This document shows, in pieces, positions 1 through 64,000 of a DNA stretch of 64,000 bases (within the stretch, counting starts at the first letter, position 1; every line of letters begins with the position of its first letter). The stretch is from the NCBI GenBank assembly GCA_963752475.1, contig CAVVYR010000006.1, positions 640,001-704,000 of the forward strand, given 5' to 3'. The translations under genes were made by a program, and so were the position numbers. Origin of the DNA: an uncultured Chloroflexia bacterium. GTDB lineage: Bacteria; Chloroflexota; Limnocylindria; Limnocylindrales; CSP1-4. Below the pieces are notes generated by a model that saw only the letters and a list, made by a program, of their open reading frames with translations, did no database searches and was not told where the DNA came from.

Positions 1-452
1 ACGAAGAGCAGGCTCGGGACCCCTCCGATCGCGGCCAACGTGCCGCCATCCGCGCCTCCGCTAGCCGACCGGACGCAGACGCCAAGCAGGAAGCCTGGGA
101 GCGGATCAACGGTGAGGGCTACGGGTCGGACTACCTCACGCGTGCCGCCATCGCCGGCTTCCAATGGCCACATCAGCGCGAGCTGACGGCGGCTTTCCGG
201 GATGACTTCTACGAGCGCGTGGCCCAGGTCTACGAGACCCGCGACCACGCCTACGCGGAGTCCTACCTCCGCTGGCTCGTGCCCGATCTGTGGGCTGAGT
301 CGGACGAGGTCGAGCGCATCCGCGGTTTCGTGGACGGTCTCGCTGCCGAGCGGGAACTACTACGGCGGCACTTCATCGAGGTCGCCGACGACATCGAGCG
401 CGATATCCGCGTGCGACGGTTCGCCGCCGCGGCATCGGTGCTGCCCGGCTAG
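1..452 (+). CDS. pepN: Aminopeptidase N, C-terminal end (partial, runs off window)
   Basis: Frame from nt 3 reads EEQARDPSDRGQRAAIRASASRPDADAKQEAWERI...IAGFQWPHQRELT...LLRRHFIEVADDIERDIRVR, typical of the ERAP1-like C-terminal domain of actinobacterial-type PepN. Confidence 0.75.
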   Translation, partial: EEQARDPSDRGQRAAIRASASRPDADAKQEAWERINGEGYGSDYLTRAAIAGFQWPHQRELTAAFRDDFYERVAQVYETRDHAYAESYLRWLVPDLWAESDEVERIRGFVDGLAAERELLRRHFIEVADDIERDIRVRRFAAAASVLPG

Positions 453-1720
453 CGCGAGGCGCGTCGGCCGCTACCTCGTCGTGCCGGCTGCCGGCGCCGG
501 CCTCCACTACCGCCGCGTGAGCTGCCGCGCACCGGCCGGCTGCTGGGGTCGACCTCGAAGCCACGGACCTGCTTCACCGGCAGGTCCTTCTTCAGGAGTC
601 GGTTGATGCCCTTGAGCTGCTCCTCTTCGTCGAACGAGACAAGCGAGAGGGCGAGGCCCTCCTTACCCGCACGCCCGGTACGACCGATGCGGTGGACATA
701 GTCCTCGGGGTCGTAGGGGATCTCGAAGTTGACGACCACGGGCAGGTCCTCGATGTCAAGCCCGCGGGCGGCCACGTCGGTGGCCACGAGCACGCGGACT
801 TCGCCGCTCTTGAACATCTGCAGCGCGCGCTCACGCTCGGGCTGCGTGCGGTCGCCGTGGATGGCGGTCGCTTCCACGCCGCCGCGATCGAGCTGGGAGG
901 CGAGGCGACGGGTCATCTGTTTGGTGCGCGTGAAGACCAGCACCTGGTGCAGGTCGCGGGTGCGGATCAGGTGGGACAGCAGCTCTCGCTTGCGGTCCGC
1001 GTCGACCAGGTACGCGATCTGCTCGACCGACTCGGCAGCCTTGATGGTCGGCTCGATGTCGACCATCTCGGGATCGTTGAGGAAGGTGCTCGCGAGCGAA
1101 CGGACCTCGCCATCGAGTGTGGCCGAGAAGAGCAGGTTCTGGCGCTTCGCCGGGAGCATGGCCACGATGCGTCGGATGTCGTCGATGAAGCCCATGTCGA
1201 GCATGCGGTCGGCCTCATCGAGCACCAGCACCTCCACCTGGCCCAGGTTGAGCGTGCGGCTGCCGGCGTGGTCGAGCAGGCGGCCGGGCGTGGCCACCAC
1301 GATCTCGACGCCAGCGAGGAGATCCTTCTCCTGGGGGCCCATGGGTACGCCGCCGTAGACGATGGTGGAGCGTAGACCGACGTGTTTGCCGTAGTCCCTG
1401 AAGCTGTTGTGGACCTGGATGGCCAGCTCGCGCGTGGGTGTGACCACGAGGACGCGGATGGGATGCCGCGCGGGCGAGAAGGACTTGTTGGCCTGGCCCT
1501 TGAGTCGCTCAAGGATGGGCAGGGCGAAGGCTGCGGTCTTGCCCGTGCCGGTCTGGGCTCGCGCCATCAGATCGACGCCCTTGAGCACGATGGGGATGGC
1601 CTGTTCCTGGATCGGGGTGGGGTCGGTGTACCCCTCTTCCGCGACAGCGCGGAGGGTCTCCGGGCCGAGGCCCAGATCGTCGAATGGCATGCGGGTCCTT
1701 TGGGTAGTCGTGTTGCCCAC
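449..1720 (-). CDS. DEAD-box RNA helicase (RhlE-like)
   Basis: Q motif PTPIQ, AQTGTGKT, PTRELA, TPGRL, DEAD, SAT, ARGLD, HRIGRTGR; basic C-terminal tail. Confidence 0.97.
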   Translation of the reverse strand: MGNTTTQRTRMPFDDLGLGPETLRAVAEEGYTDPTPIQEQAIPIVLKGVDLMARAQTGTGKTAAFALPILERLKGQANKSFSPARHPIRVLVVTPTRELAIQVHNSFRDYGKHVGLRSTIVYGGVPMGPQEKDLLAGVEIVVATPGRLLDHAGSRTLNLGQVEVLVLDEADRMLDMGFIDDIRRIVAMLPAKRQNLLFSATLDGEVRSLASTFLNDPEMVDIEPTIKAAESVEQIAYLVDADRKRELLSHLIRTRDLHQVLVFTRTKQMTRRLASQLDRGGVEATAIHGDRTQPERERALQMFKSGEVRVLVATDVAARGLDIEDLPVVVNFEIPYDPEDYVHRIGRTGRAGKEGLALSLVSFDEEEQLKGINRLLKKDLPVKQVRGFEVDPSSRPVRGSSRGGSGGRRRQPARRGSGRRASR

Positions 1721-1866
1721 CTATCGGCCAGGTCCAGGGCTGTCACGTTCGTTTGTGCGCGTGTCGCGCGAGGCATCGACCCGGAGATGCCGCCACTTGG
1801 TTCAACGAGAGCGCGTAGTCGCGATCGGCCCAGTGTAGTCGCTGCTCAGCAGGCCGGCCTGTCGCG

Positions 1867-2217
1867 CTACGGTCTGGGATCGAGCCGGAAGGCCGGACCG
1901 GCACCAAGGCGCTCGGCCGGGGTGCCGTACTTGAGGATCAACTCACGGACGGTGGCAGCTCGTTGGGTGACATCGAGTTCACTCGCGGTGTAGCGCCTCC
2001 GCGTGCTTTCGAGCTCGACGATGCATGCCGGCTTCGCCCGCAGGTTCAGGGCCCATCCGGTCGTCGCGGATGACGCGGCCACGAGCAACGAGCCGGTGCC
2101 ATCGACCACGAAGCCGATGGTCACGACCCGCGGCAACCCGCTCCGACGCCCGGTCGTCTGGAGCCGGATGACCTTGTTCCACGCAATGAGGTCGGCCTCC
2201 ATCGAGCGCTGGTTCAC
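1867..2217 (-). CDS. Deazaflavin (F420)-dependent nitroreductase family protein
   Basis: TTGRRSGLPR, W.LNLRA.P, and C-terminal FRL motifs. Confidence 0.85.
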   Translation of the reverse strand: MNQRSMEADLIAWNKVIRLQTTGRRSGLPRVVTIGFVVDGTGSLLVAASSATTGWALNLRAKPACIVELESTRRRYTASELDVTQRAATVRELILKYGTPAERLGAGPAFRLDPRP

Positions 2218-2708
2218 GCCATATGGTCCGGGTCGAGTGCGCTCGTGAGGCGTTGGCGTAGCACGTCGCGGTCGAGCCGAGCCCGTTGCTGTCGCGCCGT
2301 GGGGGCGATGCCCTCGAGCCGGGTGACCGCATCGTCATGAGCGTCAGCGAGCGCGTCGAGCTCACGCTGCAGGCGCTGGCTGGCTGCGGCAGGGGAACGC
2401 GAGGCACGCACGAGCAAACCCTCGATGGCCTCGAGGCGCTGGCGGACCTCCTTGTCCGTCTCGACCCACGGTGGCGCCGCCCCGGCATTGCGCAGGACGC
2501 GGTTGGCTGCGGCCATGTCACCGGCGTAGGTCTCGTCGTCGGGTCGCAGTGGCCGCCCGTGGTCGGGCAGGTCGTCGAACGCGCCTTCCTCCTGGGCCTC
2601 GCGGATGAGCCGCTCGGTCAACGTCTCCCAGCGAGGAGCCGTGCGTTCCTTACCCGTGGCATCGCGTCGGATGAGCGGCCGATCGCCTGGTCGTTGCTGC
2701 TGGCTCAC
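2214..2708 (-). CDS. DUF1992 (DnaJ-associated) domain protein
   Basis: ERLIREAQEEGAFDDLPDHGRPL...NRVLRNAGAAPPWVE signature. Confidence 0.85.
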   Translation of the reverse strand: MSQQQRPGDRPLIRRDATGKERTAPRWETLTERLIREAQEEGAFDDLPDHGRPLRPDDETYAGDMAAANRVLRNAGAAPPWVETDKEVRQRLEAIEGLLVRASRSPAAASQRLQRELDALADAHDDAVTRLEGIAPTARQQRARLDRDVLRQRLTSALDPDHMA

Positions 2709-2737
2709 GTGCTCATGCTCGCACGGAGCCGCGAGGG

Positions 2738-2962
2738 CTAGTGCGGGCGGGGGGCCGGCTGCGCTTCGCGCGTGAGGCGCAGCTTGCGATGCAGCCCGCA
2801 GACCGGGCAGGTCGCGTTCCTGCCGTCGTCATCAGGGACGAGGAAGGTGGTGCAGCCGTTGGTGCTGCAGAACAGCCGATGGCTGGCCGCTCGGCGAAGC
2901 CGGCGCTGAGCGTGGCTCCGCCGGCTGATGGCAGCGTTGGTGGGTGGGCTTCGGTGAAGCAT
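2738..2962 (-). CDS. Small hypothetical protein with a 4-Cys zinc ribbon
   Basis: CSTNGC...CPVC; GAAAGGA RBS upstream of ATG 2962. Confidence 0.6.
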   Translation of the reverse strand: MLHRSPPTNAAISRRSHAQRRLRRAASHRLFCSTNGCTTFLVPDDDGRNATCPVCGLHRKLRLTREAQPAPRPH

Positions 2963-3200
2963 CAGGTTCATCCTTTCGCCGGCGGCGCGACCATCGAAGG
3001 GTGCGCTCAAGCCGACCGTGGTGTCGGTGTACCGCTCGACGCATCCCGTTCGGGGAGCGGTGGTTCATCAGAGGCTCGCGTCTCGCGGGAGCACACCGGA
3101 GGTTCCGGTGCTCGACCGCGCGCGGGTCGGGGATGCCCATGCATTGTAGCGCATCCGTTCGAATAGCCTCTCCGCCGATGGTAGGGGGTACCCTGCAGCC

Positions 3201-3785
3201 ATGACAGCCACGCCCCCCGACGCGCTTCCCTACACCGGCGACCCCGAGGCCGACGCCCTGCTTGCCGTCGATCCCATGGCCCTGCTCATCGGCTTCGTGC
3301 TCGACCAACAGGTCACCGTGCAGAAGGCCTTCAGCGGCCCACTCGAACTGCGCCGCCGGGTGGGCACGCTCGACGCGGCCGAACTCGCGGCCATGGACCC
3401 CGGTGACTTCGAGGCCGCCTTCCGCGAGCGCCCCGCGCTCCATCGCTTCCCCGGCAACATGGCCAAGCGAACGCAAGCCTTGTGCACCGCGGTGGCCGAA
3501 CGCTATGGCGATGATCCTGCCGCGCTCTGGCACGACGCGGCCGACGGCCCCGACCTCGAGCAGCGGCTGCTGGCGCTTCCGGGCATCGGCGAGATGAAGG
3601 CCAAGGCCATGCTGGCGATCCTGCACAAGCGTTTCGGACTGGAGCTCGACGGGCTCGAGTCGGTCCTGCCGACGTACCCGACGTTGGGCGACGTGGACTC
3701 GGCCGAAGCGCTCGCCGAGTACCAGGAGAAGAAGCGCGCCTACAAGGCCAAGCTCAAGGCCGAGGGCGGCAGCTTCCAGCCGTAG
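3201..3785 (+). CDS. HhH-GPD family base-excision repair protein
   Basis: LLIGFVLDQQVTVQKAFSGP, HRFPGNMAKR, LALPGIGEMKA (HhH). Confidence 0.9.
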   Translation: MTATPPDALPYTGDPEADALLAVDPMALLIGFVLDQQVTVQKAFSGPLELRRRVGTLDAAELAAMDPGDFEAAFRERPALHRFPGNMAKRTQALCTAVAERYGDDPAALWHDAADGPDLEQRLLALPGIGEMKAKAMLAILHKRFGLELDGLESVLPTYPTLGDVDSAEALAEYQEKKRAYKAKLKAEGGSFQP

Positions 3786-3937
3786 CGCTCCGGCTGGCAA
3801 CCCCTAGCCTCACGCTGCATCTTTCTTCGAACGGTCACGCCCCTGGAGATCAGCGCGCGTGAGACCAAGTCTCACGAATCGGGCTTCACATCTGACCGCC
3901 ACAGGCGTAGATTCGTACCAGGAGGTACTCGGTTCGA

Positions 3938-4099
3938 ATGGTCGATCTCCGCAACCGGCAGGTCCGGAAGACTCGGAGCCCCAGGGCCACTGAGTGGTCG
4001 TGGGCGCTGCTGCAGACCGCGGATGGATCGCACGGCATGAGCAACCTCGTCACCCAGCCCCGAGCGGGCAACATCTCATCTGACACCCGAGCCGGCTGA
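3938..4099 (+). CDS. Candidate small protein (53 aa), not in ORF track
   Basis: AGGAGGT RBS at 3920-3926, ATG 3938, open to TGA 4097-4099: MVDLRNRQVRKTRSPRATEWSWALLQTADGSHGMSNLVTQPRAGNISSDTRAG. Confidence 0.4.
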   Translation: MVDLRNRQVRKTRSPRATEWSWALLQTADGSHGMSNLVTQPRAGNISSDTRAG

Positions 4100-4201
4100 T
4101 TCGCGCGGTCGGGGTCGTGAGCGCATGCGCGCCGGCCGCCGAACGCGTGCACCCAGACCGCGTCGGACCCGCGCCCAGTGCGTGGGTCTCGTGATTCGCG
4201 A

Positions 4202-5065
4202 TCAGGCTCCGGCAGCCTTCCGCAGCCCGTCCTGCAACGCCCGGGCGACCTCTCCTGGGCGGCCCGTCCCCACGGCCACATCGTCGAGCCGGACGATCGG
4301 CATCAGCTCACGCACGGAGGACGAGCTGAAGACCTCCTCGGCCGCGGCCAAGTCGCCAAGTGGGTACCAGCCCTCCAGGACCTCGTAGCCCTGCTCCCGC
4401 GCGATGTCGATGAGGTAGGCGCGCGTGACGCCGGCAAGGATGCCCAGGTCGAGCGCGGGAGTGTAGAGGCTTCGGTCGGTGCGCCACCAGACGTTGGTCA
4501 CCGGGCCTTCGAGCACGGAGCCGTCAGCGGCGATGAAGACGGCATCTTCGGCCCCGCGTCTCCGTGCCTCGTCGAAGGCGGCCATGTTCACCGCATAGGA
4601 GGTCGACTTCACGCCGTCGAGCAGCCATGGCGCATCCTTGCGCAGGCGCGGGTCGGTGCCCAACTGGAGCGAGACGGCGGCGATGCCTCTCGCGCGCTTG
4701 TCTTCAAGATCGCCGGGGATGGGCAGGACCACCGCCATCGACACGGGCTCGCCGCCCGCTCGACCGCCGGTCATGGTGAGGCGCAACGAGCAATCGGGCG
4801 CAGCGGCGGCCTCGAGCACCGTCCGGGCCAGGTCGGCCAACCCGTCGGCATCGGGCGCGGGTAGCTGCATCCGCGCAGCGGACGCGCGCAGCCGCTCGAG
4901 ATGCTCCTCCATGGCGAATGGGCGACCGCCGTAGACGCGCAGTGTCTCGAATGCCGCCAAACCTCGGAGCAGTCCGGCATCATCAGCGTGGATGACGGGG
5001 ACGTCGGGGTCGACGACACCACGTCCCAGGACGCCGACCGCGAGCGGGTGAGCGTCGGGTTTCAC
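4202..5065 (-). CDS. pabC: Class IV aminotransferase / 4-amino-4-deoxychorismate lyase
   Basis: FETLR, HLERL, KSTSY (PLP Lys), EGPVTN, ILAGVTR; GTG overlaps the pabB stop. Confidence 0.8.
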   Translation of the reverse strand: MKPDAHPLAVGVLGRGVVDPDVPVIHADDAGLLRGLAAFETLRVYGGRPFAMEEHLERLRASAARMQLPAPDADGLADLARTVLEAAAAPDCSLRLTMTGGRAGGEPVSMAVVLPIPGDLEDKRARGIAAVSLQLGTDPRLRKDAPWLLDGVKSTSYAVNMAAFDEARRRGAEDAVFIAADGSVLEGPVTNVWWRTDRSLYTPALDLGILAGVTRAYLIDIAREQGYEVLEGWYPLGDLAAAEEVFSSSSVRELMPIVRLDDVAVGTGRPGEVARALQDGLRKAAGA

Positions 5066-6141
5066 GCCGCCACCTTCGGATGCGAGGCCGCACCGATGGC
5101 GTCGAGCAGCGGACGCGCCTTGACCCACGATTCCTCGACCTCGGCCTCGGGCTCCGAGTCCCATACGACGCCGCCACCGACCCACAGGTGGATGCGGTCG
5201 CCGACGATCGCGAAGGTGCGGATGGTCAGCGCCAGCTCGAAGTCGCCGTTGGGCCAGACGGTCCCGAGGGCGCCCATCGAGGCTCCGCGGCCGACCGGCT
5301 CGAGGGCGTTGATGTGATCGAGCGCAGCGATCTTGGGTGCGCCGGTGACCGAGCCGCCCGGGAACATCGCGCGCATGGCCTCGGCGAACCCGATGCCGTC
5401 TCGAGCGGTGCCCTCGACGAGCGAGACGAGGTGTTCCACACCAGCCATCGGTCGCGCGCGCATGAGCTCCGGCCAGACCACGCTGCCAGGTTCGCAGATG
5501 CGTCCCAGGTCGTTGCGTTCGAGGTCTACGATCATCACGTGCTCGGCTGCGTCCTTGGCCGAGTCCTGCAGCGCTGCCGCGCCACCGGCCGGCCTCGTGC
5601 CCTTGATGGGCATCGTCCAGAGCCGACGTCCGTGGCGCGCGAGGAAGAGCTCGGGTGTGGCCGACACGATGCTCCAGCCGTCACCACTCAGCGGCTGCGG
5701 ATGAAGAGGAGCGAAGGGACCGAGTGCCGCGGCCAGGCCAGCGGGATCGCCGTCGAAGGCCGCCGAGAGATGCTGGACCAGGTTGACCTGGTAGACCTCA
5801 CCTTGGGCGATGGCCTCGCGTGCGAACCCCACGGCGTGCGCGTAATCGGCGGTCGTCCAGGTCGAGTCCCAGGCGCCGATGCTGAAGGCACCTACAGCCG
5901 CCGCTCGCTCAGCGACCCGGCGCAGGCGACAGGCCGCCAGGGGCAGATCGGCCGGCTCGGGGCGTGCCGCCCGCTCGCTCCGGCGCAGGGGTTCGGACAG
6001 GCCGTAGCCGAGGTAGACATCGGCGCACACGTCCTGCGGCGGCCGGTCAGCGAAGAAGCCGGCTCCTCGCAGATGCTCCTCGATGGCCTCGAACGCACCC
6101 GTGGTCGCTCGGACCTCGAAGGTCGGCTGGTCGGCTACCAC
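5062..6141 (-). CDS. pabB: Aminodeoxychorismate/anthranilate synthase component I
   Basis: GEVYQVNL, PELFL, PIKGT, AEHVMIVDLERNDL, PGGSVTGAPK, IRT, GGGVV..S..E.EE...KA. Confidence 0.85.
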   Translation of the reverse strand: MVADQPTFEVRATTGAFEAIEEHLRGAGFFADRPPQDVCADVYLGYGLSEPLRRSERAARPEPADLPLAACRLRRVAERAAAVGAFSIGAWDSTWTTADYAHAVGFAREAIAQGEVYQVNLVQHLSAAFDGDPAGLAAALGPFAPLHPQPLSGDGWSIVSATPELFLARHGRRLWTMPIKGTRPAGGAAALQDSAKDAAEHVMIVDLERNDLGRICEPGSVVWPELMRARPMAGVEHLVSLVEGTARDGIGFAEAMRAMFPGGSVTGAPKIAALDHINALEPVGRGASMGALGTVWPNGDFELALTIRTFAIVGDRIHLWVGGGVVWDSEPEAEVEESWVKARPLLDAIGAASHPKVAA

Positions 6142-6419
6142 GGATCGGGGTTGGGCTCGCCGCGCGGCGGATGGAAGCTGATGATGACGCGGCCGGGCTT
6201 CAAGAACGGTTCATCGGTGACGAGGTCGAACTGACCCGGGTACTCCTTGCGCAGCGCGTTGCGCAGGTCGGGCAACGTCCGTTCCAGCAGCGCCACGTCA
6301 GCCACGGTCCTGGCGAAGCCATCGAGGTCCGGTGCGGGGCGGAAGCGCGCACGCACGAAGATGGCCTCGAAGCCGTCAGCCTGCCAGGCGATGCGGATGG
6401 AGCCGTCCTGCTGGAGCAT
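6135..6419 (-). CDS. Hypothetical protein (94 aa)
   Basis: GC3-biased ORF MLQQDGSIRIAWQ..., overlaps pabB start, TACCAT -10-like box 6 nt upstream. Confidence 0.7.
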   Translation of the reverse strand: MLQQDGSIRIAWQADGFEAIFVRARFRPAPDLDGFARTVADVALLERTLPDLRNALRKEYPGQFDLVTDEPFLKPGRVIISFHPPRGEPNPDPW

Positions 6420-6498
6420 CGGCTCATGGTAGGGGCAACGCCGTCTCTCCACCGGCACGGAGCCGGTGCCGGTTCCGGGTGCCGACTATGCTGGGGCC

Positions 6499-6903
6499 AT
6501 GTTCGATGAACGCCCTGACATCCAGGAACGACTGGAAGGCGAGCTCGTCGCCTGGATGACGACGGTCGATACGGCCGGCCAACCCCAGACCTCGCCGGTG
6601 TGGTTCCTCATCGAGGACGAGGACATCGTCATCTACTCGCTCGATGGCACGCCGCGCACGCGCAACATCCGCGCCAACCCCAAGGTCTGCCTCAACCTCA
6701 ACAGCACGCCCGCGGGCGGCGAGGTCGTGATCATCGAGGGCACGGCCCTGATCGTGAGCGACGGACCGCCGGCGAACGAGGACGAGCGCTACGTGAGCAA
6801 GTACGAGGGTCCCATGGAGGACCTGGGAATGACGCCCGAGTCATTCGCCGCCGACTACCCCGTGCGCATCCACGTGCAGCCGACGCGCCTGCGAGCGTCA
6901 TGA
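6499..6903 (+). CDS. PPOX-class F420-dependent oxidoreductase
   Basis: AWMTTV..GQPQTSPVWF, RTRNIRANPKV. Confidence 0.88.
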   Translation: MFDERPDIQERLEGELVAWMTTVDTAGQPQTSPVWFLIEDEDIVIYSLDGTPRTRNIRANPKVCLNLNSTPAGGEVVIIEGTALIVSDGPPANEDERYVSKYEGPMEDLGMTPESFAADYPVRIHVQPTRLRAS

Positions 6904-7316
6904 CCGAGCGGCCGCCCAGCGGTGGCCGACTGACGGTCCTCTACGACGCGCGGTGCCGGGTGTGCACGCGCATCGCCGGCCGCTTCGCCGGCCTCGATGG
7001 GGACGCACGGCTCAGGATCCGGCCGCTGCAGTGGGCAGACCGCGACGAATGGGAGAGCGTGCGCCGCCTGCGCGCGGACCGCGACCTGCGCCTGGAGCTC
7101 CATGTCATCGACGAGGACGGCGAGTGGGCCGCGGGAGGGGAGGCCATGGTGCGCGTGCTCGAGCGCCTGCCGGCATTCGGGCCCGTCGCCGTCGTGCTCC
7201 GTCTGCCGCTGGTGCGGGAAGCGATCGAGCCCGGCTACCGCTGGTTCGCGGGCAACCGGGCTCGGTTCGCATTCATGGCGGGTTCGTTCAGGAACCGCTC
7301 ATTCGGCTCCTCGTAG
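6900..7316 (+). CDS. DCC1-like thiol-disulfide oxidoreductase (DUF393)
   Basis: VLYDARCRVC (DxxCxxC), Y.W.A.NR; ATGA overlap with upstream gene. Confidence 0.88.
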   Translation: MTERPPSGGRLTVLYDARCRVCTRIAGRFAGLDGDARLRIRPLQWADRDEWESVRRLRADRDLRLELHVIDEDGEWAAGGEAMVRVLERLPAFGPVAVVLRLPLVREAIEPGYRWFAGNRARFAFMAGSFRNRSFGSS

Positions 7317-8552
7317 CGCATCGGTCGGGCTGAGCCGGGCCGCGCGCATGGCCGGGTAGAAGCCGGCGAGCGCGCCGATGGCCACCGCGGCGCAGATGCC
7401 ACCGACCACGGCCACGGCCGGGATGATGGGCATCCACTCCTGCGAGAGCGCGTAGGCCACGGCCAACCCGGCACCGAGCAGCACGCCCAGCACTCCACCG
7501 ACGAGGGCGAGTGCCAGCGCCTCGCTGACGAACTGGAGGGCGATGTGGCGTCGGGTCGCGCCGAGGGCACGGCGCAGGCCGATCTCACCGCGTCGCTCCA
7601 TGACCGACATCAGCATCACGTTGGCGATACCGAAGCCACCGACGATGAGGGCCACGGCCCCGAGGCCGAGGAAGAGGTCGGTGAAGGCCACGGCTGCGGC
7701 GGCCTTGGCCTCGAGCACGTCGGAGGGTCGGGTGACCTCGACCTCGCTGGCGTCCTCGGGGTTGGCCGTCCGGCCGAGCACGGCCCGCACGTCCTCGATG
7801 TACTCGACATCGCTGCGCACGTAGATCGTCGAAGGGCTGCCGTCGAATTCGTATCGCTGTTCCGCGAGCGGGATGCCCACGAAGGCCGACGAATCGAGCT
7901 CGCTGGCCAGCTCCACGGGCTCGAGGATGCCGATGACCGTGAACCACTGGTCGTCCATCCACACGCGCACGCCGGGCTCGGTGATGCCGAGCCGCCGGGC
8001 GGCGGTGGTGCCAAGGACGGTCGTGGGCAGGGTCGAGGAGGCTTCATCGAGCCATCTGCCGACGGCGACATCAGCGCGCAGGGTCTCGAGCAGGTCGAGG
8101 TCAGAGGCCGTCACGGCGATGCCGCCGGTGCGGCCCTCGTCGATGTAGTCGGTCCGACGCACGGTGGCGTCGACGGTGGCCACGCTCGAGGCGGACTCGA
8201 CCGGACCGACGCGCTCGATCATCGAACGCGCCTCCGAGGTCAGCTCGGCGTCACCACCGAAGAGCGTCTGGCCGGCGGTGACACGGAGCATGTTCGTGCC
8301 CAGGCGGTCGAGCTGGCTGAGCAGATCGGAGCGGCTGGACTCGGAGATGACGAGCACGCCCACCATGGCTGCGATGCCGATAGCGATGCCGATCATGGTC
8401 AGCGCCGAGCGGACCCGGCTGGCCTTCAGGCCGATGGCACCGAGACTGACGAGATCCGACGGGTGAAGTCTGCTGTTCCTGGGCTTCCGAGGCTTGACCT
8501 CGGCCTGGGGCGGCTTGGCCTGGCCCTGCATGGGCTTGGCGACTGCGCTCAT
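7299..8552 (-). CDS. MacB/FtsX-family ABC permease
   Basis: [47 protein letters not shown]. Confidence 0.95.
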
Positions 8553-9775
8553 GCCGCGGCAACCGTGGCGCTGTCGCGGACCATGCGGCCGTCGAGGATC
8601 TCGAGCCGGCGAGGCATGCGTGCCGCGACCGAGTGGTCATGGGTGATGACCACGATGGTCGTACCGTCCTGGCGGTTGAGCTCATCGAGCAGATCGAGGA
8701 TGACCGCCCCGGTCTTGCTGTCGAGGTTGCCCGTGGGCTCGTCCGCCAGCACCACGCTGGGCCGACCAACGATGGCGCGGGCGATAGCCACGCGCTGACG
8801 CTCGCCGCCAGAGAGCTTGCCGGGCCTGTGGTCGGCACGATGCGAGAGGTTCACCCGCTCCAGGGCCTCGGCTGCCAGCCTGCGTCGCTCCGCCGGGCCG
8901 ACGCCACGGTAGAGCAACCCGTTAGCCACGTTGTCCTGGGCGGTCATGCCTGCGAGCAGGAAGAACTGCTGGAAGATGAAACCGACGTGCTGACTGCGCA
9001 GGCCGGAGAGATCCTTGTCGCTGAGCTCGTTGATGTCGAAGCCGGCGACCTTGACGATACCGCTGGTGGGCTTGTCGAGCGTGCCCAGCACGTGGAGCAG
9101 GGTGGACTTGCCGGAGCCCGAGGGGCCGACGATGGCTACGAGTTCACCCTGGCGCACGCGCAGGTTCACGCCCCGTAGCGCCTCCACGGGCGGATCGCCG
9201 GGATACGTGCGCGCTGCCTCCTGGAGGTCGAGTACGACCGGACCGAGGGGCGGCCGCGCAAGCGGTGGGCGCATACTCGGCAACGTTGGCTGTGGACCGC
9301 TCGCACCGGGCCGCATCGACGACGGGCGCGGCGCCAGGCGGGGCCTCTGCGAGTTCGACGAAGTGCTGGGTGGAGATGCGCTCGGACTCGGCGCGCTCCG
9401 TGCCCGAGCCGGTGGCTTCGGTGCGCCGGGCGCACGCCGTGTCGGCGTCTGGCGGGGAGCGGCGGCACCCGGAGGTGGCGTCATCGCCGCTGGCCTGATC
9501 TCCGGCACGATCGGCGTCGGGTTCGGACGCTGGGGGGACGAAGCCCCGGACGGACCGAATGCTCGAGCGGTCGGCGGTCGCCCGGATCCTCGCGCCATCG
9601 GTGGCTGTGGCGCGACCACCGTCGGATCAGGGTCGGCGGACTCGCCGACGTTGTCGGTGAGCCACTCCTCGATCTCAGCGTCGAGCGGCGTCTCCACGGG
9701 GCCCATCGACGCGGCTGGGGGCGGCGCCCATGGGCGTGCGGGCTGCGCCGGCGGCGGGTCCTGCCTAGACGTCAT
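8549..9775 (-). CDS. LolD/MacB-type ABC ATPase with long Pro-rich N-terminal extension
   Basis: [37 protein letters not shown]; ATG overlaps upstream stop. Confidence 0.93.
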
Positions 9776-10845
9776 GCGGGTACCACGATGGTGTCGCCGG
9801 CGTCGAAGCTGCCGCTGACCTCCACGCCGGCGTCGTCGAAGAGGCCGACTTCGGCTGCGACCAGATAGGTGCTGCCGTCGTCGGCCACCATCTCGAGCGC
9901 GTAGCCTCCCTCGCGCAAGGCGAGGAGAGCGTCCACCGGAACGGTCAGTACGTCTGGGCGTGACTCGCGCACGACGCTGACGGAGACCTCGGCGCCGTCG
10001 AGATCACCCACGGCAGCGATGTCCTCGAGCTCGATGGTCACTTCCACCGTGGGCTCCGAGGCACCCGAGACCGTTTGGGCAACGCTGGAGATCTCGGTGA
10101 TCGTGCCGGCGGCATCGCTGCCGTCAGGTAGCTCGACGGTGACGGTGTCTCCCTCCCGCAGGATGTCGCGGCGGTCGGCCTCGAGGTCGAGCATGACCAC
10201 CAGGTCGGTGCCGCTGGTATAGGCCAGCACCTGTCCGGCCTGCGAGCGTGAGCCGAGCTCCGGAAGGACCTCCGTGATGCGCACGTCCCCGGGCAGGAAG
10301 GTGACCTCGCCCATCTCGATGCGGCCGTCCTGTTCCTGGTTGGTTCGCTTCTGCCACTGGGTGACGGCGTCCTCGGTCTTGACGCGGAAGTTCCAGTCGG
10401 GCTTGAAGTTCTGGCCCAGGATCTTGGGGAACCCGATCTGCTTGAGGCTGGTCTCGAGCTGCTTGATGTCCGGGCCGTTGTCGCTGTCGATACTCAGCGG
10501 TCGGTAGGCCGGCCGCTTGCCGTACATGAGGTAGCTGGTGTTGGTGCCGTCGACCTCGTAGATCTCGTCGCCCAGCGAGACGATCTCGCCGGCTTCCGGC
10601 AGGTCGGTGTAGGTGCCGTTCATGCCCGAGATGATCACGCCTTCTCCTGCGTAGCCGAGCGTGCCGTCGAACTCCTCGGTGGACTCGATGGTGCGCCGCT
10701 GCACGGTGGCGGTGGAGACCGGCACGATCGGTGTGGCGGCAGCGTTGGCAGCGTCATCCTCGGTGGCGAGGGGCAAGTCGGCGCTGACGAACACAGCGCC
10801 GACCACCAGCACGACGGTGATGGCGAGGACGAGGAGTCGCTGCAT
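9772..10845 (-). CDS. Efflux adaptor-like protein with peptidoglycan-binding-type insert
   Basis: N-terminal TM, barrel-sandwich-like region, [11 protein letters not shown]...T.DAV..WQ segment, C-terminal VPVDAL...VEVSG. Confidence 0.8.
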
Positions 10846-10848
10846 GTC

Positions 10849-11487
10849 CTAGTTCCCTCCGTTCACACCGCCGGGGCCGTCGCCGCCACCGAAGCCCGGG
10901 CCATCCTCGAGGCCCATCTCGTCGCGGCACGCGCTGATGGCCTCCTGGAACTCGGGCGATCGACGATCGATGGCCATCTCAGCCATCTCCTGGCCCCGGA
11001 CACGCTCCAGTCGCCCGTCAGAGCCGATGGCAGGGTCAGGGTACTCCTCGAATCCCTGATCCCGGATGCATTGCGCCAGCGCCAACTGTTCCTCCAGACG
11101 CTCCTGTTCCTCCTCGGGGTCGATCTCCGGCCGCGCGGCCTCGAGGATGTGGACGCAGGACTCGTTGGCCGCGATGAACTCCTCCGAGCGTCGGTCGATA
11201 CCGGTGTCGCCGCCGCGGGGTCCGCCGCCGAGGACAGCGCGAGCGCCGCCCACTCCGGCTTGGGGATCGTCGACGTCGATGCCGTTGTCGCGAAGGCACT
11301 GAGCGTAGGCCAGCAGGGCCTCGTCCTGGTCCTCGAACTCGATGACCTCAGCGGCCGCGTCGGGCTCGGGTGTCTCATCGGGGCTCACCAGCGTGGCCAC
11401 CTGCGCCGATGCGCCGACCGTCAGCACCAACGTCAGACCGAAGGCGATGGATGTCGCGCCGAGAGTGCTTCTGGGGAAGAGGTTCAT
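10849..11487 (-). CDS. Secreted protein with two CxRxxG...DP repeats
   Basis: Signal peptide ending ASA-Q; AQCLRDNGIDVDDP and AQCIRDQGFEEYPDP. Confidence 0.8.
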   Translation of the reverse strand: MNLFPRSTLGATSIAFGLTLVLTVGASAQVATLVSPDETPEPDAAAEVIEFEDQDEALLAYAQCLRDNGIDVDDPQAGVGGARAVLGGGPRGGDTGIDRRSEEFIAANESCVHILEAARPEIDPEEEQERLEEQLALAQCIRDQGFEEYPDPAIGSDGRLERVRGQEMAEMAIDRRSPEFQEAISACRDEMGLEDGPGFGGGDGPGGVNGGN

Positions 11488-11588
11488 GGTTCGATCGCTC
11501 CGTGGACGGCGGTCTGGTCGTGGATGACGAACATGCTCCCGACCGCTAGTCAGGCTCTGATGGCCACGTGTAAGGCCGGTGTAACGGC

Positions 11589-12164
11589 CTAAGGTGCACC
11601 AGGAGCCGAGGGCGCACCATCGGCAGGATCGAAGCCGATGTCGGCGGCACAGGTCACGAAGGCCTGCTGGAAGTCGGGGTCGAAGGGGTCGAACGAGCCC
11701 ATGTCGCGGAAGGTGAAGCCCTGGACCGGATCGGGATCGGGGAAGTCCTCGATGCCCTCGCGACGCATGCACTCGGCCAGCACCAGCTGCTGCTCGACCT
11801 GCTCGGCCTGTTGCTCGGGATCGACCTCCGGCATCACGGCCTCCAGGAACTCCTCGCAGGCGTCCATGGCGTCGATGAACGTGTCGCCCGTGAGGTCGAT
11901 GCCCAAGATCACGCTGGGGTCGGCGAAGGTGGGGCCCTCCGGTCCGAACTGCGGATCGGGGATGTCCAGCCCGTTGTCGCGCAGACAGGCGACGAGGTCG
12001 AGGATGGCCTGCTCGTCGTCGAGCTCCTCGGAGGGCGCCTGGGATGCCTCCGCGTCGGGGTCGGGCGTGGCCAGCGTAGCCACCTGAGCCACCGCCGTCG
12101 AGCCGAGCAGCAGCATCAGAAGGATGGTCAGGAGCGGCAGAGCCGCAGCACGATATCGCTTCAT
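11589..12164 (-). CDS. Secreted protein, paralog of 10849-11487
   Basis: Signal peptide ending AVA-Q; CLRDNGLDIPDP and CMRREGIEDFPDP. Confidence 0.8.
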   Translation of the reverse strand: MKRYRAAALPLLTILLMLLLGSTAVAQVATLATPDPDAEASQAPSEELDDEQAILDLVACLRDNGLDIPDPQFGPEGPTFADPSVILGIDLTGDTFIDAMDACEEFLEAVMPEVDPEQQAEQVEQQLVLAECMRREGIEDFPDPDPVQGFTFRDMGSFDPFDPDFQQAFVTCAADIGFDPADGAPSAPGAP

Positions 12165-12195
12165 GACTGCAGCATAGATCGGGTCCGCACTGTCG

Positions 12196-13497
12196 TCACG
12201 CGTCGGTCCTGGGGTGGTGGTGCATGTGCATCTGCCAGGCCGATCTGCGCGGTTCCTGTTCGCCCAGTCGTTCGGCGGCGCCGTCAGGCAGCCCATCGGC
12301 GTAGCGTCCGTACCACCTGGCCAACGGCGTCGCGCTGAAGCCGTGGAGGATCACCGACAGCACGACCGTCCAGGCCACCACCGGCCCGAGCGGATCGGAG
12401 GGCACCCCGGCATGCTCGAGCGCCTCGATTCCGAGGAGGACGAACACGATGCTCGCGAGACCGCGTGGCCCGAACCAGCCCACGAACAGGATGCTCACGC
12501 GGTCGAACCCGGAGCCGACCAGCGCCAGCGCGACCGGCACCATGCGCACGACCGTGAGCGAGAGCAGGGCGTAGACGACGACCATGGGGTCGCTGAGCTC
12601 GACGATGTGTTCGTGGACCACGATGAGGCCGAAGATGAGCCAGACCACGATGGAGAGCAACGCGCCCTGGGCCTCGGTGAAGCTGACGGCGGACTCGACG
12701 CGCTCCTTGTGGCCCATGCCGAAGGCGAGGCCCGCGGCGAAGGCGGCGATGAAGCCGCTGGCGTCGAGCCCGGCGGCGATGAAGAACGCGCCCAGGGCCA
12801 GCGCCAGCGTGGCCAGCTGGCGTGAGCTCGGCGAAGCGGTCTTGCGGAGGTCGGCGCGGATCAGCAGCCAGCGACCCACGCCGCCGATGAGGATGCCCGT
12901 GAGCGCGGCGACCGCCACTTCGCGGACCGCCTCCCAGATCGGCTGTACGCCACCGACATCGCCGTAGACCGCGAGTGCGATGGCGACGGTGATGAGCGGC
13001 GCCACGATGCCGTCGTTGAGCCCGCTCTCGACGTTGAGGATGCGGCGCACCCGCGCCGGGACCGAGGTGTCGGTGATGACCTGATGGCCCAGGTCGGCAT
13101 CGGTGGGCGCGAGGGTCGCGCCGATCAGCAGCGCCAGGCCGAACGTGATGCCCGGGAAGAGACCCAGGGCGAGGGCGGTGCCGATGGCGACGGTGAGCGG
13201 CAGCCCGATCGCGAGCATGCGCCCGACGACGCTGGAGTCGAGCTCGAGCCGCTTGAGCCGGATGGTAGAGGCGGCAGCGAAGAGCACGAGCGCCAGGGTG
13301 ATCTCCGCGAGCACGCCCAGCACATCTGTCGCTGGCAGCTCCTCCGCGAACCCGCCCAGCCCGGCGCCGGCGATGACGGCACCGATGACAAGGAACGCGA
13401 AGGCCGCCGAGATCGACCAGCGGGCCAACCGGACCGCGACCATGCTGTAGGCCGCCACGAGCAGCGCGAGCAGGCCGAAGCCGAGATGGAGGTCCAC
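12196..13497 (-). CDS. CPA1/NhaP-type cation:proton antiporter
   Basis: LAPTDA, LNVESGLNDG, GWFGPRGLAS; many TMs; His-rich tail. Confidence 0.93.
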   Translation of the reverse strand: MDLHLGFGLLALLVAAYSMVAVRLARWSISAAFAFLVIGAVIAGAGLGGFAEELPATDVLGVLAEITLALVLFAAASTIRLKRLELDSSVVGRMLAIGLPLTVAIGTALALGLFPGITFGLALLIGATLAPTDADLGHQVITDTSVPARVRRILNVESGLNDGIVAPLITVAIALAVYGDVGGVQPIWEAVREVAVAALTGILIGGVGRWLLIRADLRKTASPSSRQLATLALALGAFFIAAGLDASGFIAAFAAGLAFGMGHKERVESAVSFTEAQGALLSIVVWLIFGLIVVHEHIVELSDPMVVVYALLSLTVVRMVPVALALVGSGFDRVSILFVGWFGPRGLASIVFVLLGIEALEHAGVPSDPLGPVVAWTVVLSVILHGFSATPLARWYGRYADGLPDGAAERLGEQEPRRSAWQMHMHHHPRTDA

Positions 13498-13533
13498 GCG
13501 ACGAGTCTAGTCAGCGGGGCCGAGGCCGGAGGC

Positions 13534-14646
13534 CTAGTCGCGGCGCTTCGTGTACCGGTATCGACGGTAGACGTCCGGCTCACGCCGGGCGACAAGCTCC
13601 GCCAGCGACGCACCTTCGGCCTCGAGCGCCTCGCGGTCCGCAGGCGTCAACGGCTCGAACGGTTCGAGCACGATCCTCGGCCGGTCCTCCCGGTCGGATT
13701 CCGCCCACCACAGGCCGGCCACGTAGCCGTCGACCGTGAACGTCGGCAACACGTCGCCGGCCTTGACGATGACGCGCTTGCGGTAGGGCTCAGGCAGCAC
13801 CCGGTCTCGTTCGGCGTAGGCCAGCAACGTCTCGTCCCACATGGGCAGCAGACGTGGCGGCGCGGGCGTCGCCGCATCGGGGAGGGGAGCATCGGGCAGG
13901 TCGAAGAGGACTCGACCGCGCGAGTCCTCGTAGGTGACGACCTCTGAGATCCGCTCGATGCCGCGCCGAAGGCTTCGGACGGCGAGGCCCGACCACTGTG
14001 CGATGTCGGCCGGGCGCGAGGGGCCGAAGGCGCGCAGGTGGCTGCGTACGACGTGCTCGAGTGCGGCCTCCTCGTCCGGCTCCGGGTCGGGCAGCCAGCT
14101 CCGGGCGGCGATCTGGACCGGGCGGCGCCCGAAGGTCCAGGGCTCCGTGCCGGGGACGTGGACGAAGGCGCCGTGGCGACGGATGCGTCGCCACAGCTCA
14201 TCGGCGGGGACCGACTCGCCGAGGGTCCCGGCATGGTCACGCAGCTCCACGTTGGTCCGTGGCTCGGAGGCAAAGGCCAGCGACTCCTCGGTCAGGTCCG
14301 GCAGCGTCCGTTCGACCGGTCGGCCGCGCGCCTCCTGCATCCACTTGCTCCGCGTGACCGCCAGGAGCGCGGTCACCGAAGCGCGGTAGTCGGCCGTGCT
14401 GACGACATGGAGCGTGCTGCGCCCGAGGGTGGCCTTGACCAGGTCGCGCCGGTGGAGGGCGAGGTTCAGGGCATCGGGCTCGAAGCCGTCACTGCGGGTC
14501 CAGAGGGCGATGTAGGGCGAGGCCGGCTCCTGGGCCTGGAGTCCGCCGACGGCCTCGGTGAGGGCCACGGGGTCGAGGTCACTGCGTCGGAGCAGTGCCT
14601 GGCGTGCGAGCGTGGCCCGGTTGAGTCGTCGATCGGTCAGGCGCAT
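13534..14646 (-). CDS. AlkZ/YcaQ-like (HTH_42) DNA glycosylase family protein
   Basis: LNRATLARQ, GLQAQ (QxQ motif), RSTLH, FGP...D...WSG, RLLP.WD. Confidence 0.88.
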   Translation of the reverse strand: MRLTDRRLNRATLARQALLRRSDLDPVALTEAVGGLQAQEPASPYIALWTRSDGFEPDALNLALHRRDLVKATLGRSTLHVVSTADYRASVTALLAVTRSKWMQEARGRPVERTLPDLTEESLAFASEPRTNVELRDHAGTLGESVPADELWRRIRRHGAFVHVPGTEPWTFGRRPVQIAARSWLPDPEPDEEAALEHVVRSHLRAFGPSRPADIAQWSGLAVRSLRRGIERISEVVTYEDSRGRVLFDLPDAPLPDAATPAPPRLLPMWDETLLAYAERDRVLPEPYRKRVIVKAGDVLPTFTVDGYVAGLWWAESDREDRPRIVLEPFEPLTPADREALEAEGASLAELVARREPDVYRRYRYTKRRD

Positions 14647-14656
14647 GGCCCGGCCG

Positions 14657-15511
14657 TCAGCGAGGGAGGTCGCCGTCTCCGGCGTCCTGATCACGCAGGA
14701 AGCGCTCGATCTCGCCGATGAGTTCCTCACCCGACGGCAGACGCGTCTCGTCGGTCATCTCCTCGAGCCGCTCGACGTACGAGGTGGTGGAGTCGTCCGA
14801 CGCCGCAGCCGCGTCCAGCTTGGTGCTGATGCTATGGGCCTCCAGCTCCAGCGCCGAGGTGGAGATGGCCTCGCCGACGTGGTACTCGAGCGCCCGCACG
14901 AGTGCTACGGCCGCGGCAGGGTACTCGCCGTTGACGTAGTGGGGGACCTGGGCGAAGTATCCGAGCGTGGGGATGCCGGCCTCGGCGATGGTGATGTCGA
15001 TGACCGAGACGGCGGCGGCCGGTACCTGCATGGAACCGGTGGGGCCGGCTTCGACGCCGCCCTTGAGCAGACCCTCCGCTGAGGCGATGCCCAGGATGTT
15101 CACCGAGCGCGTGTGCGGCACCGCCGCCGGGATGGCCCCCAGCGTCATCCATTCCTTCACGCCCAGGTCGGCGGCGAGCATGACCAGCTCGCGCGAGAGC
15201 TCGCGCCAGCGATAGTCGGGCTCGGGGCCCATGAGGATCAGTACGTCGCGCTGCTCGAAACGCCGATGCAGCACCCTGAGCTGCGGCCAGTCGGCTGAGA
15301 TGAGGCGTCCGTCGTCGATATGCAGCGCGGGTCGGCGAGCGCGGTAGTCATAGAGCCCGTCGGCCTCGATACCGGCGATGGGCTGGGCATCCTCGGCCAC
15401 GAGCCGGGCGGCCATGGTGGCGGCGGTGCCAGCGTCGACCCAGGCGTCGAAGGCCACGATCATCAACGGGTCGGTGAGTGGCGGGTGGTCGTGCAGGTGG
15501 TACAGGGTCAC
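14657..15511 (-). CDS. PAC2 (proteasome assembly chaperone) family protein
   Basis: AFDAWVDAG, YDYRARRP, GPEPDYRW, VPHTR, QVPHY. Confidence 0.9.
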   Translation of the reverse strand: MTLYHLHDHPPLTDPLMIVAFDAWVDAGTAATMAARLVAEDAQPIAGIEADGLYDYRARRPALHIDDGRLISADWPQLRVLHRRFEQRDVLILMGPEPDYRWRELSRELVMLAADLGVKEWMTLGAIPAAVPHTRSVNILGIASAEGLLKGGVEAGPTGSMQVPAAAVSVIDITIAEAGIPTLGYFAQVPHYVNGEYPAAAVALVRALEYHVGEAISTSALELEAHSISTKLDAAAASDDSTTSYVERLEEMTDETRLPSGEELIGEIERFLRDQDAGDGDLPR

Positions 15512-15563
15512 GTGGCACAGGATAGGTGTGGGGTCCACTTGTCGCAGGCGTAGACTCCGGCCG

Positions 15564-16343
15564 ATGCGACTTGACCGCGCACTCGCCCATGACCTCGCCC
15601 GGGCCTCGCGTTCACGCCCGATCCAGCTGTACCTGGCCATGCAGCTCGCGGCCGCCGCGGTGTTCGTCGTTCGTCGAGACGAGATCACCGTCACGATGGT
15701 GCTGCTCATCTGGCTGGGCCTGGCCGCGGTGGCCTTCACTGCCTGGTGGGCTGGCCGGCACCGACGGGCACATCCGGATCCCGACCCGATGCCGGCAGCC
15801 GGTCCCCGCAGCGCCTTTGCGCTGATCGTGGCTCTTGGGTGGGTCGTTTGGAGCTTCGGCCTCGGTGCACAGCTCGGCTTCCTGCTCACGCTCGTCGGTG
15901 GCGGTGGCTGGGTCTGGTCGTACGTGCGGGCGGGAGGTCACCACGGGCTGCGCGAGCGCTGCCTGCGAGACCCGCGTCCCTTCCTGGGTCTGTACATCCT
16001 CATCGCCCTGCCACGGCTGCTGGTGGTGGGGCCGTTCTACGTGGTCGACGTGGTCTTCGCACTGCCCAGCGGGATCGGCCAGCAGTTGCTCCTGCTGGTG
16101 GCCCTGTTCGCGCCGCTGGAGGCCTGGAGCCGACGACCCGGGTGGGCGGCACTGGCGTCCGCTACGGTCTTTGCCATCCTGCACGTGCCCCTCGTGATGG
16201 AGCCCAACGGCGACGATGTCCCGAGCGCCGTGGCCAATGCGGTCATCTTCCAGCTGAGCGTGGGCTTCATCGCGGTCCTGGCCTATCGACGTCATCGCTC
16301 GGCCGCGGCCGTGGGTGTGGCGCACGCGATGACCATCGCCTGA
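15564..16343 (+). CDS. CPBP/Abi-like intramembrane protein
   Basis: Multi-TM; FAILH and AH motifs; the usual EE motif appears as QQ, so activity is doubtful. Confidence 0.65.
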   Translation: MRLDRALAHDLARASRSRPIQLYLAMQLAAAAVFVVRRDEITVTMVLLIWLGLAAVAFTAWWAGRHRRAHPDPDPMPAAGPRSAFALIVALGWVVWSFGLGAQLGFLLTLVGGGGWVWSYVRAGGHHGLRERCLRDPRPFLGLYILIALPRLLVVGPFYVVDVVFALPSGIGQQLLLLVALFAPLEAWSRRPGWAALASATVFAILHVPLVMEPNGDDVPSAVANAVIFQLSVGFIAVLAYRRHRSAAAVGVAHAMTIA

Positions 16344-16397
16344 GGCTCATACTCGACCCGTGGGTCGACGTTCGCGATCCATGGACCGATGACCTGA

Positions 16398-16997
16398 TCA
16401 GGAGGACAGGAGGGCGTCGACCCCGAGCGCGTCGGCGTGCTCGGCTTCAGCAATGGCTCGATGATCGGTTCCTACCTCGTCGGCACCGACGCGCGCCCGG
16501 CGGCCTTCGCTTCATGGTCGGGCGCCATCTACGACGGTGAGGTGCAGGCGCCGTTCCTGGCGCCGAGCCTGGAGTCCTGCGAGGCCACTGGGGAAGGCCA
16601 GATCGAGCTCGACCTCGGTTGGCGCACGATCGTCCATAGCTGCGACTACTTCAGCTCGCAGATGGCCGGCACCGCCCTGACCGAGTTAGCGGACTTCGCG
16701 GGCCCGCTCCTGCTCATGGCCGCCTCGGCCGACGCTGCGGTCGACCCCCAAGTGTCCGTGAACGCGTCGACCGCCAGTCAGAGCGAGGACGTCACCCTCG
16801 ACGTCATCGAGGGCGGTGACCACACCTTCCTGGTCCCTACCGAGGATCAGACCATGGCCGACTACGTGATCGACACGACCGCTGATCGGTTCGCCGCGAA
16901 GTTCTTGTCCCGGTCGCTGACGGTACGAAGAGGGCGGGGCGCCTGCATGGCGCCCCGCCCTCTTCGTATGTCTGACGTGATGGCCACGACAGCGTGA
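16398..16997 (+). pseudogene. N-terminally truncated alpha/beta hydrolase
   Basis: VDPERVGVLGFSNG (GxSxG), D..V, GGDH; in-frame stop just upstream and no N-terminal half. Confidence 0.65.
16924..16968. terminator. Perfect 20-bp stem hairpin between convergent genes
   Basis: TACGAAGAGGGCGGGGCGCC-TGCAT-GGCGCCCCGCCCTCTTCGTA. Confidence 0.75.
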
Positions 16998-18228
16998 CTA
17001 GCGCGAGGGATCCATCGACAGCGGTACGACCAGCTCGGTCCAGAACTTCTCCTCATCGATGAAGTTCTGGATGGCGGCCTTCTGCGTACCGACTGGGCCG
17101 ATGTCCTCCCGGAACGCCAGACTCCGGCCATAGTCGAGCCCGTCGTTGGTGTCGACATCGACGTAGACGCCATAGATCGGCTGGGGCACGCCGTCCTCGG
17201 GGCGTGGGTCATCGTTCCACGAGAGCACGATCGAGGGATCGATGACATAGCCGGCAGCGAACAGGTCCCAGATGTTGCCGATGGTGATCGGACGATCCTG
17301 TGCGATGCGTGATTCCTCACGCGCCAGGAAGAGCTCCTGCATCCCCGGGAAGGTGCCGTCGACCATCTCCCTGTACTGGTCTTCGGGCATGGCGCCGGTA
17401 TTGGCGTTGGCCTCCAGGCCGGCGATCATCTGGTTGCCGTAGCTCGCGTAGGACTCTGAATCGGGGTCACCCCACTGCTGGCGGACGGCGATCTTGGCGG
17501 CCTCTGGATCGGCCCACCAGTTGAACTCCGCGGATGCCGAGGAGTTGCCTGGCAGGTAGAACGACCCGCCCATGTAGACCATCTCCTTGACGTTCCCCGC
17601 GAACGCAGGGTCCTTCATGATGGCTCGGGCGATGTTGGTGAGGGGGCCGATGGCCACGACCGTGACCTCGCCCGGGTACTTGGCGACCTGATCCACCAGG
17701 AAGCCGATGGCCTCGTCGTTGCCGTCGGCGTCGGGTACGCCCTCTTCGTAGACGTGCTCGTATGTCGGTGCTTCGCCGTACTTGGACTCGTAGACCTCGA
17801 CCCAGTCGGCCATGGGGTCGCCGCCGATGGTCTCGTCGTAGTGGCCCAGGTAGCCAGGCCAGGAAACGACCGGGCTCAAGCCCTGTTCGGCGGCGAGGAT
17901 CTCGGGGTCGAAGCGCCAGTTGCGGAAGCCGAAGCGGCTGCCCGCGTAGATGGGCGTGTCGAGATCCGAGCGCCTCGAGCTGACGGACGCCCGTGGCGAT
18001 GCCGGCCGGCATGGGCGTGTTGCCCGACACGATGGTGACGCCGAGCAGATCGATGTTTTCGGCCCGGTCGAGCATGAGCATGGCCATGCCGTCATCGAAC
18101 AACTCGACCATGTCGGTGTCGAGGATGACCTTCTGGGCCCCCTCGTCCTGGGCAGCGACGGCGCTGCCCGCTACGGATGTCATGAGTGCGCCGGAGATGG
18201 CCAGCGCCAATAGTCTCTTGTGGTGCAA
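16998..18228 (-). pseudogene. Secreted nucleoside hydrolase (IU-NH family), single frameshift near 17965
   Basis: Signal peptide, VILDTD...DD, GVTIVSGN in one frame; TPIYAG, IGPLTNIA, MGGS, AEFNWWADPEAA in another. Confidence 0.85.
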
Positions 18229-18372
18229 TTCTTCTCCCCGTTGGAGAGCCCCGTGGTCGTCCGCTCGGGGCGATCGCGACGCTCGAAGCTGTGAGTCTCG
18301 TCAGGGTGAGATGTCGGCTCGCGTGCCTCCTTCCTGTCGACTTGACACCGTGCCGCACCACGCTATCACGCG

Positions 18373-18398
18373 CGCAAACGCTCGCGCAATCGTTTACA
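18373..18398. promoter_or_regulatory. Tandem LacI-type operators upstream of nucleoside hydrolase
   Basis: CGCAAACGCTCGCG and CGCAATCGTTTACA at 12-bp offset, matching sites at 26770 and 28123. Confidence 0.7.
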
Positions 18399-18444
18399 TG
18401 TCGGTCAGCGCAGGACGATCGCGAGCCGCGGTGCTCGCGGCCGG

Positions 18445-21256
18445 TCAGCGGAGGACGGGCGCGGGGTGCGGTCGCTCGAGGAGCCGCTCCATCTCCGCGT
18501 CGAGGTCGATCGCGTCCATCTGCTCGGGCTCGCCGAACCGACGTTCGGCCTCCGTGAGCTCGCGACGGACCTGCGTGGCCAGGAACGGCGGCAACTCCTC
18601 GTCGGCGACGATCGCACGGAGCATGCGCAGGCCGTCGAGATCCCCGCGTCGGGCCATGGCGCCAGCGACCGGGCCGAGGGAGTGGAGCTTGCCTGCTCGG
18701 TCGTCGGCATGGACCAGCTCCAGGCTGTGCAAGCCCCAGCGCTCGGCCTCGTCCGGGCGTTGCGATCCGAGGTAGGCGAAACCAAGTCGAGCGGTGACGA
18801 GGATGAGTCCCCAATGGTGGTTGATCTCGAGGAAGCCCTCGTACGACGCATGGGCGAAGTCGAGTGCCGCCTGGTATCGGCCGAGGCAGTAGGACGTGAA
18901 GCTGGCACGCGAGAGGGCATAGCCGACCCCACCGGCGTTGCCTGCGGCATCGAACTGGGCGAAGGCATCGAGGTGCAGGTCGAGCGCGGCTTCGTAGTGC
19001 TCCGCGAAGTCCTCCAGCAGGGCCAGCTTGGAGACGGCGAAGGCCGTCGCCAGCGGCTCGCCCAGCCCATGGCACAGTGCGTACGAGAGTTCGAACGCCT
19101 CGCGTGCTCCGGCTGCGTCGTCTGTCATCAGGCGAGCCCAGCCGAGCCAGGTCTGGAGTTCACCCCGCACCAGCCGATGCTCGGGAGCACGGAGCGCGGC
19201 ATCCGCCGACTCGAGGGGCTCGAGCGCGGCCCCGTTCTCGTTGCGATTGCAGTGGTCGATGCCAAGGACCATGCGACACAGGGCCACCTCCGTCGTACGA
19301 CCGGTGGCCTCAAGGAGCGGCAGGCTCGCCTTGACCGTGGCATCAGCCGCCTCGTTGTCATCGACGACGGCGTAGGCGAACGCGAGATGTGGTGCCACGA
19401 GGTGCTCGATTGGCGGTGCGGCTTCGTCGCTTGACGGCGTGGCTTCGCGCGCCGCCCCGGCGATCGCCGTCCACATCTCGACGGCGACCGGATCGACGCT
19501 CATGGTCCACAAGGTCGAAGCCGGCAAGAGCAGCGGCTCGACCTCGTCGTTCGGCCAGCGGCTGACGGCCCACTCCATCGCCGTCCGCAGGTTGCCGTAG
19601 TCCGGCGCCAGACGCGCTCGCGTCCTGAGCGAGGCGGACGATTCGAGCGCAGGGAGGTCAGAACGCAAGCGCTCGGTGAGCGCACGCGCGTGCCTGTCGC
19701 GAGCAGCGGCCTCACGGCCCGAGGCGCGGAGCTCGGCCTCAGCGTACTGTCGTAGCAGCTCATGGATCTCGTAGCGGCCGTCGGCGCGGCGCCGGACCAG
19801 CGAGCGGGCGACGAGGTCCGCCATGACGGCGGCGTCGGCGTCCGTGGTGGCCTGCGCCATCTCACGGTCGAAGTTGCCGACGAAGATGCTGAGCCTTGTG
19901 AACACGTCACGCTGACGCTCGTCAAGGAGACGCCAGGAGCCCTCGAAGGCAGCGCGAAGGCTGCGGTGTCGCGGGGGCAGATCGGCCGCTGACGTCTCGA
20001 GCAGATCGAAGCTGGTGGCGATCTCTTCGGCCAGCTCGGCCGCACCGAGGGTGCCCATCCAGGCGGCGGCCAGCTCGATCCCGAGGGGCATGTCGTCGAG
20101 CAGGTCGCAGATGCGCCGGATGTGCGGCCACTCTTCGTCCGTGATGGTCAGGTTGGCGGTCGCTCGACGAGCGGACTCCAGGAAGAGGCGGATGGGCGGG
20201 TCGGTGGGATCCGCTCCGCCCATCTCGGCGTCAGCTCGTCGGAGCCCGCCGATCTCGATGACCCACTCGCCGGAGAGCCCCAGGCGGCGGCGCGAGGTCA
20301 CGAGCAATCGCGTCGACGGTGCCCGCTGGGCGATCTCGGCGAGGACGGCTCCCGCGTCGTCGACATGCTCGACGTTGTCGACGACGAGCAGGCGCGGTTG
20401 GGATGCGAGGTAGTCGGCGACCTGCTGGTGGAGCGTGCGTCCGAAGCCGTGAGCCGCGTCGACGGCGAAACCGATCCCGTCGCAGATGGCATGGACCAGG
20501 CCATCTGCGTCATCGGCACCGAGGGCTGAGGCGAAGGATGTGCTCGTGCCCTGCGTATTCCAGCGCCGGCGGGCGACCTCAGCGGCCAGGCGTGTCTTGC
20601 CGGCGCCGCCAGGGCCGACGAGCGAGACGATGTGGGTCTCGCTGTCGGAGAGCCGCTCGATCGAGCTGCGCGAGCTCCATCTCGCGACCCACGAACGGCG
20701 TCAGCCACGTGGGCAAGTCAGGCTCTGATGCGTCGATCGCGCGCAGCGGCGGGAACTCGGCATCCAGGCCGTCCGCGAGGACGCCGAACAGGTGCTCCGG
20801 CCGCTCGATGCCTTGGAGGCGATGCTCGCCGAGGTCGACCGTGTCGACGTCCACGAGCGGCTGGGTCGTGGCCGAGAGCAGGATCTGACCGCCATGTCCG
20901 GCATCGCCGATGCGGGCACCACGATGGACGTCGAGACCGACGTAGCCTTCGTCGGTCAGCTCGGGCTCGCCGGTGTGGATCCCCATGCGCACCTTGATCG
21001 GCCCACCCGCCAGCCCTTGCTGCGCAACCACGGCCGAGGCCACCGCGCCCGACGCGCGTGGAAAGGCCAGCAGGAACGAATTGCCCTGTGTGTCGACCTC
21101 GCTGCCACCGTGCGCTGCGGCCGCCTCGCGGATGATCCGGCGGTGCTCGGCGAGGGCCTCGATGTAGGCGCCACGGAGCTCTGACAGCAGGCGCGTCGAA
21201 CCCTCGATGTCGGTGAAGAGCAGGGTGACCACGCCGGTGGGGAGATCCGAGCGCAT
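18445..21256 (-). pseudogene. Class III cyclase - STAND ATPase - TPR protein, single frameshift near 20660
   Basis: LFTDIEGST, RMGIHTG; after the shift GPGGAGKT, LLVVDN, LVTSR, PLGIELAA and TPR-like helices, continuous with ORF 18445-20307. Confidence 0.85.
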
Positions 21257-21273
21257 GAGTGGGGAGCCTCGTG

Positions 21274-22164
21274 CTACGTCCTGGTTCGTTTCCTCACGCG
21301 TGCCAGCGCCCCCTCCCAGCCGGCCTCGATGGGAGCGCCCGTTTCGTCGAGGTCGATGACGACCGGTGCGTGGTCCGATGGCGTGGGTGGACCCTTGCGG
21401 GCGTGTCGGTCGATCTCCGCCCAGACCACTCGGTCGGCCACGGGCTGCGTGCCGTAGAGCAGGTCGATGCGCATGCCCATGTTCTTGTGGAAGGCGCCGG
21501 CGCGATAGTCGTACCAGCTGAAGCGATCGGTCGCGGGCTGGACCGCGCGATAGGTGTCGACGAGGCCCCAGTCGAGCAGGGCCTCGAGCTTGGCCCGCTC
21601 TGGTGCGGAGACGTGCGTGGCGCCATGGGCAGCGCTGGCATCCCAGACGTCGTCGTCGGTGGGGGTGACGTTGTAGTCACCACCGAGCAGCAGGGCATCG
21701 GACGGCCTCGCGACCTCGTCGACCCATGCCGCGAGCCGGTCGAACCAACGCAGCTTGCCCTGGTACCAGGGCGAGTCGAGCTCACGGCCGTTGGGCGCGT
21801 ACAGGCTCGCGACGCGGATACCACCGCAAACGGCGCTGACCATGCGCGCCTCGGTCTGAGGGTCGAAGTCGTCGGCCGTGGGCGCGTCCTTGGTGCTGCG
21901 GCTGGCGCGCACGGGGCCGTCGCCGAAGTTCGTGATGGGCGACTCGATACCGACCTTGCTCGCGATGGCCACGCCGTTCCAGCGGCCCTCGCCGTGGTGC
22001 AGCAGTTCGTAGCCGGCCATGCGGAAGGGCATCTCCGGCGCGTCGTCATCGGAGAGCTTGGTCTCCTGCATCAGGAGCACGTCCGGCTGGGCGCGCTGCA
22101 GCCATAGCTCCACGGCTTCCATGCGGGCCTTGAGTGAGTTGACGTTCCAGGTGGCGATGCGCAT
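21274..22164 (-). CDS. xth: Exodeoxyribonuclease III
   Basis: MRIATWNVNS, QETK, YAPNG, GDYN, RID, SDHAP. Confidence 0.95.
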   Translation of the reverse strand: MRIATWNVNSLKARMEAVELWLQRAQPDVLLMQETKLSDDDAPEMPFRMAGYELLHHGEGRWNGVAIASKVGIESPITNFGDGPVRASRSTKDAPTADDFDPQTEARMVSAVCGGIRVASLYAPNGRELDSPWYQGKLRWFDRLAAWVDEVARPSDALLLGGDYNVTPTDDDVWDASAAHGATHVSAPERAKLEALLDWGLVDTYRAVQPATDRFSWYDYRAGAFHKNMGMRIDLLYGTQPVADRVVWAEIDRHARKGPPTPSDHAPVVIDLDETGAPIEAGWEGALARVRKRTRT

Positions 22165-22227
22165 CGAAGGGCAGGGTAGCCGCTCGCAGGTGCCTCCGGG
22201 TGTCGCCTATGCGACCCGTACGACGAA

Positions 22228-22250
22228 GGCCCGGCAGGTGTTGCCGGGCC
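22228..22250 (-). terminator. Hairpin downstream of nrdJ
   Basis: GGCCCGGCA-GGTGT-TGCCGGGCC. Confidence 0.5.
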
Positions 22251-22280
22251 GCGAGCGTCGTGTAGAGGGTGCGTCGTCCG

Positions 22281-25298
<3,018 letters not shown>

Positions 25299-25522
25299 GA
25301 CCTCTCCTCTCGAACGTGACGCGCCGACGACGACATCGGCGCATTCGGATGCTTCCTCTTGCGCCGCTCAGGCGACGCTTCCACCGACGCTGGGCAGTCG
25401 GATCACGACGTGGGCACCGACTCTTCCTCCCTGCACTGGGTTCGCTCCGGGAGGACGCTCCCTGGACCCAGCGGCGGTCGGCAGATTGTGGACCGAGGGG
25501 CTGGTGCCTGTCAAGCCCAAAA

Positions 25523-25571
25523 CCACTACATATTGGGGTCCGGCCCGCGAGGAGTACACAACATGTAGCGG
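25523..25571. promoter_or_regulatory. Two NrdR boxes upstream of nrdJ
   Basis: CCACTACATATTGGGG (25523-38) and ACACAACATGTAGCGG (25556-71) fit acaCwAyATrTwGtgt; next to a minus-strand TTGACA-N18-CACAAT promoter (25514-25485). Confidence 0.85.
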
Positions 25572-25695
25572 TTGGGCCCGATCTGAGGCCGACGCTGGGG
25601 ATGGACTGTGCATGGCGCCTGTGGACAGCGTGAGGACGAGCGCAACATGATAGAACAGGCGTTCGCTTCCGTCTACCTCCACGGAGCCGGGAGGC

Positions 25696-26703
25696 TCAGC
25701 GCGCGGGCGGAGGACCCGTTGTGCCGCGCACGTGGAGCCTCACGTCGAGCTCCACCAGACGGGGTGCGGCCGTCTCGTCACGCAAGCGCTCGAAGAGCAA
25801 CTCGATGGCTGCCGACGCCAGATCCTCGATGGACTGCGTGACCGTCGTCAGAGGTGGCGTGACATCGGCCCCGAACGAGATGCCGTCGAAGCCGACGACC
25901 GACACGTCCTCGGGCACGTCGAGATCGGCGATGTGGGCGGCGCTCAGGGCGCCGATGGCCATGAGGTCGTTCTCGGCGAAGACGGCCGTGGGGAGTGTGT
26001 CCTCCGTCAGCCACCGCTCCATGGCCGCTCGGCCACTCGCGGCCCGGAAGTCGCCACGCACGATGCGCTCGTCCGGCAGCTCGACCCCTGCATCCGTGAG
26101 GGCCGAGGCGAAGCCCTCGAGTCGCTGGGCGCTCGTGCCCAGGCCGCCCGGGCCGGCGATGACGCCGATGTCGCGATGGCCCAGATCGAGCAGGTGTCGG
26201 CCGGCCAGCCGACCACCCTCGTGGTTGGCTACCAGCACCTGCGAGACCGCTAGCTCATCGACCTCGCGGTCGACGACGATGGCTGGCGTCCCGCGCTCGA
26301 CCAGGTGGAGCAACCCTTCGGATGGCTGACTGGCCGCGACGAGGAGCAGGCCATCGACCTGCTTGGAGAGCAAGACCTCGAGGTAGCGCGACTCCTTGGC
26401 CCGGTCGCCATCGGAGTTGCAGATGATGGCGCTGTAGCCGGCCTCGAACATGTGGTCCTCGAGGCTGCGGGCGAGGTCGCCGAAGAAGGGGTTGGCGATG
26501 TCCGGGATGATCACACCCACGGTGTGCGTGGTGCCACGGCGCATCGAACGGGCCAGGGCGTTGGGGCGGTAGCCCAGCTCGTCGACGGCTGCCTCGACCC
26601 TCGCGGCGGTCGCGGGCTCGACCTTGCGCGTGCCGTTGATGACGTGGGAGACGGTGGTGATGGAAACGCCGGCCCGCTCGGCGACGTCGCGGATGGTGGT
26701 CAT
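25696..26703 (-). CDS. rbsR: LacI-family regulator (RbsR-like)
   Basis: TIRDVAERAGVSITTVSHVIN HTH, YRPNALARS, PPLTTV; divergent from ribokinase. Confidence 0.9.
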   Translation of the reverse strand: MTTIRDVAERAGVSITTVSHVINGTRKVEPATAARVEAAVDELGYRPNALARSMRRGTTHTVGVIIPDIANPFFGDLARSLEDHMFEAGYSAIICNSDGDRAKESRYLEVLLSKQVDGLLLVAASQPSEGLLHLVERGTPAIVVDREVDELAVSQVLVANHEGGRLAGRHLLDLGHRDIGVIAGPGGLGTSAQRLEGFASALTDAGVELPDERIVRGDFRAASGRAAMERWLTEDTLPTAVFAENDLMAIGALSAAHIADLDVPEDVSVVGFDGISFGADVTPPLTTVTQSIEDLASAAIELLFERLRDETAAPRLVELDVRLHVRGTTGPPPAR

Positions 26704-26737
26704 GCGCGGGCACGGATGGTAGGCGACGCGACGAGCG

Positions 26738-26796
26738 TTGACACGGCCATCCACCAAGGATACGCTTTCCGCAATCGGTTGCGCAAACGGTTGCGC
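26738..26796 (+). promoter_or_regulatory. rbsK promoter with tandem LacI operators
   Basis: TTGACA-N17-TACGCT followed by CGCAATCGGTTGCG and CGCAAACGGTTGCG. Confidence 0.8.
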
Positions 26797-26839
26797 ATCC
26801 CGGGTCGGGGCCAGGTAGGGGTATGTGATGCTGATGGAC

Positions 26840-27751
26840 ATGGGCGATCGCCACGCCGTCGTCGTCGCTGGTTCCATCAACGTCGACCTCATCGTGGGCG
26901 TGCCGGCGCTGCCCGGTCCGGGTGAGACCGTGCTCGGGGACAGCTTCATCCAGCAGAACGGCGGCAAGAGCGCGAACCAGGCCGTAGCGGCTGCCCGCGT
27001 CGGCGCGGCGGTCACCATGCTCGGCGCCGTGGGGGCTGACGATCTCGGCCGGAGCGCCCTGGCGGGCCTGGCCGCGGCTGGTGTCGATGTCTCACGTTGT
27101 CGCGTCATCGATGACACGCACAGCGGACTCGCGCTCATCGTCGTCGACGAAGCTGGCGAGAACCAGATCGCTGTGGCTTCCGGCGCCAACGCCCGCCTTG
27201 ACGCAGCCATGATCGAGGATGAGGCGGCCGGCCTCGTTCCAGGGACCGGCAGCGTCTGCCTGCTCGGCTTCGAGGTCTCCGACGAAGCGGTCCTGAGTGC
27301 CGCACGCTGGGCCGCTGGGCACGGACTGCCCACGATCGTGAACCCGGCACCCGCACGGCCGCTCTCCGACGAGCTGCTGGCCCTCGGGCCGATCCTGACC
27401 CCCAACGAGACAGAGGCCGCCATGCTCTCTGGTTCGGGGAGCCCTGAGGCCGCCGCGGCCATGCTCTCCGAACGTAGTGGGGCTCCGGTGATCGTCACGC
27501 TGGGAGGGGACGGAGCCCTGCTCTACGAGTCGGGCCGCTCCGAGCGACTGCCGGTGCTGAAGGTCGAGCCGGTCGACACCACCGGGGCAGGTGATGCTCT
27601 CAACGGCATCCTCGCGGCCGAGCTGGCCCGAGGTGCGGAGCTGCGCGAAGCCCTGCGCTGGGCCATGGCCGGCGCGTCCATCAAGACCACCATCTCGGGT
27701 GCCCAGGCCGGGCTGCCCTCCCGCGAGGCCATCGCCCGGCAGCTCGCTTAG
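26840..27751 (+). CDS. rbsK: Ribokinase
   Basis: GSINVD, GGKSANQA, GENQI, NPAP, PNETE, DTTGAGD. Confidence 0.93.
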   Translation: MGDRHAVVVAGSINVDLIVGVPALPGPGETVLGDSFIQQNGGKSANQAVAAARVGAAVTMLGAVGADDLGRSALAGLAAAGVDVSRCRVIDDTHSGLALIVVDEAGENQIAVASGANARLDAAMIEDEAAGLVPGTGSVCLLGFEVSDEAVLSAARWAAGHGLPTIVNPAPARPLSDELLALGPILTPNETEAAMLSGSGSPEAAAAMLSERSGAPVIVTLGGDGALLYESGRSERLPVLKVEPVDTTGAGDALNGILAAELARGAELREALRWAMAGASIKTTISGAQAGLPSREAIARQLA

Positions 27752-27980
27752 GCTCGATCCCGGCGAGTGGCCTGACCGTTCACCGATGACGAGCCCTCGC
27801 CGCAGCCCTCCCCGCAGCTCAAGCGGCTATCCCAAGGTGGCTGAACTCGACGTCATCGACAAGGAAGTGCTGCATCTCAGCCTCCAGCAGGCTCGGATCG
27901 TCAGTCCCAGTCTCCAACGGGCTGAGACTGAACACTCACAGCCGCCGATCGGTTGTGTTCAGCCGGCAGGGGATAGCGAA

Positions 27981-28046
27981 GCACCGAGCAGCCGATGCCG
28001 CCGACGGCACTGAGCAGCCGATGCCGCCGACGGCACTGAGCAGCCG
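27981..28046. repeat. 26-bp tandem repeat, about 2.5 copies
   Basis: GCAC(C/T)GAGCAGCCGATGCCGCCGACG x2 plus a 14-nt partial copy. Confidence 0.9.
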
Positions 28047-28087
28047 CGGCGACCGGCTGGGCCTCCGGCCCGATCCGCGATTCGGCG

Positions 28088-28148
28088 TTGACTTGCTTTC
28101 ACTGCAGGCGTAGACTTCGGCGCGTAAACGGTTGCGCAAACGGTTGCG
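28088..28148 (+). promoter_or_regulatory. Sugar ABC promoter with tandem LacI operators
   Basis: TTGACT-N17-TAGACT then CGTAAACGGTTGCG and CGCAAACGGTTGCG. Confidence 0.8.
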
Positions 28149-28231
28149 CGCCTGTCTCGGTGGTTCGCTGTGTCGACACATCATCGAGAGCCGCAGGGCC
28201 CTGGAGGGGGCCGAAAGGGAGGATTCACCAA

Positions 28232-29260
28232 ATGGTTGGAATCACCAACAACCGCTGGCTGGCAACGGGCCTGAGCACCTTGATGGCTGCTGGTCTGGCC
28301 GTCGGTGCGAGCACCGTGGCCGTGGCCCAGGACGAGGAGTGCCCGGCGGCCGAAGTCACCGGTGTGCTGCCTGACCTGACCGATGAGCTGGGCTACACGC
28401 CCAAGGTCGGCCTGGTCATGAAGTCGCTGGCGAACCAGTTCTTCCAGCAGATGGACGACGGCGCCAAGGCCTTCGCCGCCGAGAACACCGATCTCTTCGA
28501 GTTCCAGACCGTGGGCATGCAGGACGAGCGTGATTTCGCCGCCCAGGTCGCGGCCGTCGAGAACTACATCACCCAGCAGTTCGACGTCATCGTCATCGCC
28601 CCGGCCGACTCCAAGGCCATGGTCGAGCCCATCAAGGAGGCGCTCGACGCCGGCATCAAGGTCGTGAACATCGACGTCGCACTCGACCAGGACGCCATGG
28701 CCGATGCGGGTATCGACCTCGCATTCTTCGGCCCGGACAACCGCCTCGGCGCCAAGATGGCCGGCGACGCGCTGGCCGCATCCCTGGGCGAGGGCGCCAA
28801 CGTGGTCATCCTCGAGGGCAACCCCGAGGCCGACAACGGCAACCAGCGCCGCATGGGCTTCGAGGACGCGGTCGCAGAGGGCGGCCTCAACCTGCTGGAC
28901 TCCCGCACCGCCAACTGGGAGACCGAGCAAGCCAACCAGCTGATGACCACCTTCCTGACCCAGTACCCCGACATCCAGGGGGTCATGGCTGCCAACGACA
29001 GCATGGCTCTCGGTGTGGCCGCAGCCCTCGACGCCGAGGGCAAGACCGGTGAGATCGAGGTCGTCGGCTTCGACAACATCCCGGCCGTACGCCCGCTCAT
29101 CGCTGATGGAACCATGCTGGCCACCATCGAGCAGTACGGTTCGGATATGGCAGTCTTCGGTATCGAGATGGGCCTGCGCGAGCTGGCCGGAGAGGAGTTC
29201 TGCGGCTGGCAGTTGACCCCCATCGACCTGATCACCGCTGAGAACGTCGTCGTCGAATAA
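28232..29260 (+). CDS. Monosaccharide (ribose-type) ABC substrate-binding protein
   Basis: Signal peptide, KSLANQFF, PADS, AANDSMALG, VVGFD; GGGAGG RBS. Confidence 0.9.
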   Translation: MVGITNNRWLATGLSTLMAAGLAVGASTVAVAQDEECPAAEVTGVLPDLTDELGYTPKVGLVMKSLANQFFQQMDDGAKAFAAENTDLFEFQTVGMQDERDFAAQVAAVENYITQQFDVIVIAPADSKAMVEPIKEALDAGIKVVNIDVALDQDAMADAGIDLAFFGPDNRLGAKMAGDALAASLGEGANVVILEGNPEADNGNQRRMGFEDAVAEGGLNLLDSRTANWETEQANQLMTTFLTQYPDIQGVMAANDSMALGVAAALDAEGKTGEIEVVGFDNIPAVRPLIADGTMLATIEQYGSDMAVFGIEMGLRELAGEEFCGWQLTPIDLITAENVVVE

Positions 29261-29280
29261 GGCGCTGACGTAGAAGTCCA

Positions 29281-29315
29281 GGGGTCAGCCGTTGGCCTCC
29301 TCCGACGGCTGACCC
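29281..29315 (+). terminator. Intra-operon hairpin after SBP gene
   Basis: GGGTCAGCCGTTGG...CCGACGGCTGACCC followed by TTCTCTT. Confidence 0.65.
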
Positions 29316-29353
29316 TTCTCTTGCACTCGCGACCAAGACTTGCGGAGCTGGCC

Positions 29354-30967
29354 ATGAGCGGACCCACGAGCGACGCCACGATCACGGCCGAGACCATGGC
29401 CGCGCCCGTCGCGTCTCCCGCGGACGCACCCATCATCGAGGTACGCGAGGTCTCCAAGGAGTTCCCGGGCGTCCTCGCGCTCGACAGGGTCAGCCTGACC
29501 GTCTTCTCGGGTGAGGTCCACGCCCTGGTCGGCGAGAACGGTGCCGGCAAGTCGACGCTGGTCAAGGTGCTCTCCGGCGTCCAGAAGCCCGATGGCGGTG
29601 AGATGCTGCTCAACGGCCAGCGCTACCTCGCGCACGATCCGAAGGAGGCCATCGACGCCGGTATCCGGGTCGTGTACCAGGAGCTCAATCTCCTGACCTA
29701 CCTGACCGTCGAGGAGAACCTGTCGTTCGAGTCGTTGCCCAGCAATCACGGCCTCGTCGACAGGCGGGTGATGCGCGAGCGAGCCGAGCGCTTGATGGCC
29801 GACGTCGGATTGGACGTCCCGCCCAACGCCACGGTCGAGGACCTCGGCATCGCACAGATGCAGATGGTCGAGATCGCCCGCGCGCTCCTGACCGAGGCCA
29901 AGCTGCTCATCCTCGACGAACCCACGGCCACACTGACGCCGCGCGAGACAGACCAGCTCTTCAGCATCATCCGCAAGCTGGCTGGACAAGGCATCGGCAT
30001 CCTCTTCATCAGCCACCATCTCGACGAGGTGAAGGAGATCGGTGACCGCGTCACCGTCCTCCGCAACGGTCAGTGGGTCGCGACGGAGGACGTCGCCGAT
30101 GTGTCCGTGCCCCAGATCATCGAGCTGATGGTGGGGCGGGCCATGACCGAGGCTTACCCCTTCCGGCCGTCGGTCGAGCTGGGTAGCGAACTGCTCACCG
30201 TCGAGGACTTGAGCTACCGCGGCAATCTCGAGCCGGTCTCGCTGCAGCTGCATGAAGGCGAGATCCTGGGCGTGGCCGGCCTCGTGGGCTCTGGGCGGAC
30301 TGAGGCCATGCGTGCCATCTTCGGCGCTGACAAGGCCGCCACAGGCGTCATCAAGGTCGAGGGCGAGGTGGTCCGCATCACCGAGCCCAGCGATGCGGTT
30401 GCGGCCGGCATCTGCCTGCTCACCGAGGACCGCAAGACACAAGGCCTGATGCTGGACATGGGCGTGGCCCAGAATACGACCATCACCAAGCTTGAAGCTG
30501 TCACCAAGCGCGGCCTGCTCCAAACCCGTGACGAAGCCGCGGCTTCTCAAGCGCTGATCGACGCGCTCAGCATCAAGGCGCAATCCCCGGCCCAGCTGGC
30601 GCGGTACCTCTCGGGCGGCAACCAGCAGAAGGTCGTGGTGGCCAAGTGGCTCTTCGCAGAGTCACGCATCCTCATCTTCGATGAGCCCACGCGCGGCATC
30701 GATGTCGGCGCCAAGTTCGAGATCCACAACCTCATCTGGGACCTCGTCGAGGCCGGCAAAGGCGCCATCGTGGTCTCATCGGACCTGCCGGAACTGCTGG
30801 GCATCTGCCACCGCATCATCGTCTTCAGCAAGGGCGCCATCGTCGGTGAAGTGCTGCGTGAGCAGTTCAGCGAGAAGGCCGTGCTCGAGTTGGCCTACAA
30901 GAACTACCTTGACCCGGCGACCGCCGCCGCCCGAGCCAGCCAAGCCACGACAGGAGAGACGGCATGA
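29354..30967 (+). CDS. rbsA: Monosaccharide ABC ATPase (RbsA-like)
   Basis: GENGAGKSTL, DEPT, LSGGNQQKV, DEPTRGIDVGAK. Confidence 0.9.
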   Translation: MSGPTSDATITAETMAAPVASPADAPIIEVREVSKEFPGVLALDRVSLTVFSGEVHALVGENGAGKSTLVKVLSGVQKPDGGEMLLNGQRYLAHDPKEAIDAGIRVVYQELNLLTYLTVEENLSFESLPSNHGLVDRRVMRERAERLMADVGLDVPPNATVEDLGIAQMQMVEIARALLTEAKLLILDEPTATLTPRETDQLFSIIRKLAGQGIGILFISHHLDEVKEIGDRVTVLRNGQWVATEDVADVSVPQIIELMVGRAMTEAYPFRPSVELGSELLTVEDLSYRGNLEPVSLQLHEGEILGVAGLVGSGRTEAMRAIFGADKAATGVIKVEGEVVRITEPSDAVAAGICLLTEDRKTQGLMLDMGVAQNTTITKLEAVTKRGLLQTRDEAAASQALIDALSIKAQSPAQLARYLSGGNQQKVVVAKWLFAESRILIFDEPTRGIDVGAKFEIHNLIWDLVEAGKGAIVVSSDLPELLGICHRIIVFSKGAIVGEVLREQFSEKAVLELAYKNYLDPATAAARASQATTGETA

Positions 30968-32025
30968 GCGCAGCATCGACACCGTCCACGCCCCGGGGCG
31001 AGGGTCAGATGTCCTTGGCCAACCGTGCCGTCGCCTTCTCGCTGCGAGAGGCCGGCGTCGGTCTCGCCCTCGTCGTCCTGGTCATCCTGTTCATGATCTT
31101 CGCACCCTACTTCGCGACCAGCGACAACTTCACGCGCATGTTCGGCCAGGTGGCCATCAACACGGTGCTCGCGGTGGGTATGACCTTCGTCATCCTCATC
31201 GGCGGCATCGACCTCTCTGTCGGTTCGGTGCTGGCCCTGGCCACGGTCGTGGGCGCGACCATCATGGTCCCCGACTTCCTCGCCCTCTGGGTGCCGTTCG
31301 AGCTCGATCCGCTGGTCTCGATCCCGCTCGCGATCGTGGTCATGCTGCTCGTCGGTGCGCTCTGTGGCTTCATCAACGGCTTCGTCAGCGAGCGCTGGAA
31401 GGTGCCCTCGTTCATCGTCACCCTGGGCATGATGTCGATCGCCCGCGGTGCCTCGCAGGTGGTCAGCGACAACGCCACGATCAACGGCCTGCCGCGCCCC
31501 TTCATCGACTTCGGCAACATCCTCATCGACCTCGGGATCGTGCGCATCCCGGTCTATTTCCTCATCGCCATCGCCGTCGTGGCCGTGGCCTGGTTCGTGC
31601 TCCGCTTCACGATCTTCGGGCGCTTCATCTACGCCATCGGCAACAACGAGGAAGCGGTGCGGCTGTCGGGCCACAATCCCATGCCCTTCAAGGTCTCGGC
31701 CTTCGTCATCTGCGGCCTGCTCGCAGGCCTGGCTGGCCTGGTGTGGCTGCTGCGCCTGAATGTGGGCAGCCCCATCGCCGCGGTCGGCTACGAGCTCACG
31801 GCCATCGCCGCGGTCATCATCGGCGGCACCAGCTTCACCGGTGGCAAGGGTTCGGTCATCGGCACGTTCTTCGGGGTGTGCCTGCTGCAGGTGCTGAGCA
31901 CGGGTCTGATCCTGCTCGGCGTGACTGACAACTGGCGTGTCATCGTGACCGGCCTCGTGGTCATCCTGGCGGTCATCTTCGACACCTACCGCTCGCGCAT
32001 CATCTCGGGGCTGCGAGCTCGCTGA
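30964..32025 (+). CDS. rbsC: Monosaccharide ABC permease (RbsC-like)
   Basis: GGIDLSVG, PSFIVTLG, YELTAIAAVIIGG. Confidence 0.9.
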   Translation: MSAASTPSTPRGEGQMSLANRAVAFSLREAGVGLALVVLVILFMIFAPYFATSDNFTRMFGQVAINTVLAVGMTFVILIGGIDLSVGSVLALATVVGATIMVPDFLALWVPFELDPLVSIPLAIVVMLLVGALCGFINGFVSERWKVPSFIVTLGMMSIARGASQVVSDNATINGLPRPFIDFGNILIDLGIVRIPVYFLIAIAVVAVAWFVLRFTIFGRFIYAIGNNEEAVRLSGHNPMPFKVSAFVICGLLAGLAGLVWLLRLNVGSPIAAVGYELTAIAAVIIGGTSFTGGKGSVIGTFFGVCLLQVLSTGLILLGVTDNWRVIVTGLVVILAVIFDTYRSRIISGLRAR

Positions 32026-32038
32026 CCCGTGCCTTCGG

Positions 32039-32944
32039 CTACAGGCCGGAGTAGGAGTGCAAGCCGCTGAAGAAGAGATTGCCGAAGTAGGTGAAGAGGA
32101 CCGCGCCGAAACCGATGACCAGGACGAGCGCGGCTGGGCGCCCACGCCAGTTCGGCTGGCTGCGAGCGTGTAGGTAGACGGCATAGATGAGCCACGTCAC
32201 CAGCGCCGATGTCTCCTTGGGGTCCCAGCCCCAGTAGCGCCCCCAGGCGATCGAGGCCCAGTACGAGCCCAGGATGATCATCGTGGCGAAGATGGGGAAG
32301 CCGATGACCACCGAGCGATAGGCCACCTCGTCGAGCACCTTGTGACTCGGGAGCCAGTGGAAGCGGTCCTGCTCACCCTGGGCGAGGTAGCCGACCGCGG
32401 CCCCGAAGGAGACGGCCAACACGCCGTAGGCGATCATGGCCATGGCCACGTGCACCGTCAGCAGCGGCGGGTTTTCCAGTGCCGGCACCAGCGGCTCGAT
32501 GGCCGCCGGGAGCGTGGCGGCATAGCCCGCGAGGAAGAGGGCCACGCCCAGCGGCAGGAACGCGATGGTGCGGATGGGGTAGCGGCGCTGCAGGAAGAGG
32601 TAGCCGCCGAGGATGCCCACCGCGAAGGCGATGGAGAACTCGTACATGTTGCCCCACGGCCCGCGCTCGACGATGATCGCGCGCGCCACCAGCGAGCCGG
32701 CCATGAGCAGGAAGCTGGCCCACGTCAGGCCGTGGGCGAGGGCGGCGACGGTCTCGGCACCGGGCGGGGTGCTGGCCTCGTCGACCATGGGTGCGGCCCC
32801 ATCAGGACCGGCCGTCGCCAGCTGCGGGGATATCACCGTGCGACGTCCCACCGCCAGCAGGGCGGTGTAGGCCACGCTCAGCACGAAGGCGAAGAGCAGC
32901 AGCAGCGCGCCGGTGACGAAGAGGTAGTTCGAGAGCGTGGCCAC
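32039..32944 (-). CDS. ccsA: System II cytochrome c biogenesis protein (CcsA/ResC)
   Basis: PWGNMYE, LVPAL...L.VH, WGRYWGWDPKET (WWD), GLHSY. Confidence 0.93.
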   Translation of the reverse strand: MATLSNYLFVTGALLLLFAFVLSVAYTALLAVGRRTVISPQLATAGPDGAAPMVDEASTPPGAETVAALAHGLTWASFLLMAGSLVARAIIVERGPWGNMYEFSIAFAVGILGGYLFLQRRYPIRTIAFLPLGVALFLAGYAATLPAAIEPLVPALENPPLLTVHVAMAMIAYGVLAVSFGAAVGYLAQGEQDRFHWLPSHKVLDEVAYRSVVIGFPIFATMIILGSYWASIAWGRYWGWDPKETSALVTWLIYAVYLHARSQPNWRGRPAALVLVIGFGAVLFTYFGNLFFSGLHSYSGL

Positions 32945-33420
32945 TAGGCGACCGCGGCGCCACCCTCAGGTGGACCGTCGGTAGCGACCACCACCGCTGT
33001 GGACGAAGCGGCACCGAGCTTGAACTTCGTGCCACAGCCGGTGCAGGTGTCGATCGCCGCCTCACGCACGGAGCCGTCGACCGGGCAGGTCACCTCGAGC
33101 GGGTTCCCGTCGATCGCGCAGCTCGTCTCTCGAGGCGGGTACACGAGGGCGTGTTCCTCGCAGTACGGCTCGTTGACGGGGAACACCGCCAGGCCGTCAG
33201 CGCCGATCGGCGCGGCGATCGCCTGCGCCCGGGTCCGGCGGATCCTGCCGCGGCGTCGGCTGATGAAATGCCAGCCCCACATCAGGACGATGATGGTCAG
33301 GATGGGCCCGACGACGCCGCCGATGACGACGTAGGGCAGGAGTGCGATGAGCTCTCCCCACGCCGGCACCATCACGGTCGTGAGCCAATCGAGGAACGAG
33401 GTCCACGGGTCGGACGTCAT
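32944..33420 (-). CDS. Membrane-anchored Cys-rich (zinc-ribbon) hypothetical protein
   Basis: One TM then CEEH, C..D, CPVD, CTGC; stop overlaps ccsA start (TAGTG). Confidence 0.75.
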   Translation of the reverse strand: MTSDPWTSFLDWLTTVMVPAWGELIALLPYVVIGGVVGPILTIIVLMWGWHFISRRRGRIRRTRAQAIAAPIGADGLAVFPVNEPYCEEHALVYPPRETSCAIDGNPLEVTCPVDGSVREAAIDTCTGCGTKFKLGAASSTAVVVATDGPPEGGAAVA

Positions 33421-33429
33421 GCCGAGATA

Positions 33430-34008
33430 TTAGCGCTGACGTGAACCTTTGGGGCTGCGTTTCGCATTGCCCTTCTTCTTGGTGGCTCCGCGTCCGGGTT
33501 CCCATGACGGACGAGCGTCCTCATCGGGCCGGTACGGGTCGTAGTGTCGCTGGGTGTTGGGCTTGCCCTGGCCGATGCCCACCGGAGCGGCGCCCTTCGT
33601 GGCTCCCTTCGGCCCTCCCGAGACCTGCCGCATCAGCCAGTCGACAGAGCGCGTCTGCCCGCCGGCCCGGTTGGTGCGAGCCTGCAGCGCGCGGTCACGG
33701 GTGACCACGGCTGTGCGGCTGCGACCGGCGAAGGGCTGGGCCCCGAGCAGGTCGATGAGCAGATCGTCCGCGCTACGGCGACCCGCGTGATGGAACTCGA
33801 TGCCACGGGTGGCCTTCTGACGGCCGGCCTGGCCTGGTGCGGCGTGGCCGTCGAGAGCGATGATGATGCGCAGGTGCGTCGGTCGCCAACCGGAGAGCCG
33901 CGGCAGCAGCCAGGCCACGCCGCCCTCGTCGCGCGAACCGCGCACGTCGTGGAGCAGGTTGTCGCCGTCGATGAGCAGCAGGTCGATGTCATCGAGGCTG
34001 ACTACCAT
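33430..34008 (-). CDS. NYN/YacP-like PIN-fold nuclease
   Basis: LIDGDNL, ALDG, SADD, VVTRDRAL; basic tail. Confidence 0.8.
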   Translation of the reverse strand: MVVSLDDIDLLLIDGDNLLHDVRGSRDEGGVAWLLPRLSGWRPTHLRIIIALDGHAAPGQAGRQKATRGIEFHHAGRRSADDLLIDLLGAQPFAGRSRTAVVTRDRALQARTNRAGGQTRSVDWLMRQVSGGPKGATKGAAPVGIGQGKPNTQRHYDPYRPDEDARPSWEPGRGATKKKGNAKRSPKGSRQR

Positions 34009-34014
34009 GGGGTC

Positions 34015-34824
34015 ATGCTCCTTCTCGTCGATCTTGACGGTGTCGTCTACCGGGGCACGGAGAAGATCCCCGGCATGCCCGAGCTGCTGACACAGCGCGC
34101 GGCGGACGGCGACATCATCGTCTATGTCACCAACAACTCGCGTTGGCATCGTACCGAGTATCAGGCGCGCCTCGAGGGTATGGGGGCGCCAGCCCCGCTC
34201 GAGCGCATCCTGACGTCAGCCCGCGGGACCGCGCTGGCCCTTGCGGCCAGGTCGCAGCCGCCGAGACTGACGATGGTCTTCGGGGGCGACGGATTGCGCC
34301 GTGAACTCGAGGACGTCGGCCTGGCCACGGTCGAGTGCTCGTACGAGGGCATGGAGCAGCAGCCCGACGCCATCGTCACCGGCGTCGACTTCGACCTCTC
34401 CTTCGAACGGCTCTCGGCAGCCTCGGCGGTCGTTCGTGCCGGCGCCTTCTTCGCGGCCACCAACCGCGACCCCATCTTCCCCATGGCCGACGGCCTCAAG
34501 GCCGGGGCCGGCGCCATGATCGCGGCCATCGTCACCGCCGCCGGGCGGGAGCCGGACATGGTCATCGGCAAGCCTGAGCCGGGGCTGATGCGTGAGGCGG
34601 CTGCCGTGACCGGTGTGCCCGTCGAGGAGGCGGTCGTCATCGGCGACGGTCTCATCACCGACATCGCGGCCGCCCATGCGGTCGGCGCCCGCAGCGTGCT
34701 CGTGCTGACCGGCGTGAGCACCGCAGAGCAGGCCGCCGCGTTGCCGATGGCGCAGCGACCGACGCTCATCGTGGACGGCCCGGGCGACCTGGGCGCAGCA
34801 CTCGACCGACTGGCGGCGGCCTAG
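34015..34824 (+). CDS. HAD-IIA hydrolase (NagD-like)
   Basis: DLDGVVY, TNNS, ATNRD, IGKPEP, IGD...TDI, VLTG. Confidence 0.92.
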   Translation: MLLLVDLDGVVYRGTEKIPGMPELLTQRAADGDIIVYVTNNSRWHRTEYQARLEGMGAPAPLERILTSARGTALALAARSQPPRLTMVFGGDGLRRELEDVGLATVECSYEGMEQQPDAIVTGVDFDLSFERLSAASAVVRAGAFFAATNRDPIFPMADGLKAGAGAMIAAIVTAAGREPDMVIGKPEPGLMREAAAVTGVPVEEAVVIGDGLITDIAAAHAVGARSVLVLTGVSTAEQAAALPMAQRPTLIVDGPGDLGAALDRLAAA

Positions 34825-35891
34825 CCTCCGTCGCCGGTCGGAGGGGGGTGCTCGGCGAGCCAGGCCTCGAAGCCCTGTTGGAGCTCTGCCCGCAGCTCTT
34901 CGTCGCGCTGCAGGAAGGCCGCCGCGTACGCGCGGCGCATCGCTCGCGCGACCTCCGCCGGCGTCAGTCCCAGCGACTCGACCGCGCCCACCAGCTCACG
35001 CACGAGCGTGAGGTCGGAGACGGTGCGGTCATCGGTGCTGATGGTGACCGGTACGCCGGCACGCAGGAGTCGGGGCAGGGGGGCAGCGTGGTCGGCCGTG
35101 CCGATCCCCGCCTGCAGGTTGGAGGTGGGGCAGATGTCCAGCGTCACGTCGCGCTCGGTCAGCTCAGCCATGAGCTCGGGGTCGTCAGCGGCCGGTGCGC
35201 CGTGTGCGATGCGCCACGGATCGAGCTCGAGGGCTCGCCAGACCTGCGCCGCGCCACCCCACTCGCCGGCATGACAGGTGATACCGAGCCCGCCGGCTCT
35301 GGCCACCTCCACCGCGTCACCGAAGATGCTCGGGTCGGGCGCCTCCACCTCGACACCGGCGATGTCGAACCCGCTGAGCCCCTGACCCCTGAACTCGAGC
35401 GAGGTACGAGCCACATCGCGAGCGACCACCGGCGAGTGCGTGCGCAAGGCCACGGCGATGAAGCGGACGTGGGTCCCGGCTGTCTCGGCCGCACGGTTCC
35501 CGCCACGGACCACGGCCTCGATCCCATCGTGCAGCGAGAGGCCTCGGTCGAGATGTAGCGATGGTGCCCAGCGGACCTCGGCGTAGACGGTTCCGTCGCT
35601 GGCCACATCCTGGACCAACTCGGCCGAGACGCGCTCCAGGGCAGGGGCATCCTGCAGCAGCGCGATGGGCAGGTCGAAGGCCTGCAGCAGTTCGGCCTGG
35701 TCGGCACAGCGGCGAGGTGCCACCAGGCGGGCTCGCATCGCCGCCTCGTCGGGCGGGGTGTACGGGAGGTCGCGCTCCCGCGCCAGCTCCAGGGCCGTCG
35801 ACGGGCGCACCGAGCCGTCGAGATGCAGGTGCAGCTCGGCCTTGGGCATCGCCTGTAGCCAGTCGCGGAGTCCCAGAGCGGTGGTCGGCAT
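34821..35891 (-). CDS. add: Adenosine deaminase
   Basis: PKAELHLHLDGS, HAGE, RIAHG, CPTSN, STDD. Confidence 0.92.
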   Translation of the reverse strand: MPTTALGLRDWLQAMPKAELHLHLDGSVRPSTALELARERDLPYTPPDEAAMRARLVAPRRCADQAELLQAFDLPIALLQDAPALERVSAELVQDVASDGTVYAEVRWAPSLHLDRGLSLHDGIEAVVRGGNRAAETAGTHVRFIAVALRTHSPVVARDVARTSLEFRGQGLSGFDIAGVEVEAPDPSIFGDAVEVARAGGLGITCHAGEWGGAAQVWRALELDPWRIAHGAPAADDPELMAELTERDVTLDICPTSNLQAGIGTADHAAPLPRLLRAGVPVTISTDDRTVSDLTLVRELVGAVESLGLTPAEVARAMRRAYAAAFLQRDEELRAELQQGFEAWLAEHPPPTGDGG

Positions 35892-35915
35892 CGGCCCATG
35901 CTAGTCGCCCGTATA

Positions 35916-36911
35916 CGTGAGAATGGAAAACGCTAACTGCAACACAAGACAAAAAAGGCCTCGCCCGAGAAGGAAAAAGAGGAAAAGAAGAAAAGAGAGA
36001 AAGAAATATACGCCCAACAGCCCGAGGGCAGCGGGGTGCTCTGCCTCGACGAGTGCGGCCCCTTGAACCTGCAGCCACGCCTCGGAGCGGGCTGGCATAA
36101 GAGCAAGCACCCGGCCCGCCTCAGGGCCACCTACACGCGCACCGCGGGCGTGCGCCAGCTGCTAGCGGCCTACGATCGAGCGAGCGGCAAGCTCTACGGC
36201 CACAACCGGGCGACCAAGACCTGGCGCGAGGTGCGCGAGCTGCTGCGCTCGCTGCGGGCGAGCTGCGACGAGCACCTCATCGTGGTGCTCGACAACTTCA
36301 GCCCGCATCTCAAGAAGGAGCTCCGCGAGTGGGCCGACGCGCACGACATCGAACTCGTGTACCTGCCCACCTACGCGAGCTGGCTCAACCTCATCGAGTG
36401 CGAGTAACAGCGGAACACGCCGGATAGATGAGGAACAGCGCGCGGACAACGAGAAGGTGGCTCTCGCCAGTCCACGAGAGCTCGGTGAGCCCTCCACCGA
36501 CTGGAGTCTGACCAAGCTGCGCGACCACCTGCTCCGGACGCGAGTGGTGCCGACCATCAGCGGGAGCCAGCTCCGGCGCATCATGCGTGAGCATGGCATC
36601 CGCTACCAGCAACACAAGACCTGGAAGGCCTCGCCCGATAAGGACTACGAGGCCAAGAAGAACCGCGTGCTCGACCTCTACGCCCATCCGCCCGCGGGCA
36701 GCCGGGTGCTCTGCCTCGAGGAGAACGGCAACTAGAACGTGCAGAGACGCCTCGGAGCGGGCTGGCATGGGAGCAAGCACGCGGCGCGCCTGGGGGCCAC
36801 CTACACGCGCACCGCGGGCGTGCGCCAGCGCTCGCGGCCTACGATCCCGCGAGCGGCAAGCTCTACGGCCACATGCGGGCGACCAAGACCTGGCGCGAGG
36901 TGCGGAGCTGG
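35916..36911 (+). mobile_element. Scrambled/duplicated IS630-family transposase remnants
   Basis: WSLTKL (HTH), KTWKASPD..Y..KK.R...LY, VLCLDE.GP, VVLDNFSPH, LPTYASWLN.IE; about 325 bp duplicated (35916-36243 vs 36586-36911), with stops and frameshifts. Confidence 0.88.
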
Positions 36912-37009
36912 CGTCGTTCCTGAGGCGTAGACTCACAAGTCCCCTGCGACCAATGTGATGCGTCCTGCCTGCGCGGGACGACGAGACCGGAGAGAAGAAC
37001 GAAGAACCC

Positions 37010-38524
37010 ATGCGCCTGAACGTCGAACACCGCCTGCCCTGGGACGTCGAAGCGGACGTCCTCGCCGTCACGGTCCCGGCCGATGACGAGTTGCCGGCAT
37101 ACCTTGCCGAAGTCGATCGCCGTCTCGACGGCACCATCAGCCAGCTCCGCGAAGTGGGTGCGATGAAGGGCAAGCTCTGGGCTGCCCGGCTGCTGCCGGC
37201 GAGCGACATGGCCGCGCGCTTCGTGCTGGTCGTGGGCGTCGGCGACGGCAGCGCCGTCGACCGCCTCGGCGCGCGACGCCTGGGCGCGGTGCTGGTCAAG
37301 AACCTCGCCGGCCTCGACGTGAGCACGCTGGCGGTCCACCTGCCCGATGCGCTGGTGGTCAGCGGCCACGCGCCGCAGGCCGATGTGGTCGAGCTGCTGA
37401 TGCGCGGCATCATCGAGGGCGCCGCCGATCCCAAGGCCATCTACAGCGAGGTCGAGGACGGCGTGCCGGAGCTGGACGAGATCACCTTCGTCGTCGAGTC
37501 GGGCGAGACCGACGAGCTCGCTGCCCGCGCGGAGCGCGGCCGAACCATCGGCGAGGGTGGCAACCGCACCCGCCGCCTGGCTCACCGCGCCGCCAACGAC
37601 GTGAGTCCAGAGGTCCTCGCCGACGAGGCCAGCGATCTGGCCAAGGCGCATGGGCTGGAGCTGACGGTCTTCGGTCCGGAGGAGGCGGAGCAGCTGGGCA
37701 TGGGCATGTTCATGGCCGTCGGTCGCGGCTCGGACAACCCGCCGCGCTTCATCGCCTTGCGCAACGAGCCCGCGCAGCAGACCGATGCCAGCGGCCGCTT
37801 GCTGGCCATGGTCGGCAAGGGCGTCACCTTCGACACCGGCGGCATCAGCCTCAAGCCGTCTCCCAAGATGGACGAGATGAAGACAGACAAGACCGGGGCC
37901 TGCACGGTCATCAACGCCATCGCGACCGCGACCCAGCTGGCCCCGGAACTGCCCATGCTGGCGGTGGCGCCGGCCGTCGAGAACATGCCCGGCCCGCGCT
38001 CGACCCGGCCGGGTGACGTGGTCAAGGCCATGAACGGCAAGACCGTGCAGGTCGACAACACCGACGCCGAGGGTCGCCTCATCCTCGGCGACGCCCTGAC
38101 CTGGGCGGAGCGCCAGGGTGCCACCCACGTCGCCGAGGTATCCACACTCACCGGTGCCATGGCCCGTGCCCTCGGGCGCTACATGACCGGCGGCTTCGGT
38201 ACCACCGACGAGTGGTGGGCCCAGGTCCAGGCCGCTGCCGATCGTCAGGGCGAGCCGCTGTGGCGGATGCCGCTGGTCGAGGACCTGCGCAAGGACCTCG
38301 ACTCGCCGTTCGCGGACATGTCCAACATCGGTGGCCCGGAGGGTGGCGCCATCACCGCCGCTCTGTTCCTCCAGGAGTTCGTGGATGTGCCCTTCGTGCA
38401 CCTCGACATCGCGGGCAGTGCCTACCTGACCAAGGTCGATCCGTTCTCGACGAAGGGCTCGACCGGAGTCATGCACGCCACGCTCGTCGAGCTGGCGCTG
38501 GCCGGGAAGACCGCTGCGGCCTAG
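37010..38524 (+). CDS. pepA: Leucyl aminopeptidase (M17)
   Basis: VGKGVTFDTGGISLKP, MKTD, NTDAEGRL, TLTGA, HLDIAG. Confidence 0.94.
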   Translation: MRLNVEHRLPWDVEADVLAVTVPADDELPAYLAEVDRRLDGTISQLREVGAMKGKLWAARLLPASDMAARFVLVVGVGDGSAVDRLGARRLGAVLVKNLAGLDVSTLAVHLPDALVVSGHAPQADVVELLMRGIIEGAADPKAIYSEVEDGVPELDEITFVVESGETDELAARAERGRTIGEGGNRTRRLAHRAANDVSPEVLADEASDLAKAHGLELTVFGPEEAEQLGMGMFMAVGRGSDNPPRFIALRNEPAQQTDASGRLLAMVGKGVTFDTGGISLKPSPKMDEMKTDKTGACTVINAIATATQLAPELPMLAVAPAVENMPGPRSTRPGDVVKAMNGKTVQVDNTDAEGRLILGDALTWAERQGATHVAEVSTLTGAMARALGRYMTGGFGTTDEWWAQVQAAADRQGEPLWRMPLVEDLRKDLDSPFADMSNIGGPEGGAITAALFLQEFVDVPFVHLDIAGSAYLTKVDPFSTKGSTGVMHATLVELALAGKTAAA

Positions 38525-38539
38525 TCCCGGAGCCGACGA

Positions 38540-39193
38540 CTAGAGCTGGATCACCGCCGCCATCACGCCTGCCGCGATCAGCGCCGGACCGAAGGGCACG
38601 GCAGTCTTCATCGAGACGCGTCGGCTGAGCACGAGCGCCAGGACCACGACCGCGAAGCCGACGGTGCCGACGAGGAACCCGGCGAACAGCTGCGTGATGC
38701 CGAACATCAGCCCGAGGCTGACGGCCAGCTTGAGGTCACCCATGCCCAGAGCGCCGCGGAAGATGCGGTCGGTGATGGCCAGCAGCGCCGGGGCCAGGAT
38801 CGCCGCCAGGACGGCCGCGAGGTCGCCCGCGGCGATGAGCACCTGGGTCTTGCCTTCGAGCACGGGGTTGAGCCCGAGCACGAGCATGACCAGCGCATAG
38901 CCCATGAGTGGGAACGTGATGAGGTCGGGCAGCAACTTCTGGTCGAGGTCGGTCGCCAGCAGCACGATGAGCGCCGCGACGTAGACGCCCAGCACCACCA
39001 GATCGAGGGGGTCGGTCCAGCGCCAGGCGAGGAGCCCGAACGAGACGGCCCCACCGAGGACGACCACCGGCGTCCGCCAGTCGAGCCCGCGCACCGATCC
39101 GTCCTCATGCACCGGCCAGCGGGCCGACAGGCGGTCGGCGCCGAAGCCGAAGACGGCACCGACGAGCGCCGCGATGACGGCAGCGATGGTCAT
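38540..39193 (-). CDS. A24 prepilin peptidase family protein (no N-terminal Zn domain)
   Basis: DLDQKLLPD, GMGDLKL, PFGPAL. Confidence 0.88.
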   Translation of the reverse strand: MTIAAVIAALVGAVFGFGADRLSARWPVHEDGSVRGLDWRTPVVVLGGAVSFGLLAWRWTDPLDLVVLGVYVAALIVLLATDLDQKLLPDLITFPLMGYALVMLVLGLNPVLEGKTQVLIAAGDLAAVLAAILAPALLAITDRIFRGALGMGDLKLAVSLGLMFGITQLFAGFLVGTVGFAVVVLALVLSRRVSMKTAVPFGPALIAAGVMAAVIQL

Positions 39194-39465
39194 CGGATCG
39201 GCCTGCGGCAGGCGAGGGCGGGGCTCGGGCGTGTGCATGTCGGAAGGGTGCCTTCTGGTGGCGCGTCCACGCACCGGCTCGAACGTACTAGCCCGCCCTG
39301 AGCGTGCAACCTGCGTTTGCGGGCTCCCTCGAGCGGGAGTAGCATGGTGACAGCGACCGAGTGCCGTGTTTGGTCGCCCCCCGTGCCCGGGGCGCTGCGT
39401 ACGGCAGCAAGTGGGAGTTGTATTGGAACGTGCCTAGCGCTAGCGCGCGAGCACAAGGAGCCGCC

Positions 39466-40791
39466 GTGCCCTGGCTCCGCCTGTTCGTGCTGATGTTCGT
39501 CGTCGTGCTTGCGGTCCCGGCTGTGCCGGCACCGGCGGTCGAAGCCGCCAGCCTCAAGGACCAGATCTCCGATGCCAAGAAGCGACAGGCGGCGCTGACC
39601 AAGTCCATCAGCAAGTCCGAGAAGCTCGTGGCCGAGCTCCAGCAGGACCAGAAGAACACCAGGGCGGCCATCGTCCAGACGCAAGCGGACATCAAGAAGG
39701 TCACCGCTGACCTGGATGGCACGCGCGAGCGCATCAAGAAGGTCAAGGCGCGCATCCAGAACATCAAGGACAAGCACGCCCGGCTCGTCGAGGAGCAGCA
39801 GCAGACCGACTTCACGCTGGGTCTGCTCGAGCAAGAGCTGGCTAATGGTGAGGCCGATCTCAAGTCGCGCCGCGAGTCCATGGGCCTCCGCTTCGCCGAG
39901 GCCTACCGCACCAACGACACCAGCATCATCGAGCAGGTCTTCACGGCCGACTCGTTCTCCGACGTGCTGACCGACACCTCGGCCTACCTTTCGTACGGCG
40001 AGCAGGATGCCCAGTTGGCGGCACGGATCACGCAGGACCAGCAGGCGCTCGACGCACTCCGGCTGCTGACCACCTCCACTCGCCTGCGCACCGATCAGCT
40101 CCGCCGCGCCACGGAGGACACGTGGGACCAGGTCGTCGACCTGCGTAGGGAGCTGAAGAAGGCCGAGAACCAGCTTGAGAAGCTGAAGAAGCGCAAGGAG
40201 GCGGCCTGGAAGGCGCAGCAGGCCCGGCTGGCTTCGATCATCAAGAACAAGAAGCAGATGCGTGCGGCCGCCTCAGCCATGCGGTCGACCCGCAGCCGGC
40301 TCCAGAGCAAGATCAACTCGCTCATGGCCTCGGCCCAGTCGACGGCTTCCAAGAAGTACGGCGTCCGGGCCGGCAGTGGTAGCGGCCGCATGGTCTGGCC
40401 CGCCAGCGGCACCATCAGCCAGGGCTACGGTTGCACCAGCATCGGCTTCTACCCACCTGGCGGTGGCTGTGCCCACTTCCACGATGGCATCGACATCAAC
40501 GGCGTGAGCGGGTCGGCCATCAAGGCCGCCGACAGCGGCGTGGTGGTCTACGCGGGTCGCAACCCGTACGAGGGCAATGCCGGCGCGATCATCGTCATCA
40601 TCGCCCATGGTGGCGGGGTCTCGACGCTCTACGCTCACCTCAGCTCGGTGTCGGTGAGGGCCGGCCAGTCGGTCGGCCGGGGCAAGGTCATCGGCTATAT
40701 GGGCGCGACCGGCTACACCACCGGCACCCACCTCCACTTCGAGGTCTGGTCGGGCGACTGGAACCCCGTCAATCCGTACGCCTACCTCTAG
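39466..40791 (+). CDS. Secreted coiled-coil M23 peptidase
   Basis: AAGGAG RBS, signal peptide, long coiled coil, HDGID, YAHL, HLHFE. Confidence 0.9.
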   Translation: MPWLRLFVLMFVVVLAVPAVPAPAVEAASLKDQISDAKKRQAALTKSISKSEKLVAELQQDQKNTRAAIVQTQADIKKVTADLDGTRERIKKVKARIQNIKDKHARLVEEQQQTDFTLGLLEQELANGEADLKSRRESMGLRFAEAYRTNDTSIIEQVFTADSFSDVLTDTSAYLSYGEQDAQLAARITQDQQALDALRLLTTSTRLRTDQLRRATEDTWDQVVDLRRELKKAENQLEKLKKRKEAAWKAQQARLASIIKNKKQMRAAASAMRSTRSRLQSKINSLMASAQSTASKKYGVRAGSGSGRMVWPASGTISQGYGCTSIGFYPPGGGCAHFHDGIDINGVSGSAIKAADSGVVVYAGRNPYEGNAGAIIVIIAHGGGVSTLYAHLSSVSVRAGQSVGRGKVIGYMGATGYTTGTHLHFEVWSGDWNPVNPYAYL

Positions 40792-40815
40792 CGCGGCGCC
40801 GGCGTCTCCACCCGG

Positions 40816-41880
40816 CTAGCGGCCGGCGGCGAGCGGGTTCATGTTGGTCCCGTTCTTGCGAACTTCCCAATGCACGTGGGGTCCGGTCGTCCGGCCGGTC
40901 AGGCCGATGGTGCCGACGACCTGTCCACGCTTGACCTTCTGCCCAGCGCGCACCTTCGGCTTGGGCTGCAGGTGGGCGTAGACGGTCTCGTAACCGCCGG
41001 CGTGGCCGATGACCACGATGTAGGCCCGCGCCCCGTCGTCCCACGGACTCCAGCCGACGTAGGCCACGAAGCCATCGGCTGAGGCCTTGACCTTCGTGCC
41101 CTTGGGCCCAACCACGTCCAGGCCATCGTGGAAGTGTTTGCACGAGCCGCGCCTGGGGTTGGTGGGGTAGCCGGTGCAGCCGTAGCGCTGGCTCACCCTA
41201 CCCGCGACGGGCTTGATGAAGCCTCGCACCGAGGCCGTACCGAAGCGACCGGCGCGATCCTTGGAGATCTCGGTCATGGCGAAGATCGCCGCTGCCAGCT
41301 TGTCCTCTGAGCGTTCACGCTCGGACTTGCGAGCCGCGAGGCGCGCCGGCGTCGGCTTGGACAGGCGCGACTGCTTGAGCTTGCGCACCTTGGCCTCCTT
41401 CTTCTTGGCCTGGCGTACCTTCTTCTCGAGCTGCTTGACCTGCTTCTGTAGCTTCCGGACCTGCTTGCGTAGCTTGGGCTTGTCGACCTTCTGCGTTCCG
41501 GCCGGGTTGGGGCGGACACGGGTCTCGCGGGCCAACGCCAGCTTCAGCTTGCCCAGCCGCTCGCCCGCGAGGTCAGCCTTGCGGTCGGCGGTCTTGCGCC
41601 GCGCGATGGCTTTGGCCAGCTTCCGCTTGGCGGTCTTGAGCAGCTTGGCGTGGTTCCTGCGCTGCTTCTGCAGGCCCTCGATCTGCTTGTCGGCGCGCCG
41701 CATGGCCGACTCGGCCGCGACCTGGCGCCCGCGGTAGATGGCCACGGTGCTGGTGCCACCGGCTTCTACGGGCTCAGGTGCCACGAGGCCGGCGGACAGC
41801 ACCAGCGCCACCGCCAGCAGCGGTGTCAGCAGGCGCCAGGTCAGCTCGACCCGACCCGGGGATCGGCGTGCTCGGAACAT
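40816..41880 (-). CDS. Secreted basic coiled-coil M23 peptidase
   Basis: Signal peptide, Lys/Arg-rich coil, HDGLD, YAHL, GPHVHWE. Confidence 0.9.
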   Translation of the reverse strand: MFRARRSPGRVELTWRLLTPLLAVALVLSAGLVAPEPVEAGGTSTVAIYRGRQVAAESAMRRADKQIEGLQKQRRNHAKLLKTAKRKLAKAIARRKTADRKADLAGERLGKLKLALARETRVRPNPAGTQKVDKPKLRKQVRKLQKQVKQLEKKVRQAKKKEAKVRKLKQSRLSKPTPARLAARKSERERSEDKLAAAIFAMTEISKDRAGRFGTASVRGFIKPVAGRVSQRYGCTGYPTNPRRGSCKHFHDGLDVVGPKGTKVKASADGFVAYVGWSPWDDGARAYIVVIGHAGGYETVYAHLQPKPKVRAGQKVKRGQVVGTIGLTGRTTGPHVHWEVRKNGTNMNPLAAGR

Positions 41881-41968
41881 GCTGGTGATGCTCGCGAGCA
41901 GCGGGTATCGAGGGCATTACCTCGAGGAGGGACCCCCGGAGTACCTTCGGTCCGACGGCTGGTGTGGT

Positions 41969-43090
41969 CTACAAGAAGGAGAGTGGGTTGAGGGTGGTCC
42001 GACCGCGCCGCACCTCGAGGTGGAGGTGCGGTCCGGTGCTGTTGCCCGTGTTGCCCATGAAGCCGAGGACGTGGCCCTTCTTGACCTCCTCGCCCACACG
42101 CACGACGCGCTTCGGCTGCAGGTGCCCATAGAGCGTCTCGTGGCCGCCGGCGTGGGTCACAACGACCATGAACGCACGGCCGTGCTGGTCCCACGGGTTC
42201 CAGCCCACGTAGGTCACCACGCCGAAGGCCATGGCCCGCACGGGGGCGCCCTTGTAGCGCACGATGTCGATGCCGTCGTGGCCGGCGTGATAGCGCTGGC
42301 TGATCCGGCCGGTCACCGGCCAGGCGAACCTGGTGGTGACGCCCGGACGAGCGTCGGACTTCTTGACCGCGCGGATGCGGGCGTACTTGCTCATCGCCAG
42401 GATCCAGCTGCCCAGGTTGCGTTCGGCGGTCTCGCGCCGGGTCTGCGTGGAGCGGGCGTCGGCCTTGAGCGAGCGGACCTTGGTCTTGAGCGTGGACCAG
42501 TTGCGCTTGGTGCGCTTGGACTTGCGCTTGGCCACCTTGAAGCTGCGCTTGGCCTGTTTGACCTTCCGCTCGAGCTTCGGCAGGTCACGCGCATCAGCCG
42601 CGACGGGAGCGGTCGGCCGCTCGATGATCGCGGTCGGCGGGCTCAGCGCGAGCGCAGCCTGGCGCAGCGACAGGAACAGAGCACGCAGGGCCGCGACCAC
42701 CTCGGCGTCCAGCAGCGGTGCCACCGCGGCCGCGCGAGCCTCTCGTCGGGCCGTGGCCAGCTCCGACTTCGCCGTCTTGAGGCGCTTCTTGGCCTGGGCC
42801 CGCTTCGTGGTCCGCTTCTCGAGGGTGACCTCGATCTTCTTGACTTGGCGCACGGTCTGCTTCCTCGTCTTCTTGAGGCGCTGCAGCTCCTTGTCGGCCG
42901 TGCGCATCAGATCCTCCCAGTGGATCTGGGCTCGGCGCGTGGCCTTGATCTGCGGGGTCCAGTCCCTGGCCTCCGCGGGGGCGGCCCAGATCGCCGTGCT
43001 CGAGAGCAGGAAGAGCAGGCAGACGGCCAGCCCGAAGAGGCGGAGGCTGCGCGTTCGAGCGTCGAAGGCTCGCGACCCGAGGGCAGGCAC
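41969..43090 (-). CDS. Secreted basic coiled-coil M23 peptidase
   Basis: Signal peptide, HDGID, YGHL, GNSTGPHLHLE; start uncertain (43090 or 43105). Confidence 0.88.
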   Translation of the reverse strand: MPALGSRAFDARTRSLRLFGLAVCLLFLLSSTAIWAAPAEARDWTPQIKATRRAQIHWEDLMRTADKELQRLKKTRKQTVRQVKKIEVTLEKRTTKRAQAKKRLKTAKSELATARREARAAAVAPLLDAEVVAALRALFLSLRQAALALSPPTAIIERPTAPVAADARDLPKLERKVKQAKRSFKVAKRKSKRTKRNWSTLKTKVRSLKADARSTQTRRETAERNLGSWILAMSKYARIRAVKKSDARPGVTTRFAWPVTGRISQRYHAGHDGIDIVRYKGAPVRAMAFGVVTYVGWNPWDQHGRAFMVVVTHAGGHETLYGHLQPKRVVRVGEEVKKGHVLGFMGNTGNSTGPHLHLEVRRGRTTLNPLSFL

Positions 43091-43319
43091 GATCGCTTCT
43101 CCCATCCCTTCCGTGCGGCGCTCATTGGGCGTGGCTGACAGGATCTCCGACAGCGGAAACGTCCGCACCCAGATGCTACGCAGCGGTGGTCGACCAGCGA
43201 CGTGGGGCATCCGTCGGCCCGATGATGGGACTTTCGGTGGGGTCCGGTGTAGGGGAAACGGCACGAGGTGTTGCGCGAACGCCTACGACGCATGGCCGGA
43301 GCGGTGTAGCATCCGCGAC

Positions 43320-44597
43320 GTGAGCCGAACACTGGCGGTCGTCCTTGCTGGCGGCGAGGGAGAACGTCTATCACTGCTATCCGGCGTGCGCGCCAAGCCT
43401 GCCGTCCCGTTCGCGGGCAAGTTCCGCATCATCGACTTCACGCTGTCCAACTGCGTCAACTCGGGCTTGACCAACGTGATGGTGCTGACCCAGTACGCCC
43501 CGATGTCGCTCAACGACCACATCGGAGCGGGCCGCCCCTGGGACCTCGACCGGAACAGCGGTGGCATCCGCATCTTCCAGCCGTTCCTGTCGCGTGGACG
43601 TCCCCGCGAGTGGTACCTCGGCACCGCTGACGCGGTCGAAGCCAATCTCGAGCAGATCCGGCAGTCAGGCGCTGATCTCATCCTGGTGCTGGCTGGGGAC
43701 CACATCTACAAGATGGACTATGGCCCCTTCATCCAGCAGCACCGCCGCAAGCGGGCGGACGTGACCATCGCGGTCAAGCCGGTGCCCATCGAAGAGGCCC
43801 ATCGCTTCGGCCTGCTCGCCCTCGACGACAGCGACGCGGTCACGGAGTGGCAGGAGAAGCCGAAGAGCCCGAAGACGAACCTGGCCAGCCTGGGCATCTA
43901 CGTCTTCAGCCCCAAGGCTCTCGACAAGTGGGTCGAGGGTCGTAAGGACTTCGGCAGGCACGTGGTGCCGGACATGCTCGACGCCGGAGCCAGGGTCTAC
44001 GGCTACCGTTTCGAAGACTACTGGCAGGACGTGGGCACGGTGCACTCCTACTGGGAGAGCCAGATGGAGCTGCTCGACGATCACCCGCCGCTCGATCTCT
44101 ACGACCGAGACTGGGTCGTTCACACCCGCTCGGAGGAACGAGCACCCGCGCGCATCGGCAGCACCGCCAACGTCCACCGCAGCCTCATCAGCCACGGCTG
44201 CCAGATCTCCGGCACCGTCGAGCACTCGGTGCTCTCGCCGGGCGTGCGGGTCGACCCTGGGGCCATCGTCCGCGACAGCGTGATCATGTTCGATACCCAC
44301 ATCCGTGCCGGCGCCGTCGTCGACCGCGCCATCATCGACAAGGAAGTCAACGTCGGGCCGAACGCCATCGTCGGCACCGGCAACGACTTCGACACGCCCA
44401 ACGTGGACGAGCCGGAGCGGCTCAACACCGGCATCACCATCGTGGGCAAGCGCGCGCAGATCCCGGCCTCGGCCCGGATCGGGCGCAACGTCCGCATCGC
44501 CGGCGAGGTCCGGCCCGCCGACTTCAAGTCCAAGCGGGTCACCAGCGGTTCGAGTGTCGAGCTCAAGGCACGCAGGGCCCGCAAGCCCAGGAAGTAG
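43320..44597 (+). CDS. glgC: Glucose-1-phosphate adenylyltransferase
   Basis: LAGGEGERL...[42 protein letters not shown]. Confidence 0.95.
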
Positions 44598-44614
44598 CCC
44601 TGACCGACGACGCC

Positions 44615-45151
44615 GTGGGTGTGCTCGAAGCGGCGACGGTGGATGCCTGGCTGGCCGAGTTCGAGCTCGAGGCCATCGACCGCGGCGAGCGCGACGGGGT
44701 CACCAGCTGGGACCTGCGCCTCGACGGGCTGCGCCGGGCCGATATCCGGCTGACGATCATCCTGGACCCGCGCAGCGTGATGCTGCTGTGGGTCCACTTC
44801 GCCCCGCCGTTGAACGACAGCTTCCGCGTCTCGTATCGCCAGTTCCTGCGCTGGAACGATGAGCTGCCTTTCGTGAAGTTCGCGCTCTCCGCCGACGACC
44901 GGCCGGTGCTGACCTCCGAGTTGCCCATCGAGCGTCTCGACATCGATGGCTTCGGCGTGGCTGTCTGTCGTCTGCTGGCCATCTGCGACCTCACGCTCGA
45001 CCGCTCGGTGGTATGGCTGTACCCGGGACGCAAGTCGGCGCCACCGATGGGCCGACCCTCGCGCGGGGAGGCCCTGTTCGAGCGGTACGCGGATGGACTT
45101 GCGGAGCTCAGCGAGACACGGCTCGAGGACGGAGACGCCGAGCTCGCCTGA
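44615..45151 (+). CDS. YbjN-like domain protein
   Basis: Small acidic protein with YRQFLRWNDELPFVKFAL pattern typical of YbjN/T3SS-chaperone-like fold. Confidence 0.6.
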   Translation: MGVLEAATVDAWLAEFELEAIDRGERDGVTSWDLRLDGLRRADIRLTIILDPRSVMLLWVHFAPPLNDSFRVSYRQFLRWNDELPFVKFALSADDRPVLTSELPIERLDIDGFGVAVCRLLAICDLTLDRSVVWLYPGRKSAPPMGRPSRGEALFERYADGLAELSETRLEDGDAELA

Positions 45152-45238
45152 GGTTTCGCTGGTGATGGGCTAGCATCCGCGCCAACCCGCGGGGTCGTCA
45201 CGCGGGAGGAGGCACACGCCTTCGGCTAGGGGACCGCC

Positions 45239-47570
45239 GTGCAGCAACGACCGAGGCCGCGATCGATGCCTGGTCCGGTGGCGCCCGTCGTGGTGCGCGC
45301 ACAAGGTGCGGTGCCGCCGCTGGCAACCGCGCCGGAGCGAGGGCGCTTCCGTCCCGATATCGAGGGCTTGCGTGGCATCGCGGTGCTGCTCGTCGTCCTC
45401 TTCCACGCCTGGCCGGAGTTGCTCGGCGGCGGCTTCATCGGCGTCGATGTCTTCTTCGTCATCAGCGGCTTCCTCATCACCGGGCTGCTCTACCGCGAGC
45501 TCGCGGCACATGGTCGCATCAGCTTCCGTGACTTCTACGTCCGGCGCATCCGCCGCCTCTTCCCGGCCGCGTCGCTCGCGCTGCTGGTCACGTTCCTGCT
45601 CTCCGCCTGGTTGCTCTCGCCACTGGCGCTGCCGCGCGTGACCGGCGATGGTGTGGCTGCCGCGCTGTCGGTCGCGAACATCCGCTTCGCGCTCGCGAGC
45701 GGGGACTACTTCACGGCCGTGGCCACGCCCTCGCCGTTCCTGCACTACTGGTCGCTGAGCGTGGAGGAGCAGTTCTACCTCGTGTGGCCCGCGACCCTGC
45801 TGCTGGTGGCGCGCTTCGGAGGGCTGCGCCTGCTGGCCCCGGCCATCCTGGCCATCACGGTCCTGTCGCTGGTGCTGGCGGTGGTGGGTACCGAGGTCGC
45901 TGCCGGCTGGGCCTTCTACTCGTTGCCCACGCGCGCATGGCAGCTGGCCGTCGGCGGACTGTTGGCCATCGTGGCCCTCGACCGGTTCCGCGAGCGGGGG
46001 CGTGTCGGGACTGCTCGCGCTCGCCGGCTGGGTCGGCCTCGGTGGCGTGCTGCTCGCGGGCTACGTCTTCGACGACCTGCTGGCCTACCCGGGGTGGTGG
46101 GCCCTGCTGCCGACGCTGGGTGCCCTGCTCGTCGTGGCCGGTGGTGATCGTCGCCTCGGGCCCGGCCTGCTGCTGCGACTGGCGCCAGTGCGCTTCACCG
46201 GCCGCATCAGCTACGCCCTCTACCTCTGGCACTGGCCGCTGTTGGTGTTGCCGGCCTCGGCCTGGGGCGAAGAGCTGCCGGCGGTCGCTCGTCTGGCGCT
46301 GGTGGCACTGGCGTTCGTCGTGGCCGCTGCCAGCACGCTGCTCATGGAGGAGCCCATCCGGCGCGGTACGTTCGGCTTCCGCGGCCGGTCGCTACGTGCG
46401 GCCGCTCCACCCCTCGCGGCCATGGCCCTGGCGGTCGTCATCGGGGTCGGAGCCACGAGCTGGGTGACGGAGCGGACGCTGGCCGAGGTTCGTGGCGGTG
46501 ACGTGGCCGCGGCCGAACCGCCGGTGGACGTCGAGGGCGACGCGCTCATCGAAGGACTCATCGACGAGGAGCCGAGCGCTCAGGAGTCGAGGACCGCACC
46601 TGGGCCGACGCCCACACCGACTCCTGTGCCGACCCGCAAGCCGAAGGCGGCCGAGAGGTCGGCGGCCGAGCCTGTGGTCGACCCTGCCGCGAAGCCGACG
46701 AAGAAGCCGAAGCGAACACCGAAGCCGGCACCGAAGCCGAAGAAGACACCCAGGCCCGGACCTGACTGGAGCCTGCCCAAGGACGTCCAGCCCAGTCTCA
46801 TCGCGGCGCCGGACGACTTCGAGTTCCTCAAGAAGAACGCCTGCCTGCAAGGGGAGTCCGCGACGTGGCCGAAGTCCTGTGCCTTCGGCAAGACCTCTTC
46901 GCGGCACACGATCGCGCTGGTCGGCGACTCCCACGCCTCGCACTGGTTCCCGGCGCTTCGCCGTGTGGCCGACGACAACGGTTGGCGCCTGGAGACCTAC
47001 GTGAAGGTCTCCTGTCCCTTCACCGATATCCTCGTGCGCAACCTCGAGAAGAAGAAGAAGTACAAGGAGTGCCTGAAGTTCAACGAGGCCGTGGTGCAGA
47101 AGCTCAAGGCCAGCAAGCCCGATGTCGTGGTCACCGCCCTCAGTCGATGGCAGCACCCGGTGGGTGACGACTACGACAGCCCCTACGCTCAGGGTGAGGG
47201 CGTCGCGCGCATGCTCGAGCAGGTGCCGGGCAAGCCCGTGGTCATCGCCGATGTGCCCTATCCGGGACAGGACGTGCCCGAGTGCCTGGCCAAGAACCTC
47301 AAGGACATCCGGCCCTGTGCTGCCCCGGCGCGCAACCGCAACGCCGGAGGTTCACCGACACGCGAGCGCCAGGCGGCCAACGCGTCGGGCGGTGTGATGC
47401 TGAACTTCTACGACCTCATCTGTAAGCAGAACGACCGCTGCCTGCCGGTGCGCGACGGCGTCATCATCTGGCGCGACCACCACCATCTGACCGCGACCTT
47501 CGCCCGTTCGCTGGCCCCGGCGCTCGATCGCGCGCTGCAGAGGGTCGTGCCTAAACGGATGCGCAAGTAG
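45239..47570 (+). pseudogene. OatA-like acyltransferase-3 + SGNH fusion, one frameshift in a G run near 45996-46001
   Basis: FRPDIEGLRGIAV, GVDVFFVISGF, HYWSLSVEEQFY; second frame GRISYALYLWHWP, GDSHA, DHHH. Confidence 0.85.
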
Positions 47571-47579
47571 CGCGTCCAC

Positions 47580-48155
47580 TCACTCCAGCTCGTTCGCTTG
47601 GGCCACGCGGGCCAGCCAGAACAGCCCCACAAGCGTCTTGGCATCCTCGATCTGGCCACGATCGGCCATCGCGACCGCCTCGCGCCAGGGCACGCGCACG
47701 AGGTCCAGGTACTCGTCGACATCAGGGCCGCGGTAGTCGGCCAGTGGCTCCAGGTCGGTCGCGAGGTAGAGGTGCATCTCCTCTTCGGTGAAGCCGGGCG
47801 CAGTCCAGAAGCGGCCGAGCTTGCGCCATGTCGCTGCCCGGTGGCCGGTCTCCTCCTCGAGCTCGCGCGGGGCCGCACCGTCGGGATCCTCGATGGTGCC
47901 GTCGTCCAGACGGTCGAGCGTGCCCGCCGGCAGCTCCAGGATGACCTGCTCCACCGGCGTGCGCCACTGCCGCACCATGAGCACGTCATCGCCCGTGACG
48001 GGAACGACGCAGACGGCGCCAGGGTGTTCCACGATCTCGCGTGGGTGGCGCGCCCCACCGGCATCTTCGATGGTGTCGACCCGGAAGGTCATGAAACGGC
48101 CGCGATGGACGACGCGCCGTTCCACGGTCGTCTCGCGCAGGTGTTCGTCGGTCAT
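47580..48155 (-). CDS. nudF: NUDIX hydrolase (ADP-ribose pyrophosphatase-like)
   Basis: HPGAV, RQWR, ELPAG...RELEEETG, PGF, DAKT. Confidence 0.88.
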   Translation of the reverse strand: MTDEHLRETTVERRVVHRGRFMTFRVDTIEDAGGARHPREIVEHPGAVCVVPVTGDDVLMVRQWRTPVEQVILELPAGTLDRLDDGTIEDPDGAAPRELEEETGHRAATWRKLGRFWTAPGFTEEEMHLYLATDLEPLADYRGPDVDEYLDLVRVPWREAVAMADRGQIEDAKTLVGLFWLARVAQANELE

Positions 48156-48402
48156 CTCGGGAGCATACGGGCTGCGCGTGGCACCACGCGGGCCGCCGTG
48201 ACGGTGGTGCAGGGGGGTGCTCGATGCGGTGAAGGGCAGTGCCGGTCGGTGCGTGCGTGCACACCCCGTCCTAGTACCACTTCGCCATGGAGGGTACGAG
48301 CGTTCTTCGAGACGATGCGTCGCGTCAGGGAACGGCCCTCGACCGAGACCCGAGCACTCGCAGCACCCAGGGCACTGGCCCGATCTCATAGGAGACTCAG
48401 GG

Positions 48403-48486
48403 ATGAGCCGATACAAGGATCTGGCGCTCCGCCTCGCGGTAGTCGCTGCGTTCGTGCTCACGCTGGCGGCACCGCTCCGCTGGTAA
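48403..48486 (+). CDS. Small hydrophobic peptide (27 aa) MSRYKDLALRLAVVAAFVLTLAAPLRW
   Basis: AGGAGA RBS 7 nt upstream, signal-peptide-like n/h regions, TAA stop, followed by a hairpin and the DUF5317-like gene. Confidence 0.75.
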   Translation: MSRYKDLALRLAVVAAFVLTLAAPLRW

Positions 48487-48506
48487 GCACGTAGATACCC
48501 ACCACC

Positions 48507-48546
48507 GGGGCCGACGAACCTCAACCTCGCGCAACTCGTCGGCCCC
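48507..48546 (+). terminator. Hairpin between peptide gene and DUF5317-like gene
   Basis: GGGGCCGACGA-N18-TCGTCGGCCCC (11-bp perfect stem, no U tract). Confidence 0.55.
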
Positions 48547-48632
48547 ATTCGCATCTCCGATCGCGAGACCTGATGACCGTGCCGCCGGCGCCACGTGCGC
48601 CGGCGTCGCCATAGCGGAGGCCGGAAACCGAC

Positions 48633-49223
48633 GTGCTGTTGCTCTACTCCATCGCTGCCGGCCTCTTCGTCGGTCGGTTGCTGGGTGGCCGCGTACGCAA
48701 CATCGAGCACGTCCGCTTCGTCTGGTGGCAGCTGGCCCTGGCCGGTCTGGCCGTGCAGCTGATCCTCTTCGCTGATCCGATCCAGGAGCGCATCGGATCC
48801 GCCGGCGCGGCCATCTACGTCGTCTCGACGCTGGCTGTGCTGGTGGCGCTGCTGCGCAACCTGCGCTTGCCGGGACTGGTGGTCATCGCCGTCGGCGCGA
48901 CACTCAACCTCGTACCCATCCTGACCAACGGCGGCTACATGCCCTCCTCGCCCGAGGTCTGGCGAGAGCTGACGGGCGTGGCCGCCGTGCCGGTGGCCTA
49001 CTACAGCAACGTCACCCTCATCGGGCCCGACACCTGGTTCCCGTTCCTGGGCGACATCTTCGTCTTCCCACGACCCTTGCCGATGGCCACAGCCTTCTCG
49101 CTCGGCGATGCCGTCATCGCCCTCGGCGCTGTCATCTTCCTCGTGAGTGCGATGCGCTCGCCGGCGTCGTCGGAACCCACACGGCCCATAGCTGACCCAC
49201 TGCTGGTGGCTCGCCGATGGTGA
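48633..49223 (+). CDS. DUF5317-like membrane protein
   Basis: GRLLGGR, N...PG......G..LN.....NGGYMP, FLGDIF, FSLGD; multiple TMs; GGAGG RBS. Confidence 0.8.
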   Translation: MLLLYSIAAGLFVGRLLGGRVRNIEHVRFVWWQLALAGLAVQLILFADPIQERIGSAGAAIYVVSTLAVLVALLRNLRLPGLVVIAVGATLNLVPILTNGGYMPSSPEVWRELTGVAAVPVAYYSNVTLIGPDTWFPFLGDIFVFPRPLPMATAFSLGDAVIALGAVIFLVSAMRSPASSEPTRPIADPLLVARRW

Positions 49224-51211
49224 TGCTGGCCCAGGACGCGACCGACGCCCTGACACGCCTCGCCCGGGACATCGACGCCGACCACGGCGTACATCTGTAT
49301 CTGGACCGCGGTGACGGTGTGCTCGAGCTGATCGCGTCAGTGCGTGAGGGCGAGGCACTGACGGCGGTAGACGTCGCAGCACAGAACGACCCTGCACCCG
49401 AACGTCGGGACGCCGGACCCCTGCGGCGATGGCTGCCCGGTGGCCGGAAGGACGATCCCGGACCTGGTGCGGTCACCAACCTGTCCCTGCCCGATGAGCG
49501 CGCCAGCCTCCTGACCCTCGAGCGCAAGCGCCGTGAGCCTTTCAACGACGAGGACCTGGCCATCGCTCGCGTTCGCGCCCGCCAGCTGGTGAGCAATGTC
49601 GCCACCCGTCTGGGCCCCCGGCCCATCGCTTGGTCCGCGCAGCTGGAGGCCGTCCAGTCCGTCGCGGCCCAGCTCACACGCCTGACGAGCGTGGAGGAGG
49701 TGAGCGCCGCGCTCTGCTCCCAGACGCAGCGCGTGGTGGCCTTCGACAACGCCCGCGTCTACGTCCTGCGCAAGGACGGTCGGACGCTCGATCCAGTGGC
49801 CTTCCGGCCGCACGCTCGCGAGTACCACGGCGAGTCGGCCGCCGGGTTGCGTGTGACCGTGGGGGAGGGCATCACCGGCTGGGTCGCCTCGACCGGTCAG
49901 CAACTCATCGTCGACGACGCCGCAGCTGACCCTCGCGCGGTGCAGGTGCCGGGGTCGCCCGACCTGAGCGAGGAGTCGATGCTGCTGGCGCCACTGCGCT
50001 CCGAGAGCCGCGTGATCGGCGTGGTCGTGCTCTCGCGTCTGGGCCTGGCCCGCTTCTCCGACGATGAGTTGCGCCTGCTGGGCGTCCTCGCCGACCAAGC
50101 GGCCGTGGCCATCGAGAACGCTCGTCTGCTGACCGAGCGGGACCGTCACGTGGCTGAGCTCAAGGCCCTGCTCGAGATCGCCGACGCCGGGGGGGCGGCT
50201 TCGGACGAGCGCGATCTGGCCAACGTGCTCGCGGCCAAGCTCCGCACCGCCTCGGGCATGGATGCCTGTCTCATCTCACGTTGGGACGCGGAGACCGGCC
50301 GACTCTCGCCCATCGGCGCCGACGGCCGTCCGCTCATCGGCCCGCAACGCGACCCCAACGTCCACCGTACCTTGCGCCAGGTGCTCATGAACGATCAGCC
50401 GGTGTGGCTCGATCCAGGCGTGGAGTCGCTCGAGCCGGCCGAGCTCTCGCGCCTGCATCAGCTGGGCGGTGCGGCCACCATGCTGTTGCCGCTTTCGACC
50501 CGTGGCCGTGTGGCCGGTGTCCTCGAACTCATCGCCGAGAGCTCCGGGCGTCGCTTCAGCGACGGTGAGACGACGCTGTTGCGGGCGATGGCCAACCAGG
50601 CGGCCTCCGCACTCGAGAACGCACGCCTGATGCGCCAGCTTCGCGATGCGGCCGAGACCGACCTCGTGACCGGCATCTACAGCCATCGACACCTGCAGGA
50701 TCGCATTCGTCAGGAGGTCGCACGGGCAGCCCGCGGCCATGTACCCCTGAGCGTGCTGATGGTGGACCTCGACGACTTCAAGCGCATCAACGACCAGCAC
50801 GGCCACCAGGCCGGCGACCGCGTGCTGCGTGCCATCGGGGGCGCCTTGCGCGCGGCCGTACGCACCAGCGACGTGGTCGCGCGCTACGGCGGTGATGAGT
50901 TCGTCGTGCTCATGCCCGACACCGACGAGGATGAGGCCAGCACGGTGGCCCAGCGAGCCGAAGCAGCCGTGGCCGAGCTGCAACATCCTATGGCCGAGGG
51001 CACCACCGTGCAGGTCACCTGCAGCGTGGGCCTGGCGCTCCATCCACGAGATGGAAGATCGGGCAAGGAGCTGCTGCGAGCAGCCGACGCACAGATGTAC
51101 CGGCACAAGCGCTCGCGCGCACCCGGGCGACGGCGTGATGGCTCGGGTGAGCCGGCCTCAGTCGAGATACACGCGGCCGTGCCGTTGCCGGTGCCGCAGA
51201 CCTCGTCGTAG
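49217..51211 (+). CDS. GAF-domain diguanylate cyclase
   Basis: Two clear GAF domains (GEGITGWVA; QAAVAIENARL; QAASALENARL), DLDDFKRIND.HGH..GD, RTSD I-site, RYGGDEF. Confidence 0.94.
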   Translation: MVMLAQDATDALTRLARDIDADHGVHLYLDRGDGVLELIASVREGEALTAVDVAAQNDPAPERRDAGPLRRWLPGGRKDDPGPGAVTNLSLPDERASLLTLERKRREPFNDEDLAIARVRARQLVSNVATRLGPRPIAWSAQLEAVQSVAAQLTRLTSVEEVSAALCSQTQRVVAFDNARVYVLRKDGRTLDPVAFRPHAREYHGESAAGLRVTVGEGITGWVASTGQQLIVDDAAADPRAVQVPGSPDLSEESMLLAPLRSESRVIGVVVLSRLGLARFSDDELRLLGVLADQAAVAIENARLLTERDRHVAELKALLEIADAGGAASDERDLANVLAAKLRTASGMDACLISRWDAETGRLSPIGADGRPLIGPQRDPNVHRTLRQVLMNDQPVWLDPGVESLEPAELSRLHQLGGAATMLLPLSTRGRVAGVLELIAESSGRRFSDGETTLLRAMANQAASALENARLMRQLRDAAETDLVTGIYSHRHLQDRIRQEVARAARGHVPLSVLMVDLDDFKRINDQHGHQAGDRVLRAIGGALRAAVRTSDVVARYGGDEFVVLMPDTDEDEASTVAQRAEAAVAELQHPMAEGTTVQVTCSVGLALHPRDGRSGKELLRAADAQMYRHKRSRAPGRRRDGSGEPASVEIHAAVPLPVPQTSS

Positions 51212-51272
51212 TCAGCAGACCGCGCCTGAGACAGTTCGCAGCGATCGTCTTCGATTGGCTGACCGAATCGAT

Positions 51273-51332
51273 TCTTTGTAAACGGTCTTGACAAAGGACC
51301 TATCCTTACTTGGTCCAGACCGCTGACAAAGT
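51273..51332. promoter_or_regulatory. Two ROK-type operator palindromes over the promoter
   Basis: TCTTTGTAAACGGTCTTGACAAAGG (51273-97, contains TTGACA) and ACTTGGTCCAGACCGCTGACAAAGT (51308-32). Confidence 0.65.
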
Positions 51333-51340
51333 GAGGTTCG

Positions 51341-52537
51341 TTGATCGAGAGCCCGCCTGCCAAGGCGACCCACCGGGATACGCGACGCTCGAACGAACGC
51401 CTCGTCCTCCGCACCATCCACGAGGGTGGTCCGATGAGTCGAGCTGATGTGGCGCGGGCCACGAGCCTCACGCGCACGACCGTCTCGGATCTCGTCGAAG
51501 GCCTGCTTGATGACGGACTCGTGGTCGAGGCCGGGACGGGTCCGTCGACCGGCGGCAAGGCCCCCATCCTGCTGCGCGTACCGGCCGACGCCCGCCAACT
51601 CGTGGGCGTCGATGTCGACGCTCACCGTCTCAGTGGCGTGGTCGTCGACCTGCACGGGGACGTGTGTGTACGGGACGCGCGTGAGCTCCGCGAGTGCGAC
51701 GGCCCGCAGGCCCTCCGTGAGCTCGAGTCGCTGGTGCTTTCGTTGACCAAGGCGGCGGACCGTCCGCTGGTCGGCGTGGGCGTGGGCACGCCCGGCCTCG
51801 TGGACAGGGCCTCGGGCATCGTGCGCTGGGCGGTCGGGCTCGACTGGAAGGACGAGCCCGTCGGCGCGCGCCTCTCGGACCTCACTGGCCTGCCGGCCAT
51901 CGTGGTCAATGACTCGCAGGCGGCAGCGATGGCGGAGTGGGCCTTCGGTCGACATGACACCGGTTCCGCCATGGTCGTGGTCAAGGTGGGGGAGGGCATC
52001 GGCGCCGGCATCATCCTCGGGGGCCGCCTCTACACGGGCGAGGACTCGGGGGCCGGCGAGATCGGCCACACGCGCGTGAACGAAGAGGATGGCCTCTGTC
52101 GCTGCGGCAGCACCGGCTGTCTCGAGACCGTGGCCAGCCAGCGAGCGGTGCTGGCGCGCGCCCGGCATCTGGCGAGCGAGCGGCCCGGCTGGGCCCTGGC
52201 GGGCAAGCCGGTGACCCACGAAGCGTTGCTCGCGGCCTTCGAAACAGGCGATGCCCTGGCGCGTGACGTCGTGCTCGAGAGCGCGTCGCCGCTGGGACGG
52301 GTCATCGGAGCCATCATCGGGGTCCTCGGCGCTCGGGACATCGTCCTCGTCGGCCCCATGGCCGACTTCGGGGAGCCGTGGCTGCAGCAGATTCGTGCCG
52401 AGGCGCGACGCTCCGCCCTGCCCCTGCTGGTGGAACGCTCCACCATCCATCTCGGCCGTACCGGCGACGACGTCGTCGAGCTGGGTGCGGCGGCCATGCT
52501 GATGACGTCCGAGCTCGGGCTCGCGCTCGCCGCATGA
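51341..52537 (+). CDS. ROK-family transcriptional repressor (NagC/XylR-like)
   Basis: SRADVARATSLTRTTVS HTH, GIGAG, GEIGH, CRCGSTGCLE. Confidence 0.93.
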   Translation: MIESPPAKATHRDTRRSNERLVLRTIHEGGPMSRADVARATSLTRTTVSDLVEGLLDDGLVVEAGTGPSTGGKAPILLRVPADARQLVGVDVDAHRLSGVVVDLHGDVCVRDARELRECDGPQALRELESLVLSLTKAADRPLVGVGVGTPGLVDRASGIVRWAVGLDWKDEPVGARLSDLTGLPAIVVNDSQAAAMAEWAFGRHDTGSAMVVVKVGEGIGAGIILGGRLYTGEDSGAGEIGHTRVNEEDGLCRCGSTGCLETVASQRAVLARARHLASERPGWALAGKPVTHEALLAAFETGDALARDVVLESASPLGRVIGAIIGVLGARDIVLVGPMADFGEPWLQQIRAEARRSALPLLVERSTIHLGRTGDDVVELGAAAMLMTSELGLALAA

Positions 52538-52735
52538 CGTGCGCGACGGCCCTGAAGCGGGCGCTCATCAGGACTAGCATTCGCGGTCTACGAGACCGTC
52601 GCGGCCTCTCGCGTTGGAGGGCGCCGAGGGAGGAGGGCAGCGAAGGCTTGTGATGGCCGGGCGCGCACGCGCCCCGGTATCCGTTTCCATGGAACTTCTC
52701 GTCCGAAGTCCGGGCGGGATCAAGGAGGAGGTGTG

Positions 52736-54133
52736 ATGCACCTGAATCGCAAGACGGCCGTCTTGGGCGCCACGTTGGCGACCGCGGCCCTGACACTAAG
52801 TAGCCTCGGCGTAGCCGCCCAGACCCCGGGTGTGCCCGAGGTCCCGACCGGCTACGCAGAGCTGGACCTCTCCCTCGGTGAGGATCAGCCTTACGCCGGC
52901 AACCGGGTCACCATGCAGACCCAGTGGGTCGGCGGCGAGGGCGACAGCTTCCGCGACGCGGTGGCCGCGTACTCCGAGGCGTCCGGCATCCAGATCGACA
53001 TCGCCGAGGTCCCGTCGGGCCAGCACGAGACGCTCGTGAACGTGTCCCTCAACGGCGGCGCCGCTGCTGACATCATCCAGCTGGCGCAGCCGGCTGCGAT
53101 CATCAGCTACGGCGAAGCCGGCCAGATCCTTGAGCTGTCGTCGATCCTCGACGTGGAGAAGCTGAGCTCCGAGCAGCCCGCGCTGTCCGCGTACAGCACC
53201 GCCGACGGCGGGGTCTGGGCCCTCCCGTACCGCGTCGACACCAAGTCGGTCGTGTGGTACCCGATCAAGGCCTTCGAGGATCGCGGCTACGCGGTCCCGC
53301 AGACCTGGGACGAGCTGATCGCACTGTCCGACCAGATCATCGCCGACGGCGAGGGCGCTCCCTGGTGCCTCGGTATCGACGCCGGCCCGGCCACCGGTTG
53401 GATCGCTACCGACTGGCTCGAGGACGTGATGCTTCGCACAGCGGGCGTCGATGCCTACAACGCGTGGGTCACCAACGATCTCAAGTTCAACTCTCCCGAA
53501 GTGATGAACGCCATGGACATCGTGGGCCAGGTCTTCTTCACCGACGGCTACGTGCTCGGTGGATCTACGGCCATCCTGGCCACCTCCCAGGTGGACCCGA
53601 TGGACCCGATGTTCAACGACGACACGATGAACCCCGGCTGCTGGATGCAGCGCCAGGCCACCTGGTACGGCCCCGACTTCTTCCCGGATGCGAAGGCCGG
53701 CGATGGCACCAGCCAGTACGTGATCGGTGAGGACATCGGTCTCTTCTACCTGCCGCCGATCGATCCTGCCCAGGGCGCGCCCCTTCTCGGCGCCGGCGAT
53801 GGCCTCATGGTCACCGCTGATCGCCCCGAGGTTCGTGCCGTGGCGCAGTTCCTGGCTACCCCCGCGGGTGCCGAGAACTGGATCAAGGGTGTGGGCATGA
53901 CCAGCGCGAACTCGACTACCCCGGCCGAGTGGTCCGCTGGCAACTACAAGCTCGAGACCGCGGCCAACATCGTGGCCAACGCGACCTCCCTGAGCTTCGA
54001 CGCCTCCGACCTGATGCCCGCCTCGGTGGGTGCCGGCAGCTTCTGGAACGAGATGGTCAACTGGATCGCCGACGGTGGTGAGAACACCGAGGCGCGCCTG
54101 CAGGCCATCGACGACAGCTGGCCGGCCGAGTAA
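52736..54133 (+). CDS. Oligosaccharide ABC substrate-binding protein
   Basis: AGGAGG RBS, signal peptide, KSVVWY, PQTWDEL, ATGW..TDW.ED, FDASDLMP. Confidence 0.9.
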   Translation: MHLNRKTAVLGATLATAALTLSSLGVAAQTPGVPEVPTGYAELDLSLGEDQPYAGNRVTMQTQWVGGEGDSFRDAVAAYSEASGIQIDIAEVPSGQHETLVNVSLNGGAAADIIQLAQPAAIISYGEAGQILELSSILDVEKLSSEQPALSAYSTADGGVWALPYRVDTKSVVWYPIKAFEDRGYAVPQTWDELIALSDQIIADGEGAPWCLGIDAGPATGWIATDWLEDVMLRTAGVDAYNAWVTNDLKFNSPEVMNAMDIVGQVFFTDGYVLGGSTAILATSQVDPMDPMFNDDTMNPGCWMQRQATWYGPDFFPDAKAGDGTSQYVIGEDIGLFYLPPIDPAQGAPLLGAGDGLMVTADRPEVRAVAQFLATPAGAENWIKGVGMTSANSTTPAEWSAGNYKLETAANIVANATSLSFDASDLMPASVGAGSFWNEMVNWIADGGENTEARLQAIDDSWPAE

Positions 54134-54258
54134 CCCGGCCTTCCCGATCGATTGACTCAGGTCACGCCTGAGTGAAACGCGTGGGGGAGCGGCGAACGCA
54201 TCGTCGCCCCCCATGCAAGCCCTGAACCAGATCACCGGTACACCGCAGGAGGGAGCGA

Positions 54259-55440
54259 GTGACGAACGGGACCAAGCCCCCGGTCGAGTACGAGGACTCT
54301 GCGCTGAGGGCGTTCCTCGTACCGGTCGGCGCCATCCTTGCTGGTGTCGGCCTGGCGATCGGCATCTACTACCTTGTCATCGACAAACAGGCTGCGGCCA
54401 ACACCGCCGCCGTGATCTTCGAGCTGCTCGGCAACCAGACCGAGGCCGACATGCTGCGTGCAGGAAGCGGCAACACGGTCGTGCCCAAGCTCATCCTTGC
54501 TGCCATCGCCCTGGGCGTGGGCCTAGGCGGCACCTGGTTCTTCTTCATCGGCCTCAATTCCGTGGTCATGCGCATGGGCGACCGCTGGCGCAACCGCTTG
54601 CTGCCGTGGGTCTTCGTCGGTCCTGCGCTCCTGCTGCTCACGCTTTGGCTCGTCTGGCCGGTCATCTCGACCATCTTCATGTCGTTCACCGAAGGCGCGG
54701 GCGCGGCGAACTGGGAATGGGCGCTGACGAATCCGTCCAACCACCAGATGTACATCAACAACTTCCTCTGGCTGATCGTGGGCGTCGGTGGTGCCGTCGG
54801 CCTGGGGCTCTTCATCGCCTGGCTGGTAGACCGGCTCCGCGGTGAATCGCTGGCCAAGACGTTCATCTTCCTGCCGCTGGCCATCTCACTCGTCGGCGCG
54901 TCGGTCATCTGGCGCTTCGTCTACGCCTGGCGTCCCCCGGGGCAGCCACAGTACGGCCTGCTCAACGCCATCGTCGAGGGCCTCGGCGGCGACCCGATCG
55001 CCTGGATCCAGACACCCGACTTCCGGCTGAACACGTTTGCGCTCATCGCCATCCTCATCTGGCTCCAGACGGGCTTCGCGATGGTCGTGCTCAGCGCAGC
55101 CATCAAGGGCGTGCCGGATGAGATCCTCGAAGCGGCAGACCTCGACGGCGCCTCAGAACGGCAGAAGTTCACACGCATCATCGTGCCCATGATCCGCGGC
55201 TCGCTGATCATGGTGACCATCACCGTCGCCATCACGGTGCTGAAGGTCTTCGACATCGTCTTCGTCATGACCGGCGGCCGCTTCAATACGGACGTGGTGG
55301 CCAATCAGATGTATGTGCAAGCGTTCCAGTTCTTCGACACCGGACGAGCGTCCGTGCTCGCAGTCGTGCTCTTCCTGGCTGTGCTGCCGCTGGCGCTGCT
55401 CAACGTTCGGAACATCCGTAAGCAGGGGATGGCGGCATGA
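54259..55440 (+). CDS. Carbohydrate ABC permease
   Basis: FLPLAIS, WLQTGFAM, EAA loop EAADLDGA. Confidence 0.92.
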   Translation: MTNGTKPPVEYEDSALRAFLVPVGAILAGVGLAIGIYYLVIDKQAAANTAAVIFELLGNQTEADMLRAGSGNTVVPKLILAAIALGVGLGGTWFFFIGLNSVVMRMGDRWRNRLLPWVFVGPALLLLTLWLVWPVISTIFMSFTEGAGAANWEWALTNPSNHQMYINNFLWLIVGVGGAVGLGLFIAWLVDRLRGESLAKTFIFLPLAISLVGASVIWRFVYAWRPPGQPQYGLLNAIVEGLGGDPIAWIQTPDFRLNTFALIAILIWLQTGFAMVVLSAAIKGVPDEILEAADLDGASERQKFTRIIVPMIRGSLIMVTITVAITVLKVFDIVFVMTGGRFNTDVVANQMYVQAFQFFDTGRASVLAVVLFLAVLPLALLNVRNIRKQGMAA

Positions 55441-56315
55441 CGGCAGCCAACGCAGCGGGCCCGGCCAAGTCCCGATCGCGATTCGGTTCCTGGCCCAAGC
55501 GCATCACGGTCCTGCTCCTGGTCGTGCTCTGGTCACTGCCCACGGTGGGCATCCTCATCAGCTCGTTCCGTGATGCACGTGCCATCACCACCACGGGCTG
55601 GTGGACGGCCTTGTTCAATCCGTTCCAGGAAGACTGGACCCTCATCAACTACGAGCAGGTGTTGGGCAGCGAAAACATGGCCAACGCCTTCATCAACAGC
55701 CTCATCGTGACCATCCCCAGCACGATCATCCCCATCACTGTGGCGGCCTTCGCGGCCTACGCCTTCGCCTGGATGCGGTTCCCGCTCCGGGGCACGCTCT
55801 TCCTGTTGGTGGTGGCGCTGCTGGTCGTGCCGTTGCAGATGGCTCTGATCCCAGTGCAACAGCTGTATTCCGCGCTGGGAATCAACAATACGTTCGTGAG
55901 CGTGTGGCTGGCGCACACCGCCTTCGGTCTGCCGCTCGCGATCTTCCTGCTCTACAACTTCATCAGCCAGTTACCGGGCGATCTCTTCGAGACTGCCAGC
56001 ATCGATGGCGCTACGCACTTCCAGATGTTCACGAAGGTCGTGCTGCCGCTGTCGATCCCGGCCCTGGCGGCCTTTGCGATCTTCCAGTTCCTGTGGGTCT
56101 GGAATGACCTGCTGGTGGCCCTGACGTACCTCGGCGGACTACCGGATCAGTCGGTCATGACCCTCGAGCTGTCTCGGCTCGTGGGCGGTCGTGGGCAGCA
56201 ATGGCATCTGCTCACCGCGGGAGCCTTCATCACGATGCTCCTACCGGTGACCGTGTTCCTGCTGCTTCAGCGGTACTTCGTTCGTGGGATCCTTGCTGGC
56301 TCGGTCAAGGGCTAG
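55437..56315 (+). CDS. Carbohydrate ABC permease
   Basis: AAYAFA, ETASIDGA, WNDLL, QRYFVRG. Confidence 0.92.
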   Translation: MTAANAAGPAKSRSRFGSWPKRITVLLLVVLWSLPTVGILISSFRDARAITTTGWWTALFNPFQEDWTLINYEQVLGSENMANAFINSLIVTIPSTIIPITVAAFAAYAFAWMRFPLRGTLFLLVVALLVVPLQMALIPVQQLYSALGINNTFVSVWLAHTAFGLPLAIFLLYNFISQLPGDLFETASIDGATHFQMFTKVVLPLSIPALAAFAIFQFLWVWNDLLVALTYLGGLPDQSVMTLELSRLVGGRGQQWHLLTAGAFITMLLPVTVFLLLQRYFVRGILAGSVKG

Positions 56316-56345
56316 CGATGCATTCATCGGGGAGGTGTCCGGCCG

Positions 56346-58016
56346 GTGAGCTGGCCTTCCGCTCCTGATGGCACGCCGGCGCTGCGCCGGCGTGCACCCC
56401 GTCCAGCGCCGTTACTCCCCGAGGAGGCGGTGCTGGGCCAGTTATTGCCGTCCTTCGGTGGCACCGAGCCACCGGGATGGCTCCTTCGCCGCGTGGCAGC
56501 AGGTCACGCCCACGGTGTGACGGTCTTCCTGCGCGCGAACGCCGCCAGCGCCGACGGTCTCGCGTCACTCACGGAGGAACTGCACTCCGCAGCCCCGGGA
56601 CACCTGCCGCTGCTCATCGGCGCGGATCAGGAAGGCGGGCAACTGGTGGGGTTGGGTCACGACACGACCCGTTTCCCGGGTGCCATGGCGCTCGGGGCGG
56701 CCGATGATGCGACGCTGACCGAGGCCACCGGTCGGGCCATGGGCCGCGAGCTCCGAGCCCTCGGCATCACCGTCGACTACGCTCCTGTTTGCGACGTCGC
56801 GGTGGAGCCGGAGAACGTGTCGCTGGGCACCCGCGCTTTCGGCTCTCACCCGGCCATGATCGGGCGGCATGCGGCGGCCCTGACGCGAGGCCTGCAGGAA
56901 GGCGGCGTCGTCGCGACGCCCAAGCACTTCCCGGGTTTCGGCGCCGTCGATGCCGATCCGCATTTCGAGCTGGCCTCGATCGACCTCGACCTCGAGGGGC
57001 TCGAGAGTCGCGAGCTGGTGCCCTTCCGGGCCGCCATCGGCGCGGGTGCAGGCATGGTCATGTCCGGACACGTGGCGCTGCCGGCAGTGACCGGCGATCG
57101 TGCCCTGCCAGCCACCGTCTCGCGCCTCGTGATGCACGAACTACTACGCAACCAGCTCGGCTTCAACGGCGTCTCGATCACCGACGCCATGGACATGAAG
57201 GCCGTGGCTCAGGGGGTCGGCGGCGTGGTCGACAGCATCGTGGCGATTCGTGCGGGCGTCGACCTGCTCCTGATGACGCCCGAGCGCACGGCCCAGAAGC
57301 GGCTCGAGGACGGGCTGCGACAGGCTGCCGTTCGCGGTCTGATACCGGCCAGCCGCGTGCGTGCCTCCCAGCGGCGTCTCCTGCGGCTGCGGCGTTGGTT
57401 GAAGCACTTCACCTGGCCCGAGCGCGCCTACGTGCGGAGCCAGGGTCATCGCGATCTGGCGCGGCGATCGGCGATTGCGGCTCTGACCCTCGTCCGCGAC
57501 GAGGCCGGCCTGTTGCCATTGCGCCCCGAGGCCGGAGCGACCGTCCTGGTCATCACCCCGCAGCCGCGAGAGCTGACCCCGGCCGACTCGTCCGCGGACG
57601 AGCCCCTGGCCCTGGCCGACGCGGTCAGCCGGTATCACGCTGAGGTGATGGATCTGCGGGTCCCGTCCGAGCCGACCGAAGACGACATCCGGGCCGCCCG
57701 CGAGGCGGCTTCCGGCGCCGACGCCGTCATCGTGGCCACGCTGGCAACCAACGTGCAGCCCAGTCAGGCGCGGCTCGTCGAAGCGATCCTGGAGACCGGC
57801 ACGCCGACCGTGACCATAGCCATGCGAACGCCCTACGACCTTGCCGACTACCCGCGGTCGGCGACCCACCTGTGCTCCTACTCGATCGTGCCGGCAAGCG
57901 TCGGCGCGGTCGCGGACGCGCTCTTCGGCCAGACGCCCATCGGCGGCCGGCTACCGGTGGACATCCCGGGTCTCTACCCACGCGGGCATGGTATGGAGGT
58001 ATCCCAGTGGCCCTGA
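56346..58016 (+). CDS. GH3 beta-N-acetylhexosaminidase (NagZ-like, two-domain)
   Basis: DQEGG, KHFPGFG...ADPH, VMSGH, ITDAMDM; C-terminal TLVRD, RTPYD. Confidence 0.88.
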   Translation: MSWPSAPDGTPALRRRAPRPAPLLPEEAVLGQLLPSFGGTEPPGWLLRRVAAGHAHGVTVFLRANAASADGLASLTEELHSAAPGHLPLLIGADQEGGQLVGLGHDTTRFPGAMALGAADDATLTEATGRAMGRELRALGITVDYAPVCDVAVEPENVSLGTRAFGSHPAMIGRHAAALTRGLQEGGVVATPKHFPGFGAVDADPHFELASIDLDLEGLESRELVPFRAAIGAGAGMVMSGHVALPAVTGDRALPATVSRLVMHELLRNQLGFNGVSITDAMDMKAVAQGVGGVVDSIVAIRAGVDLLLMTPERTAQKRLEDGLRQAAVRGLIPASRVRASQRRLLRLRRWLKHFTWPERAYVRSQGHRDLARRSAIAALTLVRDEAGLLPLRPEAGATVLVITPQPRELTPADSSADEPLALADAVSRYHAEVMDLRVPSEPTEDDIRAAREAASGADAVIVATLATNVQPSQARLVEAILETGTPTVTIAMRTPYDLADYPRSATHLCSYSIVPASVGAVADALFGQTPIGGRLPVDIPGLYPRGHGMEVSQWP

Positions 58017-59038
58017 TCGACGAGATCCGCGAACAGCCCGAGGTCGCCGCTCGGCTGTTGAGCGAAGCCGGCCCGGAGGTGGCGGCCATCTGCGAGGCCA
58101 TCCGAGCGGCCGACCCGGCACACGTCGTCATCGCGGCTCGCGGCACGTCGGATCATGCCGCCATCTACGCCCAGTACGCCTTCGGTGTGATGGCCGGCAT
58201 CAGCGTCGGCCTGGCCACGCCCAGCGTGCACTCGCTGTACGGCGCCTCGCCGGACTACAGCCGGGCGCTCGTCATCGGCATCAGCCAGTCGGGCGCTTCA
58301 CCGGATGTCGTCGGCGTCATCCGTGCGGCCCGGGACCAGGGTGCCATCACGCTGGCCATCACCAACACGCCCGGCTCCGACATGGCCGAAGCCGCGAAGC
58401 ACCACATCGCGTTGCGTGCCGGACCCGAGCGAGCGATCGCGGCGACCAAGACCTACACCGCGACGCTGCTCGTGTTGGCCATGCTCACCGCCGGTCTGTC
58501 CAAGGTCGATGCCGAGTCCGACCTGGCGCTGGTGCCCGAGGCCCTCGCCGCCACGCTCGACCAGGACGACGAGGCTGCTCGCATCGCGGCCGACATGAGC
58601 TCGCTGGATCGTTGCGTCATCCTCGGGCGCGGCTACCACTACGCCACCGCGCGCGAGTGGTCCCTGAAGCTCAAGGAGCTGAGCTACACGCTCGCGGACC
58701 CGTACTCCTCGGCTGACTTCATCCATGGTCCGTTGGCGCTCATCGAAGCCGGCTTCCCGACCTTCTGCGTGGCTCCGCGCGGCGCCACCGAGGGTGACAC
58801 GGCGGAGGTCATCGAGCGGCTCAGCAAGCTCGAGGCTCACTTGCTTATCGCCTCGGATGACGCCGCGGTACGGGCCAAGGGCACGTGGTCGCTGGCACTC
58901 CCGGAGACGCTGCCCGAGTGGCTCATGCCCATCGTCTCGATCGTGCCTGGCCAGCTGCATGCGAGGCACGTGACCATGGCCAAGGGCGGCGACCCCGAGC
59001 AACCTCGCTCTATCAGCAAGGTCACCCTCACCAACTAG
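58007..59038 (+). CDS. SIS-domain protein (NagB-II glucosamine-6-phosphate deaminase-like)
   Basis: EIREQP, ARGTSDHA, ISQSGASPD, AATKT, LKLKE, HGP, PRSISKVT; no glutaminase domain; GGAGG RBS. Confidence 0.88.
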   Translation: MALIDEIREQPEVAARLLSEAGPEVAAICEAIRAADPAHVVIAARGTSDHAAIYAQYAFGVMAGISVGLATPSVHSLYGASPDYSRALVIGISQSGASPDVVGVIRAARDQGAITLAITNTPGSDMAEAAKHHIALRAGPERAIAATKTYTATLLVLAMLTAGLSKVDAESDLALVPEALAATLDQDDEAARIAADMSSLDRCVILGRGYHYATAREWSLKLKELSYTLADPYSSADFIHGPLALIEAGFPTFCVAPRGATEGDTAEVIERLSKLEAHLLIASDDAAVRAKGTWSLALPETLPEWLMPIVSIVPGQLHARHVTMAKGGDPEQPRSISKVTLTN

Positions 59039-59151
59039 GATGCCGTTTGGACGCCGCCGCCAGTCATTCTTGGCGGACATCCACCCGGCGACTTCCTTCA
59101 GCCATCCCGGCGCCCGGCTTCATCCTCCCGAGACTGGGCTGACGCTCGAGG

Positions 59152-59184
59152 CGCTTCGATCCGCTTCGATCCGCTTCGATCCGC
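59152..59184. repeat. 10-bp tandem repeat x3
   Basis: (CGCTTCGATC)3. Confidence 0.85.
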
Positions 59185-59335
59185 CGCTGCCGGGCGCCGA
59201 TCCATCCGCTGGACATTCGATGACGCTCTGCGGCACCGTCTGAGTGCCCCACGGTTGGCCTGACGCTCAAGATGCTGGTTAGGCCCGGCTCGAGCGTCCA
59301 GCTGGTCTCCCCGGGATGAGAGGCCATCCGGGCAT

Positions 59336-59394
59336 GGTGAGCCGACCCTTTGAGGGTGAGCCAACCCTTAGAGGGTGAGCCAACCCCTGGAGGG
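59336..59394. repeat. 19-bp tandem repeat x3 with internal dyad
   Basis: GGTGAGCCGACCCTTTGAG / GGTGAGCCAACCCTTAGAG / GGTGAGCCAACCCCTGGAG. Confidence 0.9.
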
Positions 59395-59440
59395 CACGTG
59401 CGCGGACCCACGACGTCTCGCCAGCGGCTACGCTGCGCGG

Positions 59441-60268
59441 ATGGGGGATGACCGTGCCGACCGTGGCGCTCTGACCGGTGGCCTGCCGTACAACCGTGTC
59501 GGCTCCGGACTGCCGGTCGTGGTACTGCAGGGGCTGACGTTCGAGAACCGCGCACAGAAGAGACTCGAATCACGCTTCACGCTGGGGCCCTATCGCCGCC
59601 TCGCCGAGCATCGAACGGTGTGGGTCGTCAATCGCCGCCCGGGGCTCGCTCGAGGCACGACGCTGAGCGACATGGCGGCCGACTACGCGCGCATGATCCG
59701 TGCCGAGTTCGAGCCACCGGTCGATGTCATCGGGCTTTCGAGTGGAGGGTCGATCGCGTTCTACCTCGCAGCAGAGCACCCTGACCTCGTACGCCGGCTC
59801 GTCATCCAGGACTGTGGCTGCCGCGCGACCGACTGGTCAAGGGACTGGGGCCGCGAGGTGGCGCGCGATGCCGAGGCACATGACTGGCGCGCGGTGTCGC
59901 GCCGGTTCATGCGGACTGTCCAGCCCGACAACGCCCTTGGCCGGACCGTGGCCTGGCTCTTCTCGCCACTCATGGCCATGAACGCCCCCGACGATCCCAC
60001 CGACATGGTCACGCTCCTCGAGGCCGAGGCGGACTTCGACTTCACCGACCGCCTGGCTGAGATCGAGGTACCGACGCTCGTGGCCTGCGGCGAGCTCGAT
60101 CCGTTCTCGGGCGCCGAGCTCGCACACGAGACCGCATCAGGGCTCCCGAATGGGGGCGCGGTGGTCTACGAGAGCCGGCGACATGGCGTCCGAGGCAAGG
60201 CCTTTGAGCGTGACTTGGTGGCATTCCTCGATCCCGCCGCACCCTTCCAACAGTCGACAAACCATTGA
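59441..60268 (+). CDS. Alpha/beta hydrolase
   Basis: GLSSGG nucleophile motif, GELD, His near C-terminus. Confidence 0.88.
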   Translation: MGDDRADRGALTGGLPYNRVGSGLPVVVLQGLTFENRAQKRLESRFTLGPYRRLAEHRTVWVVNRRPGLARGTTLSDMAADYARMIRAEFEPPVDVIGLSSGGSIAFYLAAEHPDLVRRLVIQDCGCRATDWSRDWGREVARDAEAHDWRAVSRRFMRTVQPDNALGRTVAWLFSPLMAMNAPDDPTDMVTLLEAEADFDFTDRLAEIEVPTLVACGELDPFSGAELAHETASGLPNGGAVVYESRRHGVRGKAFERDLVAFLDPAAPFQQSTNH

Positions 60269-60293
60269 CAGACTTTAGACGTACTGATACCTT
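60250..60293 (+). promoter_or_regulatory. Heliorhodopsin promoter with 11-bp direct repeats
   Basis: TTGACA(60265)-N17-TACCTT; TCGACA, TTGACA, TAGACG start at 60254, 60265, 60276. Confidence 0.65.
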
Positions 60294-60340
60294 TCCCCAA
60301 ATCGTAGGATGAGCCAAAGCACCAAGGGGGAAATCTCCAC

Positions 60341-61162
60341 ATGACCGCCGCAGTCCCGACCGCCGAGCAGGTGGCCACCTCGATCCCGGACGATCGGGCG
60401 CACAGCCTCTTCCGCTGGAATGCGGTGCTGGCCGCGCTTCACGGGATCCAGGGCCTGATCATCCTGGCCCTAAGCTTCGCGCGCGACCCGATCGTCACAT
60501 CGCCGGTGGTCACGAGCTACCTGACGTTCGACACCGCGGCGGATACTCTCGTGCCGGCGCAGCGACTGCTGTTCGACCTGCCTATCGGTCCGGCCGTAGC
60601 TACGTTCTTCTTCCTCAGCGCCATCGCCCACGCTCTGCTGGCGTGGCCGCTACGTGCCTGGTACGAGAGGCGACTGGCTCGCGGCATCCAGCCCATGCGC
60701 TGGCTCGAATACGCGCTCAGCTCGAGCGTGATGATCGTGATCATCGCCGCTCTCGCGGGCATCCAGGAAGTGGGCACGCTGGTGGCCATCTTCGGCATCA
60801 ACGCGGCCATGAACCTCTTCGGCTGGTCCATGGAGCTGGCCAACGAAGGGCGCTCCAAGACGCAGTGGAGCCACTACATCTTCGGCTGCATCGCCGGTAT
60901 CGTGCCCTGGCTCGTCATCGGCATCTCGCTCTGGTCGGCTGCGACCGAGGCCAACGCCGAGCCCATCCCCGGCTTCGTCATCGGCATCTTCGTCTCGCTC
61001 TTCATCGCCTTCAACGTCTTCGCCATCACCATGATCCTGCAGTACGGCAAGGTCGGACGCTGGCGCGACTACCTCGTGGGCGAGAAGACCTACATGTTCC
61101 TGAGCCTCTTCGCCAAGACCATCCTGGCCTGGCAGGTGTTTGCGGGCACGCTCGCTCCGTAG
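60341..61162 (+). CDS. Heliorhodopsin
   Basis: LH..QG (TM1), SAIAH (TM2), RWLEYALSSSVM (counterion Glu), GEKTY..LSLFAK..LAWQ (retinal Lys); 7 TMs. Confidence 0.95.
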   Translation: MTAAVPTAEQVATSIPDDRAHSLFRWNAVLAALHGIQGLIILALSFARDPIVTSPVVTSYLTFDTAADTLVPAQRLLFDLPIGPAVATFFFLSAIAHALLAWPLRAWYERRLARGIQPMRWLEYALSSSVMIVIIAALAGIQEVGTLVAIFGINAAMNLFGWSMELANEGRSKTQWSHYIFGCIAGIVPWLVIGISLWSAATEANAEPIPGFVIGIFVSLFIAFNVFAITMILQYGKVGRWRDYLVGEKTYMFLSLFAKTILAWQVFAGTLAP

Positions 61163-61190
61163 CGCACCCGCCCGATGGCCGGTCTCGGGA

Positions 61191-62297
61191 TCAGAGGCCG
61201 GCCGACACGTTCCATAGATCGACGCCGGAGCCAGGAGTGGCGTAGCGGTCGATCTCGGCCAGCTCCTCGTCGCTGAAGGGCGCCCCGTCCAGCGCTCCGA
61301 CGCTGTCTTCGAGCTGCGCGGGTGAGCTGGCGCCGATGAGCGCGGAGCTCACGCGTGGGTCACGCAGGACCCACAGGATGGCCATCTGTGCGAGCGACTG
61401 GCCGCGTCTCTGGGCGATCTCGTTGAGCGCCCGGACGCGGGTGAGGTTCTCCTCGCTGAGCTGCTCGCCGAAGAGCGTCTTGTCCTGCGTCGCGCGCGAG
61501 CCTTCGGGCACGCCATCGAGGTACTTGTTCGTGAGCAGGCCCTGGGCCAGGGGCGAGAACGGGATGCAGCCGGCGCCAGCGGCCTCGAGCACGTCGAGAA
61601 GTTCGGCTTCGATCCAGCGGTTGAACATCGAGTAGTTCGGCTGGTGGATCAGCAGCGGCGTGCCCAGCTCGCGCAGGAGACGAGCGGCCTCGGCGGTCCG
61701 GGCCGGGGAGTAGGAGCTGATGCCGACGTACCGGGCCTTGCCCTGGTGGACGGCGGTGGCCAGCGCGCCCATCGTCTCCTCGAGCGGCGTGTCGAGGTCG
61801 ATGCGGTGGGAGTAGAAGATGTCGACGTGGTCGAGGCCCATGCGCTCGAGGCTCCGGTCGAGCGAGTCGAGGACGTGCTTGCGGTCGCCGCCCCAGCCCG
61901 ACGGGCCGGGCCACATGTGCCAGCCGGCCTTGGTGGTGATGATGAGCTCGTCGCGATAGGGCGCGAGGTCCTTGGCGAAGATGCGCCCGAAGTTCTCCTC
62001 CGAGGAGCCGAAGGGCGGGCCGTAGTTGTTGGCCAGGTCGAACTGGGTGATGCCCAGATCGAAGGCCGTACGGATGATCGCGCGCTGGCGGGCGAAGGGC
62101 GTGTCGTCGCCGAAGTTGTGCCACAGGCCCAGCGAGATGGCCGGCAGCTGCAGGCCACTGTTGCCGACGTAGCGGAACTGCGCGGCAGCGTAGCGGTCCT
62201 CGGCCGCCCAGTAGTGCGGCTGCAGGTCCTCGGCTGGGACCTCCGGCTTCTCTCGCGCGTCGCGCTCGGCGTCGGAATGGGCTGTGCGGTCGATCAT
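61191..62297 (-). CDS. Aldo/keto reductase (L-glyceraldehyde-3-phosphate reductase-like)
   Basis: SLGLWHNFG, FDLANNYGPP, VDIFYSHR, IHQP.YSM, FSPLAQG. Confidence 0.92.
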   Translation of the reverse strand: MIDRTAHSDAERDAREKPEVPAEDLQPHYWAAEDRYAAAQFRYVGNSGLQLPAISLGLWHNFGDDTPFARQRAIIRTAFDLGITQFDLANNYGPPFGSSEENFGRIFAKDLAPYRDELIITTKAGWHMWPGPSGWGGDRKHVLDSLDRSLERMGLDHVDIFYSHRIDLDTPLEETMGALATAVHQGKARYVGISSYSPARTAEAARLLRELGTPLLIHQPNYSMFNRWIEAELLDVLEAAGAGCIPFSPLAQGLLTNKYLDGVPEGSRATQDKTLFGEQLSEENLTRVRALNEIAQRRGQSLAQMAILWVLRDPRVSSALIGASSPAQLEDSVGALDGAPFSDEELAEIDRYATPGSGVDLWNVSAGL

Positions 62298-62452
62298 CGG
62301 TTCCTCCCCAGGCCCGTGGTCGGGCGTCGTCTTCGTCCTTCGATAGTAGGGGAGTGGAGCGCACGGTTTCACTTCGGTGACGATCGCATCGATCGGCCTG
62401 CGGGCCCCACGGGAGTCTCCGAGGCCGCCGCCGGCTCGGCTATCATCCGCCC

Positions 62453-63568
62453 GTGCCCAGATTGATCCAGGTCGATGACCTCCCTGACATCGCGCGCGGC
62501 TGTTCCGTGCTCGGAGCGGGCGGCGGCGGAGAGGCCTACGTCGCGACGTTGATGGCCACGCAGGCCATCGAGGAGCACGGCCCCATCCGGCTCGTCGACT
62601 ACGACGAACTGCCCCAGGACGCGATGGTCATGTCCTGCGGGTTCCTGGGTGCCCCCACCGTCACCATCGAGAAGCTCAGCTCGGGCGAGGAAGGACAGTA
62701 CCTGCGCGAGGAGATCGAGCGGCTCTGGCAGAGACCCGTGGCGGCGCTGATGTGTGCCGAGATCGGCGGCTCCAACGGCATGGCGCCGCTGACGTGGGCG
62801 GCCAGGACGGGCCTGCCGGTGCTCGATGCCGACGGCATGGGCCGCGCCTTCCCGGAGGTGCAGATGGTGACCATGGAGCTGGCTGGCATCTCGGCACAGC
62901 CGGCCATCGTGGTCGACGAGCGGGGCCACCGGGCGGTGTTCCACGAGGTCTACGGCGAGTGGGCCGAGCGCCTTGAGCGGGCCATCGCCATCGCCTGTGG
63001 AGGCATCGCCGCCAGCGCCGAGTACACCATGACCGTGGCCCAGGCCCGGGACGCCACCGTGCCCGGCACCGTGAGCCTGGCCGCGGACATCGGGCGTGCC
63101 ATCAGTGGGGCGCCAGACGACCCGGTCGAATCCGTCATCGCCGCCACGGGCGCCGCCCGACTGCTCGAGGGCAAGATCGTGGACGTGGCCAATCGCATCG
63201 TGGGCGGCTTCGTGCGGGGCACGGTCACGGTCGAGGGGTCCCGTGGTGACGCCGGGCGCACGCTGGGGATCGAGATCCAGAACGAGCTGCTCGTTGCGCG
63301 TATCGACGGGGAGCTGCGGGCCGTGGCGCCGGACATCATCACGCTGCTCGACGAACAGACTGGCGAGGCCATCCATACCGAGCGGCTCAAGTACGGTCAG
63401 CGCGTCGTGGCCATCGCCATCCCGTGCCCACCGGTGTGGCGCAGCGAGGCCGGCCTGCGCACGGCTGGTCCGGCCGCCTTCGGTTTCGATCTGGAGTACG
63501 TGCCCGTCGAAGAGCTCAATCCTGGAACCGGCGCGTGGCCCGGCAAGGACGTTGGAGCGACCTCGTGA
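62453..63568 (+). CDS. DUF917 family protein
   Basis: LGAGGGG, GAPTV..EK, EIGGSN, DADGMGRAFPE.QM, QNE, PDII, GP..FG. Confidence 0.9.
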   Translation: MPRLIQVDDLPDIARGCSVLGAGGGGEAYVATLMATQAIEEHGPIRLVDYDELPQDAMVMSCGFLGAPTVTIEKLSSGEEGQYLREEIERLWQRPVAALMCAEIGGSNGMAPLTWAARTGLPVLDADGMGRAFPEVQMVTMELAGISAQPAIVVDERGHRAVFHEVYGEWAERLERAIAIACGGIAASAEYTMTVAQARDATVPGTVSLAADIGRAISGAPDDPVESVIAATGAARLLEGKIVDVANRIVGGFVRGTVTVEGSRGDAGRTLGIEIQNELLVARIDGELRAVAPDIITLLDEQTGEAIHTERLKYGQRVVAIAIPCPPVWRSEAGLRTAGPAAFGFDLEYVPVEELNPGTGAWPGKDVGATS

Positions 63569-64000
63569 GCGAGCACGACCGGCAGCGTCCTCTCGACCTG
63601 CGGCTCGGCATCGACGTCGGCGGGACCAACACGGACGCCGTCGTGCTCGATCGGCACGACGAGCTGCTGGCCAAGACGAAGTCCCCGACCTCGGCCGATG
63701 TGAGCTCCGGCATCGAGGCGGCGGTCGACAAGGTGCTCGAGAGCGGCGATGTCGACCGCTCGCGTATCAGCCACGTGATGCTGGGCACGACCCACGCGAC
63801 CAACGCGGTCCTCGAGCGCAAGAACCTGCACCGGGTGGCGGTGCTCCGCATCGGTGCTCCGGCCTCGCTCTCGGTGCGGCCGCTGCTGACCTGGCCGCAG
63901 GATCTCGTCGCAGTCGTCTCGGGCGGCGAGACGGTGGTTCGCGGTGGCATCGAGCTTGACGGCCGCGAGATCGTGCCCTTCGACGCGGCGGCCGTCCGTG
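63565..64000 (+). CDS. Hydantoinase/oxoprolinase family protein, N-terminus (partial)
   Basis: GTGA overlap; RLGIDVGGTNTDAV, MLGTTHATNAVLE; not in ORF track because it runs off the window. Confidence 0.9.
   Translation, partial: MSEHDRQRPLDLRLGIDVGGTNTDAVVLDRHDELLAKTKSPTSADVSSGIEAAVDKVLESGDVDRSRISHVMLGTTHATNAVLERKNLHRVAVLRIGAPASLSVRPLLTWPQDLVAVVSGGETVVRGGIELDGREIVPFDAAAVR

Follow-up and report, generated by a model that had tools for sequence, protein, structure and literature searches.

A conserved micropeptide, DUF5317 and a c-di-GMP enzyme as a candidate membrane signalling module in Chloroflexota

The stretch of DNA analysed here, hereafter designated as the window (64,000 nt of contig CAVVYR010000006.1, assembly GCA_963752475.1, from an uncultured Chloroflexia bacterium), is best read as carrying one variant of a widespread and unpublished membrane signalling module, apparently made up of a micropeptide, a DUF5317 protein and a c-di-GMP enzyme. 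This reading is built on the genes, their conservation and co-inheritance, the overlap of two of them, one gene fusion and the predicted topology of the products. To our knowledge, most c-di-GMP enzymes have no known input. A peptide with a membrane partner, linked through co-inheritance in two phyla to cyclases, HD-GYP phosphodiesterases and kinases, represents a testable candidate for such an input at the membrane level. DUF5317 gains a first functional hypothesis and two residues of interest, D141 and D159, and a profile for the peptide family would improve annotation.

Genetic organization of the window locus

The locus comprises the following features:

48242..48402, + strand: conserved non-coding 5' leader of the peptide gene; the longest of its invariant blocks reach about 30 nt
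48390..48394, + strand: AGGAG ribosome-binding site (RBS) of the peptide gene, read from the sequence, 8 nt 5' of the ATG
48403..48486, + strand: peptide gene of 27 codons (ATG at 48403, stop codon at 48484-48486), encoding a predicted single-pass membrane peptide
48507..48546, + strand: hairpin 1, with arms at 48507-48517 and 48536-48546 (11 bp) and an 18-nt loop holding a conserved CTCGCGC
48583..48605, + strand: hairpin 2, a 9-bp palindrome with an invariant stem and a variable loop, just 5' of the DUF5317 RBS
48616..48620, + strand: conserved GGAGG RBS of the DUF5317 gene
48633..49223, + strand: gene of the DUF5317 membrane protein (196 aa, GTG start at 48633, PF17248)
49217..51211, + strand: gene of a soluble GAF-GAF-GGDEF diguanylate cyclase (664 aa), whose start overlaps the DUF5317 stop codon (49221-49223)

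The 27-codon ORF is a real, conserved coding gene. Present in 12 of 12 close loci, it varies among close relatives at 10, 3 and 16 sites in codon positions 1, 2 and 3, respectively, with a pN/pS of 0.25, and the GGAG of its RBS is invariant in 13 of 13 aligned sequences. The earlier note had described a 27-aa ORF shaped like a signal peptide, and its own RBS, the basic N-terminal end, the hydrophobic core and the LAA followed by PLRW were all found in the sequence. The start position proposed there (48290) had to be abandoned: it falls in the leader, which is conserved and non-coding, where it marks the ATG of a 34-codon ORF (48287-48391), which was itself rejected as the peptide because its middle is variable and carries indels in relatives. 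When the 4.2-Mb genome was scanned for ORFs with a membrane-like helix, a Trp in the last 6 residues and a Lys or Arg near the N-terminus, 18 were retrieved, and that of the window was the only one also provided with an RBS. All 27 residues are conserved, with a mean column identity of 91%, a value above those of the neighbouring proteins (73-86% and 74-84% identical to the proteins of the window); this higher conservation over the whole length is easier to reconcile with a peptide that acts in its entirety than with a disposable leader. The N-terminus is predicted inside and the C-terminus outside, the tail ending in A-P-x-R-W. A contig of 268 nt from an RNA library, a type of library that may contain DNA, is identical to the window over 48378-48644 and spans the peptide ORF, both hairpins and the start of DUF5317. 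The contigs from RNA libraries leave 48806-49092 uncovered, which says nothing on the transcription of that segment.

The leader may act as an operator or a promoter or form a structured RNA. An nhmmer profile derived from 12 relatives matched only the 13 window-type loci, with a single copy in the window's own genome and no further copies there or in the other classes of DUF5317 loci. Covariation was detected in 1 of 31 predicted pairs, and therefore no leader structure can be claimed. Rfam 15 had no match to the whole window at the gathering score, and a search of 48100-48700 at E <= 10 returned only two chance-level microRNA rows and no family. A c-di-GMP riboswitch was looked for as well, and none was detected in the window or at the second DUF5317 locus of the window's genome. 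The promoter and terminator scan gave 0 sites, with no sigma-70-like promoter in the leader. Hairpin 1, already noticed as an 11-bp stem, is a conserved structure displaying compensatory changes in 4 of 10 consensus pairs. Its suggested effect, raising peptide mRNA over the downstream genes, was not borne out: it has no T-run and is not terminator-like by the scan, so nothing here shows such an increase. In hairpin 2, which was not listed in the earlier note, 8 of 9 pairs are the same throughout the 13 sequences and the ninth changes from C-G to U-G in 1 of 13; covariation is unavailable for this element because its stem pairs are nearly all identical.

The downstream gene encodes, as first described, a GAF-GGDEF cyclase with an intact GGDEF motif (residues 558-562) and RxxD site (residues 549-552). 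Two GAF domains and a GGDEF domain (PF00990, E 6.8e-48; TIGR00254, E 5.4e-49) identify a predicted diguanylate cyclase, which has no membrane domain and to whose residues 1-141 no domain was assigned. An ortholog lies directly downstream of DUF5317 in 12 of 12 close loci, and an in-frame DUF5317-GAF-GGDEF fusion was identified in P0123 (552 aa, 55% identical). The search for longer homologues returned 2 proteins; one of them, P0271, was rejected as a second fusion, being a frameshift artefact. The contact that we infer between DUF5317 and the cyclase rests on the gene overlap and one fusion cluster.

A micropeptide family at DUF5317 loci

The earlier note had named the lack of a conserved micropeptide at other DUF5317 loci as grounds for its own refutation. 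Such a micropeptide was found, and the refutation clearly fails. The window peptide and 32 peptides of other DUF5317 loci can be aligned with an ungapped core, an Ala being conserved in 31 of the 33 sequences and a Trp, four positions on, in 22. The residue following this Ala is P, G, D or T, and Lys and Arg average 2.15 per peptide before the helix versus 0.45 after it. Judged from these alignments, the window peptide is the local member of an unnamed family, characterized by a basic N-terminus, a predicted helix of fixed length and a putative external tail with the pattern A-[P/G/D]-x-x-W. Where gene-called, family members are named 'hypothetical protein'; no Pfam or NCBIfam profile exists for them, and no family of either collection matches the window peptide.

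A rule-based scan of 82 Chloroflexota loci detected a same-strand candidate up to 500 nt upstream in 43 (2 of them evident false positives) and up to 600 nt downstream in 6, while the reverse-complement controls gave 0/82 and 2/82. With a profile of the 33 peptides searched over whole loci, the DUF5317 strand gave 55 frames scoring 20 bits or more and the other strand 1. Matches of at least 15 bits occurred in 58 of the 82 loci, 12 loci having matches outside the training set; several of the 24 loci with no peptide match had flanks of 1.5 kb only. At some loci the peptide has a charged residue in the helix, or its gene lies downstream of DUF5317 or beyond the enzyme gene. In a second phylum, the same profile matched 4 of 28 loci, with divergent peptides. 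Few candidates had been seen there by the same-strand scan because its range was limited to 500-600 nt; the two that it returned (1/28 upstream and 1/28 downstream) are both probably spurious and were rejected.

On a quick DUF5317 tree labelled for a peptide directly upstream according to the rule-based scan, 6 changes were required versus 27.8 with shuffled labels, and 0 of 500 shuffles were as low. One clade of 17, with the peptide in all members, spans 10 taxonomic families. Peptide genes occur in tandem at two loci (L043 and L095), an arrangement seen more often with precursors than with fixed subunits.

DUF5317 and its genomic neighbours

The multi-TM protein that had been likened to DUF5317 is a member of this family, matching PF17248 over profile positions 2-150 of 151 (E 9.2e-26, 91.1 bits versus a cut-off of 25). 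It has five predicted helices, and Lys/Arg counts per loop place the N-terminus outside and the C-terminus inside: Lys and Arg abound in loop 1, loop 3 and the C-tail (inside), and loop 4 is acidic (outside) and holds D141, S156, G158 and D159. An alignment of 73 diverse members revealed N76, G88, N92, M103, P104, L139, D141, S156, G158 and D159 as invariant. In the AlphaFold2 model (pLDDT 92.8), D159 stands at the start of the last helix, and both D141 and D159 are predicted to face outward. The long outside loop is predicted to contain or adjoin D141, S156-x-G158-D159, N99, G101, M103 and P104, which would place its polar residues on the same membrane face as the peptide tail. DUF5317 comprises about 2500 clusters at 50% identity, and the literature searched contained no paper naming it. 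In a control search, Thermus thermophilus also gave a match to the family. No match was obtained with Foldseek against the PDB at E <= 0.001, the ESM Atlas gave no usable match, and a profile search of PDB sequences produced chance-level rows only.

The statement in the earlier note that these genes often sit beside c-di-GMP genes proved accurate, as GGDEF, HD-GYP or EAL genes adjoin 27 of 69 other Chloroflexota DUF5317 genes and all 13 window-type loci, or 40 of 82 altogether. A MASE9-HD-GYP or MASE9-kinase gene precedes that of DUF5317 in many relatives. At 22 Chloroflexota loci, DUF5317 has as its neighbour a BTAD-domain regulator, which frequently contains TPR or AAA parts, and the second DUF5317 locus of the window's genome is organized likewise; the window locus itself has no such regulator.

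Proposed function and competing explanations

Our preferred reading, held tentatively and with nearly as good a chance of being right as of being wrong, is docking of the peptide on DUF5317 within the membrane, with DUF5317 acting as the membrane input of the cyclase. With its basic N-terminus inside and its A-P-x-R-W tail outside, the peptide would cross the membrane once, and its helix and tail would dock on DUF5317 as a tethered ligand or regulatory subunit; cleavage of the peptide would be possible and is not needed. The soluble GAF-GGDEF cyclase, presumably translationally coupled to DUF5317, would most likely sit at the cytoplasmic C-terminus of the latter, which would relay the peptide-bound state and so set c-di-GMP synthesis. 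In relatives, the same pair may serve membrane HD-GYP phosphodiesterases, GGDEF-EAL proteins and histidine kinases. What we infer here is that the partners bind physically, that the signal runs in this direction and that c-di-GMP is affected. Prediction of the peptide-DUF5317 complex gave a weak pass, with an ipSAE of 0.36 (runs at 0.36, 0.36 and 0.33) versus 0.00 for the best of 3 controls; the mark was calibrated on a set holding no protein under 30 residues, in which 58 of 80 solved complexes and 2 of 110 mismatched pairs reach it, and at scores of 0.60 or under it is reached by 7 of the 80 solved complexes and by both passing mismatches. Custom alignments were used, the runs share at least 81% of contacts, and the pLDDT of the partner is 61-62.

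The closest competitor, which we consider rather unlikely, is that DUF5317 is an LspA-like di-aspartyl membrane peptidase that would cut the peptide near the A-P junction, releasing a diffusible signal ending in Trp that feeds back on c-di-GMP. The parallel with signal peptidase II had been drawn in the earlier note from motif resemblance, and one part of it is weakly supported by hhalign: a match (probability 11.7%, P 0.0026, 62 columns, score 27.7, versus 18.9 and 19.9 for reversed controls) places D141 and S-x-G-D159 on the two catalytic Asp motifs of LspA. LspA and DUF5317 are both small membrane proteins, each with two conserved Asp close to the outer side of the membrane, of which one belongs to a small-residue-Asp motif opening the last helix, and the partner of DUF5317 is likewise signal-peptide-like, with small residues ahead of a Pro; a Pro at +1 blocks signal peptidase I. 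The invariant, outward-facing Asp pair and the local LspA-like register would suit catalysis at least as well as plain binding, and this reading also draws on the tandem peptide genes and on the presence of a peptide candidate at 22 of 22 BTAD-regulator loci, which recalls receptor-plus-propeptide cassettes. However, the family-level part of the parallel did not hold. PF01252 had no match to DUF5317 at E <= 10, no LspA chain appeared at E <= 10 in the profile search of PDB sequences, and LspA was absent from the fold matches. LspA has four helices, whereas DUF5317 has five predicted ones, with a 35-residue insert before the first Asp, and the window peptide contains no Cys and hence no lipobox. 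Conservation extends to the whole peptide, including its cytoplasmic N-terminal part; the cyclase lies in the cytoplasm, and nearby genes include no importer or receptor that could serve a released peptide. The neighbouring genes in the window encode a NUDIX protein, an acyltransferase and a ROK regulator. A canonical LspA is also encoded in the window's genome. A wider and slightly less probable version of this proposal would make DUF5317 a new di-aspartyl peptidase family, convergent with or distantly related to LspA, that processes A-[P/G]-x-x-W micropeptides into short Trp-containing peptides and forms, with STAND/BTAD regulators and c-di-GMP enzymes, a new peptide-signalling system of Chloroflexota and Actinomycetota.

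That DUF5317 and the peptide constitute a transport or export device controlled by the adjacent c-di-GMP enzymes, and hence an output and not an input, appears distinctly improbable. Fusions with MFS transporters, in either order, were seen in 7 of the 15 longer DUF5317 forms checked and in the second copy of the window's genome, and are unusual for a pure sensor module; under the peptidase explanation, these fusions could couple processing to export. MFS genes upstream and AI-2E-family transporter genes downstream (L035, L039, L040, L044 and L046), as well as an HD-GYP-MFS fusion (L086), suggest the same association with transport. Yet DUF5317 is N-terminal in the GAF-GGDEF fusion, the place usual for sensor modules, and the histidine-kinase neighbours observed at 7 loci fit an input role better. 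Least probable is a purely regulatory leader, in which the 27-codon ORF would yield no functional peptide and its translation, together with the two hairpins, would adjust how strongly DUF5317 and the cyclase are expressed. Compatible with this are the conserved elements on either side of the ORF, namely the leader and both hairpins, and its conserved R-W-stop ending. At other loci, however, related peptides are encoded downstream of DUF5317, in tandem, on the opposite strand, or 2 kb upstream with an enzyme gene in between, positions unsuited to a leader; families whose DNA is unrelated retain both the membrane-helix design and the A-[P/G/D]-x-x-W tail; and the scan found no terminator-like site.

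Comparison with known systems

Among c-di-GMP enzymes, the MASE9 HD-GYP phosphodiesterases found beside DUF5317 in relatives differ from the window cyclase, which has no membrane domain. In the accessible text of a preprint (Galperin and Chou, 10.1101/2021.11.05.467447), MASE9 is proposed to bind its ligand within the membrane, and that text makes no mention of DUF5317 or of the micropeptide.

With the Rgg/SHP, RRNPP and AgrB/AgrD systems, the DUF5317 loci that have a BTAD-domain regulator share a short, hydrophobic, pro-peptide-like gene beside a regulator and a membrane protein. In contrast to Rgg/SHP and RRNPP, no TPR-type regulator adjoins the window peptide gene, BTAD/TPR regulators being confined to other loci. 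The regulators of DUF5317 loci are of the SARP/STAND type and not of the RRNPP type, and no homologue of Eep, PptAB, Opp or AgrB was identified.

The preferred reading, docking of the peptide on DUF5317, finds its nearest likeness in MgrB and SafA with PhoQ, which are also peptides of about 30 residues with the N-terminus inside, encoded beside a membrane signalling protein that they presumably contact in the membrane. DUF5317 differs from PhoQ in being an uncharacterised five-helix protein and not a kinase, with c-di-GMP as the proposed output, and its peptide family differs from MgrB and SafA in having a conserved tail motif, predicted to lie outside, and in being co-inherited with its partner across two phyla.

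Organization of the locus

The DNA comes from a Chloroflexota bacterium of high G+C content, and the loci closest to its DUF5317 module come from Limnocylindrales-type metagenome genomes. An earlier note had described an ORF, a hairpin, a DUF5317 gene and an overlapping GAF-GGDEF cyclase gene, all of which were found in the sequence; the start that it assigned (48290) falls inside the leader and outside the peptide gene. The module comprises the following features.

about 48242-48402, + strand: conserved non-coding leader
48403-48486, + strand: 27-codon ORF, preceded by its ribosome-binding site, from the sequence
48507-48546, + strand: 11-bp hairpin (hairpin 1), from the sequence
48583-48605, + strand: 9-bp hairpin (hairpin 2), from the sequence, followed by a second ribosome-binding site
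48633-49223, + strand: DUF5317 gene (PF17248, E 9.2e-26)
49217-51211, + strand: 664-residue cyclase with two GAF domains and one GGDEF domain

The cyclase ATG overlaps the DUF5317 stop codon, and the enzyme carries GGDEF (residues 558-562) and RxxD (549-552) motifs, with no Pfam family matching its residues 1-141. A divergently oriented NUDIX gene lies upstream of the module. Further upstream, an acyltransferase-3 and SGNH-domain protein with a Pro/Lys/Thr-rich linker is encoded (45239-47570).

The peptide gene and its leader

Judged from its pattern of substitution, the 27-codon ORF is a gene. It occupies the same place in 12/12 close loci, with 18 of its 27 residues invariant. Variable sites are distributed 10/3/16 over codon positions 1/2/3, 12 of the 21 variable codons show purely synonymous change, and pN/pS is 0.25. 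With a mean column identity of 91%, the peptide is better conserved than either the DUF5317 protein, at 73-86% identity to the window protein, or the cyclase, for which ten of the 12 loci give 74-84% and locus L011 aligns piecewise, mostly at 57-62%. A scan of the genome that holds the window returned 18 ORFs that combine a membrane-like helix, a Trp in the last six residues and a Lys/Arg near the N-terminus, and the window peptide ORF is the only one of them preceded by a ribosome-binding site.

Conservation of the leader exceeds that of the genes on either side, and some stretches of about 30 nt do not vary at all. It shows almost no covariation, and no Rfam family matched it. It is single-copy in its own genome and restricted to the 13 window-type loci (the window locus and its 12 close relatives); an operator or a novel RNA element may be present here. 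Hairpin 1 shows compensatory changes in 4/10 pairs, the stem of hairpin 2 is nearly invariant with a variable loop, and a T-run is absent after both. Contigs from RNA libraries (four runs, four studies), which can also hold DNA and carry no expression levels, cover 48239-48790 in pieces, one being identical to the window over 48378-48644.

Distribution of the peptide family

Sampling of 301 Chloroflexota genomes turned up DUF5317 in 92, a tally including one unpublished genome that enters this count only. Peptides were sought by rule (start codon, Lys/Arg, 15-residue hydrophobic window, stop within 22 residues) around 82 distinct DUF5317 genes, for which 1.5 to 3 kb of flanking DNA was covered, many flanks being short. 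On the DUF5317 strand, candidates occurred no more than 500 nt upstream at 43/82 loci, two being evident MFS gene ends, and no more than 600 nt downstream at 6/82; scanning these stretches as their reverse complement gave 0/82 and 2/82. The gap-free core alignment of 33 scan-found peptides revealed a common pattern, in which a basic residue is followed by a helix of constant length that leads, through small residues, to Ala (31/33), P/G/D (32/33), two further residues and Trp (22/33). The window peptide ends in the shortest form of this motif. No Pfam or NCBIfam model matches these peptides, and public gene calls, where present, read 'hypothetical protein'.

A profile made from this alignment was then used to search the 82 loci in all frames. 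At 20 bits or more, it retrieved 55 frames on the DUF5317 strand versus 1 on the other. The recurrence of the micropeptide at other DUF5317 loci, which the earlier note had proposed to check, was borne out at 15 bits or more by 58/82 loci (55 same-strand, 3 opposite-strand only), the 33 peptides used for training, and close copies of them, matching by construction and 12 loci having matches beyond the training set. Some of these matches lie 1.5 to 2.7 kb upstream, where a MASE9-kinase, MASE9-HD-GYP or GGDEF-EAL gene stands between the peptide frame and DUF5317, and others about 1 kb downstream. Among the 24/82 loci with no profile match, several have their 1.5-kb flank filled by an enzyme gene; the count of 58 is thus a lower bound, because the flanks of some no-match loci were too short, as for L156, a second locus in the window's own genome, where a candidate was seen upstream of the HD-GYP gene once longer DNA was covered. 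In a relative, a single strand of locus L088 (G285:C7:298000-309340) carries two DUF5317 genes separated by a GAF-GGDEF-EAL gene, and a tandem pair of micropeptide genes follows the second. In a second phylum, the Actinomycetota, DUF5317 occurred in 121/301 sampled genomes (nine unpublished genomes entering this count only), and a peptide reached 15 bits at 4/28 loci, all divergently oriented.

When the 82 DUF5317 proteins were placed on a rapidly built maximum-likelihood tree, the presence of a peptide directly upstream, as labelled by the rule-based scan, was strongly clustered: the label required 6 changes versus 27.8 when shuffled, and 0/500 shuffles were as low, in a type of test that kinship among loci inflates. 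Within one clade (SH-aLRT 98), all 17 loci have a peptide, and ten taxonomic families are represented.

Genomic context and fusions

For the 69 DUF5317 genes that are not of the window type, the closest flanking ORF of 110 residues or more was taken from each strand and scanned against Pfam, a choice that missed some neighbours. The statement in the earlier note that DUF5317 genes often sit beside GGDEF/HD-GYP genes agrees with the HD-GYP, GGDEF or EAL neighbours of 27/69 of these genes and with the cyclase downstream at 13/13 window-type loci. Other neighbours were a histidine kinase (7/69), a response regulator (4/69), a separate MFS gene upstream together with an AI-2E-family transporter gene downstream (5/69), an M20 peptidase with an FtsH-like protein (6/69), and a BTAD-domain regulator (22/69, with a peptide candidate at 22/22). 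In the M20/FtsH clade (L087, L096, L097, L099, L101, L107), DUF5317 always lies between the M20 peptidase and FtsH-like AAA/M41 protease genes, and at 5/6 loci the opposite strand holds, at a distance of about 2.2 kb, a family-like peptide frame scoring 12-22 bits. Just downstream of DUF5317 at two regulator-linked loci (L077:3636-4133 and L112:2646-2975) are small proteins resembling the 'Frankia_peptide' ribosomal-peptide family (PF14407, below cut-off).

An in-frame DUF5317-GAF-GGDEF fusion was identified in the 552-residue homolog P0123, and MFS fusions account for 7 of the 15 longer DUF5317 forms checked. A further apparent DUF5317-GAF-GGDEF fusion, P0271 (849 aa) from a public protein set, is probably the product of an assembly frameshift, as its DUF5317 frame is lost after about residue 128.

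The second module of the window's genome (L156, C8:347500-356500), a region with no Rfam match, lies on another contig and is organized as follows.

29-3259: STAND-type regulator, 1076 aa (AAA_22/AAA_16, Trans_reg_C, BTAD)
about 3500-3593: candidate micropeptide lacking Trp (9.9 bits, best of 194 frames)
3693-5090: membrane HD-GYP enzyme, with a sub-threshold MASE9 match in its membrane part (17.4 bits, cut-off 24.3)
after the HD-GYP gene: DUF5317-MFS transporter fusion gene

MASE9 was defined in the HD-GYP preprint of Galperin and Chou (10.1101/2021.11.05.467447), whose consulted passages mention neither DUF5317 nor a micropeptide. Papers naming DUF5317 or PF17248 were not found by full-text search, and bioRxiv supplements outside its reach may hold more.

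The DUF5317 protein and its possible role

The DUF5317 family comprises 2505 representative clusters at E<=0.001, and N76, G88, N92, M103, P104, L139, D141, S156, G158 and D159 of the 196-aa window protein are invariant in 73 diverse members. Its AlphaFold2 model (pLDDT 92.8) consists of five helices, the fourth and fifth of which are joined by a long loop. Based on Lys/Arg counts, loops 1 and 3 and the C-tail are predicted to be inside, and the long loop with D141 and S-x-G-D159 outside. Lys/Arg counts of the peptides are 2.15 before the helix and 0.45 after it, and their tail is therefore predicted to be outside too.

Co-folding of DUF5317 with the peptide gave an ipSAE of 0.36 (runs 0.36, 0.36 and 0.33; best of three controls 0.00), with at least 81% of contacts in common among runs and a partner pLDDT of 61-62. 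This prediction lends weak support to a complex: the ipSAE mark was reached by 58/80 solved complexes and 2/110 mismatched pairs, scores up to 0.60 contributing just 7 of the 80 and both passing mismatches, and custom alignments were used with a calibration restricted to proteins of at least 30 residues.

From these components and their observed linkage, we infer a mechanism, tentatively favouring a membrane complex at slightly less than even confidence. The peptide helix and its outside tail would dock on DUF5317 in the membrane, and DUF5317 would provide the membrane input of an otherwise soluble cyclase. That DUF5317 would be a peptidase cleaving the peptide, as its invariant aspartate pair and the occurrence of peptide genes in tandem might suggest, seems unlikely, since searches by family and by fold gave no match to LspA. 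The MFS fusions suggest that the module may instead serve output or transport, which appears slightly less probable still. A pure leader role for the 27-codon ORF is very improbable, being contradicted by the varied gene orders.

Comparison with LspA

The parallel with LspA drawn in the earlier note has a weak local profile match on its side and several results against LspA-family membership. LspA has four helices and DUF5317 five, PF01252 was not found in DUF5317 at E<=10, a profile search of PDB sequences returned no LspA, Foldseek with the DUF5317 model gave no match, and a wide structural search yielded generic helical matches only. The window peptide has no Cys, and a canonical LspA is also encoded in the window's genome. 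Yet in one pre-stated comparison with a profile of 24 Chloroflexota LspA proteins, the DUF5317 profile matched over 62 columns (probability 11.7%, P 0.0026), scoring 27.7 versus 18.9 and 19.9 for reversed-sequence controls, and the alignment placed D141 on the first LspA catalytic Asp and D159 on the second. The local likeness of DUF5317 to LspA, as seen in these profiles, thus appears real but weak.
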